Assembly: GCA_030390025.1 (NCBI GenBank)
Contig: CM059452.1
Span: forward strand, 8,370,001 to 8,434,000
Direction of reading: 5' to 3'
DNA from: Squalus acanthias
Lineage: Eukaryota
DNA length: 64,000 nucleotides
The position numbers were made by a program, and so were the translations under genes. Positions 1 to 64,000 of this stretch are shown here, in pieces. Each line of letters starts with the position of its first letter. Positions within the stretch are counted from its first letter, which is position 1. The notes beneath the pieces were generated by a model, which had not been told where the DNA came from, searched no databases, and saw only the letters and a list, made by a program, of their open reading frames with translations.

Positions 1-682
1 TCGCTTGTGCTTTTTCAGATCCAGCTCGCACGAACTTGATGTTCCAGACATCAGCTGGGCAGTGCTTGCGTATCCCAGCGGCGTAGTGAATTCGTGCGAG
101 CTGTGGGATCACGTGACTCAGTTAGAGCCAATGGCAGCACACCATCTTCCATTCATAAGTTTCACAGCTCCGCTGTGAAATCTATGAATCTTACACCCCC
201 CCAAAATAACAGCTAAACCTCAATTAAATTTAAAAAAAACCCATCACATTAATAAAATAAGTATAGTTAATTAAATTAACCATTTTAAATAAAAAATTAA
301 ATTTTTGAAAAAATTTAAAATCTTTTAAAAAGTTATAAAAATAAACTTACCTGTCTTTAAAGTCTCTAAAAAAGATATACCTGTTAAAAAAAATTCAAAA
401 AAATACTTAATTCACTACTTACCTTCTTAAAAGTGGGTCTTACTCCTCCTTTTTACATTTCCAAAATCTTCCGTACTTACCTGCGCGTCCACAGCATGAA
501 GTGCACAGCGTGCGCGCAGCCTGTAGCGCGCACGCGATGCACCGAGGACCCGCCCCCTTTTCAGAAGAGCAATTGCCGGTTTTCAGCGCATGCGCAGGGC
601 ATGCAGAAAACCGGCAATTGGAGTGGGAATACGCGAGAGTACGCAGTGCGTACTCTCGCGCCCCGGGATCAATTTTCGGCCC
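1..682. mobile_element. Non-autonomous DNA transposon, right part (PIF/Harbinger-like termini)
   Basis: Ends in ...gatcaattttcggccc followed by aat; 225-682 recurs nearly identically, inverted, at 34358-34810; AT-rich core, GC-rich subterminal region. Confidence 0.6.
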
Positions 683-770
683 AATAAACCAGAGAGTTCA
701 CTGTCACAGTCTGCCGCGCCGGAGCACCTGTAGTTTATCTGTCGGCTCTTGCTCTAAATACAGCACCGTG

Positions 771-1220
771 TGCGGTGTTATGACCCAGAAGTATTTCCTG
801 GAATCCGCAGCTGTCAGCTGTGAAACCCTTAAACTGACGGCTCTGTTAGTTTTGGCCAAAGATGAGGTGAAGCGCCGTCTTGCAAAGTTCGCATCGTCAC
901 TGAACCGGTCGGTGCAGCGGATGAGGATATTCTCCGGGCCCACGGACCGACCCTCCCGGTACCAGGACAGGCAAACTCTCGTCACCTCTGTATAGGAGCA
1001 GGTTATTGTCGCGATCTCTCCCTCCTGAGCGGTCACCTCTTCCATTGGCCAAAGAGCGATCCATCCAAGGACACTGTCTAATGGACAGAGAGGGAAACGT
1101 TTAGATAAAGTTCCAATAACTGTGAGTAATAAATCCCAACAGGCGGCGAGATTGTCGCTCACACAACAAAAGCGGGATAGCATTTCGGAATAGGAATTCC
1201 CAGAGTGACTGTATCCAAAC
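771..1220 (-). pseudogene. TRAV: TCR alpha/delta V pseudogene V1 (second Cys replaced by Trp; extra Cys in CDR1 and CDR2)
   Basis: V exon 1077-771 (..ITCSYTEVTRVCLSWY..IRCTDRF..DSRKYFWV); RSS cacggtg 770-764, 23 bp, agataaact 740-732; leader-like LWEFLFRNAIPLLL with donor at 1162 but no ATG. Confidence 0.85.
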
Positions 1221-1231
1221 AGAAATATATG

Positions 1232-1470
1232 AAGAGTTGTGATAAAGTAAATAAGGAGAAACTGTTTCCACTGGCAGGAGGGTCGGTACCCAGAGGACAA
1301 ACACATTGAAGATTCTTGGCAAAAGAACCAGAGAGGCGATGAGGAGATTTGATTGTTTACTCAGCGAGTTGTTGTGAGCTAGAATTCACTGCCTGAAAGG
1401 GCGGTGGAAGCAGATTCAATAATGACTTTCAAAGGGGAATTGGATAAATACTTAAAAAGATACAAATTGC
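1232..1470 (+). mobile_element. CR1 LINE 3' fragment
   Basis: Encodes KEKLFPLAGGS..RG and the CR1 ORF2 C-terminal motifs seen in the other CR1 copies. Confidence 0.7.
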
Positions 1471-1637
1471 AGGAATAAAGATACCTATATATTAGAATTA
1501 ACAGCACAATGTCTAATCACAAATACAGGGACCAGCTGAGACTCGCCCCTGATCACAATGTCCCTCTGACGCGCTGATATGTTGAGCGACGCTCTGACAG
1601 TTTTTGTACAGGTCCAGCCCAGCTCCGTGTCTCTGTG

Positions 1638-2273
1638 GGGCTCAGTGCGCAGTAATACACCGCGGAGTCTGTCAGTTATGTTTCAGACACATTCAGCGGG
1701 ACGGTTCGGCTCGAATCATTGAGCTTCGCTGAAAAACGGACTCCTGGACGTGTCTCTTGTTGCTCGCCATATTTGCTTCTCTTCAGCAGATACTCTATGG
1801 ATCCGCTGGGATACTGACGGTACCAGAATAGATTAGGATCGCTGGTGCTTGTAGCTGTATAATTACAGTGCAACTGGACATCGTCTCCTTCACTGACTGT
1901 GGTTGCAGCCGGTGTCTGTGAAACGGAGTCTCCTCGAGAATGCCCTGCAAGAGGCCAGAGTGATATTACATTAAACACTGTCACTTCATTGTGTCTATTT
2001 GCCGTTCGCCTGTAAAATAACCTCAACTCTTCCGCTTTCACTCACTGGGGGAGATTGTCGAGTTTCCCCAAACAATGTTCAATGTTGAGTCAAGGTGGAT
2101 CCGGATGGCATCCTTCACTTCGGATCAATCTATTGATATTATTGTGTTCCGGGAACTGACCGATTAAATATAATGTATGATGCAGATGTGAAACATAATG
2201 TTGTGTAACTTGTGAACTTACCAGTTATGAGAGCTGCAGCTGTGACGAATAAATGAAATGTCACACCCAACAT
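1638..2273 (-). pseudogene. TRAV: TCR V pseudogene V2 (single in-frame TAA in FR3) with a leader from another family upstream
   Basis: V exon 1944-1638 GHSRGDSVSQ..HCNY..LFWYRQ..VSET*LTDSAVYYCALS; RSS cacagag 1637-1631, 23 bp, acaaaaact; leader MLGVTFHLFVTAAALIT 2273-2222 with GT donor. Confidence 0.9.
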
Positions 2274-3386
2274 GTTTGCAGAGAGTTGATGGCGGATTTG
2301 AAGAGAACAGGTTGAACCTGAATCTTTTTAAATCAAGTGTTGGGAATAATTTGAGTAATATCCGGCCTCTCTGCCGATTGGTTCATTCGTGAGAGAGTCC
2401 TTTGTTCTCCAATTCAACCAATCAGCTCACAGTTCCTTTGTTCCCAATTCAACCAATCAGCTCCAATTCATGGCGTCAGAGCGGGGAGCAAAGAACGGGG
2501 TGAAATGTTTTTTTCTCACAGGGAGGGGATTAACAGGGTTAATCTGTAAAGTGAGAGCAGTGAAGGGAAACAGTTAATGTTGTTCTGGCAGCAGTGCCGG
2601 AGCCTCCCATTAAAGAAGCTGCTCACTGACCATTAGAACTAACCGCAGCCGATATAAAGGGGGGATATAGACGGCAAGCGGGTCATGAAGGATTTGAACA
2701 CAACGATGCGATAAATTAGACGAATGCTTCCTTTAACATGAATAAAATGGAGAGTGACTGGCAGGTTTGAGCAGAATGGGACGGTGCGAACACCAAGAGG
2801 TAAATCATAATGTATCTGAAGAATTTCCTGATTTCAGTCCTAAGCTGACTATTCATAGTTTGAACCTGCGTCCCCTGGTTCTACTTCCACAGTTTCATTG
2901 AAAGTAATATTCAGAGTTAACTTTTTTATACACTTCGCGAGCTTAACAATCTCTTGGTGTAATTGCAGTCCGGAACTCGGGTGATGATTGGAACAGCGCT
3001 AGTGTCCAACTATCTCATCATTCAGCTCCTAAACTAATAATAACAAACCCCTGACTGAGCAGTGAAACACATCGCGTTTTACACTCGCAGACGCCGCAGC
3101 CGCAATTCACACGGGCTGGGTTTTGTCGCCATGGGATGGATACTTTCAAACAAAGGAGGAAGGGATCATTGGGAGAGGAGGTTAAGAGAGGGAGACTATG
3201 TATTCATATCTCTGCCGGTCTACCTACTTAGTTATCTATTCACCTATTTATTTATCCATCGTTTAATTTTTATAGTTTGGTTCTGTTGTATTATCACAAT
3301 CCAGATCCCAGATCTGATTCAGTGAGAGGGAGTGAGAGTCCTTTGCTGGTTTTTGTACGGAGTGACTGCGCCCCTGTAACAGTGTG

Positions 3387-3824
3387 GGGCGCAGCGCACA
3401 GAAATACACGGCAGAGTCAGAGACAAGAGCCCCGGAGACAATTAAAGGAACCGCTTTCTTGTCTTGTTCCAAATCAGCAGAGAACCGGTCTGGGAAATCT
3501 GGAGACTTATCCCCCTGCCCCTTGCCGTATCTCTTCAGTAAATATCTCGGAGCTTCCCCGGGGTATTGGATGTACCAGAAGAGATAGGGAAAGTTATCGG
3601 ATGTGGAGTAACTGCAGTTCAGTATTATGGTCTGTCCTTCCTGAACCCTTAACTCCGAAGGATCCTGGGACACTGAGTCTTTGCCACTCGTTCCTGTAAC
3701 AAAATAAAGAATGTGACAAAGGTCTCGGAGTAAATATAACCCATGGAACACACACTGACCCTGTAAACATAGACTCACCGGGCAGCACGACCATTATTAT
3801 CAGTAAGGAACATAGGGAGCACAT
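3387..3824 (-). CDS. TRAV: TCR alpha/delta V gene V3, apparently functional (SQDPSEL family)
   Basis: Leader 3824-3779 MCSLCSLLIIMVVLP; V exon 3693-3387 with both Cys and WY (..DSAVYFCALRP); RSS cacactg 3386-3380, 23 bp, acaaaaacc 3356-3348. Confidence 0.95.
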
Positions 3825-3975
3825 AGTATTTGGTTAGAGTTCGACAGAAAATAGCAGGATGTTTTGAACCGTTGTAGTCTGATACTAAACAGTAAACCCA
3901 ACTCAGCGGCAGGCTTCACCTATTTGGAAACCGAGGGGCGTTTCTCAGGGCCCGGATTGGCTGGTCATACAGAAC

Positions 3976-3983
3976 TGACGTCA
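3976..3983. promoter_or_regulatory. CRE (TGACGTCA) with adjacent CCAAT boxes, V3 promoter
   Basis: Perfect palindrome about 150 bp upstream of the V3 ATG; CRE-like motifs are typical of TCR V promoters. Confidence 0.55.
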
Positions 3984-4793
3984 GCTGTGGACCAATCAGT
4001 GTTAGTTGAGGACCAATTACTCCTGGCTCTCTCCAAACACTTTCCTTTCATGTCAGTGTCTGTGTGTCTTTCTCCCTGTCTCACTCTCTTGCCCTGTGTC
4101 TCTTTGTCAGTCTTTCTGTCTCTTTCTCGCTTTGTCTCTCTTTCTGTGGAACTCAATGTCTCTATATATAGATAGGTAGATCTCTCTCTAATTAAGGTGA
4201 AAAGTAAAATAATTCCAAATTAGTCTCAATCCCTGGCATTAAAGAATACCCTCCAATCCATCAACATCATTAATAGTTACAGTCCTAAAGCCACGCGGGC
4301 ATGTTAAGTAGTCACACCGGGATGTGATACCACTGAGGCTCAACTTGTTCCAGTAAAGTGCTGATTTCACTCAGTCACTATGTTTTACCACTGGAATCCC
4401 AGAAGTTTGGAAGTGTGACGCCCCCGAGGCCGACTCTGAGATTAGATCGCTTTTGAAAGATGTCACTTGGCAGATATGCACCATATCCAGGATTCTTACT
4501 TGTACAGATTGATCCTGTTATTCATCCCAGAGATCTGCATGTCTGAGCTAACAGGGAGCTGGAAATGTCTGAATTTGACGCTGCATTAAAATGATAGCGA
4601 GACGTCATTTATCCCAACACTGACAGCAATGAATTTAATGAGAGAAAACCGCTCGGATCAAGGCAGTATTTTCACATTTATTTCCTCGACAAACTCTCTG
4701 GGATTCAATCCCTGGTATTTTCCCGGAGTGCACCCTTGTTGCCGACCTGTGTCATGTTTTTGTATGAGGATAGAGGGTCCCTTATTCACTGTG

Positions 4794-5265
4794 GGTCTCA
4801 GGGCACAGTAATACACGGCGCTGTCTGCGATCTTCAAGCCTTTCATGGATAAGTGAAAAGTGCCTTGTGTCCGGTTGAGATTCCCGCTGAAGTGTTCAAA
4901 GCCCGGAGCCGTCTCGTTATTCCCATAACTATCGGTTCTGAGCAGATACTGAGGGGCTTTGTGGGGAAACTGGCGATACCAGAACAGGTCATAGCTTGTA
5001 GCTGAACCCGATACAGAGTAACTGCAGGTTATTGCTGAATCTGCACCCTCTTCTGATCCGACTCCTTGTTCTGACTGGGACACCGAGTCTCCGTTACTCA
5101 TCTCTGAAAATAAACAGCGGACACACACCGGGTTAGACGGAGTAACAGAAAGAGAATAATCTCCCGGAGATGTAGATGGGGATTGGAGAATGTTATAGGA
5201 TGGTTCCAATATCACCGACCTGTGATCAGGACAATAACCAGAGTCAGGCAGAGTTTCACCTCCAT
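4794..5265 (-). CDS. TRAV: TCR alpha/delta V gene V4, apparently functional
   Basis: Leader 5265-5220 MEVKLCLTLVIVLIT; V exon 5103-4794 (..ITCSYS..LFWYRQ..DSAVYYCALRP); RSS cacagtg 4793-4787, 23 bp, acaaaaaca. Confidence 0.95.
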
Positions 5266-5499
5266 GGTTCCAGCCTGATCTCCAGAAACAAGAGACTGTG
5301 ATCACTGCCTATACCGGGCCTGGAATGAGAGGAACTGAAACAGTGCAGGGATCTCATCAGATCGGTTTGGATTTCTTCTCCCCGCCCATTTGTATAGCTC
5401 TAAACAGCCACTTCCTTTATGTAGGATCATCATTTTATAAAGTGATCAGAGAGCGCCCTCCTGTGGATAGTACAAGCATGGTATAGCGCATTCGCAACA

Positions 5500-6000
5500 A
5501 GGACAAATAGATATCCATATACACAGACACACATGCACAGACAGCCATACACATACACACACAGACACCCATACACAGATAGACACACACACACACACAT
5601 AAACACACACACACCCTTCATATACACACTCACACACGCACAGACACCATATACATAGAGACACAGACACCCATACACACACATACACATACCACACACG
5701 ACATAAACCGAGATGCACACAACTAGTTGATATGTTGTGGAGGATACTTATGTATATTCAGTTGTGTTGTTTAAGATGAAAGATCTTTAACAAATGATCA
5801 GAATGCGCCCTCCTGTGTCCTGTACAAGCCTCACTTCGAGCACTGCAAACACAAACACAGAGAATCACACATACCGACACACAGACAAACATGCACAGAT
5901 AAACAGAGACAGACAGATAAACACACACAGACACAAGCACATAACCACACATAGAGACACATACATTCACACTCAAAAATACAGACAGAAAAACACAGAC
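5500..6000. repeat. Degenerate (CA)n-rich microsatellite tracts
   Basis: Direct inspection. Confidence 0.85.
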
Positions 6001-6501
6001 GAAAAGGCTCGAGTTTAAACTCCGAGGTTGTGACATTGCCACAACATCGTGTCTGATTTTCATTTCTATCAAATGGAACATGTTCTATCAACAAGAAAAC
6101 CCTAACATCGATTCAGCGTCGGTTTCAAAACACGGTTAAAATGAGAATAAGCTTCAGTCCGAAGGTTTTCCCCCCTTTCCGAGCAGTTCCGGGATGTGTC
6201 CAAGATATTGTGTGTAAGGCTGGTAACAGTCAGACACAATCTTCACCCATTCCCGGGATCGGATGATCAGATGTCCGGGAGCCTGTGTGCCGGGGCCGAG
6301 GGCAGTGATGATGAACACAGACAGCGACAATGATCAGCGGCAGCTCATTGAAACCAGGCTCTTGGTTTGATTCAGGAAATGACGGGGTCTCCGTGTGTTG
6401 AGAGAAACACTTCAAATTCTCCGCTTCAGTCCGAGAGCTGCAACTAAGAGGAGGCACCGGGTGAAGTGCGGGCTTCCCAGTGCGGGGAGACTGCGGCCTT
6501 G

Positions 6502-7452
6502 ATGGAGTTTGGGCTTTTCGTTGTTTGGGGCCTAACGACGTTGTTATTCGGTTGGTTTATTTATTTACACAGCTGCGTCTGTTTGTCCATTCCACTATTG
6601 ACACCACTGTCTGCTAGTCAGCGACCTCTAGGTCTGCCTAGTTCTCTCTCTCTCTGTCTCTCAGTCCCCCCACCCCTCTCTCTCTCTCTCTCTCTTTGTT
6701 TCTCTCTCTCGTTCTCTCTCTCTGTCTTTCTCTTTGCCTCTCTCTCTCTCGGTCTCCCTCCCTCTCTTCTATTATCGATCTCTATGTCTATCCATCTGTC
6801 TGTCTAATTGTCTGTCTGTCTCTGTCCGTCTCTCTGACTGTCTGTCTACCTGTCTATCTGCCTGCTTTTCTGTTGGTCCCTCTGTATCTATGTCTGTCCC
6901 TCTCCCTATCTTTCTGCCTTTCAGTCTGTCTATATGCCTCTCTGTCTGACTGTCTGTTTATCAACCTGTCCATCTATCTTTATCTAGCCATTAAACCGAT
7001 TCTGTCTCGTTCTGTCCCTTTGTCTCCCTGTGTATTCACAGAGAGATAGACAGATATATTCTTAAAGAATGAGAAACGTGTAATCAGTTCTTCTCTGTGC
7101 TTCCATTGGTAACCAGGAATGTTTTCTGCGGGACTGAGTTCTGGAGACTCCGTCGGGCAGTGACCAACAGAAGCCCAATATCTGGAAGGAACCTCGATGA
7201 GTATTAATTGTAACTATTCAACCTCAGATTCGATTTATTCCCTGCAGCTTTACCGTCAGAGCCAGAACAAGGCTCCGACTTTTCTAATTCAGTCACATTC
7301 CTTTGGAAAGGACGAAGTCAACGGTCGTTTCTCTGTTATTCTGGAAAAGTCTAAAACTACTAGTGTTTTCACCCTGACTGAGCTGCAGCTCGCTGACAGT
7401 GCCGTGTACTACTGTGTACTACTGTGGTCTCTGGACACCTCGTACAGTGACC
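6502..7452 (+). pseudogene. TRAV: TCR V pseudogene V5 (GLSSGDSV family)
   Basis: Leader 6502-6550 MEFGLFVVWGLTTLLF; CT-rich intron; acceptor AG mutated near 7130; TGA at 7161; heptamer lost, nonamer acagtgacc kept; paralog of intact V15. Confidence 0.9.
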
Positions 7453-7494
7453 GTTTTCTGTGAGATCAGCTCAAAGGAGATACTTCAAACTCAG

Positions 7495-7508
7495 CCACCA
7501 GGTGGCGC
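7495..7508 (+). promoter_or_regulatory. CTCF-binding motif 3' of the V5 RSS
   Basis: ccaccaggtggcgc matches the CTCF core consensus. Confidence 0.65.
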
Positions 7509-8154
7509 TGACAGAGCGCGGATTCCCACCGCCGGGCACCTAACATTAACCAATACTGACTGATATTTCTCAATATAAATTAACGTGAAATTGCTTTTGA
7601 GCTGAGATTTATGCTCATAATGTTTTACATTCATTTACAGTTTCATAATTTCAGAAGTTAGTTAAGTGTAAACGGGATGTGCATCTGCAGAACATTTGGA
7701 TCAGTTGCCATTTTGTTCGACTTCTCTCCGCTAGTTTCAGCCCCTGGTTTTAACCCACATCATTGCCGAATATTTTGTTAACTATTGATTAATATAATAA
7801 TTCTGCAATTCCTATCGCGAGCCTGATTGCCCGAATTTGTAACGAATGTGAAAGTAACTCAGCCCTTATAGAGAGACAGAGTTCTATAATTTCCGAAGGG
7901 GACATTATTATTGAGTTCAGTTCCTCACAGGTGGATTTCAGCTGTGATAACACCGCCCACGGCAGCCCCGCCCACAGCTTCCGTTTGCTGCTCTCGCTTT
8001 GAACCGCCTTGCCTGCCCTGTGTTATTGGAGAGATTGCTGCCGCTGTTCCCTGTTTGGCATTGCTTGGATCAGCAGTGCAGTGGGGTGCGGATCTGTATT
8101 TCTGCTCCCACAGAGAATTTCCCGGACTGCAGAGTTACAGACTCAGGGAGCGTC

Positions 8155-8666
8155 ATGTGGAACCGCCTCGCACCGCTCCTCATCATGATATCACTTCTCA
8201 GTAAGTATTTCCTTCCCAGTAAACATCCATTCTCCCCCTGACTGCTGTAACCCAGGTGTTATTATTGGTGAAATGATGATGGTGATGATGATGATTATGT
8301 TGATTGAGAGGATGATGATGACGATGAAGGTGATGGTGACTATTACTATTATTTTATGTTAGAACGGAGCCACCAAGACACAGTGGAGCAGCCGGTCCCT
8401 GAAATGACGGTTGAAGAGGAAAGTAATGTCACACTAACCTGCACCCTGAATACAAGCTACACTAACTCTTATGTGTTCTGGTACAGTCAGCACCCCGGGC
8501 AGCCTCCACAGTACGTGGTTTATATTATTGCAGGGAGAGTGAACCGAAACCCCGACTTCACTGACCAATTCTCTTCTACGTTTAATAAAAGTACCAAGAT
8601 TACCGAGCTAACGATCAGCAACGCCCTGATTTCCGACACCGCCGTGTATTTCTGTGCCATGAGCCC
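8155..8666 (+). CDS. TRAV: TCR alpha/delta V gene V6, apparently functional (QDTVEQP family)
   Basis: Leader 8155-8200 MWNRLAPLLIMISLL; V exon 8363-8666 (..LTCTL..VFWYSQ..DTAVYFCAMS); RSS cacactg 8667-8673, 24 bp, accaaaacc 8698-8706. Confidence 0.95.
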
Positions 8667-8730
8667 CACACTGCTGCAGAGATACAGAGGCTCCCGCACC
8701 AAAACCCAAACTGAGAGTTCCAGTTAGTGC

Positions 8731-8745
8731 TCACCAGAGGGCGCT
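8731..8745 (+). promoter_or_regulatory. CTCF-binding motif 24 bp 3' of the V6 nonamer
   Basis: tcaccagagggcgct. Confidence 0.6.
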
Positions 8746-9111
8746 CTCGCCCCGATAACCAGAAGCAATGGCCCGCAGTTTCCGATGCCTACACGTGTGT
8801 TCGAGCTGTGTACACACCCGTAGGGACATCGGAAATGCCGGTTTCAGGCATGTGAAGTGCATGCGCTTGAAACGGCATTTCCGATCTGTCAAGAATGCCA
8901 TTGACAGATCGGCTGCCTGCACTGGAAAAGGGCCTCAGCGGATGGAGAGTTTCGCTTTCTGCAGAACCTCCGCCCGCTGAAAACCCTGAGAAATCTTACG
9001 CCTGGTAAAAGCAGGTGTGAGGCCCGCTTTCACCCGCATAACAGTTGAAAAAGTAAAAAAAAATTTTTTCACTCATTTAGAATTTAAAAATACTTTTATA
9101 AAAGGTACTTT

Positions 9112-9680
9112 AATTCAGCGCTCCACTCCCACTCAGACCTCACTGTCCTCGAACTCTTGCATTGTTCCACGGAAGCTCAGCGTAAGCTCGAGGAACAGCA
9201 CCTCATCTTTCGATTAGACACTTTACAGCCTTCTGGACTCAACATGGAGTTCAACAATTTCAGATCATAACCTCGGCCCCTACCATATATATATTTTTTT
9301 CCACAATTTTTTTGGCCTTCTGTTCTTCTCTCCCACATGGCAGCTGTCTTTCATTCTGCGAGCGCAATTCACACTTCATCGAGAGCCATCCTTTGTTCCT
9401 CAACCTGTCCCATTACCATCCCCTTATGCCTTGAATATCTCTTACTGTCTCTCAATGTCTCTTAATCGCTCCTGCTTTCTATGCTATCACAGACCTTCCC
9501 TTTTGTTCTTTCATCCCCTCCCCCATTTCCCAGCCACTACAATTGCTTAAAAATCTGTTCCATTTCCAGCTTTTTTCCAGTTCTGACGAAAGGTCATCGA
9601 CCTGAAACGGTAACTCTGTTTCTCTCTTCACAGATGCTGCCTGACCTGTTGAGTGTCTCCAGCATTTTCTATTTTTATTT
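9112..9680 (+). mobile_element. Penelope-like retroelement 3' fragment nested in the DNA transposon
   Basis: C-terminus ..HSHSDLTVLELLHCSTEAQRKLEEQHLIFRL..PSGLNMEF; tail shared with the copies at 11041-13437. Confidence 0.85.
9579..9615 (+). ncRNA. Minimal hammerhead ribozyme motif (PLE-associated)
   Basis: agtt-CTGACGA-a-aggtc/atc/gacct-GAAAC-ggt-aact: core boxes, stem II and agtt/aact stem I. Confidence 0.6.
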
Positions 9681-10425
9681 TATAAAAGGTCAGTTTTATT
9701 TTTAGCCCCGTAAAAAACTTTAATTATTTTTTTCAAAAATTTTATTTTTGTTTAAAATATTTAATTTAATGTAATTTTAAATGATTTTAAAAACGTGATG
9801 GTTTTTATTTATTTAATATTTGAGTGTGTTTTTTCATTGATCCCCATTCATACTTTTGACGGGTCTATCTGTCAACAGTATGAAGAGGGAATCCCTTCTT
9901 TCATTGGCTCACCTGGCCCACGTGATCCCAGGGACGCTTGCGAACTGCATGCGCCCCTGGGATACGTGGGACCTGCGCATTTCAACTGTGCAGAGGCCCA
10001 GTATCGGAAGTGTACGCACCTCGGGAGCCCTCAGGTAAGCGCGTAGATTTCTTTCCGATAGGAGGCATCCGCACGCAGGAAGCCTCCTATCGAAAATTAC
10101 GGGCCAATATATCAGCCTCCACAGTGAGTGTCACAGGGAGATTCTTAAAAGAGCAAAACATTCACAAGGCGACATTATTATTGAATTCATTTCCTAACAG
10201 GAGAAGTCCTACGTGTGACAAAACTGCTCACGGCAGCTCCGCCCACAGCTGCCGTTTGCTGCTCTCGCTCTGACCCGCCTTGCCTGCCCTGTGTTATTGG
10301 AGAGATTGCTGCCGCTGTTCCCTGTTTGATATCGGTTGGATCAGCATTGCAGTGGGACGGGGATCTGTATTTCTGCTGCGACAGAGGATTTCCCGGACTG
10401 CAGAGTTACAGACTCTGGGAGCATC

Positions 10426-10600
10426 ATGTGGAACCGTCTCGCACCGCTCCTCATCACTATATCACTTCTCAGTAAGGATTTCCTTCCTAATCAAAATTGA
10501 CTGCTTTAACCCAGATGTTATTATTGGAAAAATGGCGAAGATGACGATTACGATTATGTTATGTTGGAATTAAGCCCGCACAACAACCCACACTGTGAGT
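10426..10600 (+). pseudogene. Orphan leader of the QDTVEQP family; V exon and heptamer deleted
   Basis: Leader 10426-10471 MWNRLAPLLITISLL with GT donor; intron joins directly (about 10570) to the spacer end, nonamer and 3' flank. Confidence 0.85.
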
Positions 10601-11138
10601 TTCAGTTAGTTTCACCAGAGGGCACTCTCAACCCGATAAACAGAGGAGACAATTCCGCCTCCACAGTGAGAGTCACAGGATGATTCTAAATGAGCAACAA
10701 AACACAACACTCAGCAACAACAGGAGAGGTCCACTGACGCCACTATATTAGTTGGTGATTGCAACACGCATTTATGATAAAAAAAATATACTTTGCAACT
10801 GCATCTGTGCCGCCTTAACGCATTTTTTTCTTCCAATGCCCTTTCCGTGCCTCCCTGTCTCTTCTCATCCCCCGTCTCCACGCTTAACCCATAATCATAT
10901 GAACTTCCTTTTTCCAGTCTTTAGCTTTACGATGTGAAGTCTGTGTTTCTTTTAGGGATATCCATTCATATCCGCTTCAACCCAGCTTCCCAAAAACAGA
11001 AACTGCAGACAGGTTAATGAGTAAACATACAATTTCTCACGCAAAAACAAAAGCAAAATACTGCGGAAATATGAAATAAAAACAGAAAATGCTGGAAATC
11101 CTCAGCAGGTCAGGCAGCATCTGTGGAGAGAGAAACAG

Positions 11139-11175
11139 AATTAACGTTTCCTGTCGATGACCCTTCGTCAGAACT
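11139..11175 (-). ncRNA. Minimal hammerhead ribozyme motif (PLE-associated)
   Basis: Minus strand agtt-CTGACGA-agggtcatcgacag-GAAAC-GTT-aatt with palindromic AACGTT stem III. Confidence 0.6.
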
Positions 11176-13340
11176 GGAAAAAGTTGGAGATGTAACAGGT
11201 TTTTAAGCAAGTGCTGGGGCAGGGAAAGGGGGAGGAAAGCACAAAATGGAAGGTCTATGATAGGATGGAAGGCAGGAGAGATTAAAAGACAAAAGGAATG
11301 ATCGTGCAAGGCAAAAGGAGATAGTAATGGGACAAGTTAAGAAACAAAAGATGACTCTAAATGAGGTGTAAATGGCAATGGCAGAATGATCAATAGCTGC
11401 CATGTGAGAGAATATATTTTTAAAAAAGGGGCCGAGGCTATAGTCTGAAATTGTTGAACTCGATGTTGACTCCAGAGGGCTGCAAAGTGCCTCATCGAAA
11501 GATGAGGTGCTGTTCCTCGAACTTACGTGGAGCTTCGTTGGAACAGTGTAAGAGGTCGAGGACGGAGAGTTCAGAGTGGGAGTGGAGCAGAGAATTAAAG
11601 TGAAAGGCGACTGGAAGCTCGGGGTCAGGCTTGCGCACTGAAAGGAGGTGTTCCGCAAAGCGGTCACCCAATCTGAGTTTGGTCTCCCCGTTGTAGAGGA
11701 GACCGCATCGTGAGCAGCGAATACAGTATACTAAATTGCAAGAAGTACAAGTAAATCGCTGTTTCACCTGGAAGGAGTGTTTGGGGCCCTGGAAATTGGG
11801 AAGGGAGGAGGTAAAAGGGCAGGTGTTGCATCTCCTGCACGTGCACGGGAAGGTGCCGTGGGAAGGGGAAGGGGTGTTGGGGTGATTGAGGAGTGGACCA
11901 GGGTGTCGCGGAGGGAGCAGTCCCTTCGGAATGCTGAAAGGGAGGGGAGGGGAAGATGCGTTTGGTGGTGGGATCACACGGGAGGTGGTGGAAATGGCGG
12001 AGGATGATCCATTGAATGTAAAGGCTGGTGTGGTGAAAGGTGAGGACAAGGGGAACCCTATCGTGGTTCTGGGAGCATGGGGTAGGGCTGAGAGCAGAAG
12101 TACGGGAAATGGAACGGACACAGTGAAGGGCCGTGTCAACCACGGTAGATGGGAATCCTCAGTTGAGGAAAAAGGAAGACATACAGGAAGCACTTGTATG
12201 GAAAGTGGCATCGCCAGAGCAGATGCAGCGGAGATGGAGAAACTGGGAGAATGGAACAAGTAACTATAAGCCCACTGACTCCCACAGCTACATGGACTAC
12301 ACTTCCTCCCACCCCGCTTCCTGTAAGGACTCTATTCCATTCCATGTCTTCCTTTTTCCTCAATCGAGGATTCCCCTCTACTGTGGTTGACACGGCCCTT
12401 GACCGTGTCCATTCTATTTCCCGCACTTCTGCTCTCATCCTTTCCTCTCCCTCCCAGAACGACGATAGAGTTCCCCTTGTCCTCACCTTTCACCCCTAAA
12501 TCCTCCACATTCAACGGATCAACCTCCGCCATTTCGGCCGTCTCCAGCGTCATCTCACCACCAAACACATCTTCCCCTCACCTCCCAATTCAGCATTCCG
12601 AAGGGACCGCTCCCTCTGCGACACCCTGGTCCACTCTTCTATCACCTCAACACCCCTTCTCCTTCCCACGGTACCTTCCCGAGCAAGCGCAGGAGATGCA
12701 ACACCTGCCCATTCACCTCCCCCCTTCCCACTGTCCAGGGCCCCAAACACTCCTTCCAGGTGAAACAGCGATTTACTTGTACTTCTTGCAATTTAGTATA
12801 CTGTATTCGCTGCTCACGATGCGGTCTCCTCTACATTGGGGAGATCAAACGCAGATTGGGTGACCGCTTTGCGGAACACCTCCGTTCAGTCCGCAAAAGT
12901 GACCCCGAGCTTCCGGTCGCCTGTCACTTTAATTCTCCGCTCCACTCCCACTCTGATCTCTCCATCCTCGGCCTTACGCTGTTCCAAAGAAGCTCAACGT
13001 AAGCTCGAGGAACAGCACCTCATCTTTCGATGAGGCACTTTGCAGCCTTCTGGACTCAACATCGAGTTCAACAATTTCAGACTTTCGCCTCGGTACCTAT
13101 TTCTTTTTTAAAATTCTCTCACATGGCAGCTGTTGATGATTCTGCCATTGCCATTTACACCTCATCTAGAGTCATCTTAACTTGTCCAATTACAATCTCC
13201 TTTTGCCTTTCACATCATCCCGTTTGTCTTTTAATCTCTCCTGCCTTCCATCCTATCATAGACCTTCCCTTTTGTTCTTTCCTTCCCCCCTTTCCCGCCC
13301 CAGCCCCTGGTTAAAACCTGTTAGATCGCTAACTTTTTCC

Positions 13341-13376
13341 AGTTCTGACGAAGGGTCTTCCACCTGAAATGTCAAC
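13341..13376 (+). ncRNA. Minimal hammerhead ribozyme motif (PLE-associated)
   Basis: agtt-CTGACGA-agggtcttccacct-GAAAt-GTC-aac. Confidence 0.55.
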
Positions 13377-14741
13377 GCTGTTTCTCTCTCTACAGATGCG
13401 TCCTGACCTGCTGAGTTTTTCCAGCATTTCTGTCTTTATACAATTTCTCACCCTCTGCACTGACATCTGAATAGTTCTCATAATATCCACCAGAGGGCGT
13501 CAGGTCACAATATTCCTTTTCTGGCTGCGACCCCGGGCAGTGAGTTCATGACTTTTTTCCAACAGTTGTGTCAATTTTGGAATGAATTGAAGATTAATAT
13601 TTGAAATCCACAATGCGCTGGGACGGTACAACTGGCAGTAATCATCATAAAAAGACATTCTGCATATCAAAGGATTGAACTCTGATACTAACCAGTGGGC
13701 AGGACAAGTGGAAGGGCGTGGAAGATGGGGAAAGGAATATTAAAACGTGAGTTAAAGACACAGCCTGAGATCTGATTTCTGAACCCATTAACTGTACCGA
13801 TGGTGGAGATCGATGTTAAAGGGGCGAAAGACAAACCAAAACCGCCTGTATTTTGTTTCTTTTTCTGCGCCACATCCTTTTCTAATACGAGTGAAAGTTG
13901 CAAGGACAGTTTCTCATGTCCTGTTGGTGTTGAGCTCTTGTTAACTAGAACCCGCCCTACTCCTCAGCCTGGAGGCTCCCCCCAACCCCCCCACCCAACA
14001 CCCCCCCCCCCCCCGCCCCCCCGCCTCCCCTGTGCTCGCGGGCACTTTAAGCAGATGAAACGTCATAAACGCATAAAAACGTCAATGCGCCGCCCCTCCG
14101 TTCTCTCATTGCAAATCCAAAATCTGAAGATAATGGATTAGTAAATAAATCATTAAAGGCGCAAAGAAAGCATCAGATAGACATTAAACACATTTTAAAT
14201 GCAAGCCACAGAAGGGGTGGGTGTTCGAAATGCTGTTTAAATTACACGGAGAGTTTATTCTTTCATGCTGTTCAATTGTTTGTTCAGTAACAGCAGACGT
14301 CATCGTTCTAATGTCGCGGCTCTATAAATCACTCCATAACAGACGGGATCATTGTTAGTTCATTAGTTCACTGACCCGTGAGGGAAAGTTCACTGGAGTC
14401 GGTAAAACTAACGTAGTTCTAGAGAATGAATTGCCCCTGGAATAAAACAAACCCATTAGCAATCATGTGATTTCCGTTCAGAATGAACAGGCAAGGGTTT
14501 CATTCCCACCCCGATCTCTAAAAGCGGAACCATTCCCCTATAAGGACACTGACTGTAGCCCAGCTCGGGGTGTTTCCATTCACTGGCAGCCAGCTCACCA
14601 CCTACCGGTCTCACAGCACCACTGGGGATACAAGGAAGTGAGGTGAGAGCATCCTGAGACACGACAGCAGATTATTGAGGGCGGGGATTAGAACGGGTGT
14701 CTTCAAATATCCAACCCCCTTTTACAGAGCGGACAGCGACA

Positions 14742-15201
14742 ATGCGGCTACTCAGCATCTGGGCTGTGTGGGGGGCATTTCTGACAGGTAATTGTGGACC
14801 AAACACATTTCATCTTTTCTCTCATTTCTAACATGGTTTGAATCTGAATTTTAAACACTGGTCTGATCTTTTCCTGTTTGAACATGTTTTTCAGATCTGA
14901 GTCTTGGAGATTCTGTCACTCAGCCGCTGTCCGCAGGAGTTAAGACAGAAGGAGAAGCGGTGACTTTAAGCTGTACCTATGATACTACATGGAGCGACTA
15001 TTATTTACATTGGTACCGGCAACACCCAGACACACAGCCCGAGTTTATACTGTGGAAATACTCGAGCGGTGCTGAAGATAAAGCAGATTTTGCTAAAACC
15101 CGTTTCTCTGCTGAGCTCCAGACCTCGACTAAATTCACCAGTTTAACCATCTCCGGGCTGCAGCTGACTGACGCTGCCGTGTATTACTGCGCCCTGAGAC
15201 T
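14742..15201 (+). CDS. TRAV: TCR alpha/delta V gene V7, apparently functional (MRLLS family)
   Basis: Leader 14742-14787 MRLLSIWAVWGAFLT; V exon 14895-15201 (..LSCTYD..LHWYRQ..DFAKTRF..DAAVYYCALR); RSS cacagtg 15202-15208, 23 bp, acaaaaact. Confidence 0.95.
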
Positions 15202-17206
15202 CACAGTGATGGAAAGCAGTCTCAGCCCTGTACAAAAACTGCCATTGGACTGTAGGGCGGAGCTCCTGTCTGTTGGGGTTGTGTGGAATCGCGGGCAGAT
15301 GCAGCCACAATGTGCAGCGCGCTGTCAGGCGCTCAAACACACACCGAGAGGAAACCAAATTAACCTCGGATCAAACTGTCACCCAACTGTTTCCAGGAGC
15401 GGCCGAGAAAACAAACTGCAGAATCCAATCGGCCCGAAAGATCGATCACAGAATGAATCGGCCGGTTAAACTGTCCTTTCTGCCTCGGATCAGCTGTTTT
15501 CCCGTAAAGTTATGGATCGAGTATTAAAAAGTGTCAGTGAAATAATAGTAACACTTTAGTTTGAACACTACATGATTGGACTCATCCTTACCGACAATAA
15601 ACACCCCAAACACAACCCAGGCGCTCAATAGCCGCTGCCGAGTCCGAACCTGTCGGTCCCGTTAAAAGCCCAATCCAGGACCGGAATAGACCTCGTCAGT
15701 GGCTCCTATTGGTTCAAGGTCACTTCCTTGTCTCATTGTTCTCCTCAAATGATGTAATATCCAATCCCGCCATATATTGAAATAGGATTCGAATGAGAGT
15801 CATGTGTCAGTTGAAGCCCTTTCATCCACAGCTTAATATATCTGAGGGTGGAGTCCGTCACTCAGCGCAGTCTTCGGGGTGAGTAAAGCTTCAGCTTTGC
15901 TGAGTTTTGGGGATTTATTTAATGGGCGCAAATCAGTCAGTTTGCTGAGTGCTGGTTTATTTTCTGCCGATGTAAGAAGGCTCATCAAGAGCATCGCCTG
16001 TAACATTCGTGTTTACACCGAGGTACCCGCTCTGTGGGGTAGATTTCATCTGGTCTCTGTTTCTAATTAAATATTGATCGCTTTCTAAAAGAAAGCACTT
16101 TCGATTGGGAGTCCCACAGGAGCAGCACGAAATATTCTAAAACAGCGACCAAAGATTTGCCACTCTATTTGCGATGTCACTAAAACTGAGAGACCAAAGG
16201 AAATCATCCCCTTGTGTCCCCAGCTGAAGGTTAATCAAACCCGAACCCCGTCAACCACCTCAGTCTGATTAGTGACAGTGAGTGAAATAAACTGAACATT
16301 GTCAGCTACTTTCAAACCCTATCTTTGTCACTTTGAGACAACATCTTACTGTCATCATCAGATTGTGATGACAATTTCTCGGAGAGGAGTATGCACCCCT
16401 TCCCCGAATATCACTGAACCCGTTAGATTAATGTCTGCCTGAAACTAACACTGTGCTGAAATTGATATCACGGGGAGGGAAACGGTGGTTAGTGACACGG
16501 GAGAAGCTCTTCACCCGGTTACAGTCCTGTCTCCATGGGTATGTCCTTCATTCCAGGTATTTTTCAAATGATAGCTTTACAAAACTGCCAAAAACTTCAC
16601 TCGCGGTTGCTTTAAGATTTGCAGGATAAGAAAATAATTCATAAGTGTGATGGGGAGAGATTGTGACGATGAATAGCTGTAAAAACAACAGTGAGGGAAA
16701 ACTTTACTGAACCCCACGAACACAAACACAGACATAAACAGGTTTCAAATGTTGATGGTTTTGCACAATTGAGCAGAGAGAAACACGTGAACACGGCGCC
16801 CTCTGGCGGATATTCTGTGTTTAGTCAATGAGCTGTCTCCAGTTCCTCTTTATGCTTAACTGGGTTGGAGCGGTTCCGAATTAATACGTCGAACAGCAGC
16901 AAACGTTTTACATCGTTAAACTCAAGACTGGAAGAAGAAAATGTACATGATTTTGGGTAAAGAGTGGAGACAAGGGATGAGAAGGGACAAGTAGGCACGG
17001 AAAGGACATCGAAGATAAAAGGGGAGTTCATGCACCACAGATGGATTTGTCAACTTAATTTTTGTTATCAATGTGAGTTGAAATCACCAACTAATACAAT
17101 TCAGCAAGTGGAGTTTACCTGCGTGTTGTGCTGCTTGCCCTTTTAAGAAGGTCCCTGTGACTCTCACTGTGGAGGCTGAATTATCGCTGCTGTTTAGCGG
17201 GGTGAG

Positions 17207-17221
17207 AGCGCCCTCTGGTGA
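17207..17221 (-). promoter_or_regulatory. CTCF-binding motif 24 bp 3' of the V8 nonamer
   Basis: Minus strand tcaccagagggcgct. Confidence 0.6.
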
Positions 17222-17285
17222 GCACTAACTGAAACTCTCAGTGTGGGTTTTTGTACGGGATCCGCTATATCTCTGCAGCAGTGTG

Positions 17286-17767
17286 GGGTCCATGGCACAG
17301 AAATACACGGCGGTGTCGGAGATCAGGGCATTGCCGACTGTTAGCTCAGTAATCTTGGTAATGGTATTAAACGTAGAAGAGAATCGATCAGTGATGTCTG
17401 GGTTCCTTTTTACATTCTCGCCGATAATACGAACCACGTACTGTGGGGTCTGCCCGGGGTGCTGACTGTACCAGAACACATAAGTTCTACTGCCGCTTGA
17501 TTTCAAGGTGCAGGTTAGTGTGACATTACTTCCCTCTTCAAACGTCATTTCAGGGACCGGCTGTTCCACTGTGGCTTGGTGACTCCATTCTAACATAAAA
17601 TAATAGTAATAGTCATCATCATCACCTCAATCAACATAATCATCGTCATTTCACCAATACTATCATCTGGGTTACAGCAGTCAGGGGGAGAATAATTTTT
17701 TACTGAGAAGGAAATACTTACTGAGAAGTGATATAGTGATGAGGAGCGGTGCGAGACGATTCTGCAT
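17286..17767 (-). CDS. TRAV: TCR alpha/delta V gene V8, apparently functional (QDTVEQP family)
   Basis: Leader 17767-17722; V exon 17589-17286 (..DTAVYFCAMD); RSS cacactg 17285-17279, 24 bp, acaaaaacc 17254-17246. Confidence 0.95.
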
Positions 17768-18363
17768 GATTTCCCTGAGTCTGTAACTCTGCAGTCCGGG
17801 AAATCCTATGTCGGAGCAGAAATAAAGACCCCGCCAACGGCACTGCTGATCCAACCAATGCCAAACAGGGAACAGAGGCAGCAATCTCTCCAATAACACG
17901 GGGCAGGCAAGGCGGGTCAGAGCGCGAGCAGCACACGGAAGCTGTGGGTGGGGCTGCCTCAGACTAAATATTGAGCGTGTTCAGGGCTCTGTGTAACCGC
18001 AGAAAGTGCGCGGCGCCGCTCAGCTGCACTCGGAGCTAATGGAACGGAAAGAGCGATGGTTGGGCCTCGAGAAGCCTGTGGGAAAACTGCTATTGCTCAT
18101 TGAATGTGACTGGGACCAAATAGAGTGAGAGGGAAATGAAGGAAGCATAAGAAATAATGACCGTATTTATTCAGCTATAATATAGATTTTTGAGACACAA
18201 TATCTGACACACGTGTTTTTATATATGATCAACCAACCCTAAATCCCCTCAATTACCTCACACTAAATCGATGTATCCGAATCCGCCAGCAGAGGGCACC
18301 AAACTCAAGCAGGGGGCTTAGAAAGTCACGTGATGCAAACACCAAAGCCAATCGGTATCTGAG

Positions 18364-18371
18364 TGACGTCA
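18364..18371. promoter_or_regulatory. CRE (TGACGTCA) with CCAAT, V9 promoter
   Basis: About 125 bp upstream of the leader ATG at 18494. Confidence 0.5.
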
Positions 18372-18493
18372 TATCGAAGTCAGCCCCCTGCAGTGTGTGG
18401 GCGGACTAATGAGCTGAACAGCCCGGGTTTCCTCACTCCTTCTCAATCTCTGCCTCATTCCATTCCAATTTACTGCGAGGGATCGAGTCACTC

Positions 18494-19032
18494 ATGTTGC
18501 TAATAATACTGGCGGCTGTGTTGGACAGTAAGTACTGGATTATATCAAATAACACACGTTAACCGATGGATGCAAAGATCTTGTGGAAGGAATTAATGCA
18601 ATTACTCGTTAGAAGTATCCAAATGATGGGTAGATGGGAGGTTAGAGACACAAGTTTAGATCGATCCTGTTTAACCGTCTGCTCTTTTGTTCCCTATCTT
18701 TACAGGCGGACTATGTGCAGATCCAGCATCACAGTCTCTGGTGACAATAGCCGTTTCAGAAGAGAGTTCGGTGCAATTAGATTGCGAATATACAGCCCCG
18801 AATATTTACACTATGCAATGGTACCGACAGAAACCGGCACAGCCTCCAAGCTGGATAATTAGCAAACTAGTAGCACATAAGGGTGAAGAAGTCTGAGGAG
18901 AATATCCGGCGGCTGCTAACACATCTAGAAAGTATGGTTACCTCAATATAAGCGGCCTGAGTGTGGAGGGCGGGGCGGTCTATTACTGTGCAGTGAGGCG
19001 TCAGATAAAAGTAAAGGCCCCGTACACAAACC
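18494..19032 (+). pseudogene. TRAV: TCR V pseudogene V9 (GLCADP family)
   Basis: Leader 18494-18527; V exon from 18706; TGA at 18894; ..GAVYYCAVR; 5 bp of the heptamer missing relative to paralog V21. Confidence 0.9.
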
Positions 19033-19149
19033 TCAGCGAGTATTTACAGCTTCATTAAGTGTTCTTTGTGTTTTTATCTGTGGGTTACTTTGATCCCAAG
19101 CCCACAGAGACCAAAGACTGTCAGGTTTCTATATCAAAGAGGATATTCT

Positions 19150-19520
19150 TGTCTTTGTCTTTGTCCAAATCAGCGGAGAACCGATCTGGGAAATCTGGAG
19201 AATTGTCTCCCTGTCCTGAGCAATATCTCCTCAATAAATATCTCGGAGCTTACCAGGATTACTAGATGTACCAGTAGAGGTGGGGAAACCTATCGTATGT
19301 GGTGAAACTACAGCTCAGTATTAGGGTCTGTTCTTCCACAACCGTTAATTCAGACGGATCTTGGGACACTGAGTCTGCGCCACTCGTTCCTGTAACAAAA
19401 CACAGACTGTGTGAAAAGTCTGGCAGTAAATATAACCCATGAAACACGCACTGACCATTTAAACTTAGACTCACCGGGCAGCACGACCATTATTATCAGT
19501 AAGGAACTTGGGGAGCACAT
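19150..19520 (-). pseudogene. TRAV: TCR V pseudogene V10 (SQDPSEL family), stop codon and 3' truncation
   Basis: Leader 19520-19475; exon from 19389 ..LYWYI*; homology ends after RFSADLDKDK; no RSS. Confidence 0.9.
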
Positions 19521-19738
19521 GATGCCTGGTTTAGAGTTCGACAGAAAATAGCAGATTTTTAAAAATACGTTGACCATTCTCGTCTGATATTAAAGTGCAA
19601 ACTGAGATCAGGAGCAGACTTCACTTATTGGGAGACTGGGGGCGGTTCCCAGGGACAGTGTTATAAAACACCCAGCGCTCTGATAATGGCACAGCCTCGA
19701 GTTTTTGTACGGTCTCTGCTGATCTTTGCTGCACTGCA

Positions 19739-20331
19739 TCTCCAACGCACAGAAATAGGTGGCGGTGTCTGTCACTCGAGCGTCGCTAACATTCAGAGCA
19801 CTTCGCTCCTCTACTGAGCTGAAGCGAGCCGTGATCCTGCTCTGATCGCTGGTACCGGTCGCCAGGTACTGCACGGTTCGCCTCGGGTATTGTCTGTACC
19901 ATTGTAGCATCCGTCCTGCGACTGTGGTGGAACAGGTCAACGATGCAGTGTCTCCCTCGGTAACAACCTCTGACTCGGAAGACTGCGATACCTCTTCACT
20001 GCCAGTGGCACCTGAAAAGAGTATGTTGATATTAATATAATATAATTAATACAGTGCATTATATTATAATTAATACAATATAATTCAATATAATATAGTG
20101 CATAATATAGCATAACATGATAAAATCTGACATAATAGAAGATAATACAGTATAATAAAATACAATATAACATAGCATAACTTAATCTAACATAACATAA
20201 TAATATATAAATAAATATTATGTATATAAGATGTAAAATATTCCCGATAAACAGAGATTGTGACGACACTCACACGGAGGGGCGAATAAGAAATCCAGGG
20301 AGATAATCACTAAAGTGAAGCTCAGCTTCAT
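19739..20331 (-). CDS. TRAV: TCR V gene V11: intact ORF with a defective RSS heptamer
   Basis: Leader 20331-20274; V exon 20011-19739 (..LTCSTT..LQWYRQ..DTATYFCALE); heptamer tgcagtg 19738-19732, 23 bp, acaaaaact. Confidence 0.85.
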
Positions 20332-21239
20332 GTCGGATCCTATCGATTTGTGTAAAGTGACTGTCGGCAGATCCAGGCCGAGAGAGGCTCCTGGAGAAGG
20401 CAGCGCTGTTGTGTATTAATCTCAGCCTGACACCGCGGCACTGTGCCCGTCACACACGGTCTCTGGAACACAAAATGTGAACCTGTGAGGGGAGCTCGGG
20501 GCTCAGCATTGATGGAGACTGGGGTGAGGAGAGCGCATGCGCCAGAGCATCGGCAGGTCATCCTGAATCCGACCTGGAAATGGGAACAGAGAGAACTCGA
20601 AAAATGAACAATGTTCTGTGAGATCAGCCCAAAGAAGTTACTTTAAACCCGATCACCAGGTGGCGCTGACAGACCGCTTCTTCCCACCGCCGGTCACGTT
20701 GCATCAGCCAATGCTGCCTGACATATGTTTTCATATAAATTAACAAGAAATTCCTTTTCAACTCTTAGATTTCTGTTCATTGATATTATATCGTCAATAA
20801 CAGTGTAATAATTTCACGCATTACTTCGCAACCTCCAGTTGACAGTTTTGAATTAAATACATTTCTCATTAATAATTACAATTCGGAATCGGTTGGATTT
20901 TTGTTATATAATCCAACATCTGTTTCTAACACCATAATTTAATCCCAGCCCAGTGATGAAGATGCTTGTAGCTAATATAATAACTGCAAATCCTTTCGCG
21001 AGCCTGGGGGCAACACAGTTCTTATAGAGAAGCGGAATTATATGACTTCCAATGGGGACATTATTATTGAAGTAATTTCCTCACACATGTATTGTCTGTG
21101 TATTGTACAGCTGAATGTTGCAATTAAACAAACGGCGTCAACAGATATTAAATCCGTTTGACCCTATCAATGTGAACATTCCTTGTAAAGTGACCCCAGA
21201 TCCTGGCGAGTATTCCACGTGTTCTTCACCGCATTCCCT

Positions 21240-21385
21240 GCGCATGTGGGCCCTTTACACTCCCAGCACTTTCAGATTCAGCCTTAGCTATTTCCACACC
21301 ACTCATGATGTATGTATGTTCTTCATTGTCCCTTCTCATGTACAATACTTCACACTTTTCTAGATTAAGTTTCATCGACCATAAG
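21240..21385 (-). mobile_element. Degenerate CR1 ORF2 fragment
   Basis: WSMKLNLEKCEVLY resembles the CR1 motif WQMxxNVDKCEVIH in the other copies. Confidence 0.6.
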
Positions 21386-21864
21386 GGTCTGTATTTTTCT
21401 CTCTCTCGGTGGGTGAGTCCATTCAACGGGACCGCTAATGTTCAGTTCTCCCTTGTATTCGGTAGCCCCGGGTACATTATCAGTGAATCTGTCGGGCAAA
21501 TTGCCTACCCCAGTCATCCCACCAGAAAAGGAGGCTCCATCCCCATTGTCTCGACCGCGTTTGAACACAGAGTCCCAGAGGGTGAGAGATTGGCTTCGGA
21601 GTCATTGCAAGGACACGATTTCGCCCACCAGAGTGAACAGACATCAATCGCTTTTGACGTTTACAAAGTCCAAGCAGCCCGAATATCGGCTGTGTCGGTG
21701 AGAAACACGTCAGCCGTCTGATAATTGGATGCTGAAGAACAAAGTTATAAGAGGCGGCCGCCTTTGCCAGTCGCTGACAAATTAAAAAATCGTTATCGAA
21801 TTGATTAGTGATACAGATGGATTTTCAGACAATCGATATCGCGGGAATTTCAGAACCAATATCC

Positions 21865-22240
21865 TTTTTTATTATTATTTGCTTATGGGATCTGGGCTTC
21901 GCTGGCAAGGCCAGCATTTATTGCCCATCCCTAGTTGCCCTTGAGAAGGTGCTGGTGAGCCGCCATCTTGAACCGCTGCAGTCCGTGTGGTGATGGTACT
22001 CCCACAGTGCTGTTAGGTATGGAGTTCCAGGATTTTGAGCCAGCGACGATGAAGGATCGGTTATATACTTACTTCTAAGTCAGGATGCTGTGTGACTTGG
22101 AGGGGAACTTGGAGTGGTGGTGGACCCATGAGCCTGCTGCCCTTGTCCTTCTAGGTGGAAGAGGTCGCGGGGTTGGGAGGTGCTGCCGAAGAAACCTTGG
22201 TGACTTGCTGCAGTGCATCTTGTAGATGGCACACACTATG
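21865..22240 (-). mobile_element. LINE (CR1/L2 superclade) 3' fragment
   Basis: CAIYKMHCSKSPRFLRQHLP..; tail shared with 32160-33385. Confidence 0.8.
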
Positions 22241-22406
22241 ATTCTAAGACCACGATGATCATTTGAGATAGAAATACGACAGAGATCAAATCTTCCTGAA
22301 CAATTTAATCTGTTGTTACACACAGCTACCAGTGGAATTCCTTCCCAGTGACGATTCAAGGGGTCTCTGGTTTGACAGACAGCCAATCCCCGAGTGGGAC
22401 TGTGAA

Positions 22407-22414
22407 TGACGTCA
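22407..22414. promoter_or_regulatory. CRE (TGACGTCA) flanked by CCAAT boxes, V12 promoter
   Basis: About 180 bp upstream of the ATG at 22593. Confidence 0.55.
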
Positions 22415-22592
22415 GGTGACAACATAGGCCGATTGGTAAGAATGTCGCCCATCACTCCCACACTGTACGGGGTGAAAGTGAAGCTCTCCCCTCTCCTCCC
22501 GCTCCCAACCATTGAAAGTCCGGGACTCGGCAACAAGGTCTAGTCTGGAAATCAGACCCTGATTGATCCGCCTTTTGTCCATCTTCATCGTC

Positions 22593-23020
22593 ATGAACAG
22601 GAACCTCGGCAAAGAGCTGTTTCCAGTTGGAGCCCTGGTGCTGTTGATGTTGTGTGAGTTCATTTATCAGCTCAGACGCCTTGTTTCATTCATCTCTTAA
22701 TAGCTTGTGGTTGTTGAGTGAGTTTGTTTTGTTCACAGCCGTTCGGTGTGAGGATCGGATCTCACCCGCTGAGCAGGTGGTGTCTCGGGAAGGGGAACGG
22801 GCTGAACTGGACTGCCGGCTCTCCGTTGGTACTGGGGATACCGTAGTCTGGTACAGACAAGCACTGGCGGGGGCGCCGACATTTATCGGCTCCATATACC
22901 AGGGGAATAAGACTACAGGACGTTACAAACTCTCCTTTGACCGAGTGAAGAAATCTAACACCATCTCTATAGACGGCACCTCGGCCAGAGACGCCGGAGT
23001 GTATCACTGTGCGGTGGGGA
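22593..23020 (+). CDS. TRAV: TCR alpha/delta V gene V12, apparently functional
   Basis: Leader 22593-22653 MNRNLGKELFPVGALVLLML; V exon 22739-23020 (..LDCRL..VVWYRQ..DAGVYHCAVG); RSS cacagtg 23021-23027, 23 bp, acaatatcc. Confidence 0.93.
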
Positions 23021-23276
23021 CACAGTGAGGCAAAGAGCGGCTCCAGCTGCACAATATCCTGTTCGCTGCCGAGTCTCCGCTGCACCCTTAACCTTTCCTC
23101 AAATCAAGTACTTTAGAAATGCCGGTGACAGTCAGAAATGTTAGCTTCCCGTGTTTCAAACTTCCAACTGGATAAAGTTACAATATCTTTCAGCTACAAC
23201 TACAGATACAGTGAATCCAAACTAAGATTTTCTATGTTTGGCTGTACAACATACAGAGTAAATAGATGGACAGGCA

Positions 23277-23822
23277 ATGTTTGATGGGACAGTGTAGAGG
23301 GAGCTTTACTCTATATCTAACCCGTGCTGTACCTGCCCTGGCAGTGTTTGATGGGACAGTGTAGAGGGAGCTTTACTCTATATCTAACCCGTGCTGTACC
23401 TGCCCTGGGAGTGTTTGATGGGACAGTGTAGAGGGAGCTTTACTCTGTATCTAACCCGTGCTGTACCTGCCCTAGGAGTGTTTGGTGGGACAGTGTAGAG
23501 GGAGCTTTACTCTGTATCTAACCCGTGCTGTTCCTGTGCTGGGAGTGTTTGATGGGACAGTGTAGAGGGAGCTTTACTCTGTATCTAACCCGTGCTGCAC
23601 CTGCCCTGGGAGTGTTTGATGGGACAGTGTAGAGGGAGCTTTACTCTGTATCTAACCCGTGCTGTTCCTGTGCTGGGATGTCTTTGATGGGACAGTGTAG
23701 AGGGAGCTTTACTCTGTATCTAACCCGTGCTGTACCTGCCCTGGGAGTGTTTGATGGGACAGTGTAGAGGGAGCTTTACTCTGTATCTAACCTATGTTGT
23801 TCCTGACTGGGAGTGTTTGATG
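23277..23822. repeat. 67-bp minisatellite, about 8 copies
   Basis: Unit gtgtttgatgggacagtgtagagggagctttactctgtatctaacccgtgctgtacctgccctggga. Confidence 0.95.
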
Positions 23823-24294
23823 CGCAAAATTGCTAAAAAAAAATTACCTTGATGAGGAATATATATAGTTTGGACTCAACATTCAGATTAATCCTCAGCA
23901 GCCAAATATGAATCATCTTTGATTCATGGAGTTACTGAATTGTGATTGATCTCCATATTGGATGATTAGAAATGTAGAAAAACTTAAATTTTTACGAAAT
24001 TAACAATCTAAAATTACCAATTGTGGAATTATTAATGTGAAGTTCATCTAGTTTATGCAAATGAACAGGTATTGTGTTCGTGACTTGGGCATACAGAAAA
24101 CTGACATAAGATATCTAAGAATTAATATCAAATATCAACGATAGTAAAAGCAAAGCAATAAAATGGCAGCAGTTACAGTAATAATGACAAAATAATCACA
24201 ATAATAAACTGGTACAATAATAATCCTGTATAATCATTAATAAATTGAGAAACAATGTTTCAGACAGGATTCCAGTGTCCTCCTTTCGCCACTG

Positions 24295-24460
24295 GATGGC
24301 GCTACAGCACCTCATCTTTGGCCTACATTTTCAGAGCCGTCAGTTTAACGGTTTTACGGGTGACAGCTGGAGATTCCAGGAAATACTTCTGTGTATTTAG
24401 GGCAAGAGCCACTATAAACAGCAGGTGTTACGGCACGGGAGACTGACAGCGAACTCTCGG
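24295..24460 (+). pseudogene. V1-family 3' fragment (FR3) with heptamer deleted
   Basis: TSSLA..RAVSL..TAGDSRKYFC, then spacer and flank homologous to V1. Confidence 0.75.
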
Positions 24461-24582
24461 TGTCACTGTGCTTCATGGCCTAAAGTTACTGTGAGGGCCG
24501 ATAAGGGAGGATAACAATCCTCAATCCAAAATGTTTCCTCAGTGTGTCATAAACAGACAGTTGTGTCGTTCATAAACTGGGC

Positions 24583-25426
24583 CCTGTCTCAGTTATTACT
24601 GCTCTAGACCATGTCTCTGTTTATATTACACTAGGTCCTGTCTCAGTTATTACTGCACTAGACCCTGTCTCTGTTTATATTACACTAGACCCTGTCTCTG
24701 TTTATATTACACTGGACCCTGTCTCTGTTTATATTACACTAGACCCTATCTCTGTTTATATTACACTAGACCCTGTCTCTGTTTATATTACACTAGACCC
24801 TGTCACTGTTTATATTACACTAGACCCTGTCTCAGTTATTACTGCACTAGGCCCTGTCTCTGTTTATATTACACTAGACCTTGTCTCTGTTTATATTACA
24901 CTAGACCCTGTCTCTGTTTATATTACACTAGTCCCGGTCTCTGTTTATATTACACTAGACCCTGTCTCTGTTTATATTACACTAGACCCTGTCTCAGTTA
25001 TTACTGCACTAGGCCCTGTCTCTGTTTATATTACACTAGACCTTGTCTCTGTTTATATTACACTAGACCCTGTCTCTGTTTATATTACACTAGGTCCTGT
25101 CTCTGTTTATATTACACTAGACCCTGTCTCTGTTTATATTACACTAGACCCTGTCTCTGTTTATATTACACTAGACCCTGTCTCTGTATATATTACTCTA
25201 GGCCCTGGCTCAGTTGTTACTGCACTACACTATGTCACTGTTTATATTACACTAGGCCCTGTCTCAGTTATTACTGCACTAGACCCTGTCTCTGTTTATA
25301 TTACACTAGACCCTGTCTCTGTTTATATTACACTAGACCCTGTCTCAGTTATTACTGCAATGGACCAAGTCTCTGTTTATATTACACTAGATCCTGTCTC
25401 ATTTATGACTGCAATGGACCCAGTCT
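24583..25426. repeat. 27-bp minisatellite, left part
   Basis: Unit ccctgtctctgtttatattacactaga with variant ccctgtctcagttattactgcactaga. Confidence 0.95.
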
Positions 25427-27884
25427 GGAATGCATGCGAGATGGTTTCCTGGATCAGTATGTGGAGGAACCAACCAGGGAACAGGCTATTCTGGATCTGG
25501 TACTGTGTAAGGAGAAACGGCTAATCAATAATCTTGTGGTAAAGGGGCCTTTAGGGACAAGTGACCGTAATATAATTGAATTTTGCATTATGCTTGAGAG
25601 TGATGTAGTCCAATCTGAAACTAAGATCTTCTATCTAAACAGAGGAAACTGCAAGGGAATGAGGGACAAGTTGGCCATGGTAGATTGGGAGACTACACTA
25701 AAAGGTATGAAGGTGGACATACAATGGCTAACATTCAAGGAAATAATGCATAATTTGCAACAAACATATATTCCTCTCGGGCATAAAAAAACAAAAGGAA
25801 AAGTGATCCAACCATAGCTAACAAAAGAAATTAAAGCTAGTATTAAGTCAAAGTAGGAAGCTTATAAAGTTGACAGAAAAAGCGGTCAGCCTGAGGATTG
25901 GGATCTTTTTAGAAATCAGCAAAGGGGGACCAAGAAATTGATAAAGAAAGAAAAAATGAAATATGAGCACAAACTAGCAAAACATTTAAAAACGGATTGT
26001 AAAAGTTTCTATAGGTATGTGAGAAGGAAAAGACTGGCAAAGGTAAATGTAGCTCCTTTACAGTCAGAGACGGGAGAATTTATAATGGGGAATGAGGAAA
26101 TGGCTGAGAAATTAAATAAATACTTTGTTTCTGTCTTCACGGAGGAAGACACAAAAACCTCCCAGAAATACGAGAAAGCCAAGGGTGTAACGAGAAAGAG
26201 GAACTTAAAGAAATTATTATTAGTCAGAAAATAGTACTAGCAAAATTAATTGGACTAAAACTCGATAAATCCCAAGGACCGGATGACCTACATCCTAGGG
26301 TATTGAAAGAAGTGGCCATTGGAATAGTGGACGCATTGGTTGTCATCTTCCAACATTCTGTAGATTCTGGAACGGTTCCTGCAGATTGGAGGATAGCAAA
26401 TGTAAACACGCTATTTAAGAAAGGAGGGAGAGAGAAAAAAGGGAACTACAGACCTGTTAGCCTCACATCAGTAGTTGGGAAAATGCTGGAATCTATTATA
26501 AAGGATGCAATAACTGGGTACTAAGAAACTAATAGTAAGATTGGGCAGAGTCAACATGGATTTATGAAAGGGAAATCCTGTTTGACAAACCTATTGGAGT
26601 TCTTTGAGGATGTAACTAGTGGAGTAGACAAAGGGGAACCGGTAGATGTGGTGTATCTGGATTTTCTGAAGGCCTTCGATAAGGTCCCACACAAGAGGTT
26701 GGTGAACAAAATTAGGGCACATGGAATTGGGGGTAATATACTAGCATGGATTGAGAATTGGTTAACAGACAGAAAACAAAGAGTAGGGATAAACGGGTCT
26801 TTTACAGGATGGCAGGCTGTGACTAGTGGGGTACCGCAAGGATCGGTGCTTGGGCCCCAGCTATTCACAATCTATCTCAATGATTTGGATGAGGGGACTA
26901 AATGTAACATTTCCAAATTTGCTGATGATACAAAGCTATGTGGCAGTGGCAGTTGCGAAGAGGATGTGAAGAGGCTTCAAGGGGATCTCGACAGGCTCAG
27001 TGAGTGGGCGAGAACATGGCAGATGGAATGTAATGTGGATAAATGTGATGTTATCCACTTCGGTAGAAAAAACAGAAAGGCAGGATATTTCCTAAATGGT
27101 GAAAGATTGGGGAATGCAGATGCTCAAAGGGACCTGGGTGTCCTTGTATATGAGGCACTGAAAGTGAATGTGCAGGTGCAGCAAGCCATTAGGAAGGCAA
27201 ATGGTATGCTGGCCTTCATTACAAGAGGATTTGAGTATAGGAGTAAAGAAGTCTTACTCCAATTATATAGGGCCTTGGTGAGACCACACCTGGAGCACTG
27301 TGTACAATTTTGGTCTCCTTACCTAAGGAAGGATACACTTGCCATAGAGGGAGTGCAACGAAGGTTCACGAGATTGATTCCCGGGATGGCGGGACTGTCG
27401 TATGAGAAGAGATTGAGTAAACTAGGCCTGTATTCTCTTGAATTCAGAAGAATGAGAGGGGATCTCATTGAAGCATACAAAATTATTACAGGGCTTGATA
27501 GAAGCATACAAAATTATTACAGGGCTTCATAGGATGGATGCTGGGAGAATGTTTCCCTTGGCTGGGGAGTCTGGAACCATGGGCCACAGGCTCAAAATAA
27601 AGGGTAGGCCATTCAGGACTGAGATGAGAAGACATTTCTTCACACAGAGGTTGGTAAATCTTTGGAATTCTCTACCCCTGAGGGCTGTGGAGGCTCAGTC
27701 ATTGGGTATATTCAAAACAGAAGTCGATACATTTCTGACGATTAAGGGCATCAAGGGATATGGCGATAGGGCCGGTGAATGGAGTTGAGGCAGAAGATCA
27801 GCCATAATCTCATTGAAAGTCGGAGCAGGCTCGAAGGGCCGAATGGCCTACTCCTGCTCCTATTTCTTATGTTCTTATGTTCTT
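25427..27884 (+). mobile_element. CR1 LINE, 5'-truncated, disrupted ORF2 (endonuclease end + RT), inserted in the minisatellite
   Basis: RT motifs GVPQGSVLGP and KFADD; (ttcttatg)n tail; agtct on both flanks; stops, frameshifts and a short tandem duplication near 27470-27526. Confidence 0.95.
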
Positions 27885-29065
27885 AGTCTCTGTTTATATT
27901 ACAATAGGCCCTGTCTCTGTTTATATTACACTAGGCCCCGGTCTCAGTTATTATTGCACTAGACCCGGTCTCCGTTTGTGTTACACTAGGCCCTGTCTCA
28001 ATTATTAATGCACAAGGGCATGTCCCTTTATATGAAACTAGGACCTGTCTGAGGTATAAGTGCACTAGATACTGTCTCCGTGTATATAACACTAGGTCCT
28101 GTCTCATTTATTACTGCACTAGACCGTGGCTCTGTTTATATTACACTAGACCCTGTCTCAGTTATTACTGCACTAGGCCATGTCTCTGTTTATATTATCC
28201 AGACCGTGTCTCAGTTATTGCTGCACTGGACCCTGACTCAGTTTATATTACAGTAGGCCCTGTCACTGTCATTACTGCACTAGATCCTATTCTTTTTATA
28301 TAATATTAGATTCTGTCTCTGTTTATATTACACTAAACCCTGTCTCAGTTATTACTACACCAGACCCTGTCTCTATTTATAATACACTAGGCCGTATCTC
28401 TGTTTATATCACACTAGGCCCTGTCTCTGTTTATATTACACCAGACCCTGTCTCTGTTTATATTAGACTAAACCCTGTCTCTGTTTATATTACAATAGAC
28501 CCTGTCTCTGTTTATATTACACTTGATCCTGTCTCTGTTTATATTACACTAGACCCTCTCTCTGGTTATATTACACTAGACCCTGTCTCTGTTTATATTA
28601 CAATAGACCCTCTCTCTGGTTATATTACACTAGACCCTGTCTCTGTTTATATTACACTAGACCCTGTCTCTGTTTATATTAATCTAGACCCTATCTCTTT
28701 AATTATTGCACTCGACCATGTCTCTGTTTATATTACACTAGACCCTGTCTCTGTTTAAATTACACTTGGCCCTATCTCTGTTTATATTAAACCAGACCAT
28801 GTCTCTGTTTATATTACACTGGTGCATGTCTCACTTTATATTACACTAGACCCTGTCTCTGTTTATATTACACTAGACCCTGTCTCTGTTTATATTGCAC
28901 TGGACCCTGTCTCTGTTTGTATTACACTAGACCCTGTCTCTGTTTATATTACACTAGACCCTGTCTCTGTTTATATTGCACTGGACCCTGTCTCTGTTTA
29001 TATTACACTAGACACTGTCTCAGTTATTACTGCACTGGATAATGTCTCTATTTATATTACACCAG
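27885..29065. repeat. 27-bp minisatellite, right part
   Basis: Same unit as 24583-25426. Confidence 0.95.
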
Positions 29066-30477
29066 GCCATAACTCACTTAACCTCCCTGTCTCTCAGACG
29101 TTATTCGCCGTCTCATCGGATTACTTCGGAGCCTCCCGGCCATGGGAACATATCCAGATGTTTCTGATCAGACCCGAGATTCTTCCGGCATTTTCCTTCT
29201 GGTGCTGCGCTGCTTTTCATCTAAACTTCTGGAGTTCAGGCATGTGATGGAATAGCACATCTGGTTAAACGGGGGAAGTAATAACAACCCTTCTGAAGGG
29301 TGTGGAAGGAAGTTTGGGAATGGGTGGAGATGGTGTTTAAACTCTGTGTCTGCCTCAATCCATCTCCCCCAACACCCCCACCACCCCACCACTCTAACCG
29401 GGGGCCGCGATCCGCTCTAATTACATACCCATCTCTCTGTCCTGATCCCTGTCTCCCGCTGACTCCGGGCTCGGTGAGTTTCTGGAAGTGATTAAGCCCA
29501 TCATGTCTGCACTTTCCTCTCCCTCCTCACACCATTTAATGTTCGTCTTTTGAGACTCCTATCCAATTTCTCTGTTAAAATAATTCATGTATTCATTCCA
29601 CATTTTCACCGCCTTCTGTGTAAAGAATTGTTTTTCTCACCATAGAAATATATCTTTTGCCGAATTCACTCGGTTAATGACTGGGCCATGGAGGGCTGCG
29701 GGTCCCACAATTCACAAAGGCAGAGAGAATCCCCCATCTGTCACGCTGAGAGAACTTTTCGCACATGCGCACGTCACCAACCGTTTTAACGACAACTTTA
29801 TAATTCTCTCGCGCGCCAAACTTTCACTTTTATGGATTAAGATGGGGCGGTTTATGCTGCAAACTGAAGACACTTTTCCTTTTAATCGAGGTTTTTTTTG
29901 TAAATAAACGGCAGACTTGCGCAACGTATTCCGTCACACAAACATGGCCAACTGTACGTCACACAGAGGTGGCCGTCGGTTTGCCCTGCAGTGGATGACG
30001 CCACAACCTTTTCAGCACGTCACAGCACCGTGATTGGCTGTTTCTCCCATTGATTCAGGGTCAGGGCGTCACGCGCCTCCTCCAGCCTCCGCTCAGCGCG
30101 AAAGAGCCCCAGTTGGTGCAGCCTGTGACCTCTGACTCAGGGCTGTGACCCCGGGGTGTCAGCCAGGGTCTCTTAAGGGGGTCCAGCACCACCCGAAAAT
30201 CATGTTTGTATCGGCGAATCACTCAAGATAAATTGGTACCAGCAAAATAGTGAAGTTGGATCGGTACTGGTACCGAGATTGTTAGCCTGGATTATGGGCT
30301 TAATTGTCTGGAGTTGGAATTGAACCCAACAACCTTCTGACTCAGAGGCAAAAATATTACTCACTCAGCCATGGCTGATACTTGCTGATATGTTCCCTTG
30401 AACTGGAGGCACTGTCTGTGGCAGTTTTATTTCACTGAGGTTTTTGTACAGCGACAGAAGAGTTTTAAAACACTGTG

Positions 30478-30918
30478 ATTCTCAGCCCGCAGAAATATAC
30501 GGCGGTGTCCTGGATTTCCGCTCGAGTGATCGTTAAAGGAAACTTATTTCCTTCGTTGGTCTGGCCAGCCTCGAATCTTCCCTTGGCAAAATCCGCCTCG
30601 TCTTTCTCGCTGTTATCCCGGTACAAAATAAATCGCGGAGCCTGGTTCGTGTGCTGCTGGTACCAGTACAGATCGGGGTTACCGTGGCTTGTTGTGTAGA
30701 TACAGTTTATTTTCACAACATCTCCTTCAGTTACATAGAGCGCGGTCTGAGGTTGTGACACCGAATCTGCCCGAATCTCCCCTGAAATAAAAGTTAACTG
30801 AGGGTTGAATACAATACTGAGATAGAAAGACTATTAACATCACATTGGTGCACAGACACAATGCATGGTCATACTTACCGAACAGCAGGCACAATATAAC
30901 GAGGTGACGGTACGACAT
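30478..30918 (-). CDS. TRAV: TCR alpha/delta V gene V13, apparently functional
   Basis: Leader 30918-30879 MSYRHLVILCLLF; V exon 30781-30478 (..INCIYT..LYWYQQ..DFAKGRF..DTAVYFCGLR); consensus RSS cacagtg 30477-30471, 23 bp, acaaaaacc. Confidence 0.95.
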
Positions 30919-31104
30919 GGGCTCTATTATATCTTCACAAACAACCCCTTGGAACAGCAGTTCTCTTTCCTCTTGCAATCTGTTATACTGAGTAAAGTAA
31001 GAAACTGTTCGACTGGAAGGTATAACAGAAGGTGAGGGAGTATCTCGTGCAATTCTATCCCTGATTAAATGGATCGAATGCTTTAACTGGGTAACAGCAT
31101 TTTA

Positions 31105-31445
31105 ACTCCGCCCCTACCGCAGCTCACCTTCCGCTGAAACCCTCATCCCTGCCTTTGTTACCTCTGGACTCAACTATTCCAATGCTCGACTGGCCGGCCT
31201 GCCACCTTACACCACCCGTAAACTTGAGCTCATTCAAAACTCTCCTGCCCGTATCGTAACTCGCTCCAAGTCCCGTTCGCCCATCACGCCTGTGCTCGCT
31301 GACCTTCTTTGGCTCACCGTAAGGCAACGCATCGATTTCAATATTCTCATCCGTGTATACAAATCCCACTCCATGGCCTCGCCCCTCCCTATTTCTGTAA
31401 CTGCCTCCAGCCCCACAACCCTCCGAGATCTCTGTGCGCCTCCAA
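31105..31445 (+). mobile_element. L2-type LINE ORF2 fragment
   Basis: ETLIPAFVTSGLNYSNA..LIQNSPARIVT..ITPVLADLLWL..RIDF. Confidence 0.8.
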
Positions 31446-31497
31446 TTCAGTTTTTGGAGATTAAGGAAAAGATGTAATGAGTTTGGTCCACAATTAC

Positions 31498-31542
31498 CTG
31501 TCAGAAATGCCCCCAAACAGCCCAGATGCTGAGTAGCCGCAT
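31498..31542 (-). pseudogene. Orphan leader exon and promoter of the MRLLS family (V exon lost)
   Basis: Homologous to the V7 and V23 leaders, 1 bp shorter; intron ends at the L2 fragment. Confidence 0.85.
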
Positions 31543-32159
31543 TGTCGCTGTCCGCTCTGTAAAAGGGGGGTTGGATATTTGAAGACACTCGTTTTAATCC
31601 CCACCCTCAATAATCTGCTGTCGTGTCTCAGGATGCTCTCACCTCACTTCCTGGTGTCCCCAGTGGTGCTGTGAGACCGGTAGGTGGTGAGCTGGCTGCC
31701 AGTGAATGGAAACAGCCCGAGCTGGGCCACAGTCAGTGTCCTTATAGGGGAATGGTTCCGCTTTTAGAGACCGGCATGGGAATGAAACTCTTGTCTGGTT
31801 ATTGGAACCGGGAAGCTGAGGGATTGTTAATGGTGACGGAAAATATTCCAGCATTAAAGAGACATTCTGAAGGGCGATTGGCATTGGGGAAACTCTGTGC
31901 TTGGGGCCTGTTTTAAAGAGTAACATCACTACCTTGTGAAATCTGTTCATTGTGAATAAACAGTAACATACTCCGATCAAATAAACCCTGCGTACAGGCC
32001 GCGATCAAAGGGTCAGGGAAACTGACAGTGGAGATGTTCAAAGGGCTGCAAAATATTGCAGGCAGGCACGGAAAGGGCGTCGAAAGACAAAAGGGGAGTT
32101 AAGTTTTGTTATAAATGCGAGTTGAAAGTACAAACTAATATAATTCTTGAATTGGATGT

Positions 32160-33385
32160 TTTTTATTATTCATTCCGGGATGTGGGCGACGCTGACAAGC
32201 CCAGCATTTATTGCCCATCCATAATTGCCCTTGAGAAGAGGGTGGTGAGCCGCCTTCTTGAACCGCTGTAGACCCTGTGGTGAAGGTACTCCCACAGTGC
32301 CGTTAGGGAGGGAGTTCGAGGATTTTACCCAGCGACGATGAAGAAACGGCGATATATTTCCACGTCAGGATGGTGTCTAACTTGCAGGGGAACTTGCACG
32401 TGATTCTATTCCCATAAGCCTGCTGCCCTTGTCCTTCTATGTGGTAGAGGTCGCGGATTTGAGAAGAGCTGTCGAAGAAGCCTTGGCGAGTTCGTGCAGT
32501 GCATCTTGTAGATGGTACACACTGCAGCCACGGGGCGACGGTGGTGAAGGGAGCGAATGTTTAAGGTGGTGGATGGGGTGTCAATTGAGCGGGTTGCTTT
32601 GTCCTGGATGGTGTCGAGATTCTTGAGTGTTGTTGGAGCTGCACTCGTCCAGGCAAGTGGAGAGTATCCCATCACACTCTTGAATTGTGTCTTGTAGGTG
32701 GTGGAAAGGCTTTGGGGAGACAGGAGAATACCTCCCCGCTGAATACCGAGCCGCTGACCCGCACTTGTTGTATTTATGTTGCTGGTCCAGTTAAGTTTCT
32801 GGTCATTGGTGAACCCCCAGGATGTTTATGTTGGGGGATGCGGCGATGGCAATGCCGTTAAATGTCAAGCGGTGGGGGTTAGACTCTCGCTTGTTGGAGA
32901 TAATCATTGCCTGGTACTTGTGTGGTGCGAATATTACTTGCCACTTATCAGCCCAAGCCTAAATGTCGTCCAGGTCTAGTCGCATGCAGGCATGAACTGT
33001 TTCATTATCTGAGGAGTTGCAAATGGTACTGAACACTGCAATCATCAGTGAACATCCCCACTTCTGACCTTATAATGGAGGGAAGGTCATTGATGAAGCA
33101 GCTGAAGATGGTTGGGCCTAGGACACTGCCCTGAGGAACTCCTGCAGCGATGTCCTGGGGCTGAGATGATTGACTTCCAACAGCTACAGCCATCTTCCTT
33201 TGTGCTCGGTATGACTCCAACCAGTGGAGAATTTGCCCCCCCCCCCCCCCCCCCCCCGATTCCCATTGACTCCGAAATTACGAGGGCTCCTTGAGGCCAC
33301 ATCCGGTCAAATGCTGCCTTGATGTCACCTCACCTCTGGAATTCAGCTCTTTTGTCCATATTTGGAACAAGGCTGTAATGAGGCT
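32160..33385 (-). mobile_element. LINE (CR1/L2 superclade) RT-to-3' fragment
   Basis: AGVPQGSVLGPTIFSCFINDLP..FTDD. Confidence 0.9.
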
Positions 33386-33456
33386 GCAATCTTGTTGCGT
33401 GTTGTGTTTTGTCGACCTTTGGAGGCTGAATTGTCGCTTCTGTTTATCGGTGTGAG

Positions 33457-33471
33457 AGCGCCCTCTGGTGA
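33457..33471 (-). promoter_or_regulatory. CTCF-binding motif 24 bp 3' of the V14 nonamer
   Basis: Minus strand tcaccagagggcgct. Confidence 0.6.
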
Positions 33472-33535
33472 GCACTAACTGGAACTCTCAGTGCGGGGTT
33501 TTGTACGGGATCCGCCATATCTCTGCAGCAGTGTG

Positions 33536-33999
33536 GGACTCCATAGCACAGAAGTACACGGCGGTGTCGGAGATCAAGGCGTTGCTGATCGTTAGCTCGG
33601 TAATCTTGGTTGTTTGATTGAATGTAGAAGAGAATCTGTCACTAAAGCCGGGGCCCCGGTTTACTATCCCTACATAGTGATAAACCACGTACCGTGGAGG
33701 GTGACCGGGGTGGTGATTGTACCAGAGCACAGAAGGGTCAGCATAGCCTGTTTTCAAGGTGCAGGTTAGTGTGACATTACTTTCCTCTTCAACCGTCATT
33801 TCAGGGATCGGCTGTTCTACTGTGTCTTGGTGGCTCCATTCTAACATAAAATAATAGTAATAGTCATCATCATCACCAGCATTTTACCACATTAACATCT
33901 GGGTTACAGCAGTCAGGTGGAGAATGGGATTTCACTGGGGAGGAAATACTTACTGAGAAGTGATATAATGATGAGGAGCGTTGCGAGAGGGTTCCGCAT
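33536..33999 (-). CDS. TRAV: TCR alpha/delta V gene V14, apparently functional (QDTVEQP family)
   Basis: Leader 33999-33954; V exon 33840-33536 (..DTAVYFCAMES); RSS cacactg 33535-33529, 24 bp, acaaaaccc. Confidence 0.95.
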
Positions 34000-34357
34000 G
34001 ACGCTCCCTGAGTCTGTAACTCTGCAGTCCGGGAAATCCTCTGTCGGCGCAGGAATACAGATCCCCGCCCCACTGCACTGCTGATCCAACCAACGCCAAA
34101 CAGGGAACAGTGGCAGCAATCCCTCCAATAACACAGGGCGGGCAAGGCGGGTCAGAGCGAGAGCAGCAAACGGAAGCTGTGGGCGGGGCTGCCGCGGGCG
34201 GTGTTGTCACACGGGATCCACCTGTGAGGAACTGAATTCAATAACAACGTCCCGTTCCGAAATGTTATAACTCTGCCTCTCTATAAGGGCTGCGTTACTT
34301 TCACATTTATTACAAATCCGGGACAAGCAGGCTCGCGACAGGAATTGCAGAATTATT

Positions 34358-34812
34358 GGGCCAAAAATTGATCCCGCTGCGCGAGAGTACGCACTGTGTA
34401 CTCTCGCGTATTCTCTCTCCAATTGCCGGTTTTCTGCATGCCCTGCGCATGCGCTGAAAACCGGCACTTGGTCTTTTGAAAAGGGGGCGGTTCCTCGGTG
34501 CATCGCGTGTGCGCTACAGGCTGCGCGCACGCTGTGCACTTCATGCTTTGGACGCGCAGGTAAGCACGGAAGATTTTAGAAATGGAAAAAGGAGGAGTAA
34601 GACCCACTTTTAACAAGGTAAGTAGTGAATTAAGTATTTTTTTGAATTTTTTTTAACAGGTATATCTTTTTTAGAGACTTTAAAGACAGGTAAGTTTATT
34701 TTTATAACTTTTTAAAAGATTTTAAATTTTTTCAAAAATTTAATTTTTTATTTAAAATGGTTAATTTATTTAACTATACTTATTTTATTAATGTGATGGT
34801 TTTTTTTTTAAA
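34358..34812. mobile_element. One-ended copy of the Harbinger-like element seen at 1-682
   Basis: Starts att|gggccaaaaattgatccc; near-identical inverted match to 225-682; interrupts a flank that is continuous near 7790. Confidence 0.7.
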
Positions 34813-35041
34813 TTGTTATTCAATAGTCACGGAAATCTTCATCAGTGAAGTGGGTTAAAACCAGGTGCACATCTCATTTACACTTTACTAATTTGTGAAA
34901 TTATTCAATTGTAAGGGATTGGATAACATTAATGAGCAGAAATATGAAATAAAAAGAATTTTCACGTTAATTTATTTTGAGGAATTGTCTGTCAGTATTG
35001 GTTGATGGATAGTGACCGGCTTTGAGAGTCTGCGCTCTGTC

Positions 35042-35056
35042 AGCGCCACCTGGTGG
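35042..35056 (-). promoter_or_regulatory. CTCF-binding motif about 41 bp 3' of the V15 nonamer
   Basis: Minus strand ccaccaggtggcgct. Confidence 0.65.
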
Positions 35057-35135
35057 CCGGGTTTAAGCAGCTTCTATGAGCTGATCTCACAGAACACGGT
35101 TACTGTACGAGTGTCCCGAGGCCCTTCTCACTGTG

Positions 35136-35945
35136 GGCCTCAGTGCACAGTAGTACACGGCGCTGTCAGCGAGCTGCAGCTCAGTCACGGTGAAAACAGC
35201 GACAGTTTTCGACTTTTCCAGAATGACAGAGAAACGGCCGTTAACTTCGTCCTTTCCAAAGGAATGTACTCGAATTATGACAGTGGGAGCCTTGTTCTGG
35301 TTCTGACGATAAAGCTCGAGGTAGTAGTTCGGTTCGGAGGTTGAATAGTTGCAATTAATACTCATCGAGGTTCCTTCCGGATATTGTGCTTCTGTTGGCG
35401 ATTGATCGACGGAGTCTCCAGAACTCAGTCCTGTAGAAAACATTCCTGGTTACCCATGGATACAGAGAGAAGAACAGATCACCCGTTTCTCTTTCTTTAA
35501 CAATACATCTGACTATCTCTCTGTGTGTACACAGGTGACAAAGAGAAAGAAAGAGAAAGCATCAGATAAATGACTAGATATAGATAGACAGGCAGGTGGA
35601 TTACCAGACAGATAGACAGAGAGTAAGACAGACAGAGAGGCAGCGAGACAGACAGACAGCAGGGGGACAAAGAGAAAAACAGGCCGACAGGCAGATATAC
35701 AGACAGACGAAGGACAGAGAGCGAGAGAGACAGACAGTGAGAGATACACACATAAACAGACAGACAAGTAGAGAGACAGGTGGATAGACAATTAGACAGA
35801 TAGGTGGGCAGACCTGGGATCGATGAACAGAGGACACTTGTGTCAATAGTGGAATGGACAGACAGACACAGATGTATAAATAAATAAACCAACCGAATAA
35901 CAGCGTTGTTAGGCCCCAAATAACGAAAAGCCCAAACTCCATCAT
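35136..35945 (-). CDS. TRAV: TCR alpha/delta V gene V15, intact ORF (GLSSGDSV family; conserved Trp replaced by Leu)
   Basis: Leader 35945-35894; V exon 35430-35136 (..INCNYS..LELYRQ..DSAVYYCALRP); RSS cacagtg 35135-35129, 22 bp, acagtaacc. Confidence 0.9.
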
Positions 35946-36763
35946 GGCCGCAGTCTCCCCGCACTGGGAGCCCGCACTTCACCCGGTGCCTCCTCTCAGT
36001 TGCAGCTCTCGGACTGAAGGGGAGAATTTGAAGTGTTTCTGTCAGCACACGGAGTCCCCGTCATTTCCTGAATCAAACCAAGAGCCTGGTTTCAATGAGC
36101 TGCCGGTGATCATTGTCGCTGTCTGTGTTCATCATCACTGCCCGCGGCCCCGGCACACAGGCTCCGTGAGCTGTTCTGCTTTGTCCCGGACATCTGATCA
36201 TCCGATCCCGGGAATGGGTGAGGATTCTGTCTGACCGTTACCGGCCTCACCCACAATACCTGGACACATCCCGGAACTACTCGGAAAGAGGGAAAAAACC
36301 TTCGACTGAAGTTCATTCTTCAAAAAGATTCCTATTTAAGGGAGGTGAGAAGGTGGAATTCTCTGCCAGACACTGTTAGTGACGCAGACTCAATCAATTA
36401 TTCTTTTATAAAGAAGCCTATTGGGTACTGAGAGAATTATTAAAGCACAGGATGCGAGAACGGAAGTGAAGACTTGATGGGCTTAATCATCTTCTTGTGT
36501 TTTAATATATTAAGATTCATTGAGAATGAATTCCAGAAGAGTGTCTCCATTCTGTCTTTCACACGACACGTACAAACGACCCAAAATAAACCTCGCGGTG
36601 TCCTGACAGACCAATCCACGTTACATTCATTGCACCGAAAGTTGAAAGGTGAATCAGCCAACAGCCACAAGAGGGCAGTGTGAACCAACATTGCTGTTTA
36701 ATAGTTTGTCAGATTGTGTTTAAAAGATACCGAATACTATGTCTAAAAAAGGGCTCACCATTA

Positions 36764-37052
36764 ACAGTGTGAGCTGCTGTCAGTGAGAAACACTGAGTGT
36801 GGGCGGCCCGGTGTGAGCTCAGAGACAGTGTGAGCTGCTGTCAGTGCGAAACACTGAGTGTGGGCGGCCCGGTGTGAGCTCAGAGACAGTGTGAGTTGGT
36901 GTCAGTGAGAAACACTGAGTTTGGGCGGCCCGGTGTGAGCTCAGAGACAGTGTGAGCTGGTGTCAGTGAGAAACACTGAGTGTGGGCGGCCCGGTGTGAG
37001 CTCAGAGACAGTGTGAGCTGGTGTCAGTGAGAAACACTGAGAGTGGCAGCCC
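36764..37052. repeat. 61-bp tandem repeat, about 4.6 copies
   Basis: Unit acagtgtgagctgctgtcagtgagaaacactgagtgtgggcggcccggtgtgagctcagag. Confidence 0.95.
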
Positions 37053-37232
37053 GGGTTGGGTTAACCCAGAGATACAGCTTGTTTCCTTAGTTCGACAGGA
37101 AGAAACCTCTGCGTTGGACAAGAAGCGAGAGTTTGTCTCCTTGTTAATTACCCTGAATATAGTATCTGTGTCCTGGTTCTAACCCGACCTCTGTGTACAT
37201 TTCTTTCAGCCTCCTCTTCATCTGATCGGACA

Positions 37233-37566
37233 ATGCTCCGGATTTACAGAGTTTCCCTGCTGATTTACACTCTGATCTGCACGGATGTGAGCGGTGAAGA
37301 TGAGGTGGAGCAGCTCCCTCGGCGGGTGGTTGTTAGTGAAGAGGGAATCGTGTCCATCAACTGCTCCGCTACCGCTGGGTTTAACGTCCTGCACTGGTAC
37401 AGACAGAACCCGGATCAGACCCTCCAGCATCTGGTGATGGCCACAAGCGGGACCGATCAACACGGGAGGATCACTGCTTCAATCGGGGGAGGCAATAAAC
37501 TCAGTGCCCTGACTGTGAGAGACGCGCGAGTGACAGACAGCGCCACCTATCTCTGCGCCGTGAGCC
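37233..37566 (+). CDS. TRAV: TCR alpha/delta V gene V16, single-exon leader+V, apparently functional
   Basis: Continuous ORF MLRIYRVSLLIYTLICT-DVSGEDEVEQ..INCSATAGFNVLHWYRQ..DSATYLCAVS; RSS cacagtg 37567-37573, 23 bp, acagaaacc. Confidence 0.93.
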
Positions 37567-38393
37567 CACAGTGTGACAAACAGGCGGAGAGTCCGCACAG
37601 AAACCTGCCCCGAGGGGGAGCGCCGCTCTGCTGTGTTTGGAGTAACGGATTGGGAGGGGCCCGGTTATAATAATCGGAGGACAGAGGGAATGAACACAGA
37701 AAAATAATAGGAAATAGAGAAGAGAGAGTTAAAGAAATTCTGAAATGAAGAGATTTTGAAACACAGACAGAGGAAAACAAAGCGAAGGCACGAAAGAAAG
37801 AATGAGAGAAAGAGAAAAATCAATGTAATAATACGTGTAGTGGACAGCAAATTAGGAAAGGAGGGAAAAAGAAATGAAAGAAAGTGAGAAATAATGAGTG
37901 AGAAACATAAATCTTAAAGTTAAGAGAAAGCCATAAAGAAAGAGATTCAGAAATAAAGTAAAATTTCCCTTCCCTTTAAGCTCATTCATATTATCCTTCC
38001 ACCTATTTCACAGTTAATTTGTCTTAACCGCCTCTCCCAAAACCCGGACGCTGGAAAGTTCGCCAGAGATAAACTCACACTTTACTCAATCTATTATCCT
38101 GACAGTGTAAAGTTCTCAGAGTGACCGCCAGAGGGCGCCGTGGTCACATGTTTCTGGCCGTTACCAACTGGAAATGATGGAGACAAAGCTTGCAGTAACA
38201 CTGCCCGCGGCAGCCCCGCCCACAGCTTCCGTCTGCTGCTCTCGCTTTAACCCGCCTTCTGTTATCGGAGAGCTTACTGCCTCTGTTACTTTTTTGGCAT
38301 TGGTTGGATCAGCAGTGCAGTGCGGCGGGGATCTGTATTTCTGCTCCGACAGAGGATTTCCAGGACTGCAGAGTTACAGACTCAGGGAGCGTC

Positions 38394-38857
38394 ATGTGGA
38401 ACCGCCTCGCACCGCTCCTCATCATTATATCACTTCTCAGTAAGTATTTCCTCCCCAGTTAAAACCCATTCTCCCCCTGACGGCTGTAACTCAGCTGTGA
38501 TAATTGGTTAAATGATCCTCATGGTGATGACTATTACTATTATTTTATATTAGAATGGAGCCAGCAAGACGCAGTGGAACAGCCGGTTTCTGAAATAACG
38601 GTTGAAGAGGAAAGTAATGTCACATTAAACTGCACCTTGAAAACAACCGCTCCTAACCCTTCTGTGTACTGGTACAGTCAGCACCCCGGGCAGCCTCCAC
38701 AGTACGTGTTTTATCTCTATGCAGGAATAGTAAACAGGAACCCTGAATTCACTGACCGATTCTCTTCTACTTTTAATAAAAGCAGCAAGATTACCGAGCT
38801 AACGATCAGTAATGCCCTGATCTCGGACAGCGCCGTGTATTTCTGTGCCATGAGCCC
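38394..38857 (+). CDS. TRAV: TCR alpha/delta V gene V17, apparently functional (QDTVEQP family)
   Basis: Leader 38394-38439; V exon 38554-38857; RSS cacactg 38858-38864, 24 bp, acaaaaacc 38889-38897. Confidence 0.95.
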
Positions 38858-38921
38858 CACACTGCTGCAGAGATATAGCGGAGCCCGTACAAAAACCCAC
38901 ACTGAGAGTTGCAGTTAGTGC

Positions 38922-38936
38922 TCACCAGAGGGCGCT
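38922..38936 (+). promoter_or_regulatory. CTCF-binding motif 24 bp 3' of the V17 nonamer
   Basis: tcaccagagggcgct. Confidence 0.6.
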
Positions 38937-40320
38937 CTCACACCGATAAACACGCGATAATTCAGCCTCCACAGTGAGAGTCACAGGGACCTTCTAAATG
39001 TCGACAAAACACAACAGTCCACATGAAAAGGTGAAGTCCACTGGCGGAATTACATTAGTTGGTGATTTCAAAATGCTAAAAATGAAATTCACAAATCCAT
39101 CTGTAGTTCCTGAACACACCTTTTGTCTTTCTATGCACTTTCCGTGCCTGCCTGTCCTTTCTCATCCCCTGTCTCCACTCTTTACCTATAATCGTATGAA
39201 CTTTCTTCTTCCAATCTGTCGTTGAACGATGTAAAACGTTTGCTGCTGCTCGGCATATTAATTCAGAACCGCTCCAACCCAGCTTCCCATAACCAGGAAT
39301 TGCAGACAGTTCAGTGAATACACACAGGATTCCTCACACCCTGTCCACCGACATCTGAGCAGTTCTCAGAATATCCACCAGAGGGCGTCAGCTCACAATA
39401 TCCTTTGTTTGGCTCAGACCCCGGGCAGTGAGTTAAATGCTGTTTCGCCAACAGTTTTGTATATTTTGGAATGAACTGAAGATTAATGTTTGAAATCCAC
39501 AATGGGCTGGGTCGGTACATCGGGCAATAATCATCACAAAAAGACATCCATCATATCGAAGGATTGAATTTTGATACTAACCAGTGGGCAGGACAAGAGA
39601 GTGGAAGGATGTGGAAGATGGGGAAAGCAATAGTAAAATGTGAATGAAAGACACACCCTGAGATCTGATTTCTGAAGCCATTAACTGTACTGATGCTGGA
39701 AATCGATGTTAAAGGGGCGAAAAACAAATCGAAACTGCCTGTATTGTGTTTCTTTTTCTGCTCCTCATCATTTGTTAATATGCGAGATAGTTGTCAGGAC
39801 AGTTTTTCATGCCCTGCTGATGTTGAGCTCTTGGTAACGAGAGCATGCACCTCACCCTGGGGGCTTAGAACCCGCTCCCCGCGCTCTGCTCCCGGGCACT
39901 TTATACAGATGAGCGGTAAATTCCTGAAAAGCACCGCTCGGCTGTTCCCTCCATTCTCTCTCATTGGTAATCAAGAATCTGAAGATTATGGATCTTTAAA
40001 TAAATCATTACAGACAGAAAGAAGGTCAGAACTTAACAGATAGAATTTAAACAGCATTTTAATACAAACCACAGAAGGGGACAGTTCTTGAAACTCTGTT
40101 TAAATTACAGGGAGAGTTTATTCTTTAATCTGTTCAGTTGTTTGTTCAGTAACAGCAGACGTCATCATTCTAATATCAGGGATCTATAAATCATTCCGAC
40201 AACATTGTTATTTCACCAGTGAACTGACCCGGGAGGGGAAAGGTCACTGGAGTCACGGTTAACAGTGTCCTGACGGTAAAACTAACGGAATTATAGAGAA
40301 TGAATTGACCCTGGAATAAA

Positions 40321-40744
40321 TCTATACTCTCTGAAGTTTAGAAGAACGAGAGGTGATCTGATTGAAACATATAAGATTGCAAAGGGGATTGACAGGGTAG
40401 ATGCTGAGAGGTTGTTTCCCTCGGCTGGAGTGTCTAGAACTAGGGGGTATAGTCTCAGGATAAGAGGTCGGCTATTTAAGACTGAGATGAGGAGGAATTT
40501 CTTCACTCAGAGGGTTGTGAATCTTTGGAATTCTCTGCCCCAGAGGGCTGTGGATGCTGAGTCTTTGAGTATATTCAAGGTTGAGATAGATAGATTTTTG
40601 GACTCTAGGGGAATCACGGGTTATGGGGATCGGGCGGGAAAGTGGAGTTGAGGTCGATGATCAGCCATGATCTTATTGAATGGCGGAGCAGGTTCGAGGG
40701 GCCGTAGGGCCGAATCCTGCTCCTATTTCTTATGTTCTTATGTT
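40321..40744 (+). mobile_element. CR1 LINE 3' fragment
   Basis: FKTEMRRNFFTQRVVNLWNSLP and (ttcttatg)n tail. Confidence 0.9.
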
Positions 40745-41416
40745 AACCAAACCCATTAATAATCCTGCGCTTCCCGGTTACAAGACCTAGACATGGGTTT
40801 CATTCCCACCCTGGACTCTAAATGAGAGACCATTCTCCTATAAGGACACAGACAGCAGCCCAGCTCGGCTGTCAGAAATGTCTCACACACAATCCAGATG
40901 CTGAGAAGCTGCATTGCTGCTGTCCGCTCTGTAAGAGAAAGGCTGGATATCAGCTGTTACTGCTGTGGGGCACATTTCCGGAGCTTCCATCCATTCTGGA
41001 AGGAAAGGGTTTATCAGACTGTCCTGGGTATGTTGACTCCTTTGTGAGGTACAGTTGAAGAGCCTCCATACATTCTGTAAGGAAAGGGTTATATAGAGTT
41101 TGACTTGGTTCCAAACTCCCAGCGCCAGGAATGTCCCTTTAGAGAGTCACTATCACAAAGGGATGGGGTTCACCTCACTTCCCTCCACAAGGAGGAGAGG
41201 AACTTGCTGGTCATTAGACCACTGACATGTCCGGATGTGAACCGCTGGTGAACAATGTCCATTTCCAACCAATCCAAGAGCAGCAAACCCACGTGACTGA
41301 GCCTTTAACTGGGCGGCGCTGACTTTAATCAGCCGCCTGTTCAATGTCGTCACTCGGTTCGGGGTCTTCTGATGCGAGCTGTCTGCCGCTTTCCTCTTGA
41401 CATTGTAATTACAAGG

Positions 41417-41848
41417 ATGTATTACTCGGTACAAGTGAATGTATCACTCGTTATTCTGGTGCTGCTACCATGTAGGTACAGGAGCTGTGCTCAATAACCC
41501 GCAGTGTTTGTTTTATTCACGTTGCTCCAGGTGTTTTATTATCTGAATGTTTTTACAGGTCGATGTCTCTCGGACCGAGTGCTGCAGTCTCCCGCTGCGA
41601 TAACAGTCCGGAGCGGGGATTCGGTGCAGATAAACTGCAGCTATGACATGTCCAGCATTTACGCCATGCACTGGTACAAACAGAGACCCAGTCAGGGACT
41701 GGAGTGGGTAATAAGGCGAATATCAGCTGGCAAAGAGAGAAGGGACCGATTTGATTTGGATCTTTCCACTGCGGACAAACGCGGCCAATTGGTCATTGAG
41801 AGCACGGAGAGCGCGGATACCGCGGTGTATTACTGTGCGATAAAGCCG
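41417..41848 (+). CDS. TRAV: TCR alpha/delta V gene V18, apparently functional
   Basis: Leader 41417-41471 MYYSVQVNVSLVILVLLP; V exon 41559-41848 (..INCSYD..MHWYKQRPSQGLEWV..DTAVYYCAIKP); RSS cacactg 41849-41855, 23 bp, acaaaaacc. Confidence 0.93.
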
Positions 41849-44149
41849 CACACTGAGAGGAAACGCGGCAGTCACTGTACAAAAACCTCCCTCCTGTTTA
41901 CAGTCCCGTAACAGCTGCAGCAATCTCTCCAAAAACACAGGGCTGGCAAGGCGGGTCAGAGCGAGAGCAGCGAACGGAAGCTGTGGGCGGGGCTGCCGCA
42001 GGCAGTGTGACCGCAAGGGTTGTCTCTATAATTTCCAGTTGATAGCGGGTTTGATCAGAGATACTGACAGTCACAGCATAAAGTATCGGCCTGTGGAGCC
42101 GTCACTCAGTGAGTGCATTCCTTGGTGTGAGGAAAACTTCAGCATTGCTTAATTGTGGGATTATATTCACCGGGGCCGAATCTGTCACACTGAGTGTTTA
42201 TTTTATGCCGGTGTGTGACGACTCATCGAGAGCATTAACTTCATTCTCCTGTAACATTCGTGTTTACACCGAGGTGTCCACACTGTGGTTGAGATTTCCT
42301 CTGGTCGCTATTTCTAACGAAATAATGAACGCATTCTAAAAGAATGAGATTGCGATTTCGTTAAAACAATTTCAGAGGAGAATTCCACAGAGAGACCAGA
42401 GGAAATCTTCCCCTTGTGTGGCCCCATCAGAAGGTTAATCAAACCCGACCCTCGTCAACCACCTCAGTCTGATTACTGACAGTGAGTGAAATAAACTGAA
42501 CATCTTCATCTACATTCAAACCGATATATTGTCATTTCGAGATAATATCTAACCGCCATCATCCGACTGTGTTGGCAATAGCTCGGAGGGGAATAGGAGC
42601 CCCTTCCCTAAATATCTGCTGAACCCGTTAGATTAAAGTCTGCCTGAAACTAACAGGAGGCGCGGAAATTAATCACACGGGGAGGAAATGGTGGTTGTTC
42701 GCAGTCAACATCCTTTCTCCTCTGGTTCACAGCAACACGTTTCGAGTAAGCACGAGACTCCGTAGTGGAGTACACGGAACAGACCTTATTGCTGCACAGT
42801 GAAGGTGATCGGTCTTTAACTGTATACAGAGAGTGACTGTTTCGGTTTCAGTATCTTTCGAGTACACGCTGAGATACTGTTGAAAACCATGATCCTTTGT
42901 ACACCATATTTGACTACATCAAAGGAAAATGTCATAGATAAGCCTGTATGACGTATCTATTCCCAGACCCTTTGAAAACGGAATATTCATCGAAACAGTT
43001 TGTTGTTTGTTTAATTCATAACTACGTCCCTTAAACAAGACTTCTTGACAGAACATTTGCTAGCATCTTTGAAGTAAATACTCTACCAACTGCTCTCTGT
43101 AGCTAATGTTGCCTTTCTAACCATGTTTATTACCCTAAAACTAAACCACTCATGGGTGACGTCATTACTATCACTTATTCCCTTACACAAGCACTTTACA
43201 TCTCAGAAACAAAGCACTGCATTCTTTTTACGACTCTTCAAAGTATCCTGTTTATATATTGAAAGCCTGGAAGCTTGTTAATCCAAGATACAAAGAAGTT
43301 CGACTGTTAACCCGTAACTCCCCAAGATGTCCAACATACATCTCTCCAGGCTGTCCAACAGTGGTTAGTGACACGGGAGAAACTCCTCACTCGGGTTACA
43401 AAATTGTCCCTCTGAGTGTGTCGTCCATTACATATTTTAATATATAAGAGATTTTTTTCAAACTGCAGCTTTACAAAACTACCAAAAATGTCACTTTGCA
43501 GTTGCTTTAAGATTTGCAGTATAAGGAAATCATTCATAAGAGCGGTGGAGAGAGATTGTGACGGTGAAAGCAAGACAGAACAAGCGGGAGGGGAGGTATT
43601 TTACTGAACACCAGGAACACAACACAAATATAAACAGGTTTGAAATGTTGATGGTTTTCGACATATCATGAATAACATGGGACTAAGTGCGAAGGAAGCA
43701 GCGAGAAACATATGAGCACGGCGCCCTCTGGCGGATATAATGGGAACTTTTACACTTTTGAGATCCTGGGTGAAAACAGACAGTCAGTGTATCTATGGGC
43801 AGTTTCCAGTGCTCATTTATAGCGAGATGTGTTGCGGTGATGCTGATGGCGAATGTAGAGCCTTTTACATCAACACTTACAGCGACAGAAACATTAATCA
43901 GATGAATTCGAGCTCGGAAATTGACAGCTTGCGCTCGCAGATTTAACCCTTTCTGATCTGAAAAAAACAACAACTCACAACCCACATTCACAACAACTGA
44001 CTTTCATTTCCTTTCAGTTCTACTGGTGCCAGATGCTCGTGACCTTTGTGCACAGGCTCCAGACAGTCAGTATGTTTTTCCTCCTGTATTTCCCGGTGTC
44101 CAGTGATTCCTTTCTCTGTGTCTCCGCACTGTGGGAACCCGAATACAAA

Positions 44150-44217
44150 CCGGATTCGAACCCGGGTCCCTGGCGCTGTGAGGCACCAGTGCTAACCACT
44201 ATGCCACCGTGCCGCCC
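44150..44217 (-). mobile_element. tRNA-derived SINE head (HE1-like)
   Basis: gggcggcacggtggcatagtggttagcac..gggttcgaatcc contains pol III A and B boxes. Confidence 0.7.
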
Positions 44218-44319
44218 TGGTTCCCTGCTCAGGGAAAACAAGCGACCGAGGCCCAGACAGGCCGCTGTCCATCTGTCTCTCAGTCATCAGCCTGGTTACC
44301 TCTAGGAAAGACTTTCACT

Positions 44320-44512
44320 NNNNNNNNNNNNNNNNNNNNNNNNNNNNNNNNNNNNNNNNNNNNNNNNNNNNNNNNNNNNNNNNNNNNNNNNNNNNNNNNN
44401 NNNNNNNNNNNNNNNNNNNNNNNNNNNNNNNNNNNNNNNNNNNNNNNNNNNNNNNNNNNNNNNNNNNNNNNNNNNNNNNNNNNNNNNNNNNNNNNNNNNN
44501 NNNNNNNNNNNN
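44320..44512. other. Assembly gap (N run)
   Basis: About 193 N. Confidence 1.
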
Positions 44513-44782
44513 GTATAATTACAATACAACTGAACATCGTCTCCTTCATTTACTGTGGATGCAGCCGGTGTCTGTGAACCGGAGTCTCCTCGCCCATGTC
44601 CTGCAAGAGCCCAGAGCGATATTAAATTAAACAATGTCACTTCACTGTGTTTACCGCCCAGAATCAGCCCGTCACCCCCAACACTTACCTGTGAAGCAAA
44701 TCAGGGCAGTTGAACATAAATATATATCCCCACAGCTCAGGGGCTGCTCACGGGATGGCGCTGGGATCGACTGAATAAACAT
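44513..44782 (-). CDS. TRAV: TCR V gene V19 (V2 paralog), partial; runs into the gap
   Basis: V exon from 44600 GHGRGDSGSQTPA..LYCNY; leader ..LCSTALICFT with donor at 44688, nearest in-frame ATG at 44782. Confidence 0.7.
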
Positions 44783-45151
44783 CCTTTAATTAACCTTCAG
44801 CACCTTCCAACGGGATCAGTTCCTCACCTTCACCTCTTGTGATGTGAAGGGAAAACTCCAAACTGTCTGTGGGTTTAAGACTCGTGTGTCTGTCAATGTC
44901 CGTCATTGACGCCGACGGGCTTGTCTGTCTGCCATTCGCCTGTAATCTCACCTCAACTCATCCGCTTTCATTCACTGAGGGAGTTTGTCGAGTTTCCCCA
45001 AACAGTGTTCAGTGTTGAGTCAAGGTGGATCCTGATGGTTTTCTTCACTTCGGATCAACCTATTGATATTCATGTGTTCAGGGAACTGACCGATTAAATA
45101 TAATGTATGATACAGATGTGAAACACAGTGTTGTGTAACTTGTGAACTTAT

Positions 45152-45203
45152 CAGTTAAGAGAGCTGCAGCTGTGACGAATAAATAAAAAGTAACACCCAA
45201 CAT
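45152..45203 (-). pseudogene. Orphan MLGVTF-type leader with mutated donor (GT>AT)
   Basis: Homologous to 2222-2273 and 47721-47772; CRE at 45447-45454 upstream. Confidence 0.75.
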
Positions 45204-45619
45204 GTTTGCAGAGAGTTGGTGGTGGATTTGAACAGAACGGTTTGAAGCTGAAATTGTCTTGTCAAGAATTGGGAAGATGTTGAGTAATATCCGGTCTCTC
45301 TGCTGTTTGGTCCGTTCCCGACAGAGTCAGCAGATCACATCCAATCAGCTCTCGGTCCTTTGTTCTCCAATTTATCCAATCAGTTTGCAGCTCCTTTGTT
45401 TTCCTATTCAACCAATCAGCTCACAGCTACTTTGTTCGCCAATTCATGACGTCAGAGCGGGGATCAGAGAACGGAGTGAAATTGTTCTCCTCAGAACTGG
45501 ACGAGGATTAAAGCCAATGTTCGCCCTTTAGCAGCGTCAGTCTGTGAGATGGGGCCAGTGACCAATAGTTGATGTTGTTCTGGTATCAGAGCCGGAGACT
45601 CCCATCTAAACCAGACACC

Positions 45620-45985
45620 ATGCGCTCCCCATGTTTCTTACTGATAATAATGGTCGTGCTGCCCGGTGAGTCTATGTTTAAAATATCGTATGTATTTCAT
45701 GGGTTATATTTACTCCCAGACTTCTGACAGATTCAGTATTTTGTTACAATGGCGAAGCCTCATTTTCCCAGGATCCACCTGAATTAACGGTTCAGGAAGG
45801 ACAGATCTTAATACTGAACTCTAGTTACTCCACAGCCGATAGATTTCCCTACCTCTTCTGGTACAACCAGTATCCCCGGGGAAGATCCGAGTTATTTAAT
45901 GAGGAGATACAGCTCGGGGCAGGGAGACAAGTCTCCAGATTTCCCAGACCGGTTCTCCGCTGATTTGGGCAAAGACACAGACACA
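45620..45985 (+). pseudogene. TRAV: TCR V pseudogene V20 (SQDPSEL family, V10 paralog), acceptor deleted and 3' truncated
   Basis: Leader 45620-45665; same truncation point as V10. Confidence 0.88.
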
Positions 45986-46142
45986 AATACAACTCGTTGA
46001 AATAGAAACCTGGCTGTCTTTAGTCTCCGTGGGTTTGGGATCAAATTAACCCCACAGAAAGCAGCACAAAAGAACACTTAATGGAGCTGTAAATTCTCGC
46101 TGAGGTTTTTGTCCGGGGCCTTTGCTTTTATCTGACGCTGTG

Positions 46143-46660
46143 CCTCACTGCACAGTAATAGACCGCTCCGTCCTCCACACTCAGGCTGCTTATATTGAGG
46201 TAACCGTACTTTCTAGACGTATTAGCAGCTGCCAGATATTGTCCTGAGATTTCGTCTCCTTCAGTGCTACCACTTTGCTAATTATCCAGCTTGGTGGCTG
46301 TGCCGATTTCTGCCGATATCATTGCATGTAGTCAATATCCGGGCTTTTATTTTCACAATCTAACTGCACCGAACCCCCTGTTGACACGGCAATTGTCACC
46401 GGAGACTGAGTTACTGGATCTGCACACAGCCCGCCTGTGAAGATAGGGGAACAGAAGAGCAGAAGATTAAATCGAAACTTGTGTCTATCTGTATGAGAGT
46501 GGGTAACCCTCCATCTACACAGCTGTCGATCATATGGACATTTCTGATCGGTAATTGCACTAAATCCCTGCACACGCTCTTTGCATCAACCAGCTAACCT
46601 GTGTTTTAAATATAATCCAATACTTACTGTTCAACACAGCCGCCAGTATTATTAGAAATT
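46143..46660 (-). pseudogene. TRAV: TCR V pseudogene V21 (GLCADP family, V9 paralog)
   Basis: Leader ATG lost; V exon 46434-46143 with conserved Trp mutated to TGA; RSS cacagcg 46142-46136, 23 bp, acaaaaacc intact. Confidence 0.9.
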
Positions 46661-46693
46661 GACTGATTCTCTCACAGTGACTTGGAATTGAAT

Positions 46694-47078
46694 GAACATA
46701 AGAACATAAGCAATAAGAGCAGGAGTAGGCCATTCGGCCCTTCGAGCCTGCTCCGCCATTCAATGAGATCATGACTGATCTTCTGCCTCAATTCCATTCA
46801 CCGGCCCTAGCGCCATATCCCTTGATGCCCTTACTAGTCAGAAATCTATCGACTTCTGTTTTGAATATACCCAATGGCTGAGCCTCCACAGCCCTCTGGG
46901 GTAGAGAATTCCAAAGATTCACCACCCTCTGTGTGAAGAAATTTCTTCTCATCTCAGTCCTGAATGGCCTAACCTTTATCCTGAGGCTGTGGCCCCTGGT
47001 TCTAGACTCCCCAGCCAAGGGAAACATTCTCCCAGCATCCACCCTATCAAGCCCTGTAATAATTTTGTATGCTTCAAT
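46694..47078 (-). mobile_element. CR1 LINE 3' fragment
   Basis: FRTEMRRNFFTQRVVNLWNSLP and tail. Confidence 0.9.
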
Positions 47079-47720
47079 GAGGCAGAGATTGAGAAGGAGA
47101 GCGGTAACCCGGGCTGTTCAGCTCATTGTTCCACCCACACACTGCAGGGGGCGTCCCCATTGTGACCTCATTCAGGCTTCGATTGCTGTTGGCCTTGGCG
47201 TTTACATCACATGACTTTCTAATGATCATTCTTGAGTTTGTCGCCCTCTGCTGGCGCATTGTATTACCTAAGCCTTAGAATGAGGTCATTGAGGAGATTT
47301 AAGGTTTTTGGTCATGTATAAAAACACGATTGCCAGCTATTGGCTCTCAAAGATCAAGATTATAGCTGATTAAAGCCGCTCATTATTTCTGATGCGGTAT
47401 AATCCCTTAATTACGCACTCACTCTATTTCTCCCAGTCGCTTGTTCAGTCAGCAAGAGCATTTTGACCACAGACGTCATGAAGTGACGAACAAAGGAGCT
47501 ATGAGCTGATTGGATGAATTGGAGAACAAAGTAGCTGTGAGTTGATTGGAAGAATTGGAGTAAAAAGGAACTGTGAGCTGCTTGGATCTCACCTGTTGAC
47601 TCTGTCAGGAATGAACCAATCGGCAGAGACGCGATATCATTCAACACCTTCCCAAGTCTTGACTAAAATATTTCAGGTTTAACCCGTTCTGTTCAAATCT
47701 GTTATCAACTCTCTGCAAAC

Positions 47721-48248
47721 ATGTTAGGAGTTACTTTTAATTCATTCGTCACAGCTGCGGCTCTCTTAACTGGTAAAGTTTACAAGTTACACAATCTCCC
47801 TCTTGCACGTATCACTGCCATAGAGAATCTTCCTTTTAACTGTATTTTCCCTCTATTTCCTGTATGTTCCGTCACCTTGATGCTATCAGTTATAATAAAA
47901 TGATAAGAAAGTTTAAAGTTGTGTATTTCTATATTTCTGCGGTGTTAGTTGTGCGGACTCGGTCTCACAGGGGCCGCTTGCAGCGATGCAGTTTGAAGGA
48001 GACTCGGTGACCAGTAATTACAGCTATTCGACCACTGCTCCTTCACATTCCTTACAACTGTACCGTCAGGACCGCGACAAAGGGCCAACATTGCTGATCT
48101 ACAGTCCTTCTTCGGGAGATGTTTTCAAAGCAGAGGACAGGGGGGCTCGAATTTCCGCATTTCACGACATTTCAGAAAGTGAGGGGAATTTCACCATCCG
48201 CGGCCTACGGCTGTCTGACAGCGCGGTGTATCACTGCGGGCTGAGAGA
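47721..48248 (+). pseudogene. TRAV: TCR V pseudogene V22 (acceptor lost; first Cys replaced by Tyr)
   Basis: Leader 47721-47772; exon from about 47942 ..DSVSQGP..SNYSY..LQLYRQ..DSAVYHCGLR; RSS cacagtg 48249-48255, 23 bp, acaaacaca. Confidence 0.88.
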
Positions 48249-49038
48249 CACAGTGACAGGAACCAGAGGGAGCCCCGTACAAACACACTGCCGGAATGTG
48301 ACAAGGACAACTGGATAGCGGGCAGTGTGGGGAGAAACGGGGACTGTCAGTACTTCTCACAGGAGAGTGTCCGTGTAAAAACTGACAAATCAATCGCTAT
48401 CCAACTAACAGTACAGAACATGAAACATCATGTTTATTATTAATAAAAATAATCGTGTTGCTAATTTGATAATAAGGTATTCGATGGGACGGTGCTTCCA
48501 ATCCCTGTTCATGTAATGGGCACCTCAACTTTCAAACATAGTGAAACAAATATAAACCAGTTCTCATTCTGTGTCAGAATCGCACTCAGACCTGGCGCTC
48601 CAGTCGGCAGGAAATGAACTGAACGGAGGGAACACATTCAGTGACGATGTAATAAACCATTGAGAAGTCAAAACACCTTCAGAACAAAGAAGTCTCGGCT
48701 GAACTCTGACCCCGCGAGACTCCCATTCCCCAGCTGGTGCGCAAACTCAGAGAAAACTGTCCAGAAAACAGGCAAAAGAGCAACAGCCAATAGTCTGAAG
48801 ATGAAGGTGGCAGTGATTCAGGAGAGACAGTTCCCAGTGAGTAACAGGGAAAACAACGCGGAAACTGCACAGACTGAACCCAACCGACAAATGAGAGACT
48901 TTGGGAACAGTTCTCAGGATGGCCGGAACCGCAAACAGCACAAAGTGAGCCTTATATCCGGCTTCAGCAGGCGGAGCCTCTGATCTACAAAGCGGCGGGA
49001 GTTTCTGTACCAGGGTTTAACTGGTTTCCATCAGTGTG

Positions 49039-49514
49039 GTCTCAGGGCGCAGTAATAAACTGCAGCGTCGGTCAGCTGCAGCCCCGAGATGGTTAAACTG
49101 GTGAATTTAGTCCAGGTCTGGATTTCTGCAGAGAAACGGGTTTTATCAAAATCTGCTTTATGCTCAACACCATCAACACCATCATGATCCTTCCACAGAA
49201 TAAACTCGGGCTGTGTGTCTGGGTGGTTCCGGTACCAATATAAATAATTAAAGGTGCTCCATTTTGTGTCGTAGCTACAGTTTACAGTCACCGCTTCTCC
49301 TTCTGTCTTAACTCCTGAGGACAGCGGCTGAGTGACAGAATCTCCAAGACTCAGATCTGAAAAACATGTTCAAACTTGAAAAGATCACCCCGGCGGGTGT
49401 TTAAAATTCAGAGTCAAACCATGTTTAGAAATGATAGAAAAGATGAAATGTGTTTGGTCCACAATTACCTGTCAGAAATGCTCCCCACACAGCCCAGATG
49501 CTGAGTAGCCGCAT
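49039..49514 (-). CDS. TRAV: TCR alpha/delta V gene V23, apparently functional (MRLLS family)
   Basis: Leader 49514-49469; V exon 49356-49039; RSS cacactg 49038-49032, 23 bp, acagaaact. Confidence 0.95.
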
Positions 49515-50064
49515 TGTCGCTGTCCGCTCTGTAAAAGGGGGGTTGGATATTTGAAGACTCCCGTTCTAATCCCCGCCCTCAATAATCTGCTGTCGTGTCT
49601 CAGGATGCTCTCACCTCACTTCCTGGTGTCCCCAGTGGTGCTGTGAGACCGGTAGGTGGTGAGCTGGCTGCCAGTGAATGGAAACACCCCGAGCTGGGCT
49701 ACAGTCAGTGTCCTTATAGGGAAGTGGTTCCGCTTTAGAGACCGGGGGTGGGAATGAAACTCTTGTCTGGTTAATGGAACCGGGAAGCTGAGGGATTGTT
49801 AATGGTGACGGAAAATATTCCAGCATTAAAGAGACATTTTGAAGGGCAATGGACATTGGGGGAACTCTGTGATTGGGGCCTGTTTTAAAGAGCACAATCA
49901 CTACCTTGTGAAAGCTGCTTCATTGTGTATAAATTGTCTCTGACCCAGCAACATACTCTGATCAAATAAACTCTGTGTACAGGCCACGATCAATGGGTCC
50001 GGGACTCTGACAGGGGAGATGTGTAAAGGGCTGCACAATATTGCAGGCAGGCACGGAATGGGCA

Positions 50065-50580
50065 TCATAGATTCATAGAATCTTACAGCACAGAAGGGGT
50101 ATTCGGCCTGTCGTGCCTGTTTAGTCCCATATCCCAGCTTTTTCTCCATAACCCTGCAAATTAGTCCTCTTCAAGTACATGTCCAATTGCCTTTTGAAAG
50201 TTCCCATGAAATCTGATTCCACCACCCTTTCAGGCATTGCCTTTCAGATCTTAACAACCTCTTTGTGAAGAAATGTCTCCTCATTTCCCCTCTAGTTCTT
50301 TTTCCAATTATTTTAAATCTATTCCCTCTGGTTATCAACCCACTTGCCAGAGGAAATAGTTTCTCCCTATTTGCTCTGTCAAAACACCTCATAATTTTGA
50401 ATAATTCTAATAGGTCTCCCCTTAACCTTCTCTGCTCTTAGGAGAACAATCCCAGCTTCTACAATCTCTCCACATAACTGAAGTCCCTCATCCCTGGTAT
50501 CATCCTGGTAAACCTCCTCTGTTCCCTCTCCAGGGCCTTGACATCATCCTAACGTGTGGTGCCCAGAAATGTACACAATA
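50065..50580 (-). mobile_element. CR1 LINE 3' fragment
   Basis: YCVHFWAP..REKLFPLASG..EMRRHFF. Confidence 0.85.
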
Positions 50581-50786
50581 GAGAAAGGACAAAAGGGGAG
50601 TTAAGGCGCCACAAACATGATTTGTGAAGTTCATGTTTATTCTAAATACGAGTTGAAATCGCCTAAAAGATCCCCAAGTGGACCTGACCTGTTCTTGTTG
50701 AGTGTTGTGAAATGTCGCTCTGTTAAGTAGGTACCTGTGACTCTCACTGTGGAGGCTGAATGATCGCTGCTGGTTATCGATGTGAG

Positions 50787-50801
50787 AGCGCCCTCTGGTG
50801 A
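50787..50801 (-). promoter_or_regulatory. CTCF-binding motif 3' of the V24 nonamer
   Basis: Minus strand tcaccagagggcgct. Confidence 0.6.
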
Positions 50802-50864
50802 TCACTAACTGGAACTCTCAGTGTGGTTTTTGTACGGGATCCGCTATATCTCTGCGGCAGTGTG

Positions 50865-51295
50865 GGGCTCATGGCACAGAAATACACGGCGCTGTCGGTG
50901 ACAAGAACCGCGGTGATATTTAAAGGGACCGTTTTGCTGTCTCTCTGCAAAACAGCAGAAAACCGGGCTGGGAAATCTGGAGACTGGTCTACCGTCCCCG
51001 AGCTATATATCCTCAGTAAATATCTGGGAGCTTCCCGGGATACTGGATGAACCAGAACAGAGTTGGAGCAGCTGCCGAGTAACTGCAGTTCAGTATTATG
51101 CTTTTTCCATCCTGAACCATTAATTCAGACGGATCCTGGGACACTGATTTTTTGCCACTCGTTCCTGTAACAAAACACAGAATGTGTCAAAAGTCTGGGA
51201 GTAAGGATAATCCGTGAAACACACAATGACCATTTACATATGAACTCACTGGACAGCACGACCATTATTATTAGTATGGAACACGGGGAGCACAT
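50865..51295 (-). pseudogene. TRAV: Chimeric TCR V pseudogene V24 (SQDPSEL body with QDTVEQP 3' end and RSS), 1-bp frameshift in FR2
   Basis: Leader 51295-51250; exon 51164-50865; CCCGGGAAG versus family CCCGGGGAAG; ends CAMS, cacactg, 24 bp, acaaaaacc. Confidence 0.9.
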
Positions 51296-51336
51296 GGTGC
51301 CTGGTTTAGAATTAGACAGAAAACAGCAGATCATTT

Positions 51337-53368
51337 TAGAAGCATAGAAGATGGGAGCAGGAGTAGGCCATTCGGCCCCTCGAGCCTGCTCCGCCATTTA
51401 ATGAGATCATGGCTGATCATCCAAATTCAGTACCCTGTCCCTGTTTTCTCCCCATATCCCTTGATCCCTTTAGTCTTAAGAAATATATCTATCTCCTTCT
51501 TGAATATATTTAATGAATTGGCCTCAACTGCCTTCTACGGTAGAGAATTCCATAGGTTCACCACTCTCTGGGTGAAGAAATTCCTCCTCATCTCAGTCCT
51601 AAATGGCTTAGCCCTTATCCTTAGACTGTGACCTCTGGTTCTGGACTCCCCCGCCATCGGGAACATCCTTCCTGCCTCTAGTCTGTCTAGTCCTGTTAGA
51701 ACTTTATAAGTTTCAATGAGATCCCCTCTCATTCTTCTAAACTCTAGCGAATATAAGCCTAATCGACCCAATCTCTCTTCATACGTCATTCCTGCCATCC
51801 CAGGTATCAGTCTGGTGAATCTTCGCTAAACTCCCTCCATGGCAAGAACATCCTTCCTCAGATAAGACTACCAACACTGCACACAATACTCAAGGTGTGG
51901 TCTCACAAAGGCCGTGTACAACTGCAGCAAGACATCATTGCTCCTGTACTCGAATCCTCTCGCTATGAAGGCCAACATACCATTTGCCTTCTTAACCGCC
52001 TGCTGCACCTGTATGCTTACCTTCAGCGACTGGTGCACAAGGGCACCCAGGTCTCGTTGCACTTCCCCTTTTCCCAATCTATTGCCGTTCAGATAATAAT
52101 CTGCCTTCCTGTTTTTGCCAACAAAGTGGATAACCTCGCATTTATCCACATTATACTGCATCTGCCATGCATCTGCCCAATCACCCAACCTGTCCAAATC
52201 ATACTGGAGTTTCTCTGCATCCTCTTCACAGCACACACGCCCACCCAGCTTTGTGTCGTCTGCAAACTTGGAGATATTACATCTAGTTCCCTCGCCTAGA
52301 TCATTAATATATATTGTGAATAGCTGGGGTCCCAGCACCGATCCCAGCGGTACCCCACTAGTCACTGCCTGCCACTCGGAAAAAAGACCCGTTTATTCCA
52401 ACTCTTTGCTTCCTGTCTGCCAACCAGTTCTCTGTCCAAGTACCCTAGGATGTAGATTATCAGGCCCTGGGGATTTATAGGCCTTCAATCCCGTCAATTT
52501 CCCTAACACCATTTCCCTACAAATACTGATTTCATTCAGTTCCTCCCTCTCATTGGACCCTATGTTCCCCGACATCTCTGGGAGGTTATTTGTGTCCTAC
52601 TTTGTGAAGACAGAGCCAAAGTATGTATTTAATTGGTCTGCCATTTCTTTGTTCCCCATTATAAATTCCCCTGATTCTGACTGCAAGGGACCTACGCTTG
52701 ACTTCACCAATCTTTTTCTCTTTACATATATATAGAAGCTTTTACAGTCAGTTTTTATGTTCCCTGCAAGCTTACTCTCATACTCTGTTTCCCCCTCTTA
52801 ATTAATCCCTTTGTCCTCCTTTGCTGAATCCTAAACTGCTCCCAAACCTGAGGTTTGCTGCTTTTTCTGGCCAATTTATATATCATCTCTTTGGATTTTA
52901 TGCTATTACTAATTTCCCTTGTTAGCCACGGTTGAGTCAACTTTTTTGTTTTATTTTTATGCCAAACAGGGATGAACAAATTCTGTAGTTCATCCATGCG
53001 ATCTTTAAATGTTTGCCATTGCCTATCCACCGTCAACCCTTTAAGTAACGTCCCCCAATCCATCCTAGCCAACCCGCGCCTCATATCATCGTAGTTTCCT
53101 TTATTTAAATTCAGGTCCCTAGTCTCTGAGTCAACTAATTCACTCTCCATCTTAATGAAGAATTCTGTCATATTATGATCGCTCCTCCCCAAGGTGCCTC
53201 GCACAATAAGATTGCAAATAAATCCTTTCTCATTACATAATACCCAGTCTAAGATGGCCTGGTCTCTAGTTGGTTCCTCGACATACTGGTCCAGGAAACC
53301 ATCCCGTATACACTCTAGGAATTCCTCCTCCACGGTATTGTTACTAATTTGGTTAGCCCAATCTATAT
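51337..53368 (-). mobile_element. CR1 LINE, disrupted, internally deleted; continues at 55917-55942
   Basis: EN-end motif EEPTRDQAILDWVL; RT KFADD. Confidence 0.95.
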
Positions 53369-55911
53369 CAGGATAATGAAACAGTTTGGGTAGAGATTAG
53401 GAATAATAAGGGGAAGAAAACACTGGTGGGCGTAGTATATAGGCCTCCTAATAGTTGCAACTCTGTTGGAAGAAGTATTAATCAGGAAATAGTTGGGGCA
53501 TGTAATAAGGGAACAGCGATAATTATGGGGGATTTTAACTATCATATTAACTGGACAAATCAAATTGGGCAGGGCAGCCTTGAGGAAGAGTTTATTGAGT
53601 GTCTTAGGGATGGATTTCTTGAGCAGTATGTAACTGATCCTACAAGGGGGCAAGCAACCTTGGACCTGGTACTGTGTAATGAGTCAGGATTAATTAATAA
53701 TGTCCTAGTTAAGGATCCCCTTGGAATGCGTGACCATAACATGGTTGAATTCCATATCCAATTAGAGGGTGAGAAGGTTGGTTCTCAAACAAGCGTACTG
53801 AGCTTGAATAAAGGAGACTATGATGGCATGAGAGCAGAATTGATTAAAGTGGACTGGGAAAATAGATTAAAGGGTAAGACGGTACATGAGCAGTGGTGTT
53901 CATTCAAGGAGTTATTTTACAACTTTCAAAATAAATATATTCCACTGAGGAAAAAAGGGTGTAAAAGAAATGACAGCCATCCATGGCTAAGTAAAGAAAT
54001 TAAAGAAAGTATCCAACTAAAAACAAGGACATATAAGGTAGCCAAAGTTAGTGGGAGGATAGAAGATTGGGAAGTCTTCAAAGACAACAAAAAGTAACTA
54101 AAGGATTGATTAAGAAAGGGAAAATAGACTATGAAAATAAATTAGCAAAAAATATAAAAACAGATAGCAAGAGTTTCTATAGTTATATAAAAAGAAAAAG
54201 GGTGGTTAAGGCAAACGTAGGTCCCTTAGAGGATGAGACCTGGAAATTAATGGTGGGAAACATGGAGATGGCAAAAATGCTGAACAAATATTTTGTTTCA
54301 GTCTTTACGGTAGAGGACACTAAGAATATCCCAACACTGGACAAACAGGGGGCTCTAGTGGGGGAGGAGCTAAATACGATTAAAATCACTAAGGAATTGG
54401 TACTCAGTAAAATAATGGGACTCAAGGCGGATAAATCCCCTGGACCTGATGGCTTACATCCTAGGGTCTTGAGGGAAGTGGCAGTAGGAATTGTGGATGC
54501 TTTGGTAATAATTTTCCCAAACTCCCTGAACTCAGCAAAGGTCCCGGCAGATTGGAAAACTGCTAATGTAACAACCTTATTTAAAAAGGGTTGTAGGCAG
54601 AAGGCTGGAAATTATAGACCAGTTAGCCTAACATCTGTGGTGGGTAAAATTTTGGAGTCTATTATTAAGGAGACAGTAACGGAACATTTAGATAAACATA
54701 ATTTAATAGGACAAAGTCAGCATGGCTTTATGAAGGGGAAGTCATGTCTGACAAATTTGCTCGAGTTCTTTGAGGAAATAACGTACAGGGTGGATAAAGG
54801 GGAACCAGTGGATGTAGTGTATTTAGACTTCCAGAAGGCATTCGACAAGGTGCCACATAAAAGATTAGTACTCAAGATAAAAAATCACTGGATTGGGGGT
54901 AATATTCTGGCATGGGTGGAGGATTGGTTATCTAACAGGAAGCAGAGAGTTGGGATAAATGGTTCATTCTCGGACTGGCAATCAATACAATATTGGAAAA
55001 TGTGAGGTTATGCACTTTGGCAGGAAAAATCAGAGAGCAAGTTATTATCTTAATGGCGAGAAACTGGAAAGTACTGCAGTACAAAGGGGCCTGGGGGTCT
55101 TGGTGCAAGAAAATCAAAAAGTTAGTATGCAGGTGCAGCAGGTGATCAAGAAAGCCAATGGAATGTTGGCTTTTATTGCTAGGGGGATAGAATATAAAAA
55201 CAGGGAGGTATTGCTGCAGTTGTATAGGGTATTGGTGAGACCGCAACTGGAGTACTGCATACAGTTTTGGTGTCCATACTTAAGAAAAGACATACTTGCT
55301 CTCGAGGCAGTACAAAGAACGTTCACTCGGTTAATTCCGGGGATGAGGGGGTGGACATACGAGGAGAGTTTGAGTAGATTGGGACTCTACTCATTGGAGT
55401 TCAGAAGAATGAGAGGCGATCTTATTGAAACATATAAGATTGTGAAGGGGCTTGATCGGGTGGACGCGGTGAGGATGTTCCCAATGATGGGTGAAACTAG
55501 AACTAGGGGACATAATCTTAGAATAAGGGGCTGCTCTTTCAAAACTGAGATGAGGAGAAACTTTTTCACTCAGAGGGTAGTAGGTCTGTGGAATTTGCTA
55601 CCCCAGGAAGCTGTGGAAGCTACAACATTAAATAAATTTAAAACAGAAATAGACAGTTTCCTAGAAGTAAAGGGAATCAGGGGTTACGGGGAGCGGGCTG
55701 GAAATTGGACATGAGTTTGAGTTCGGATCGGTCAAGGCCCTGTGGGTGGCGGAGTGGGCCCAGGGGCTGAGTGGCCGGGTCCTGCTCCTGCTTCTTGTGT
55801 TCTTTAGAGTTGAGGTTGGATCAGATCAGCCATGATCTCATTGAATGGCGGAGCAGGCTCGAGGGGCCGATTGGCCTACTCCTGCTCCTATTTCTTATGT
55901 TCTTATGTTCT
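53369..55911 (+). mobile_element. CR1 LINE nested in the minus-strand CR1, with an internal RT deletion
   Basis: VVYRPP..GDFN; YRPVSLTS; DFQKAFDKV; (ttcttatg)n tail; tatat on both flanks. Confidence 0.95.
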
Positions 55912-55942
55912 TATATGTAGATTAAAATCACTCATGATAACT

Positions 55943-56500
55943 CGCCACAGAATACCCAGCCTCTGACCTGCTCTTGTTGCCACAGTATTTATGTGGCTGG
56001 TCCAGTTAAGTTTATGGTCAACGGTGACCCCCCACCACCCCCCCAGGATATTGATGGTGGGGGATTCGGCGATGGTAATGCCATTGAATGTCAAGGGGTG
56101 GTGGTTAGACTGTCGCTTGTTGGAGATAGTCATTGCCTGGTCTTGTTGCATGCGGGCATGGACTGCTTCATTTTCTGAGGAGTTGTGAATGGTGCTGAAC
56201 ATTGTGCAGTCATCAGCGAACATCCCCATTTCTGACCTTATGTTGGAGGGAAGGTCATTGATGAAGCAGCTGGAGATGGTTGGGCCTTGGACACTGCCCT
56301 GAGGAACTCCTGCAGCGATGTCCTGGGGCTTTGATGATTGACCTTCAACCACCACAACCATCTTCCTTTGTGCTAGGTATGACTCTAGCCAGTGGAGACT
56401 TTTCCCCCTGATTCCCATTGACTTCCCTTTTACTCGGGCTCCTTGATGCCACACTCGGTCAAATGCTGCCTTGATATCAAGGGCAGTCACTCTCACTTTC
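55943..56500 (-). mobile_element. LINE (CR1/L2 superclade) RT fragment
   Basis: LDIKAAFDRVWH..GVPQGS..FADD. Confidence 0.9.
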
Positions 56501-56538
56501 ATTCTGTTTCCATGGGAAACCAGGAATGTTTTCTGCAG

Positions 56539-56632
56539 AACTGAGTTCTGGAGACTCCTTCAAGCAGTGGCCAACAGAAGCCCAATATCTGGAAGGAACC
56601 TCAATGAGCATAAATTGTAACTTTTCAACGTC
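56539..56632 (+). pseudogene. GLSSGDSV-family V 5' fragment fused to the QDTVEQP-family 3' flank
   Basis: Acceptor then LSSGDSFKQWPTEAQYLEGTSMSINCNFST; homology then jumps to the post-RSS flank. Confidence 0.85.
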
Positions 56633-59151
56633 CCTAGTGTACCAAAACGCCCACTGAGAGGGCGCTCTCACACCGATAACCAGAAGCAATAATTCAGCCT
56701 CCACAGTGAGAGTCACACGGACCTCCTTAAAAGTACAAAAAAACACAGCACTCAACAAGAACAGGTGAGGTCCCCTGGCCGAATTATATTAGTTTGTGAT
56801 TTCAACTCGCATTTATACTAAAAATGAACTTCAGCAATCATGTCTGTGGTTCCACAACTCACCTTTTGTCTTTTGATGTAATTTCCGTGCCTGCCTGTCT
56901 CTTCTCATCCCTTGTCTCCACTCTTTACTAATCGTATGGACTTTCTTCTTCCAGTCTTTAGTTTAACGATATAAAACCTTTACTGCTGCATGGCATATTA
57001 ATTCAGAACCGCTCTAACCCAGCTTCCCATAAACAGGAACTGCAGACAGGTCAGTGAATAATGTTAAGATCAGCTCCGAGAAGAGGTTGCTGACAGGGCC
57101 AGGAACCTCCTGCTGGTCGCTCCGTTAATGGGACAGGATCTGGTTCCCATATTCTGCCTGTGTGTGTTATTTCATCTCGTGTATTCCTTCAAAACCAATA
57201 CTTAATGTATTGGGGTGCTCGGGAAATCCTCCGACCCATTACTCTATTTTAGTTTCACTATATTTAGATGACACTTTCCAAGCTTGAAAACAGAGGTGTT
57301 GGAAACCCACAACCGAATGGGAGAGGACATGAAAGAGAAAATTAGTTGAATGTTTCGGGAGATCTGTGGAGAAAATAGAGAGATTTCTGATCTCTTTCGC
57401 TATTCTTGCTGTTCCGGTCACTGGTTGCCTCATTGAACTTCCGTGCGTCAGTTAACCTGCAATAAATCTGACCAAGTGCTATTGGCCTGTAAGGAGAACT
57501 CTGACTGTGTGGCAGTTTCCCCGAGGGAGGCTGTAATAAATTGCTATTCAGTGGTTCAGTTGGCTCACACCCTGTCAGTGATTTAAGCAGCCATGAAGGA
57601 CAGTGATTCCCACAATGCACAGCTGGCCAGAATAGGCCCAATGTGGACCACGGGCCGTGCTGCTCCCTGGGAGCACTGTTCGCACATGCGCAACTCGCCA
57701 ACCGCTTCAATTATTGTTGTCTGTATCTTTATTTCTGTCTCATATTTTCTCCTTTTTATTAAGAAAGGGAGACCGTTTCTTTTGTGGGAATTGAAGTCAC
57801 ACGTCACACCGCACGTCACACAAACATGGCCGTCACCGCTTTGCCCTGCACTGGATGACGCCACAATGCTTTTCGCATGTCACAGCACCGCGATTGGCTG
57901 TTTTTCACATTCATTGAGGGTCAGAGGTCACGGGCAGTCTCCAGGCTCCGGTCAGCGCTAAAGATTCCGCGTGTGTGCAGCCTATGACCCCTGACCCAGG
58001 GCTGTGACCCTGGGGGGTCAGCTCGGAAAGTCTTCAATGGGCCCTGCACCACCCGATATTCTCGCAGCCTGGGGATAGGATACAGAGCCGGGAGACACAG
58101 CGATGGTGGCTGAAGGTATTTGTCGCTTTGAGGGGAGGGAGAGAAATTGGGGCAGAGACATAGTTTAAACAGCAACTCCATCCATTTGCAATGTTCCTTC
58201 TCAGCCCTTCAGAAGGGCCGCCTAATTCATCCGTTCCTCAACCCGATCATATATTCAACCACAGGAGACCTCGCGCCTGGACTCCAGGAGCTCAGAGGGA
58301 AAGCAGCACTGCATCAGAAGGAGAATGCCAGAAGATACTCGGGTCTGGCCAGAAACCTCTGGAGATGTTCCCGGGGCGGGGAGGCATCGAAAGAGCCCGA
58401 GGATCCGGTTAAGGACGTGGAGCAAAACTACAGGGAAACAGGGATCAGAGATCTGAAGGTCACTGGCGGTACACAGTAGTGATGTTCACTGAGTTCATGG
58501 AGATGGTACAAGAGGGAATGGAGCAGAGCAGGGAGAAAGGTCGTCAGGGATACAGGAGACAGATGGTCAGGGTAAATGGGTGTGGCTCAGATTGGAGAAG
58601 GGTTGGAAGTGGTTACCCCAGTGCTGGGCCTACTCTTTCATTGGTCTGTGTGGACCATTTGGACTCGGGACTCCATTAAAGGGTCTAATCCAAAACAAAA
58701 AATACATTCTATAGCGCCCTCCCCGAGAGGAGGGCTACACTCGCTCACTTGGCCTGAACAAAACTAGAACGATATTCCATCAGAATTTGATTTTGTCCGA
58801 CTGTCACACAACCTGTGTCCAGCAGTGACCAAATATACCTGAGGACACCGCGTGATCCTAATCCCCTCTCCCTCAAATACAATCTCTCCTTCTTTCCTCT
58901 CTGCCCTGGGTGTCTGTGTGCGTATACACCAGAATAGGTGGAGAGAAAGAGTGAATGTGTAACAGGGAAGTTCGAGAGTCTGTGTTTATAACAGAGAAGT
59001 TGGAAACAGAATCTCTGTGTTTATAACAGTAAAGTGAAGAGTGCCTGAGTGTGTATAACAGAAAAGCTGGAGAGAGAGCCTGTGTGCCGGATAGGCCCCA
59101 GACTCTGAGAATCATTTCCAGGGTTTGTGCTCCCCAGTGTGTCTGTGTCAG

Positions 59152-59352
59152 ATATCTAACAAGTGTGCAGCTGCCGTGGGAGTGTTTGATGGGACAGTGT
59201 AGAGGGAGCTTTACTCTGTATCTAACCCATGCTGTACCTGCCCTGGGAGTGTTTGATGGGACAGTGTAGAGGGAGCTTTACTCCGTATCTAACAAGTGTG
59301 TACCTGCTCTGGAAGTGTTTGATGGGACAGTGTAGAGGGAGATTTACTCTGC
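59152..59352. repeat. 67-bp minisatellite, about 3 copies
   Basis: Same unit as 23277-23822. Confidence 0.9.
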
Positions 59353-60168
59353 CATGTACTGTAATGCTCTTTATTAGAACCTGGCATGTCACTGTTACAG
59401 ACCATAATATTAGAGAAGACTGCGTGGTGCGCCTGGTCGCTGTTGGTCGCTATGCAGTCATTCCGCCTCTGGGTCTTGACATAAAAAGGCACGGGTAAAG
59501 GTGTCTTTACTCTGAAGGGGCACTATGTGGCGCAGTGGCTCCTTAACCGAAGGGACTTGGGTTTAAACACAACCCAGACAGGACGGGTGAAAAATACCTG
59601 TCAGGGAAATAAAACAAAGTGTGATAGGGAAAATGGAGCGGTATGGAGCAGCCTTGGAGAAAGGAATTCAGCAAAGTCCAAGTTAGTCAATTTATCATTC
59701 CAGATTTATTAACAATTTCACAGAGAACAATTTACAGTGAAGTTTTTAAAAAGTTAACACAAAGTGAATATAACAACAGAGCGTCACATTGAGACCTGAA
59801 CACAGGCGGTCTGAGCTGCCAGTTATCTGTACAACTGTAACAGACACCAGAGGGAGAGAAAACAGGGGCTCTACATAAAGGGAAGGGAACAATTGTGAAT
59901 TACGAATGAGAAAAGTGACTTATTTACACATGAAATATTCAAACAACGGTGAAACTCTAAGATTCATTTACATTATAGCCACGATTATCTCACACATTTC
60001 AAACAGAGAGGCGGAAATCCCGGTTATGATTTTCTCAGCTACAGATTCGGATCTATTAACTGAAGGCATTTGACTCTGAGAATCACCAAGAGGATATATT
60101 TTATTTTCAGGACACAGAGATGTTAATAAACAGATGAGGAAAATCCACGGCGTCCGAAATTCAACCGT

Positions 60169-60177
60169 TCACTTGAT
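60169..60177 (-). CDS. IGHM: Immunoglobulin heavy-chain TM2 (cytoplasmic) exon, IK-stop
   Basis: ccctcttttacag|ATC AAG TGA, 140 nt downstream of the TM1 donor; AATAAA near 60100. Confidence 0.8.
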   Translation of the reverse strand: MK

Positions 60178-60317
60178 CTGTAAAAGAGGGATAAAAGAAT
60201 GAAGCAGAGATTTAGTGGTTTGGGGCATTTATCTCAGGGTTTTTATCAATGAAACTTTTAGAGATTTGTCAAACCGCTTCAGTCAGATCGAAGTGTGAGT
60301 GGATTGAATCTTCTCAC

Positions 60318-60445
60318 CTTCACTAGAGTGACGGCAGCGCTGTAGGCCATGCTCAGGAAGAACAGGATGATGAATGTGGAAGCGGTTGTCCAGATGTTGC
60401 CGCTCTCTTCCTCATAGTCTTCAATCAAGATGTGGTCTGAGGAAT
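60318..60445 (-). CDS. IGHM: Immunoglobulin heavy-chain (IgM-type) transmembrane exon TM1
   Basis: cccgtag| (D)SSDHILIEDYEEESGNIWTTASTFIILFFLSMAYSAAVTLVK |gtgag; acidic spacer and CART motif; 128 nt, phase 1 to phase 0, no stops. Confidence 0.92.
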
Positions 60446-61094
60446 CTACGGGGATGTAGAGGCGGAAATATATTCAGATCCTTTATTAATCCAAGATATC
60501 ATATTATTATTATATATTCTCTTCTTTTCCTTAAGGTATTAGTTTGTTCTCTAATTGAATTTTCAATGTATATCTTGAGTTAAGTTAATCTCTCTCAGCA
60601 ATCTATCTCTGTTCCTAACTCCACAGTCGCTCTTCCTTTTTGATCCTCCTATAGTCTGTGCTGGAAAAAACGACAGTTTTTTCTTCAATGTCACACGCTA
60701 ATTGATTTTGCATCAATTTCGTACAATCTATCATTCGGGAATTATGTGATGAAATATCGAGGGAGGTTTACTGATTGATATCGATTATTTTAACGATAGG
60801 TTTAGATAGCTACTTATTTGGAGACTGTCAATGGGGCTGGGTAAGAGATCAGATGTGAGTTATAATCTTGTTTATTTATTTGTTATGGCAGTGCTCTGAA
60901 CATAATTAACTTGTATCAGTTTCCAACAAGAACATTGATTCAGTGTATGTGTAGGACCAGAATAGAGAAATGTGAGATGTTATGGTATCAGGAATTATTC
61001 ATTCAGAACAATCGTTGGAAACTGTGCTCGTTCAAAAAGTGCATTTTAATTCTACAATCGTCTATAGCCTGAGGTTTTTTCGCGCATTCGTATT

Positions 61095-61875
61095 TGCGTA
61101 TGTGTGTATAACAATCTCTTGTTTTGTTTTAGTCTGTGTTTGTGTGTTAATGTGTGTGTTGCTGTGTAAGTGTGTGTGCGTGTGTTTATGTGTAATTGTG
61201 TGTGTGCTGATGTTTAAGTTTGCGTGTTTGTGTAATTCTATATATGGGTATTTATGTGTAAGTGTGTGATTATGTGTAAGTGTGCGTGTATTTTTGTCAG
61301 TTTGTGTATGTTTATGTGTAAGTCTTTGTATAAGTGTGTGTGTTTATTTGTAATTGTGTGTGTGTTTGTGTGTAAGTTTATTTGTAAATGTGTTTATGTT
61401 TAATTGTGTGTTTGTTTTTTGTGTATGTGCGTCCATGTGTGTGTTTATGTTTATGTTTAGGGTTATGTGGAAGTGTTTGTGTATGTTCAGGTGTAAGCGT
61501 GTGAGTGTTTCTGTGTAATTGTGTGTTTGTTTGTAAGTGTGTGTTTGTGTGTGTGTGTTTGTGTTGAGTGTGAGTTTATGGGTGTGTAAGTGTGTGTGTG
61601 TTAATGCATGTGTTTGTGTGTGTTTTGTTTAAGGGTGTGCGCGTGTGTATTTCCGGTACTGTTCAAAGTTTCAGAGATTACCAATAACTGGGTCTGAAAA
61701 TGACGGTGTGTATTATATTCTGGGTATGTGTAATATTCTATGTCAATATGTTAATGCGTGTGTTTATGTGTATGTCTGTGTGTGTTTATGTGTAAGTGTG
61801 CACTTACACAAAACACACACACTTACACAAAATTGCAAACGCACTGACACATAAACACACACACACTCACTTTAC
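61095..61875. repeat. Degenerate (TG)n / (CA)n microsatellite
   Basis: Direct inspection. Confidence 0.9.
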
Positions 61876-62204
61876 ACGCATTCTTCTCCGCTCTGTGTAA
61901 ATGTGTTCTGTGTGAGACGCAATGTGACGTCAACCGATGGGCCTCAAACCATCAGCGACAGAACGGTGAGAAACCCGCAGAAGATTCAATCACCAGTTCA
62001 AATTTGGACTATTAAAATTCAATCTGTTAGTTTATGAATAACAGGGACAGATTTACCCCAAACACTAGTTAAAGATAAGTTGTTGAATAAATATTTATTT
62101 TACAATATGATTCTCATCCGGCAACTTTAACGTTTTTAGACTGTGAGTTAAAGCTGACTTTTTACTGATGGCAACTGAGTTCATACAATAGAGATTGGTT
62201 CACC

Positions 62205-63420
62205 TCCCCTCTCTCTGGTGGGCGAGTGGGGGTACAGTGGCTTCACAATTACCCTTTCCCCTCTCTGGTGGGGGAGTGGGGGGTACAGTCGGTTAACAAT
62301 TGCCCTTTCCCCTCTCTCTGGTGGGGGAGTGGGAGGTACAGTGGGTTAACAATTGCCCTTTCCCCTCTCTCTGGTGGGGGAGTGGGAGGTACAGTGGGTT
62401 AACAATTGCCCTTTCCTCTCTCTCTGGTGGGGAGTGTGGGTACAGTGGGTTAACAATTGCCCTTTCCCCTCTCTCTGGTGGGGGAGTGGGGGTACAGTGT
62501 GTTAACAATTGCCCTTTCCCCTCTCTCTGGTGGGGAGTGTGGGTACAGTGGGTTAACAATTGCCCTTTCTCCTCTCTCTGGTGGGGGAGTGGGAGGTACA
62601 GTGGGTTAACAATTGCCCTTTCCCCTCTCTCTGGTGGGGAGTGTGGGTACAGTGGGTTAACAATTGCCCTTTCCCCTCTCTCTGGTGGGGGAGTGTGGGT
62701 AGAGTGGGTTAACAATTGCCCTTTCCACTCTCTCTGGTGGAGGAGTGGGAGGTACAGTGGGTTAACAATTGCCCTTTCCCCTCTCTCTGGTGAGGGAGTG
62801 GGGGTACAGTGGGTTAACAATTGCCCTTTCCCCTCTCTCTGGTGGGGGAGTGGGGGGTACAGTGGGTTAACAATTCCCCTTTCCCCTCTCTCTGGTGGGG
62901 GAGTGGGGGGTACAGAGGGTTAACAATTGCCCTTTCCCCTCTCTCTGGTGGGGGAGTGGGGGGTACAGTGGGTTAACAATTCCCCTTTCCCCTCTCTCTG
63001 GTGGAGAAGTGGGTGTACAGTGGGTTAACAATTGCCCTTTCCCCTCTCTCTGGTGGGGGAGTGGGGGTACAGTGGCTTAACAATTGCCCTTTCCCCTCTC
63101 TCTGGTGGGGGAGTGGGGGTACAGTGGGTTAACAATTGCCCTTTCCCCTCTCTCTGGTGAGGGTGTGGGAGGTACAGTGGGTTAACAATTGCCCTTTCCC
63201 CTCTCTCTGGTGGGGGAGTGGGGGTACAGTGGGTTGACAATTGCCCTTTCCCCTCTCTCTGGTGGGGGAGTGGGGGTACAGCGGGTTAACAATTGCCCTT
63301 TCCACTCTCTCTGGTGGGGAAGTGGGGGGTACAGTGGGTTAATAATTGCTCTTTCCCCTCTCTCTGTAGGGGGAGTGGCATGTACAGTGGGTTAACAATT
63401 GCCCTTTCCCCTCTCTCTGC
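62205..63420. repeat. About 52-bp G-run minisatellite, about 23 copies
   Basis: Unit gggttaacaattgccctttcccctctctctggtgggggagtgggggtacagt. Confidence 0.95.
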
Positions 63421-63554
63421 TGGCGCAGTGGGTTTACAGTTCGTTTTCGTGTGTGGCCTCATTTCAGGTCCCCGAGAGTGCGATGCTGCAAATAAAACTG
63501 GCCCCAATTCTGAAGGGATGGACAACACGAGAAACAGGGACACCGAGATCTAAA

Positions 63555-63665
63555 ATCCGGAAACGTCCATAATTATCGCTTTTTTCAACCTGAGTGAGCT
63601 GCCGTGTACTACTGTGCACTGAGGCCCACAGTGAGAAGGGCCTCGGGACTCCTCGTAGATTAACC
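63555..63665 (+). pseudogene. GLSSGDSV-family V 3' fragment with RSS
   Basis: ..AVYYCALRP, cacagtg 63627-63633, 23 bp, agattaacc; CTCF-like ccaccaggtgacgc at 63708; flank matches V5 and V15. Confidence 0.85.
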
Positions 63666-64000
63666 TTGTTCTGTGAGATCACCTTAAACGAGATTCTTTA
63701 AACCCGGCCACCAGGTGACGCTGACTGAGCGCGGATTCTCACCGCCCGTTACCTGATATCAACAATACTGACTGACACTTTCTCAATATAAATTAACGTA
63801 AAATTGCTTTTGATATCATATTTATGCTTATTAATGTTATACATTCAATTACAGTTTTATAATTTCAGAAGTTAGTGAAGTATAAACGAGATGTGCGCCT
63901 CCAGAACCTTGGGTTCGTTTGCCGTTTTGCTCTATTTCCCACCGCCAGTTACAGCCCCTGGTTTTAACCCACTTTACTGATGAAGATATCGTTAACTTTT

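What the first reader, a model, noticed from the sequence alone, without database searches (positions are those of the whole stretch)
60169..60445. Intact IgM-type transmembrane exons inside a TCR alpha/delta V array
Seen: a minus-strand 128-nt exon with good splice sites encoding (D)SSDHILIEDYEEESGNIWTTASTFIILFFLSMAYSAAVTLVK, a 140-nt intron, an IK-stop exon and a downstream AATAAA. It is absent from the ORF track. TCR V remnants flank it on both sides (56539 and 63555), and I see no CH exon in the 3.5 kb upstream. Established: this is the B-cell-receptor CART/CD79-docking anchor, recalled as very close to shark IgM TM. Shark TCR delta loci are known to hold IgH-type V segments, but I do not know of IgH TM exons there. 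Inference: either a fossil of an IgH cluster captured in the locus or a live module. Its phase-1 acceptor matches the phase-1 donors of leader, J and C exons, so a minus-strand transcript could give a TCR V domain on a BCR anchor, the mirror image of the known IgHV-TCR delta chimeras.
Basis: partly seen in the sequence, partly recalled or inferred. Interest (0 to 1): 0.92.

Follow-up and report, generated by a model that had tools for sequence, protein, structure and literature searches.

The report
Stray shark IgM membrane-exon cassette
The last two exons of a shark antibody (IgM) gene, the ones that anchor it in the B-cell membrane, sit alone among T-cell-receptor V genes and are most likely a young leftover copy of an antibody gene cluster, not a new kind of receptor part.

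Summary
A 128-nt phase-1 exon lies on the minus strand at 60445-60318, followed by a 140-nt GT..AG intron, then Ile-Lys-stop (60177-60169). The exon is mu-type: the closest relatives are shark and skate IgM membrane tails and the membrane mu chain of solved B-cell receptors.

No C-mu exon exists anywhere in the 64 kb. The cassette lies between two collinear halves of one broken TCR-type V gene, 56503-56633 and 63556-63704.

Two coded runs that behave as RNA contain the exact TM1-TM2 splice. Their contigs differ from the window by 1-3%, and no contig joins 60445 to anything in 60446-64000. So near-identical cassettes are expressed somewhere, and this copy is not shown to be. At that divergence a neutral copy still looks intact 66-87% of the time.

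Flajnik et al. 2025 (PMC12227049) already describe IgH miniclusters interleaved with TCR-alpha/delta-type V exons in elasmobranchs.

Best reading (0.62): a young 3' fragment of an IgM minicluster, without a gene. The scan's unchecked notes report similar orphan cassettes elsewhere in this genome (s1-889030, s1-889890). The chimeric "TCR V on a BCR anchor" idea has no support.

The parts
60318..60445 (-). TM1 exon (128 nt, phase-1 acceptor): acidic membrane-proximal stretch plus the mu-type transmembrane helix
   Evidence: AG at 60447-6, GT at 60317-6, 42 open codons. (22 hits, best 2.9e-10). (27-31 identical of 36-42 aligned to the seven shark and skate tails that follow a C-mu4). (membrane mu isoform of solved IgM BCRs, E 2.6e-7).
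60178..60317 (-). TM1-TM2 intron, 140 nt, GT..AG
   Evidence: One search shows the joint 60177|60318 skipping 140 nt with ends CT..AC on the + strand, in X6 (depth 116.9, 1 contig) and X16 (53.4, 1 contig).
60169..60177 (-). TM2 coding part: Ile-Lys-stop, the short cytoplasmic tail typical of IgM
   Evidence: The comparators end in VK, IE or IK-like tails.
59695..60168 (-). 3'UTR with two AATAAA signals (60105-60100 and 59710-59705). The distal one is probably the one used.
   Evidence: signals; contigs 59978-60177, 59874-60065 and 59695-59871 cross the first signal, and lower contig ends fall at 59695, 59707 and 59744.
60446..62170 (-). Sequence upstream of TM1 that behaves as C-mu4-to-TM1 intron of the cassette family. 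It includes a TG-rich microsatellite at about 61135-61640.
   Evidence: unspliced contigs cover 60351-61178 (X16, 22 differences in 828), 60366-61091 (X6, 10 in 726), 60336-60753 (X17, 11 in 418) and 61880-62170 (X6, 10 plus 1 indel in 292). One search gives the tandem repeats.
62205..63440 (.). 53-nt minisatellite, 23.7 copies, 92% matches. It lies between the cassette and the 3' V remnant.
   Evidence: Its translations hit no Ig family.
56503..56633 (+). 5' part of a broken TCR-type V gene (end of the leader intron to CDR1)
   Evidence: 87.0% over 131 nt to the V at 35336-35466. (89.1% over 128 nt to the V at 7098-7225).
63556..63704 (+). 3' part of the same V subfamily (FR3, with an internal deletion), then CACAGTG, a 23-nt spacer, a degenerate nonamer and the flank
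   Evidence: 76.4% over 165. (77.9% over 181 to 35044-35222, and 74.4% to 7400-7507). (sequence read).
56657..57061 (.). Sequence also found next to other V genes of the window (5 other copies, 76-92%). It shows that the interval between the V halves is a mosaic and not one clean insert.
59152..59351 (.). 66-67-nt tandem repeat (3 copies), also present at 23278-23822. Not part of the Ig piece.
   Evidence: One search shows contig depth of 2-4e5 on it.

Best explanation
This is the 3' end of an IgM (mu) heavy-chain minicluster that has been separated from its gene. It contains part of the C-mu4-to-TM1 intron, TM1, the 140-nt intron, TM2 and the 3'UTR with its poly(A) signals, about 2.5 to 5 kb in all. 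It lies in the elasmobranch region where IgH miniclusters and TCR-alpha/delta-type V genes are interleaved.

The copy is young or recently homogenised. It is only about 1-3% different from cassettes that are transcribed and spliced in the same organism, and that is why its frame and splice sites are still perfect. It has no promoter, V, J or C-mu exon of its own within reach. Most probably it does nothing, unless a minus-strand transcript happens to read in from beyond the window.

Shown here: the anatomy, the mu type, the absence of C exons in the window, the broken V halves on both sides, and the use of the TM1-TM2 splice in near-identical RNA. Inferred: that the piece was inserted or left behind inside a V gene, that the RNA comes from paralogous complete clusters, and that this copy is silent.
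For: (1) Anatomy and type. Searches give the exon structure. Searches show that shark and skate IgM tails following a C-mu4 are the closest (27-31 identical of 36-42), while delta-type second tails are the farthest (17-18 of 31-32). name the comparators: a Heterodontus Ig heavy-chain peptide, a skate 'Ig mu chain precursor' cluster, and Chiloscyllium and Scyliorhinus four-C-domain models. In one search, 6 of 8 PDB hits are the membrane mu isoform.

(2) No gene around it. 0 of 10 upstream minus-strand open segments hit an Ig family. With 10 of 10 heavy-chain queries, the only significant constant-part hit in 64 kb is TM1.

(3) Flanks. The two V fragments match the same two V genes best. They are on the same strand and collinear, with 113 nt of V missing between them.

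(4) RNA-like runs. The exact GT..AG joint is present in 2 of 4 runs. Coverage is confined to 59695-63283 and is zero in 63284-64000 in 4 of 4 runs. X6 and X16 carry different versions of the upstream intron, so a multi-copy family exists.

(5) Intactness is uninformative. The probability of staying intact under neutral substitution is 0.87, 0.77 and 0.66 at 1, 2 and 3% divergence.

(6) Context in print. IgH clusters with TCR-alpha/delta-type V exons between them are described in PMC12227049 (section 6).

(7) Unchecked notes of this scan list further IgM relics and orphan TM cassettes on this chromosome.
Against: A C-mu4 more than 3.5 kb upstream on the minus strand is therefore not excluded, and I found no figure for the normal C-mu4-to-TM1 distance.

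In X16 the spliced contig ends one letter before position 60347, where both letters are read. By my reading of a k=31 graph (recalled, not checked), this means a spliced RNA with the window's own pair of letters (Ala codon and Ile codon) exists. So this copy, or an identical one, may be expressed.

The interval between the V halves is a mosaic that includes V-array-like sequence. 'One V split by one insertion' is therefore too simple, and the two halves could in principle be separate fragments.

The runs are only guessed to be RNA and are contigs, in which 'a hole proves nothing'. Only 24 of 68 loose-end rows were displayed, so a loose end at 60446 may have gone unseen.
Confidence: 0.62

Rival explanations
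1. The cassette is the normal membrane end of a complete or nearly complete IgM gene on the minus strand. Its C-mu exons would lie just beyond the window's end, and a long C-mu4-to-TM1 intron would have picked up repeats and a V fragment.
For: The exons, splice sites and poly(A) signals are perfect. Only 3.5 kb upstream is visible. The X16 contig pattern suggests a spliced RNA with the window's own letters at 60347 and 60177 (inference). Unchecked notes place C-mu1/C-mu2, a JH and V elements 5-22 kb beyond the end.
Against: The V 3' remnant at 63556-63704 pairs with the 5' remnant at 56503-56633, which brackets the Ig piece. No contig lies on 63284-64000 in 4 of 4 runs, although the intron nearer TM1 is covered. 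The noted neighbour elements run NAR-like V-J, then an RSS array, then JH, then C-mu with rising coordinates. I read that as a plus-strand cluster pointing away from these exons; this is an inference from unchecked notes. Nothing was noted between 64000 and 69151.
Confidence: 0.15
2. A live module. Minus-strand transcripts from non-IgM exons (a TCR-type V, a NAR-like V-J or another Ig-superfamily exon with a phase-1 donor) would splice into 60445 and put a foreign domain on a CD79-docking anchor.
For: The acceptor is phase 1 like all Ig-superfamily exons. The region is known for chimeric products such as NARTCR and TAILV (PMC12227049, section 15). One bamboo-shark gene model (P0010) joins VH and C-mu1 directly to a TM tail, so short membrane forms are at least predicted.
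Against: No joint from 60445 to any place in 60446-64000 appears in 4 of 4 runs. No minus-strand V, J or C exon lies upstream in the window. Phase compatibility is generic. The spliced contigs seen differ from the window and fit ordinary IgM paralogues.
Confidence: 0.04
3. An assembly artefact. Reads from a true IgM cluster's 3' end were misjoined into the TCR V array at repeats such as the minisatellite, the microsatellite and the 66-nt repeat.
For: The piece is bounded by repeats. A family of 97-99% identical copies exists. The window has one N gap at 44320-44512.
Against: The stretch 60000-60500 is held nearly whole by many independent runs: 16 of 24 rows hold half or more of the words, from 10 studies, although that does not test the junctions. 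The window's version differs from each expressed version, as a separate genomic copy would. Unchecked notes describe several similar orphans.
Confidence: 0.06
4. The exons belong to another membrane Ig-superfamily gene of the same complex, for example UrIg2 or an IgW or IgNAR cluster, and not to IgM.
For: UrIg2, IgW and IgNAR all lie in the same complex, and gene predictors often miss TM exons there (PMC12227049, sections 6 and 7).
Against: All close matches are mu tails that follow a C-mu4 ending in ...VDKSS. Delta-type tails are clearly more distant. The Lys-Ile-Lys cytoplasmic end is the IgM pattern, whereas UrIg2 is described with a TM/cytoplasmic domain. No shark IgW, IgNAR or UrIg2 tail was available to compare.
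Confidence: 0.03

Closest known systems
Membrane exons (TM1/TM2) of cartilaginous-fish IgM miniclusters, e.g. the Heterodontus Ig heavy-chain membrane peptide (P0008) and the Chiloscyllium punctatum / Scyliorhinus torazame four-C-domain models (P0002, P0023-P0026)
   Same: Both have a phase-1 TM1 exon that would follow the internal C-mu4 donor after ...VDKSS, an acidic stretch, then WTTASTFI.LFFLS..YSAAVTLVK, and a two-codon TM2. Identity is 27-31 of 36-42 aligned residues.
   Different: Here no C-mu exon is found within 3.5 kb upstream or anywhere in the 64 kb, and broken TCR-type V fragments flank the piece. The residue before the conserved Tyr is Ala here, against Phe or Ser in the comparators.
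Elasmobranch antigen-receptor complex (IgM/IgW/IgNAR miniclusters linked to TCR-alpha/delta; Flajnik et al. 2025, PMC12227049)
   Same: Ig heavy-chain gene material and TCR-alpha/delta-type V exons are interleaved on one chromosome, with IgH-like V segments among the TCR V genes. The window has one at 41570-41845.
   Different: The sections I read describe whole V(D)JC clusters and V exons between them, not isolated membrane-exon cassettes. Its table S1 with coordinates could not be opened, because supplements are closed.
Human membrane mu chain in solved IgM B-cell-receptor complexes (8e4c, 8ema, 7xq8, 7xt6, 7wsp)
   Same: The helix aligns residue for residue over 32 positions, with WTTASTFI, LF.LS, YS and VTL identical. 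This is the helix that packs against CD79 in those complexes. The name 'CART motif' is recalled, not taken from a call.
   Different: About 450 million years of divergence, and no evidence that this copy is ever translated.
Ig heavy-chain pseudogenes and cluster relics in sharks (nurse shark Groups 6-8 pseudogenes; PMC2435157 and PMC5192425, passages only)
   Same: Non-functional members of a multi-copy minicluster family that turns over by duplication and decay.
   Different: The passages I saw describe those pseudogenes by their V-region defects. This item is a 3' fragment whose exons are still intact.

Membership tests
Ig mu heavy-chain membrane exons (TM1/TM2) | Two-exon layout: phase-1 acceptor, TM1 of about 125-130 nt, a short intron, a TM2 of two codons plus stop, and a poly(A) signal | tested here: met
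   128-nt exon, 140-nt GT..AG intron, Ile-Lys-stop, AATAAA at 60105 and 59710.
Ig mu heavy-chain membrane exons (TM1/TM2) | Sequence closer to mu membrane tails than to other isotypes | tested here: met
   shark and skate mu tails reach 27-31 of 36-42 identical (scores 145-164) against 17-18 of 31-32 (scores 91-98) for delta-type tails; mu E 2.6e-7 against gamma-1 E 9.7e-4. No shark IgW or IgNAR tail was available.
Ig mu heavy-chain membrane exons (TM1/TM2) | Conserved polar face of the helix (W-T-T-A-S-T-F ... Y-S ... V-T) as in solved IgM BCRs | tested here: met
   alignment to 8e4c_B and 8ema_A. All of these positions are identical.
Ig mu heavy-chain membrane exons (TM1/TM2) | The TM1-TM2 intron is removed in RNA | tested here: inconclusive
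   the exact joint is in X6 and X16 (2 of 4 runs). The X6 contig carries 60347 C>A, a second X6 contig reads Val for Ile at TM2, and the X16 contig has 3 differences in 200 nt of UTR. The feature is met for the cassette family and not assignable to this copy.
Functional IgM minicluster (L-V-D-D-J-Cmu1-4-TM1-TM2) | C-mu1 to C-mu4 exons upstream on the same strand | tested here: not met
   Within the window: 0 of 10 open segments with an Ig family, and no C-domain hit by tblastn with 10 queries. Beyond 64000 this is not testable with these tools.
Functional IgM minicluster (L-V-D-D-J-Cmu1-4-TM1-TM2) | TM1 spliced to the internal donor of C-mu4 in transcripts of this locus | not testable with these tools
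No joint from 60445 was found inside the laid stretch. X18 record 21 runs 20 letters past 60446 that do not lie on the window, and those letters were not shown.
TCR alpha/delta V array | Many V exons with 23-spacer RSS, on both strands, without J or C exons beside them | tested here: met
   13 V-domain motif matches plus 2 further V exons at RSSs. 7 heptamer-23(22)-nonamer signals. Endings are of the CALR, CAVS and CGLR type; no C exon.
TCR alpha/delta V array | V domains closer to TCR alpha/delta V than to Ig V | tested here: inconclusive
   TCR alpha and delta chains dominate the single-domain hits for the V at 35138-35449, but antibody scFv entries crowd both lists. One search found no named shark homologue.
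Processed (retrotransposed) copy of a membrane IgM mRNA | Introns absent, poly(A) tract at the 3' end | tested here: not met
   The 140-nt intron is present and upstream intron-like sequence is retained.

The most novel reading that the evidence does not exclude
The cassette is kept as a shared, free-standing 'membrane-anchor module' of the shark antigen-receptor complex. Minus-strand transcripts starting at non-IgM exons beyond the window (a TCR-type V, a NAR-like V-J or an orphan C exon) would splice into 60445 and display that domain on a CD79-coupled anchor. This would be the mirror image of the IgH-V/TCR-delta chimeras. The several orphan cassettes noted in this genome would then be a dispersed family of such modules and not debris.
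Probability: 0.04. Interest if true: 0.85.

Novelty: new member of a known kind. Interest (0 to 1): 0.3.

Why it matters
As a relic it is a small but concrete record of how the shark IgH/TCR-alpha/delta complex turns over: pieces of IgM miniclusters are copied into, or left behind in, the V array and break V genes there. If the other orphan cassettes noted by this scan hold up, the shared boundaries of the copied unit could show the mechanism, whether unequal exchange, inverted duplication or transposon-assisted capture. They could also give a timescale for cluster birth and death.

It also has a practical side. Such cassettes are 97-99% identical to the working ones, so they will attract RNA-seq reads and mislead gene models for membrane IgM.

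Only the unlikely live-module reading would change how antigen-receptor evolution is understood.

Tried and rejected

2. Finding an exact or closer protein. The word-indexed search with the 42-aa exon gave only the Heterodontus peptide. The search with P0002's tail gave 7 of 7 shark and skate candidates, none closer than about 75%. A V exon query gave nothing.

3. Normal C-mu4-to-TM1 distance. Two searches and passages of PMC2435157 and PMC5192425 give cluster spacing and the J-to-C-mu1 distance, not this figure.

4. One clean insertion into a V gene. Rejected as too simple, because 56657-57061, 57813-58056 and 58137-58391 resemble other parts of the V array.

5. Retrocopy. Rejected, because the introns are present.

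6. Classifying the V genes by PDB hits. Antibody scFv entries dominate the lists.

7. The search of earlier findings by sequence was blank.

8. Print status of orphan IgM membrane exons in a TCR V array. Searches found no paper describing them. Subscription papers and the supplements of PMC12227049 were not visible.

9. The joined TM1+TM2 model was not sent to any search. TM1 was searched alone, and TM2 (two codons) is too short to search.
Full report
WHAT IS THERE

On the minus strand an AG acceptor (60447-60446) follows a pyrimidine-rich tract. A 128-nt exon runs from 60445 to 60318. From its third base it reads SSDHILIEDYEEESGNIWTTASTFIILFFLSMAYSAAVTLVK without a stop. A GT donor follows at 60317-60316. 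The intron is 140 nt and ends in a long pyrimidine tract and AG. The next exon begins at 60177 with Ile-Lys-stop. AATAAA stands at 60105 and again at 59710.

IS IT MORE THAN CHANCE, AND WHAT TYPE IS IT

- phmmer with the 42-residue exon alone against 1.84 billion representative proteins gave 22 hits at E<=0.001, the best at 2.9e-10. The 20 whose sequence or source name I looked at are Ig heavy chains or fragments of them, matched at their membrane tails.
- Searching the 90%-clustered collection with the tail of the best shark model (P0002, residues 425-468) returned 7 of 7 candidates. These are Chiloscyllium punctatum and Scyliorhinus torazame Ig heavy-chain models and one transcript-derived protein that clusters with the little skate 'Ig mu chain precursor'.
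- In 6 of these 7 the tail follows a C-mu4 domain ending ...KSS (5 of them ...VDKSS). The next residue is completed by the first two bases of TM1, as it would be here. The seventh, P0010, joins VH and C-mu1 directly to the tail.
- The exon shares 27-31 identical residues over 36-42 aligned with the seven shark and skate tails that follow a C-mu4. It shares 17-18 of 31-32 with the delta-type second tails of long tetrapod models.
- The only short relative is the 43-residue Heterodontus Ig heavy-chain peptide, at 74%.
- Against solved structures, 6 of 8 hits are the membrane isoform of the human mu chain in IgM B-cell-receptor complexes (E 2.6e-7 to 2.2e-5). One is the gamma-1 membrane chain (9.7e-4). 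WTTASTFI, YS and VTL are identical in the alignment.
- The exon is therefore a mu-type membrane anchor. The names 'CART motif' and 'CD79 docking' are recalled. The tool result is the match to the mu chain of those complexes. No shark IgW, IgNAR or UrIg2 tail was available for comparison.

SURROUNDINGS

The window holds at least 15 V exons on both strands. Thirteen were found by a V-domain motif and two more at RSSs. There are seven heptamer-23(22)-nonamer signals, and the endings are of the CALR, CAVS and CGLR type. PDB matches of one V family are mostly TCR alpha and delta chains among single-domain entries, but antibody scFv entries crowd the lists.

No Ig or TCR constant exon exists in the window. 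0 of 10 minus-strand stop-free segments of 60 aa or more between 60446 and 64000 hit an Ig family. In a tblastn of 10 Ig heavy-chain models against all 64 kb, TM1 was the only significant match to a constant part (E 1.8e-15 to 1.8e-8). The VH parts of two models matched V exons, best at 41570-41845.

Upstream of TM1 lie about 0.7 kb of unique sequence, a TG-rich microsatellite, about 0.3 kb of unique sequence, and a 53-nt minisatellite of 23.7 copies at 62205-63440.

THE FLANKING V REMNANTS ARE TWO HALVES OF ONE V

- The V at 35060-35800 (minus) matches 56503-56633 with its nucleotides 335-465 (87.0%).
- The same V matches 63556-63704 with its nucleotides 579-741 (76.4%). Both matches are on the plus strand and in order, with 113 nt of V missing between them.
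- Each half also has the V at about 7098-7507 as its other best match.
- The 3' half keeps CACAGTG, a 23-nt spacer and a degenerate nonamer, and has an internal deletion.
- So the Ig piece sits inside what was once one V gene.
- The 6.9 kb between the halves is not one clean insert. 56657-57061 has five relatives next to other V genes of the window. 57813-58056 and 58137-58391 resemble sequence near 29.1-30.2 kb. 59152-59351 is a tandem repeat also found at 23.3-23.8 kb.
- The Ig-derived piece is therefore bounded between 58391-59695 on one side and 62170-63555 on the other, which makes it about 2.5-5 kb.

RNA EVIDENCE

- The stretch 60000-60500 is held by 20 of 24 listed runs from 10 studies, with coded organisms A to H.
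- I laid the four runs guessed to be RNA on 58500-64000. All four are kept as Logan contigs.
- They behave as RNA. Coverage is patchy: none on 58684-59051, 59420-59603 or 63284-64000 in X6, X16 and X18, and only one thin contig (depth 1.35) on 58868-59051 in X17. A joint with GT..AG ends on the minus strand is present.
- The joint 60177|60318, skipping exactly 140 nt, occurs in X6 (depth 116.9, one contig) and X16 (53.4, one contig). It was not seen in X17 or X18.

None of the displayed spliced contigs is identical to the window:
- The X6 contig carries 60347 C>A, which turns the Ala before the conserved Tyr into Ser, as in a Scyliorhinus model.
- A second X6 contig (depth 15.8) is drawn as a joint shifted by two places. 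That is what a copy reading Val in place of Ile at the first TM2 codon would give.
- The X16 contig has three differences in 200 nt of 3'UTR.

Unspliced contigs cover the sequence upstream of TM1 at 1.4% (X6, 10 of 726), 2.7% (X16, 22 of 828) and 2.6% (X17, 11 of 418) difference. X6 and X16 are labelled the same organism but differ from each other at many of these places. So there is a family of near-identical cassettes with their upstream introns, and different members dominate in different samples.

No contig joins 60445 to any place in 60446-64000. One X18 contig runs 20 letters beyond 60446 that do not lie on the window, as a splice to an exon outside the stretch would. Those letters were not shown, and only 24 of 68 loose-end rows were displayed.

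Contigs cross the first AATAAA and end at 59695-59744, just beyond the second. The usual 10-30 nt from signal to cleavage site is textbook knowledge.

One point stands against my reading. The X16 spliced contig stops at 60346, one letter short of where a splice branch alone would end it, and both letters are read at 60347. If Logan's graph uses 31-letter words (recalled), a spliced RNA with the window's own combination exists in X16. It could come from this copy or from an identical one.

DOES INTACTNESS MEAN FUNCTION

A simulation of neutral substitutions on the six splice-site bases, the frame and the stop gave a probability of remaining intact of 0.87, 0.77, 0.66, 0.50 and 0.26 at 1, 2, 3, 5 and 10% divergence (indels not modelled). 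At the 1-3% seen against expressed copies, an unconstrained copy would usually still look perfect. Differences per site in TM1 (1-2 in 128), the UTR (about 10 in 480) and the intron (1.4-2.7%) are too few to test constraint.

WHAT IS IN PRINT

Flajnik et al. [quoted passage not shown] Other V domains are intermediate between TCR and Ig.

So Ig heavy-chain gene material among TCR-type V genes is a described arrangement. Isolated membrane-exon cassettes are not mentioned in what I read, and the paper's two 'TM exons' passages concern UrIg2 models. Four searches found no paper describing orphan IgM membrane exons in a TCR V array. Table S1 of that paper, which lists coordinates, could not be opened. 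Nurse shark IgM pseudogenes and cluster spacing are mentioned in PMC2435157 and PMC5192425 (passages only).

NOTES OF THIS SCAN (unchecked; leads only)

- Beyond the window's end the notes list a NAR-like V-J at +5151, an RSS array at +9157, a JH at +12105, and a span from +5531 over 16.5 kb that ends at C-mu1/C-mu2.
- That order with rising coordinates suggests a plus-strand cluster, and the minus-strand TM exons would point away from it. This is my inference from titles and offsets, not from sequence.
- Other notes list a complete IgH cluster in the V array 1.68 Mb before this window, a JH plus lone C-mu4 relic 309 kb before, another orphan TM1+TM2 1.76 Mb beyond, and a palindrome of two TM cassettes on another piece.
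- If these hold, orphan pieces of IgM clusters are common in this genome.

VERDICT

The exons are real, mu-type and structurally perfect. They are best explained as a young, gene-less 3' fragment of an IgM minicluster lying inside a broken V gene of the Ig/TCR complex (confidence 0.62).

| Reading | Confidence |
|---|---|
| Complete minus-strand gene reaching beyond the window | 0.15 |
| Misassembly | 0.06 |
| Live chimeric module | 0.04 |
| Another isotype's exons | 0.03 |

I file it as a new member of a known kind, with interest 0.3. The joined TM1+TM2 model was not searched; only TM1 was.

Noticed in passing
window 41570-41845 (+), RSS to about 41888: An IgH-like V among the TCR-type V genes. 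It is the best tblastn target of shark VH parts (35.5%, E 1.9e-10). Its PDB best hits are antibody heavy-chain V domains, and its FR2 reads QGLEWV. The RSS is CACACTG, a 23-nt spacer, then ACAAAAACC. It fits the TAILV kind of segment named in PMC12227049.
   Followed up: partly
window 59153-59351 and 23278-23822: A 66-67-nt tandem repeat (3 copies and about 8 copies). Contigs of all four RNA-like runs pile on it at summed depth 2-4e5, with many different loose ends, so it is a very abundant dispersed repeat in transcriptomes.
   Followed up: no
window 62205-63440: A 53-nt minisatellite with 23.7 copies and 92% matches. It is open in several frames on both strands, which produces long spurious ORFs (up to 208 aa).
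   Followed up: partly
window 54067-55714 (+) and 55903-56502 (-): Two reverse-transcriptase (RVT_1) ORF fragments of LINE type in opposite orientation. The second ends exactly where the 5' V remnant begins, so the V lost its leader to a retroelement insertion.
   Followed up: partly
window 37233-37565 (+), RSS at 37567: An uninterrupted 111-codon ORF from Met through a leader-like stretch and a V domain to CAVS, followed by CACAGTG, a 23-nt spacer and ACAGAAACC. It is a V without a leader intron, as the scan's note s1-889255 says.
   Followed up: partly
window 60176-60272 (inside the TM1-TM2 intron): One contig of run X18 (coded organism B) lacks these 97 nt, with non-canonical ends, while keeping 45 nt of intron. 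This looks like a relative with a shorter intron rather than a splice.
   Followed up: no
protein P0010 (Chiloscyllium punctatum chiPu_0016370): A 276-aa gene model that joins VH and C-mu1 directly to a mu-type TM tail with no C-mu2-4. It is either a predictor's skip or a short membrane form or cluster variant.
   Followed up: no
window 48249 (+) V and 35135 (-) V: Two V exons with good RSSs lack canonical framework residues. The V at 48249 lacks the first Cys, and the V at 35135 has Leu in place of the conserved Trp of FR2. They are likely pseudogenes or atypical V genes.
   Followed up: no
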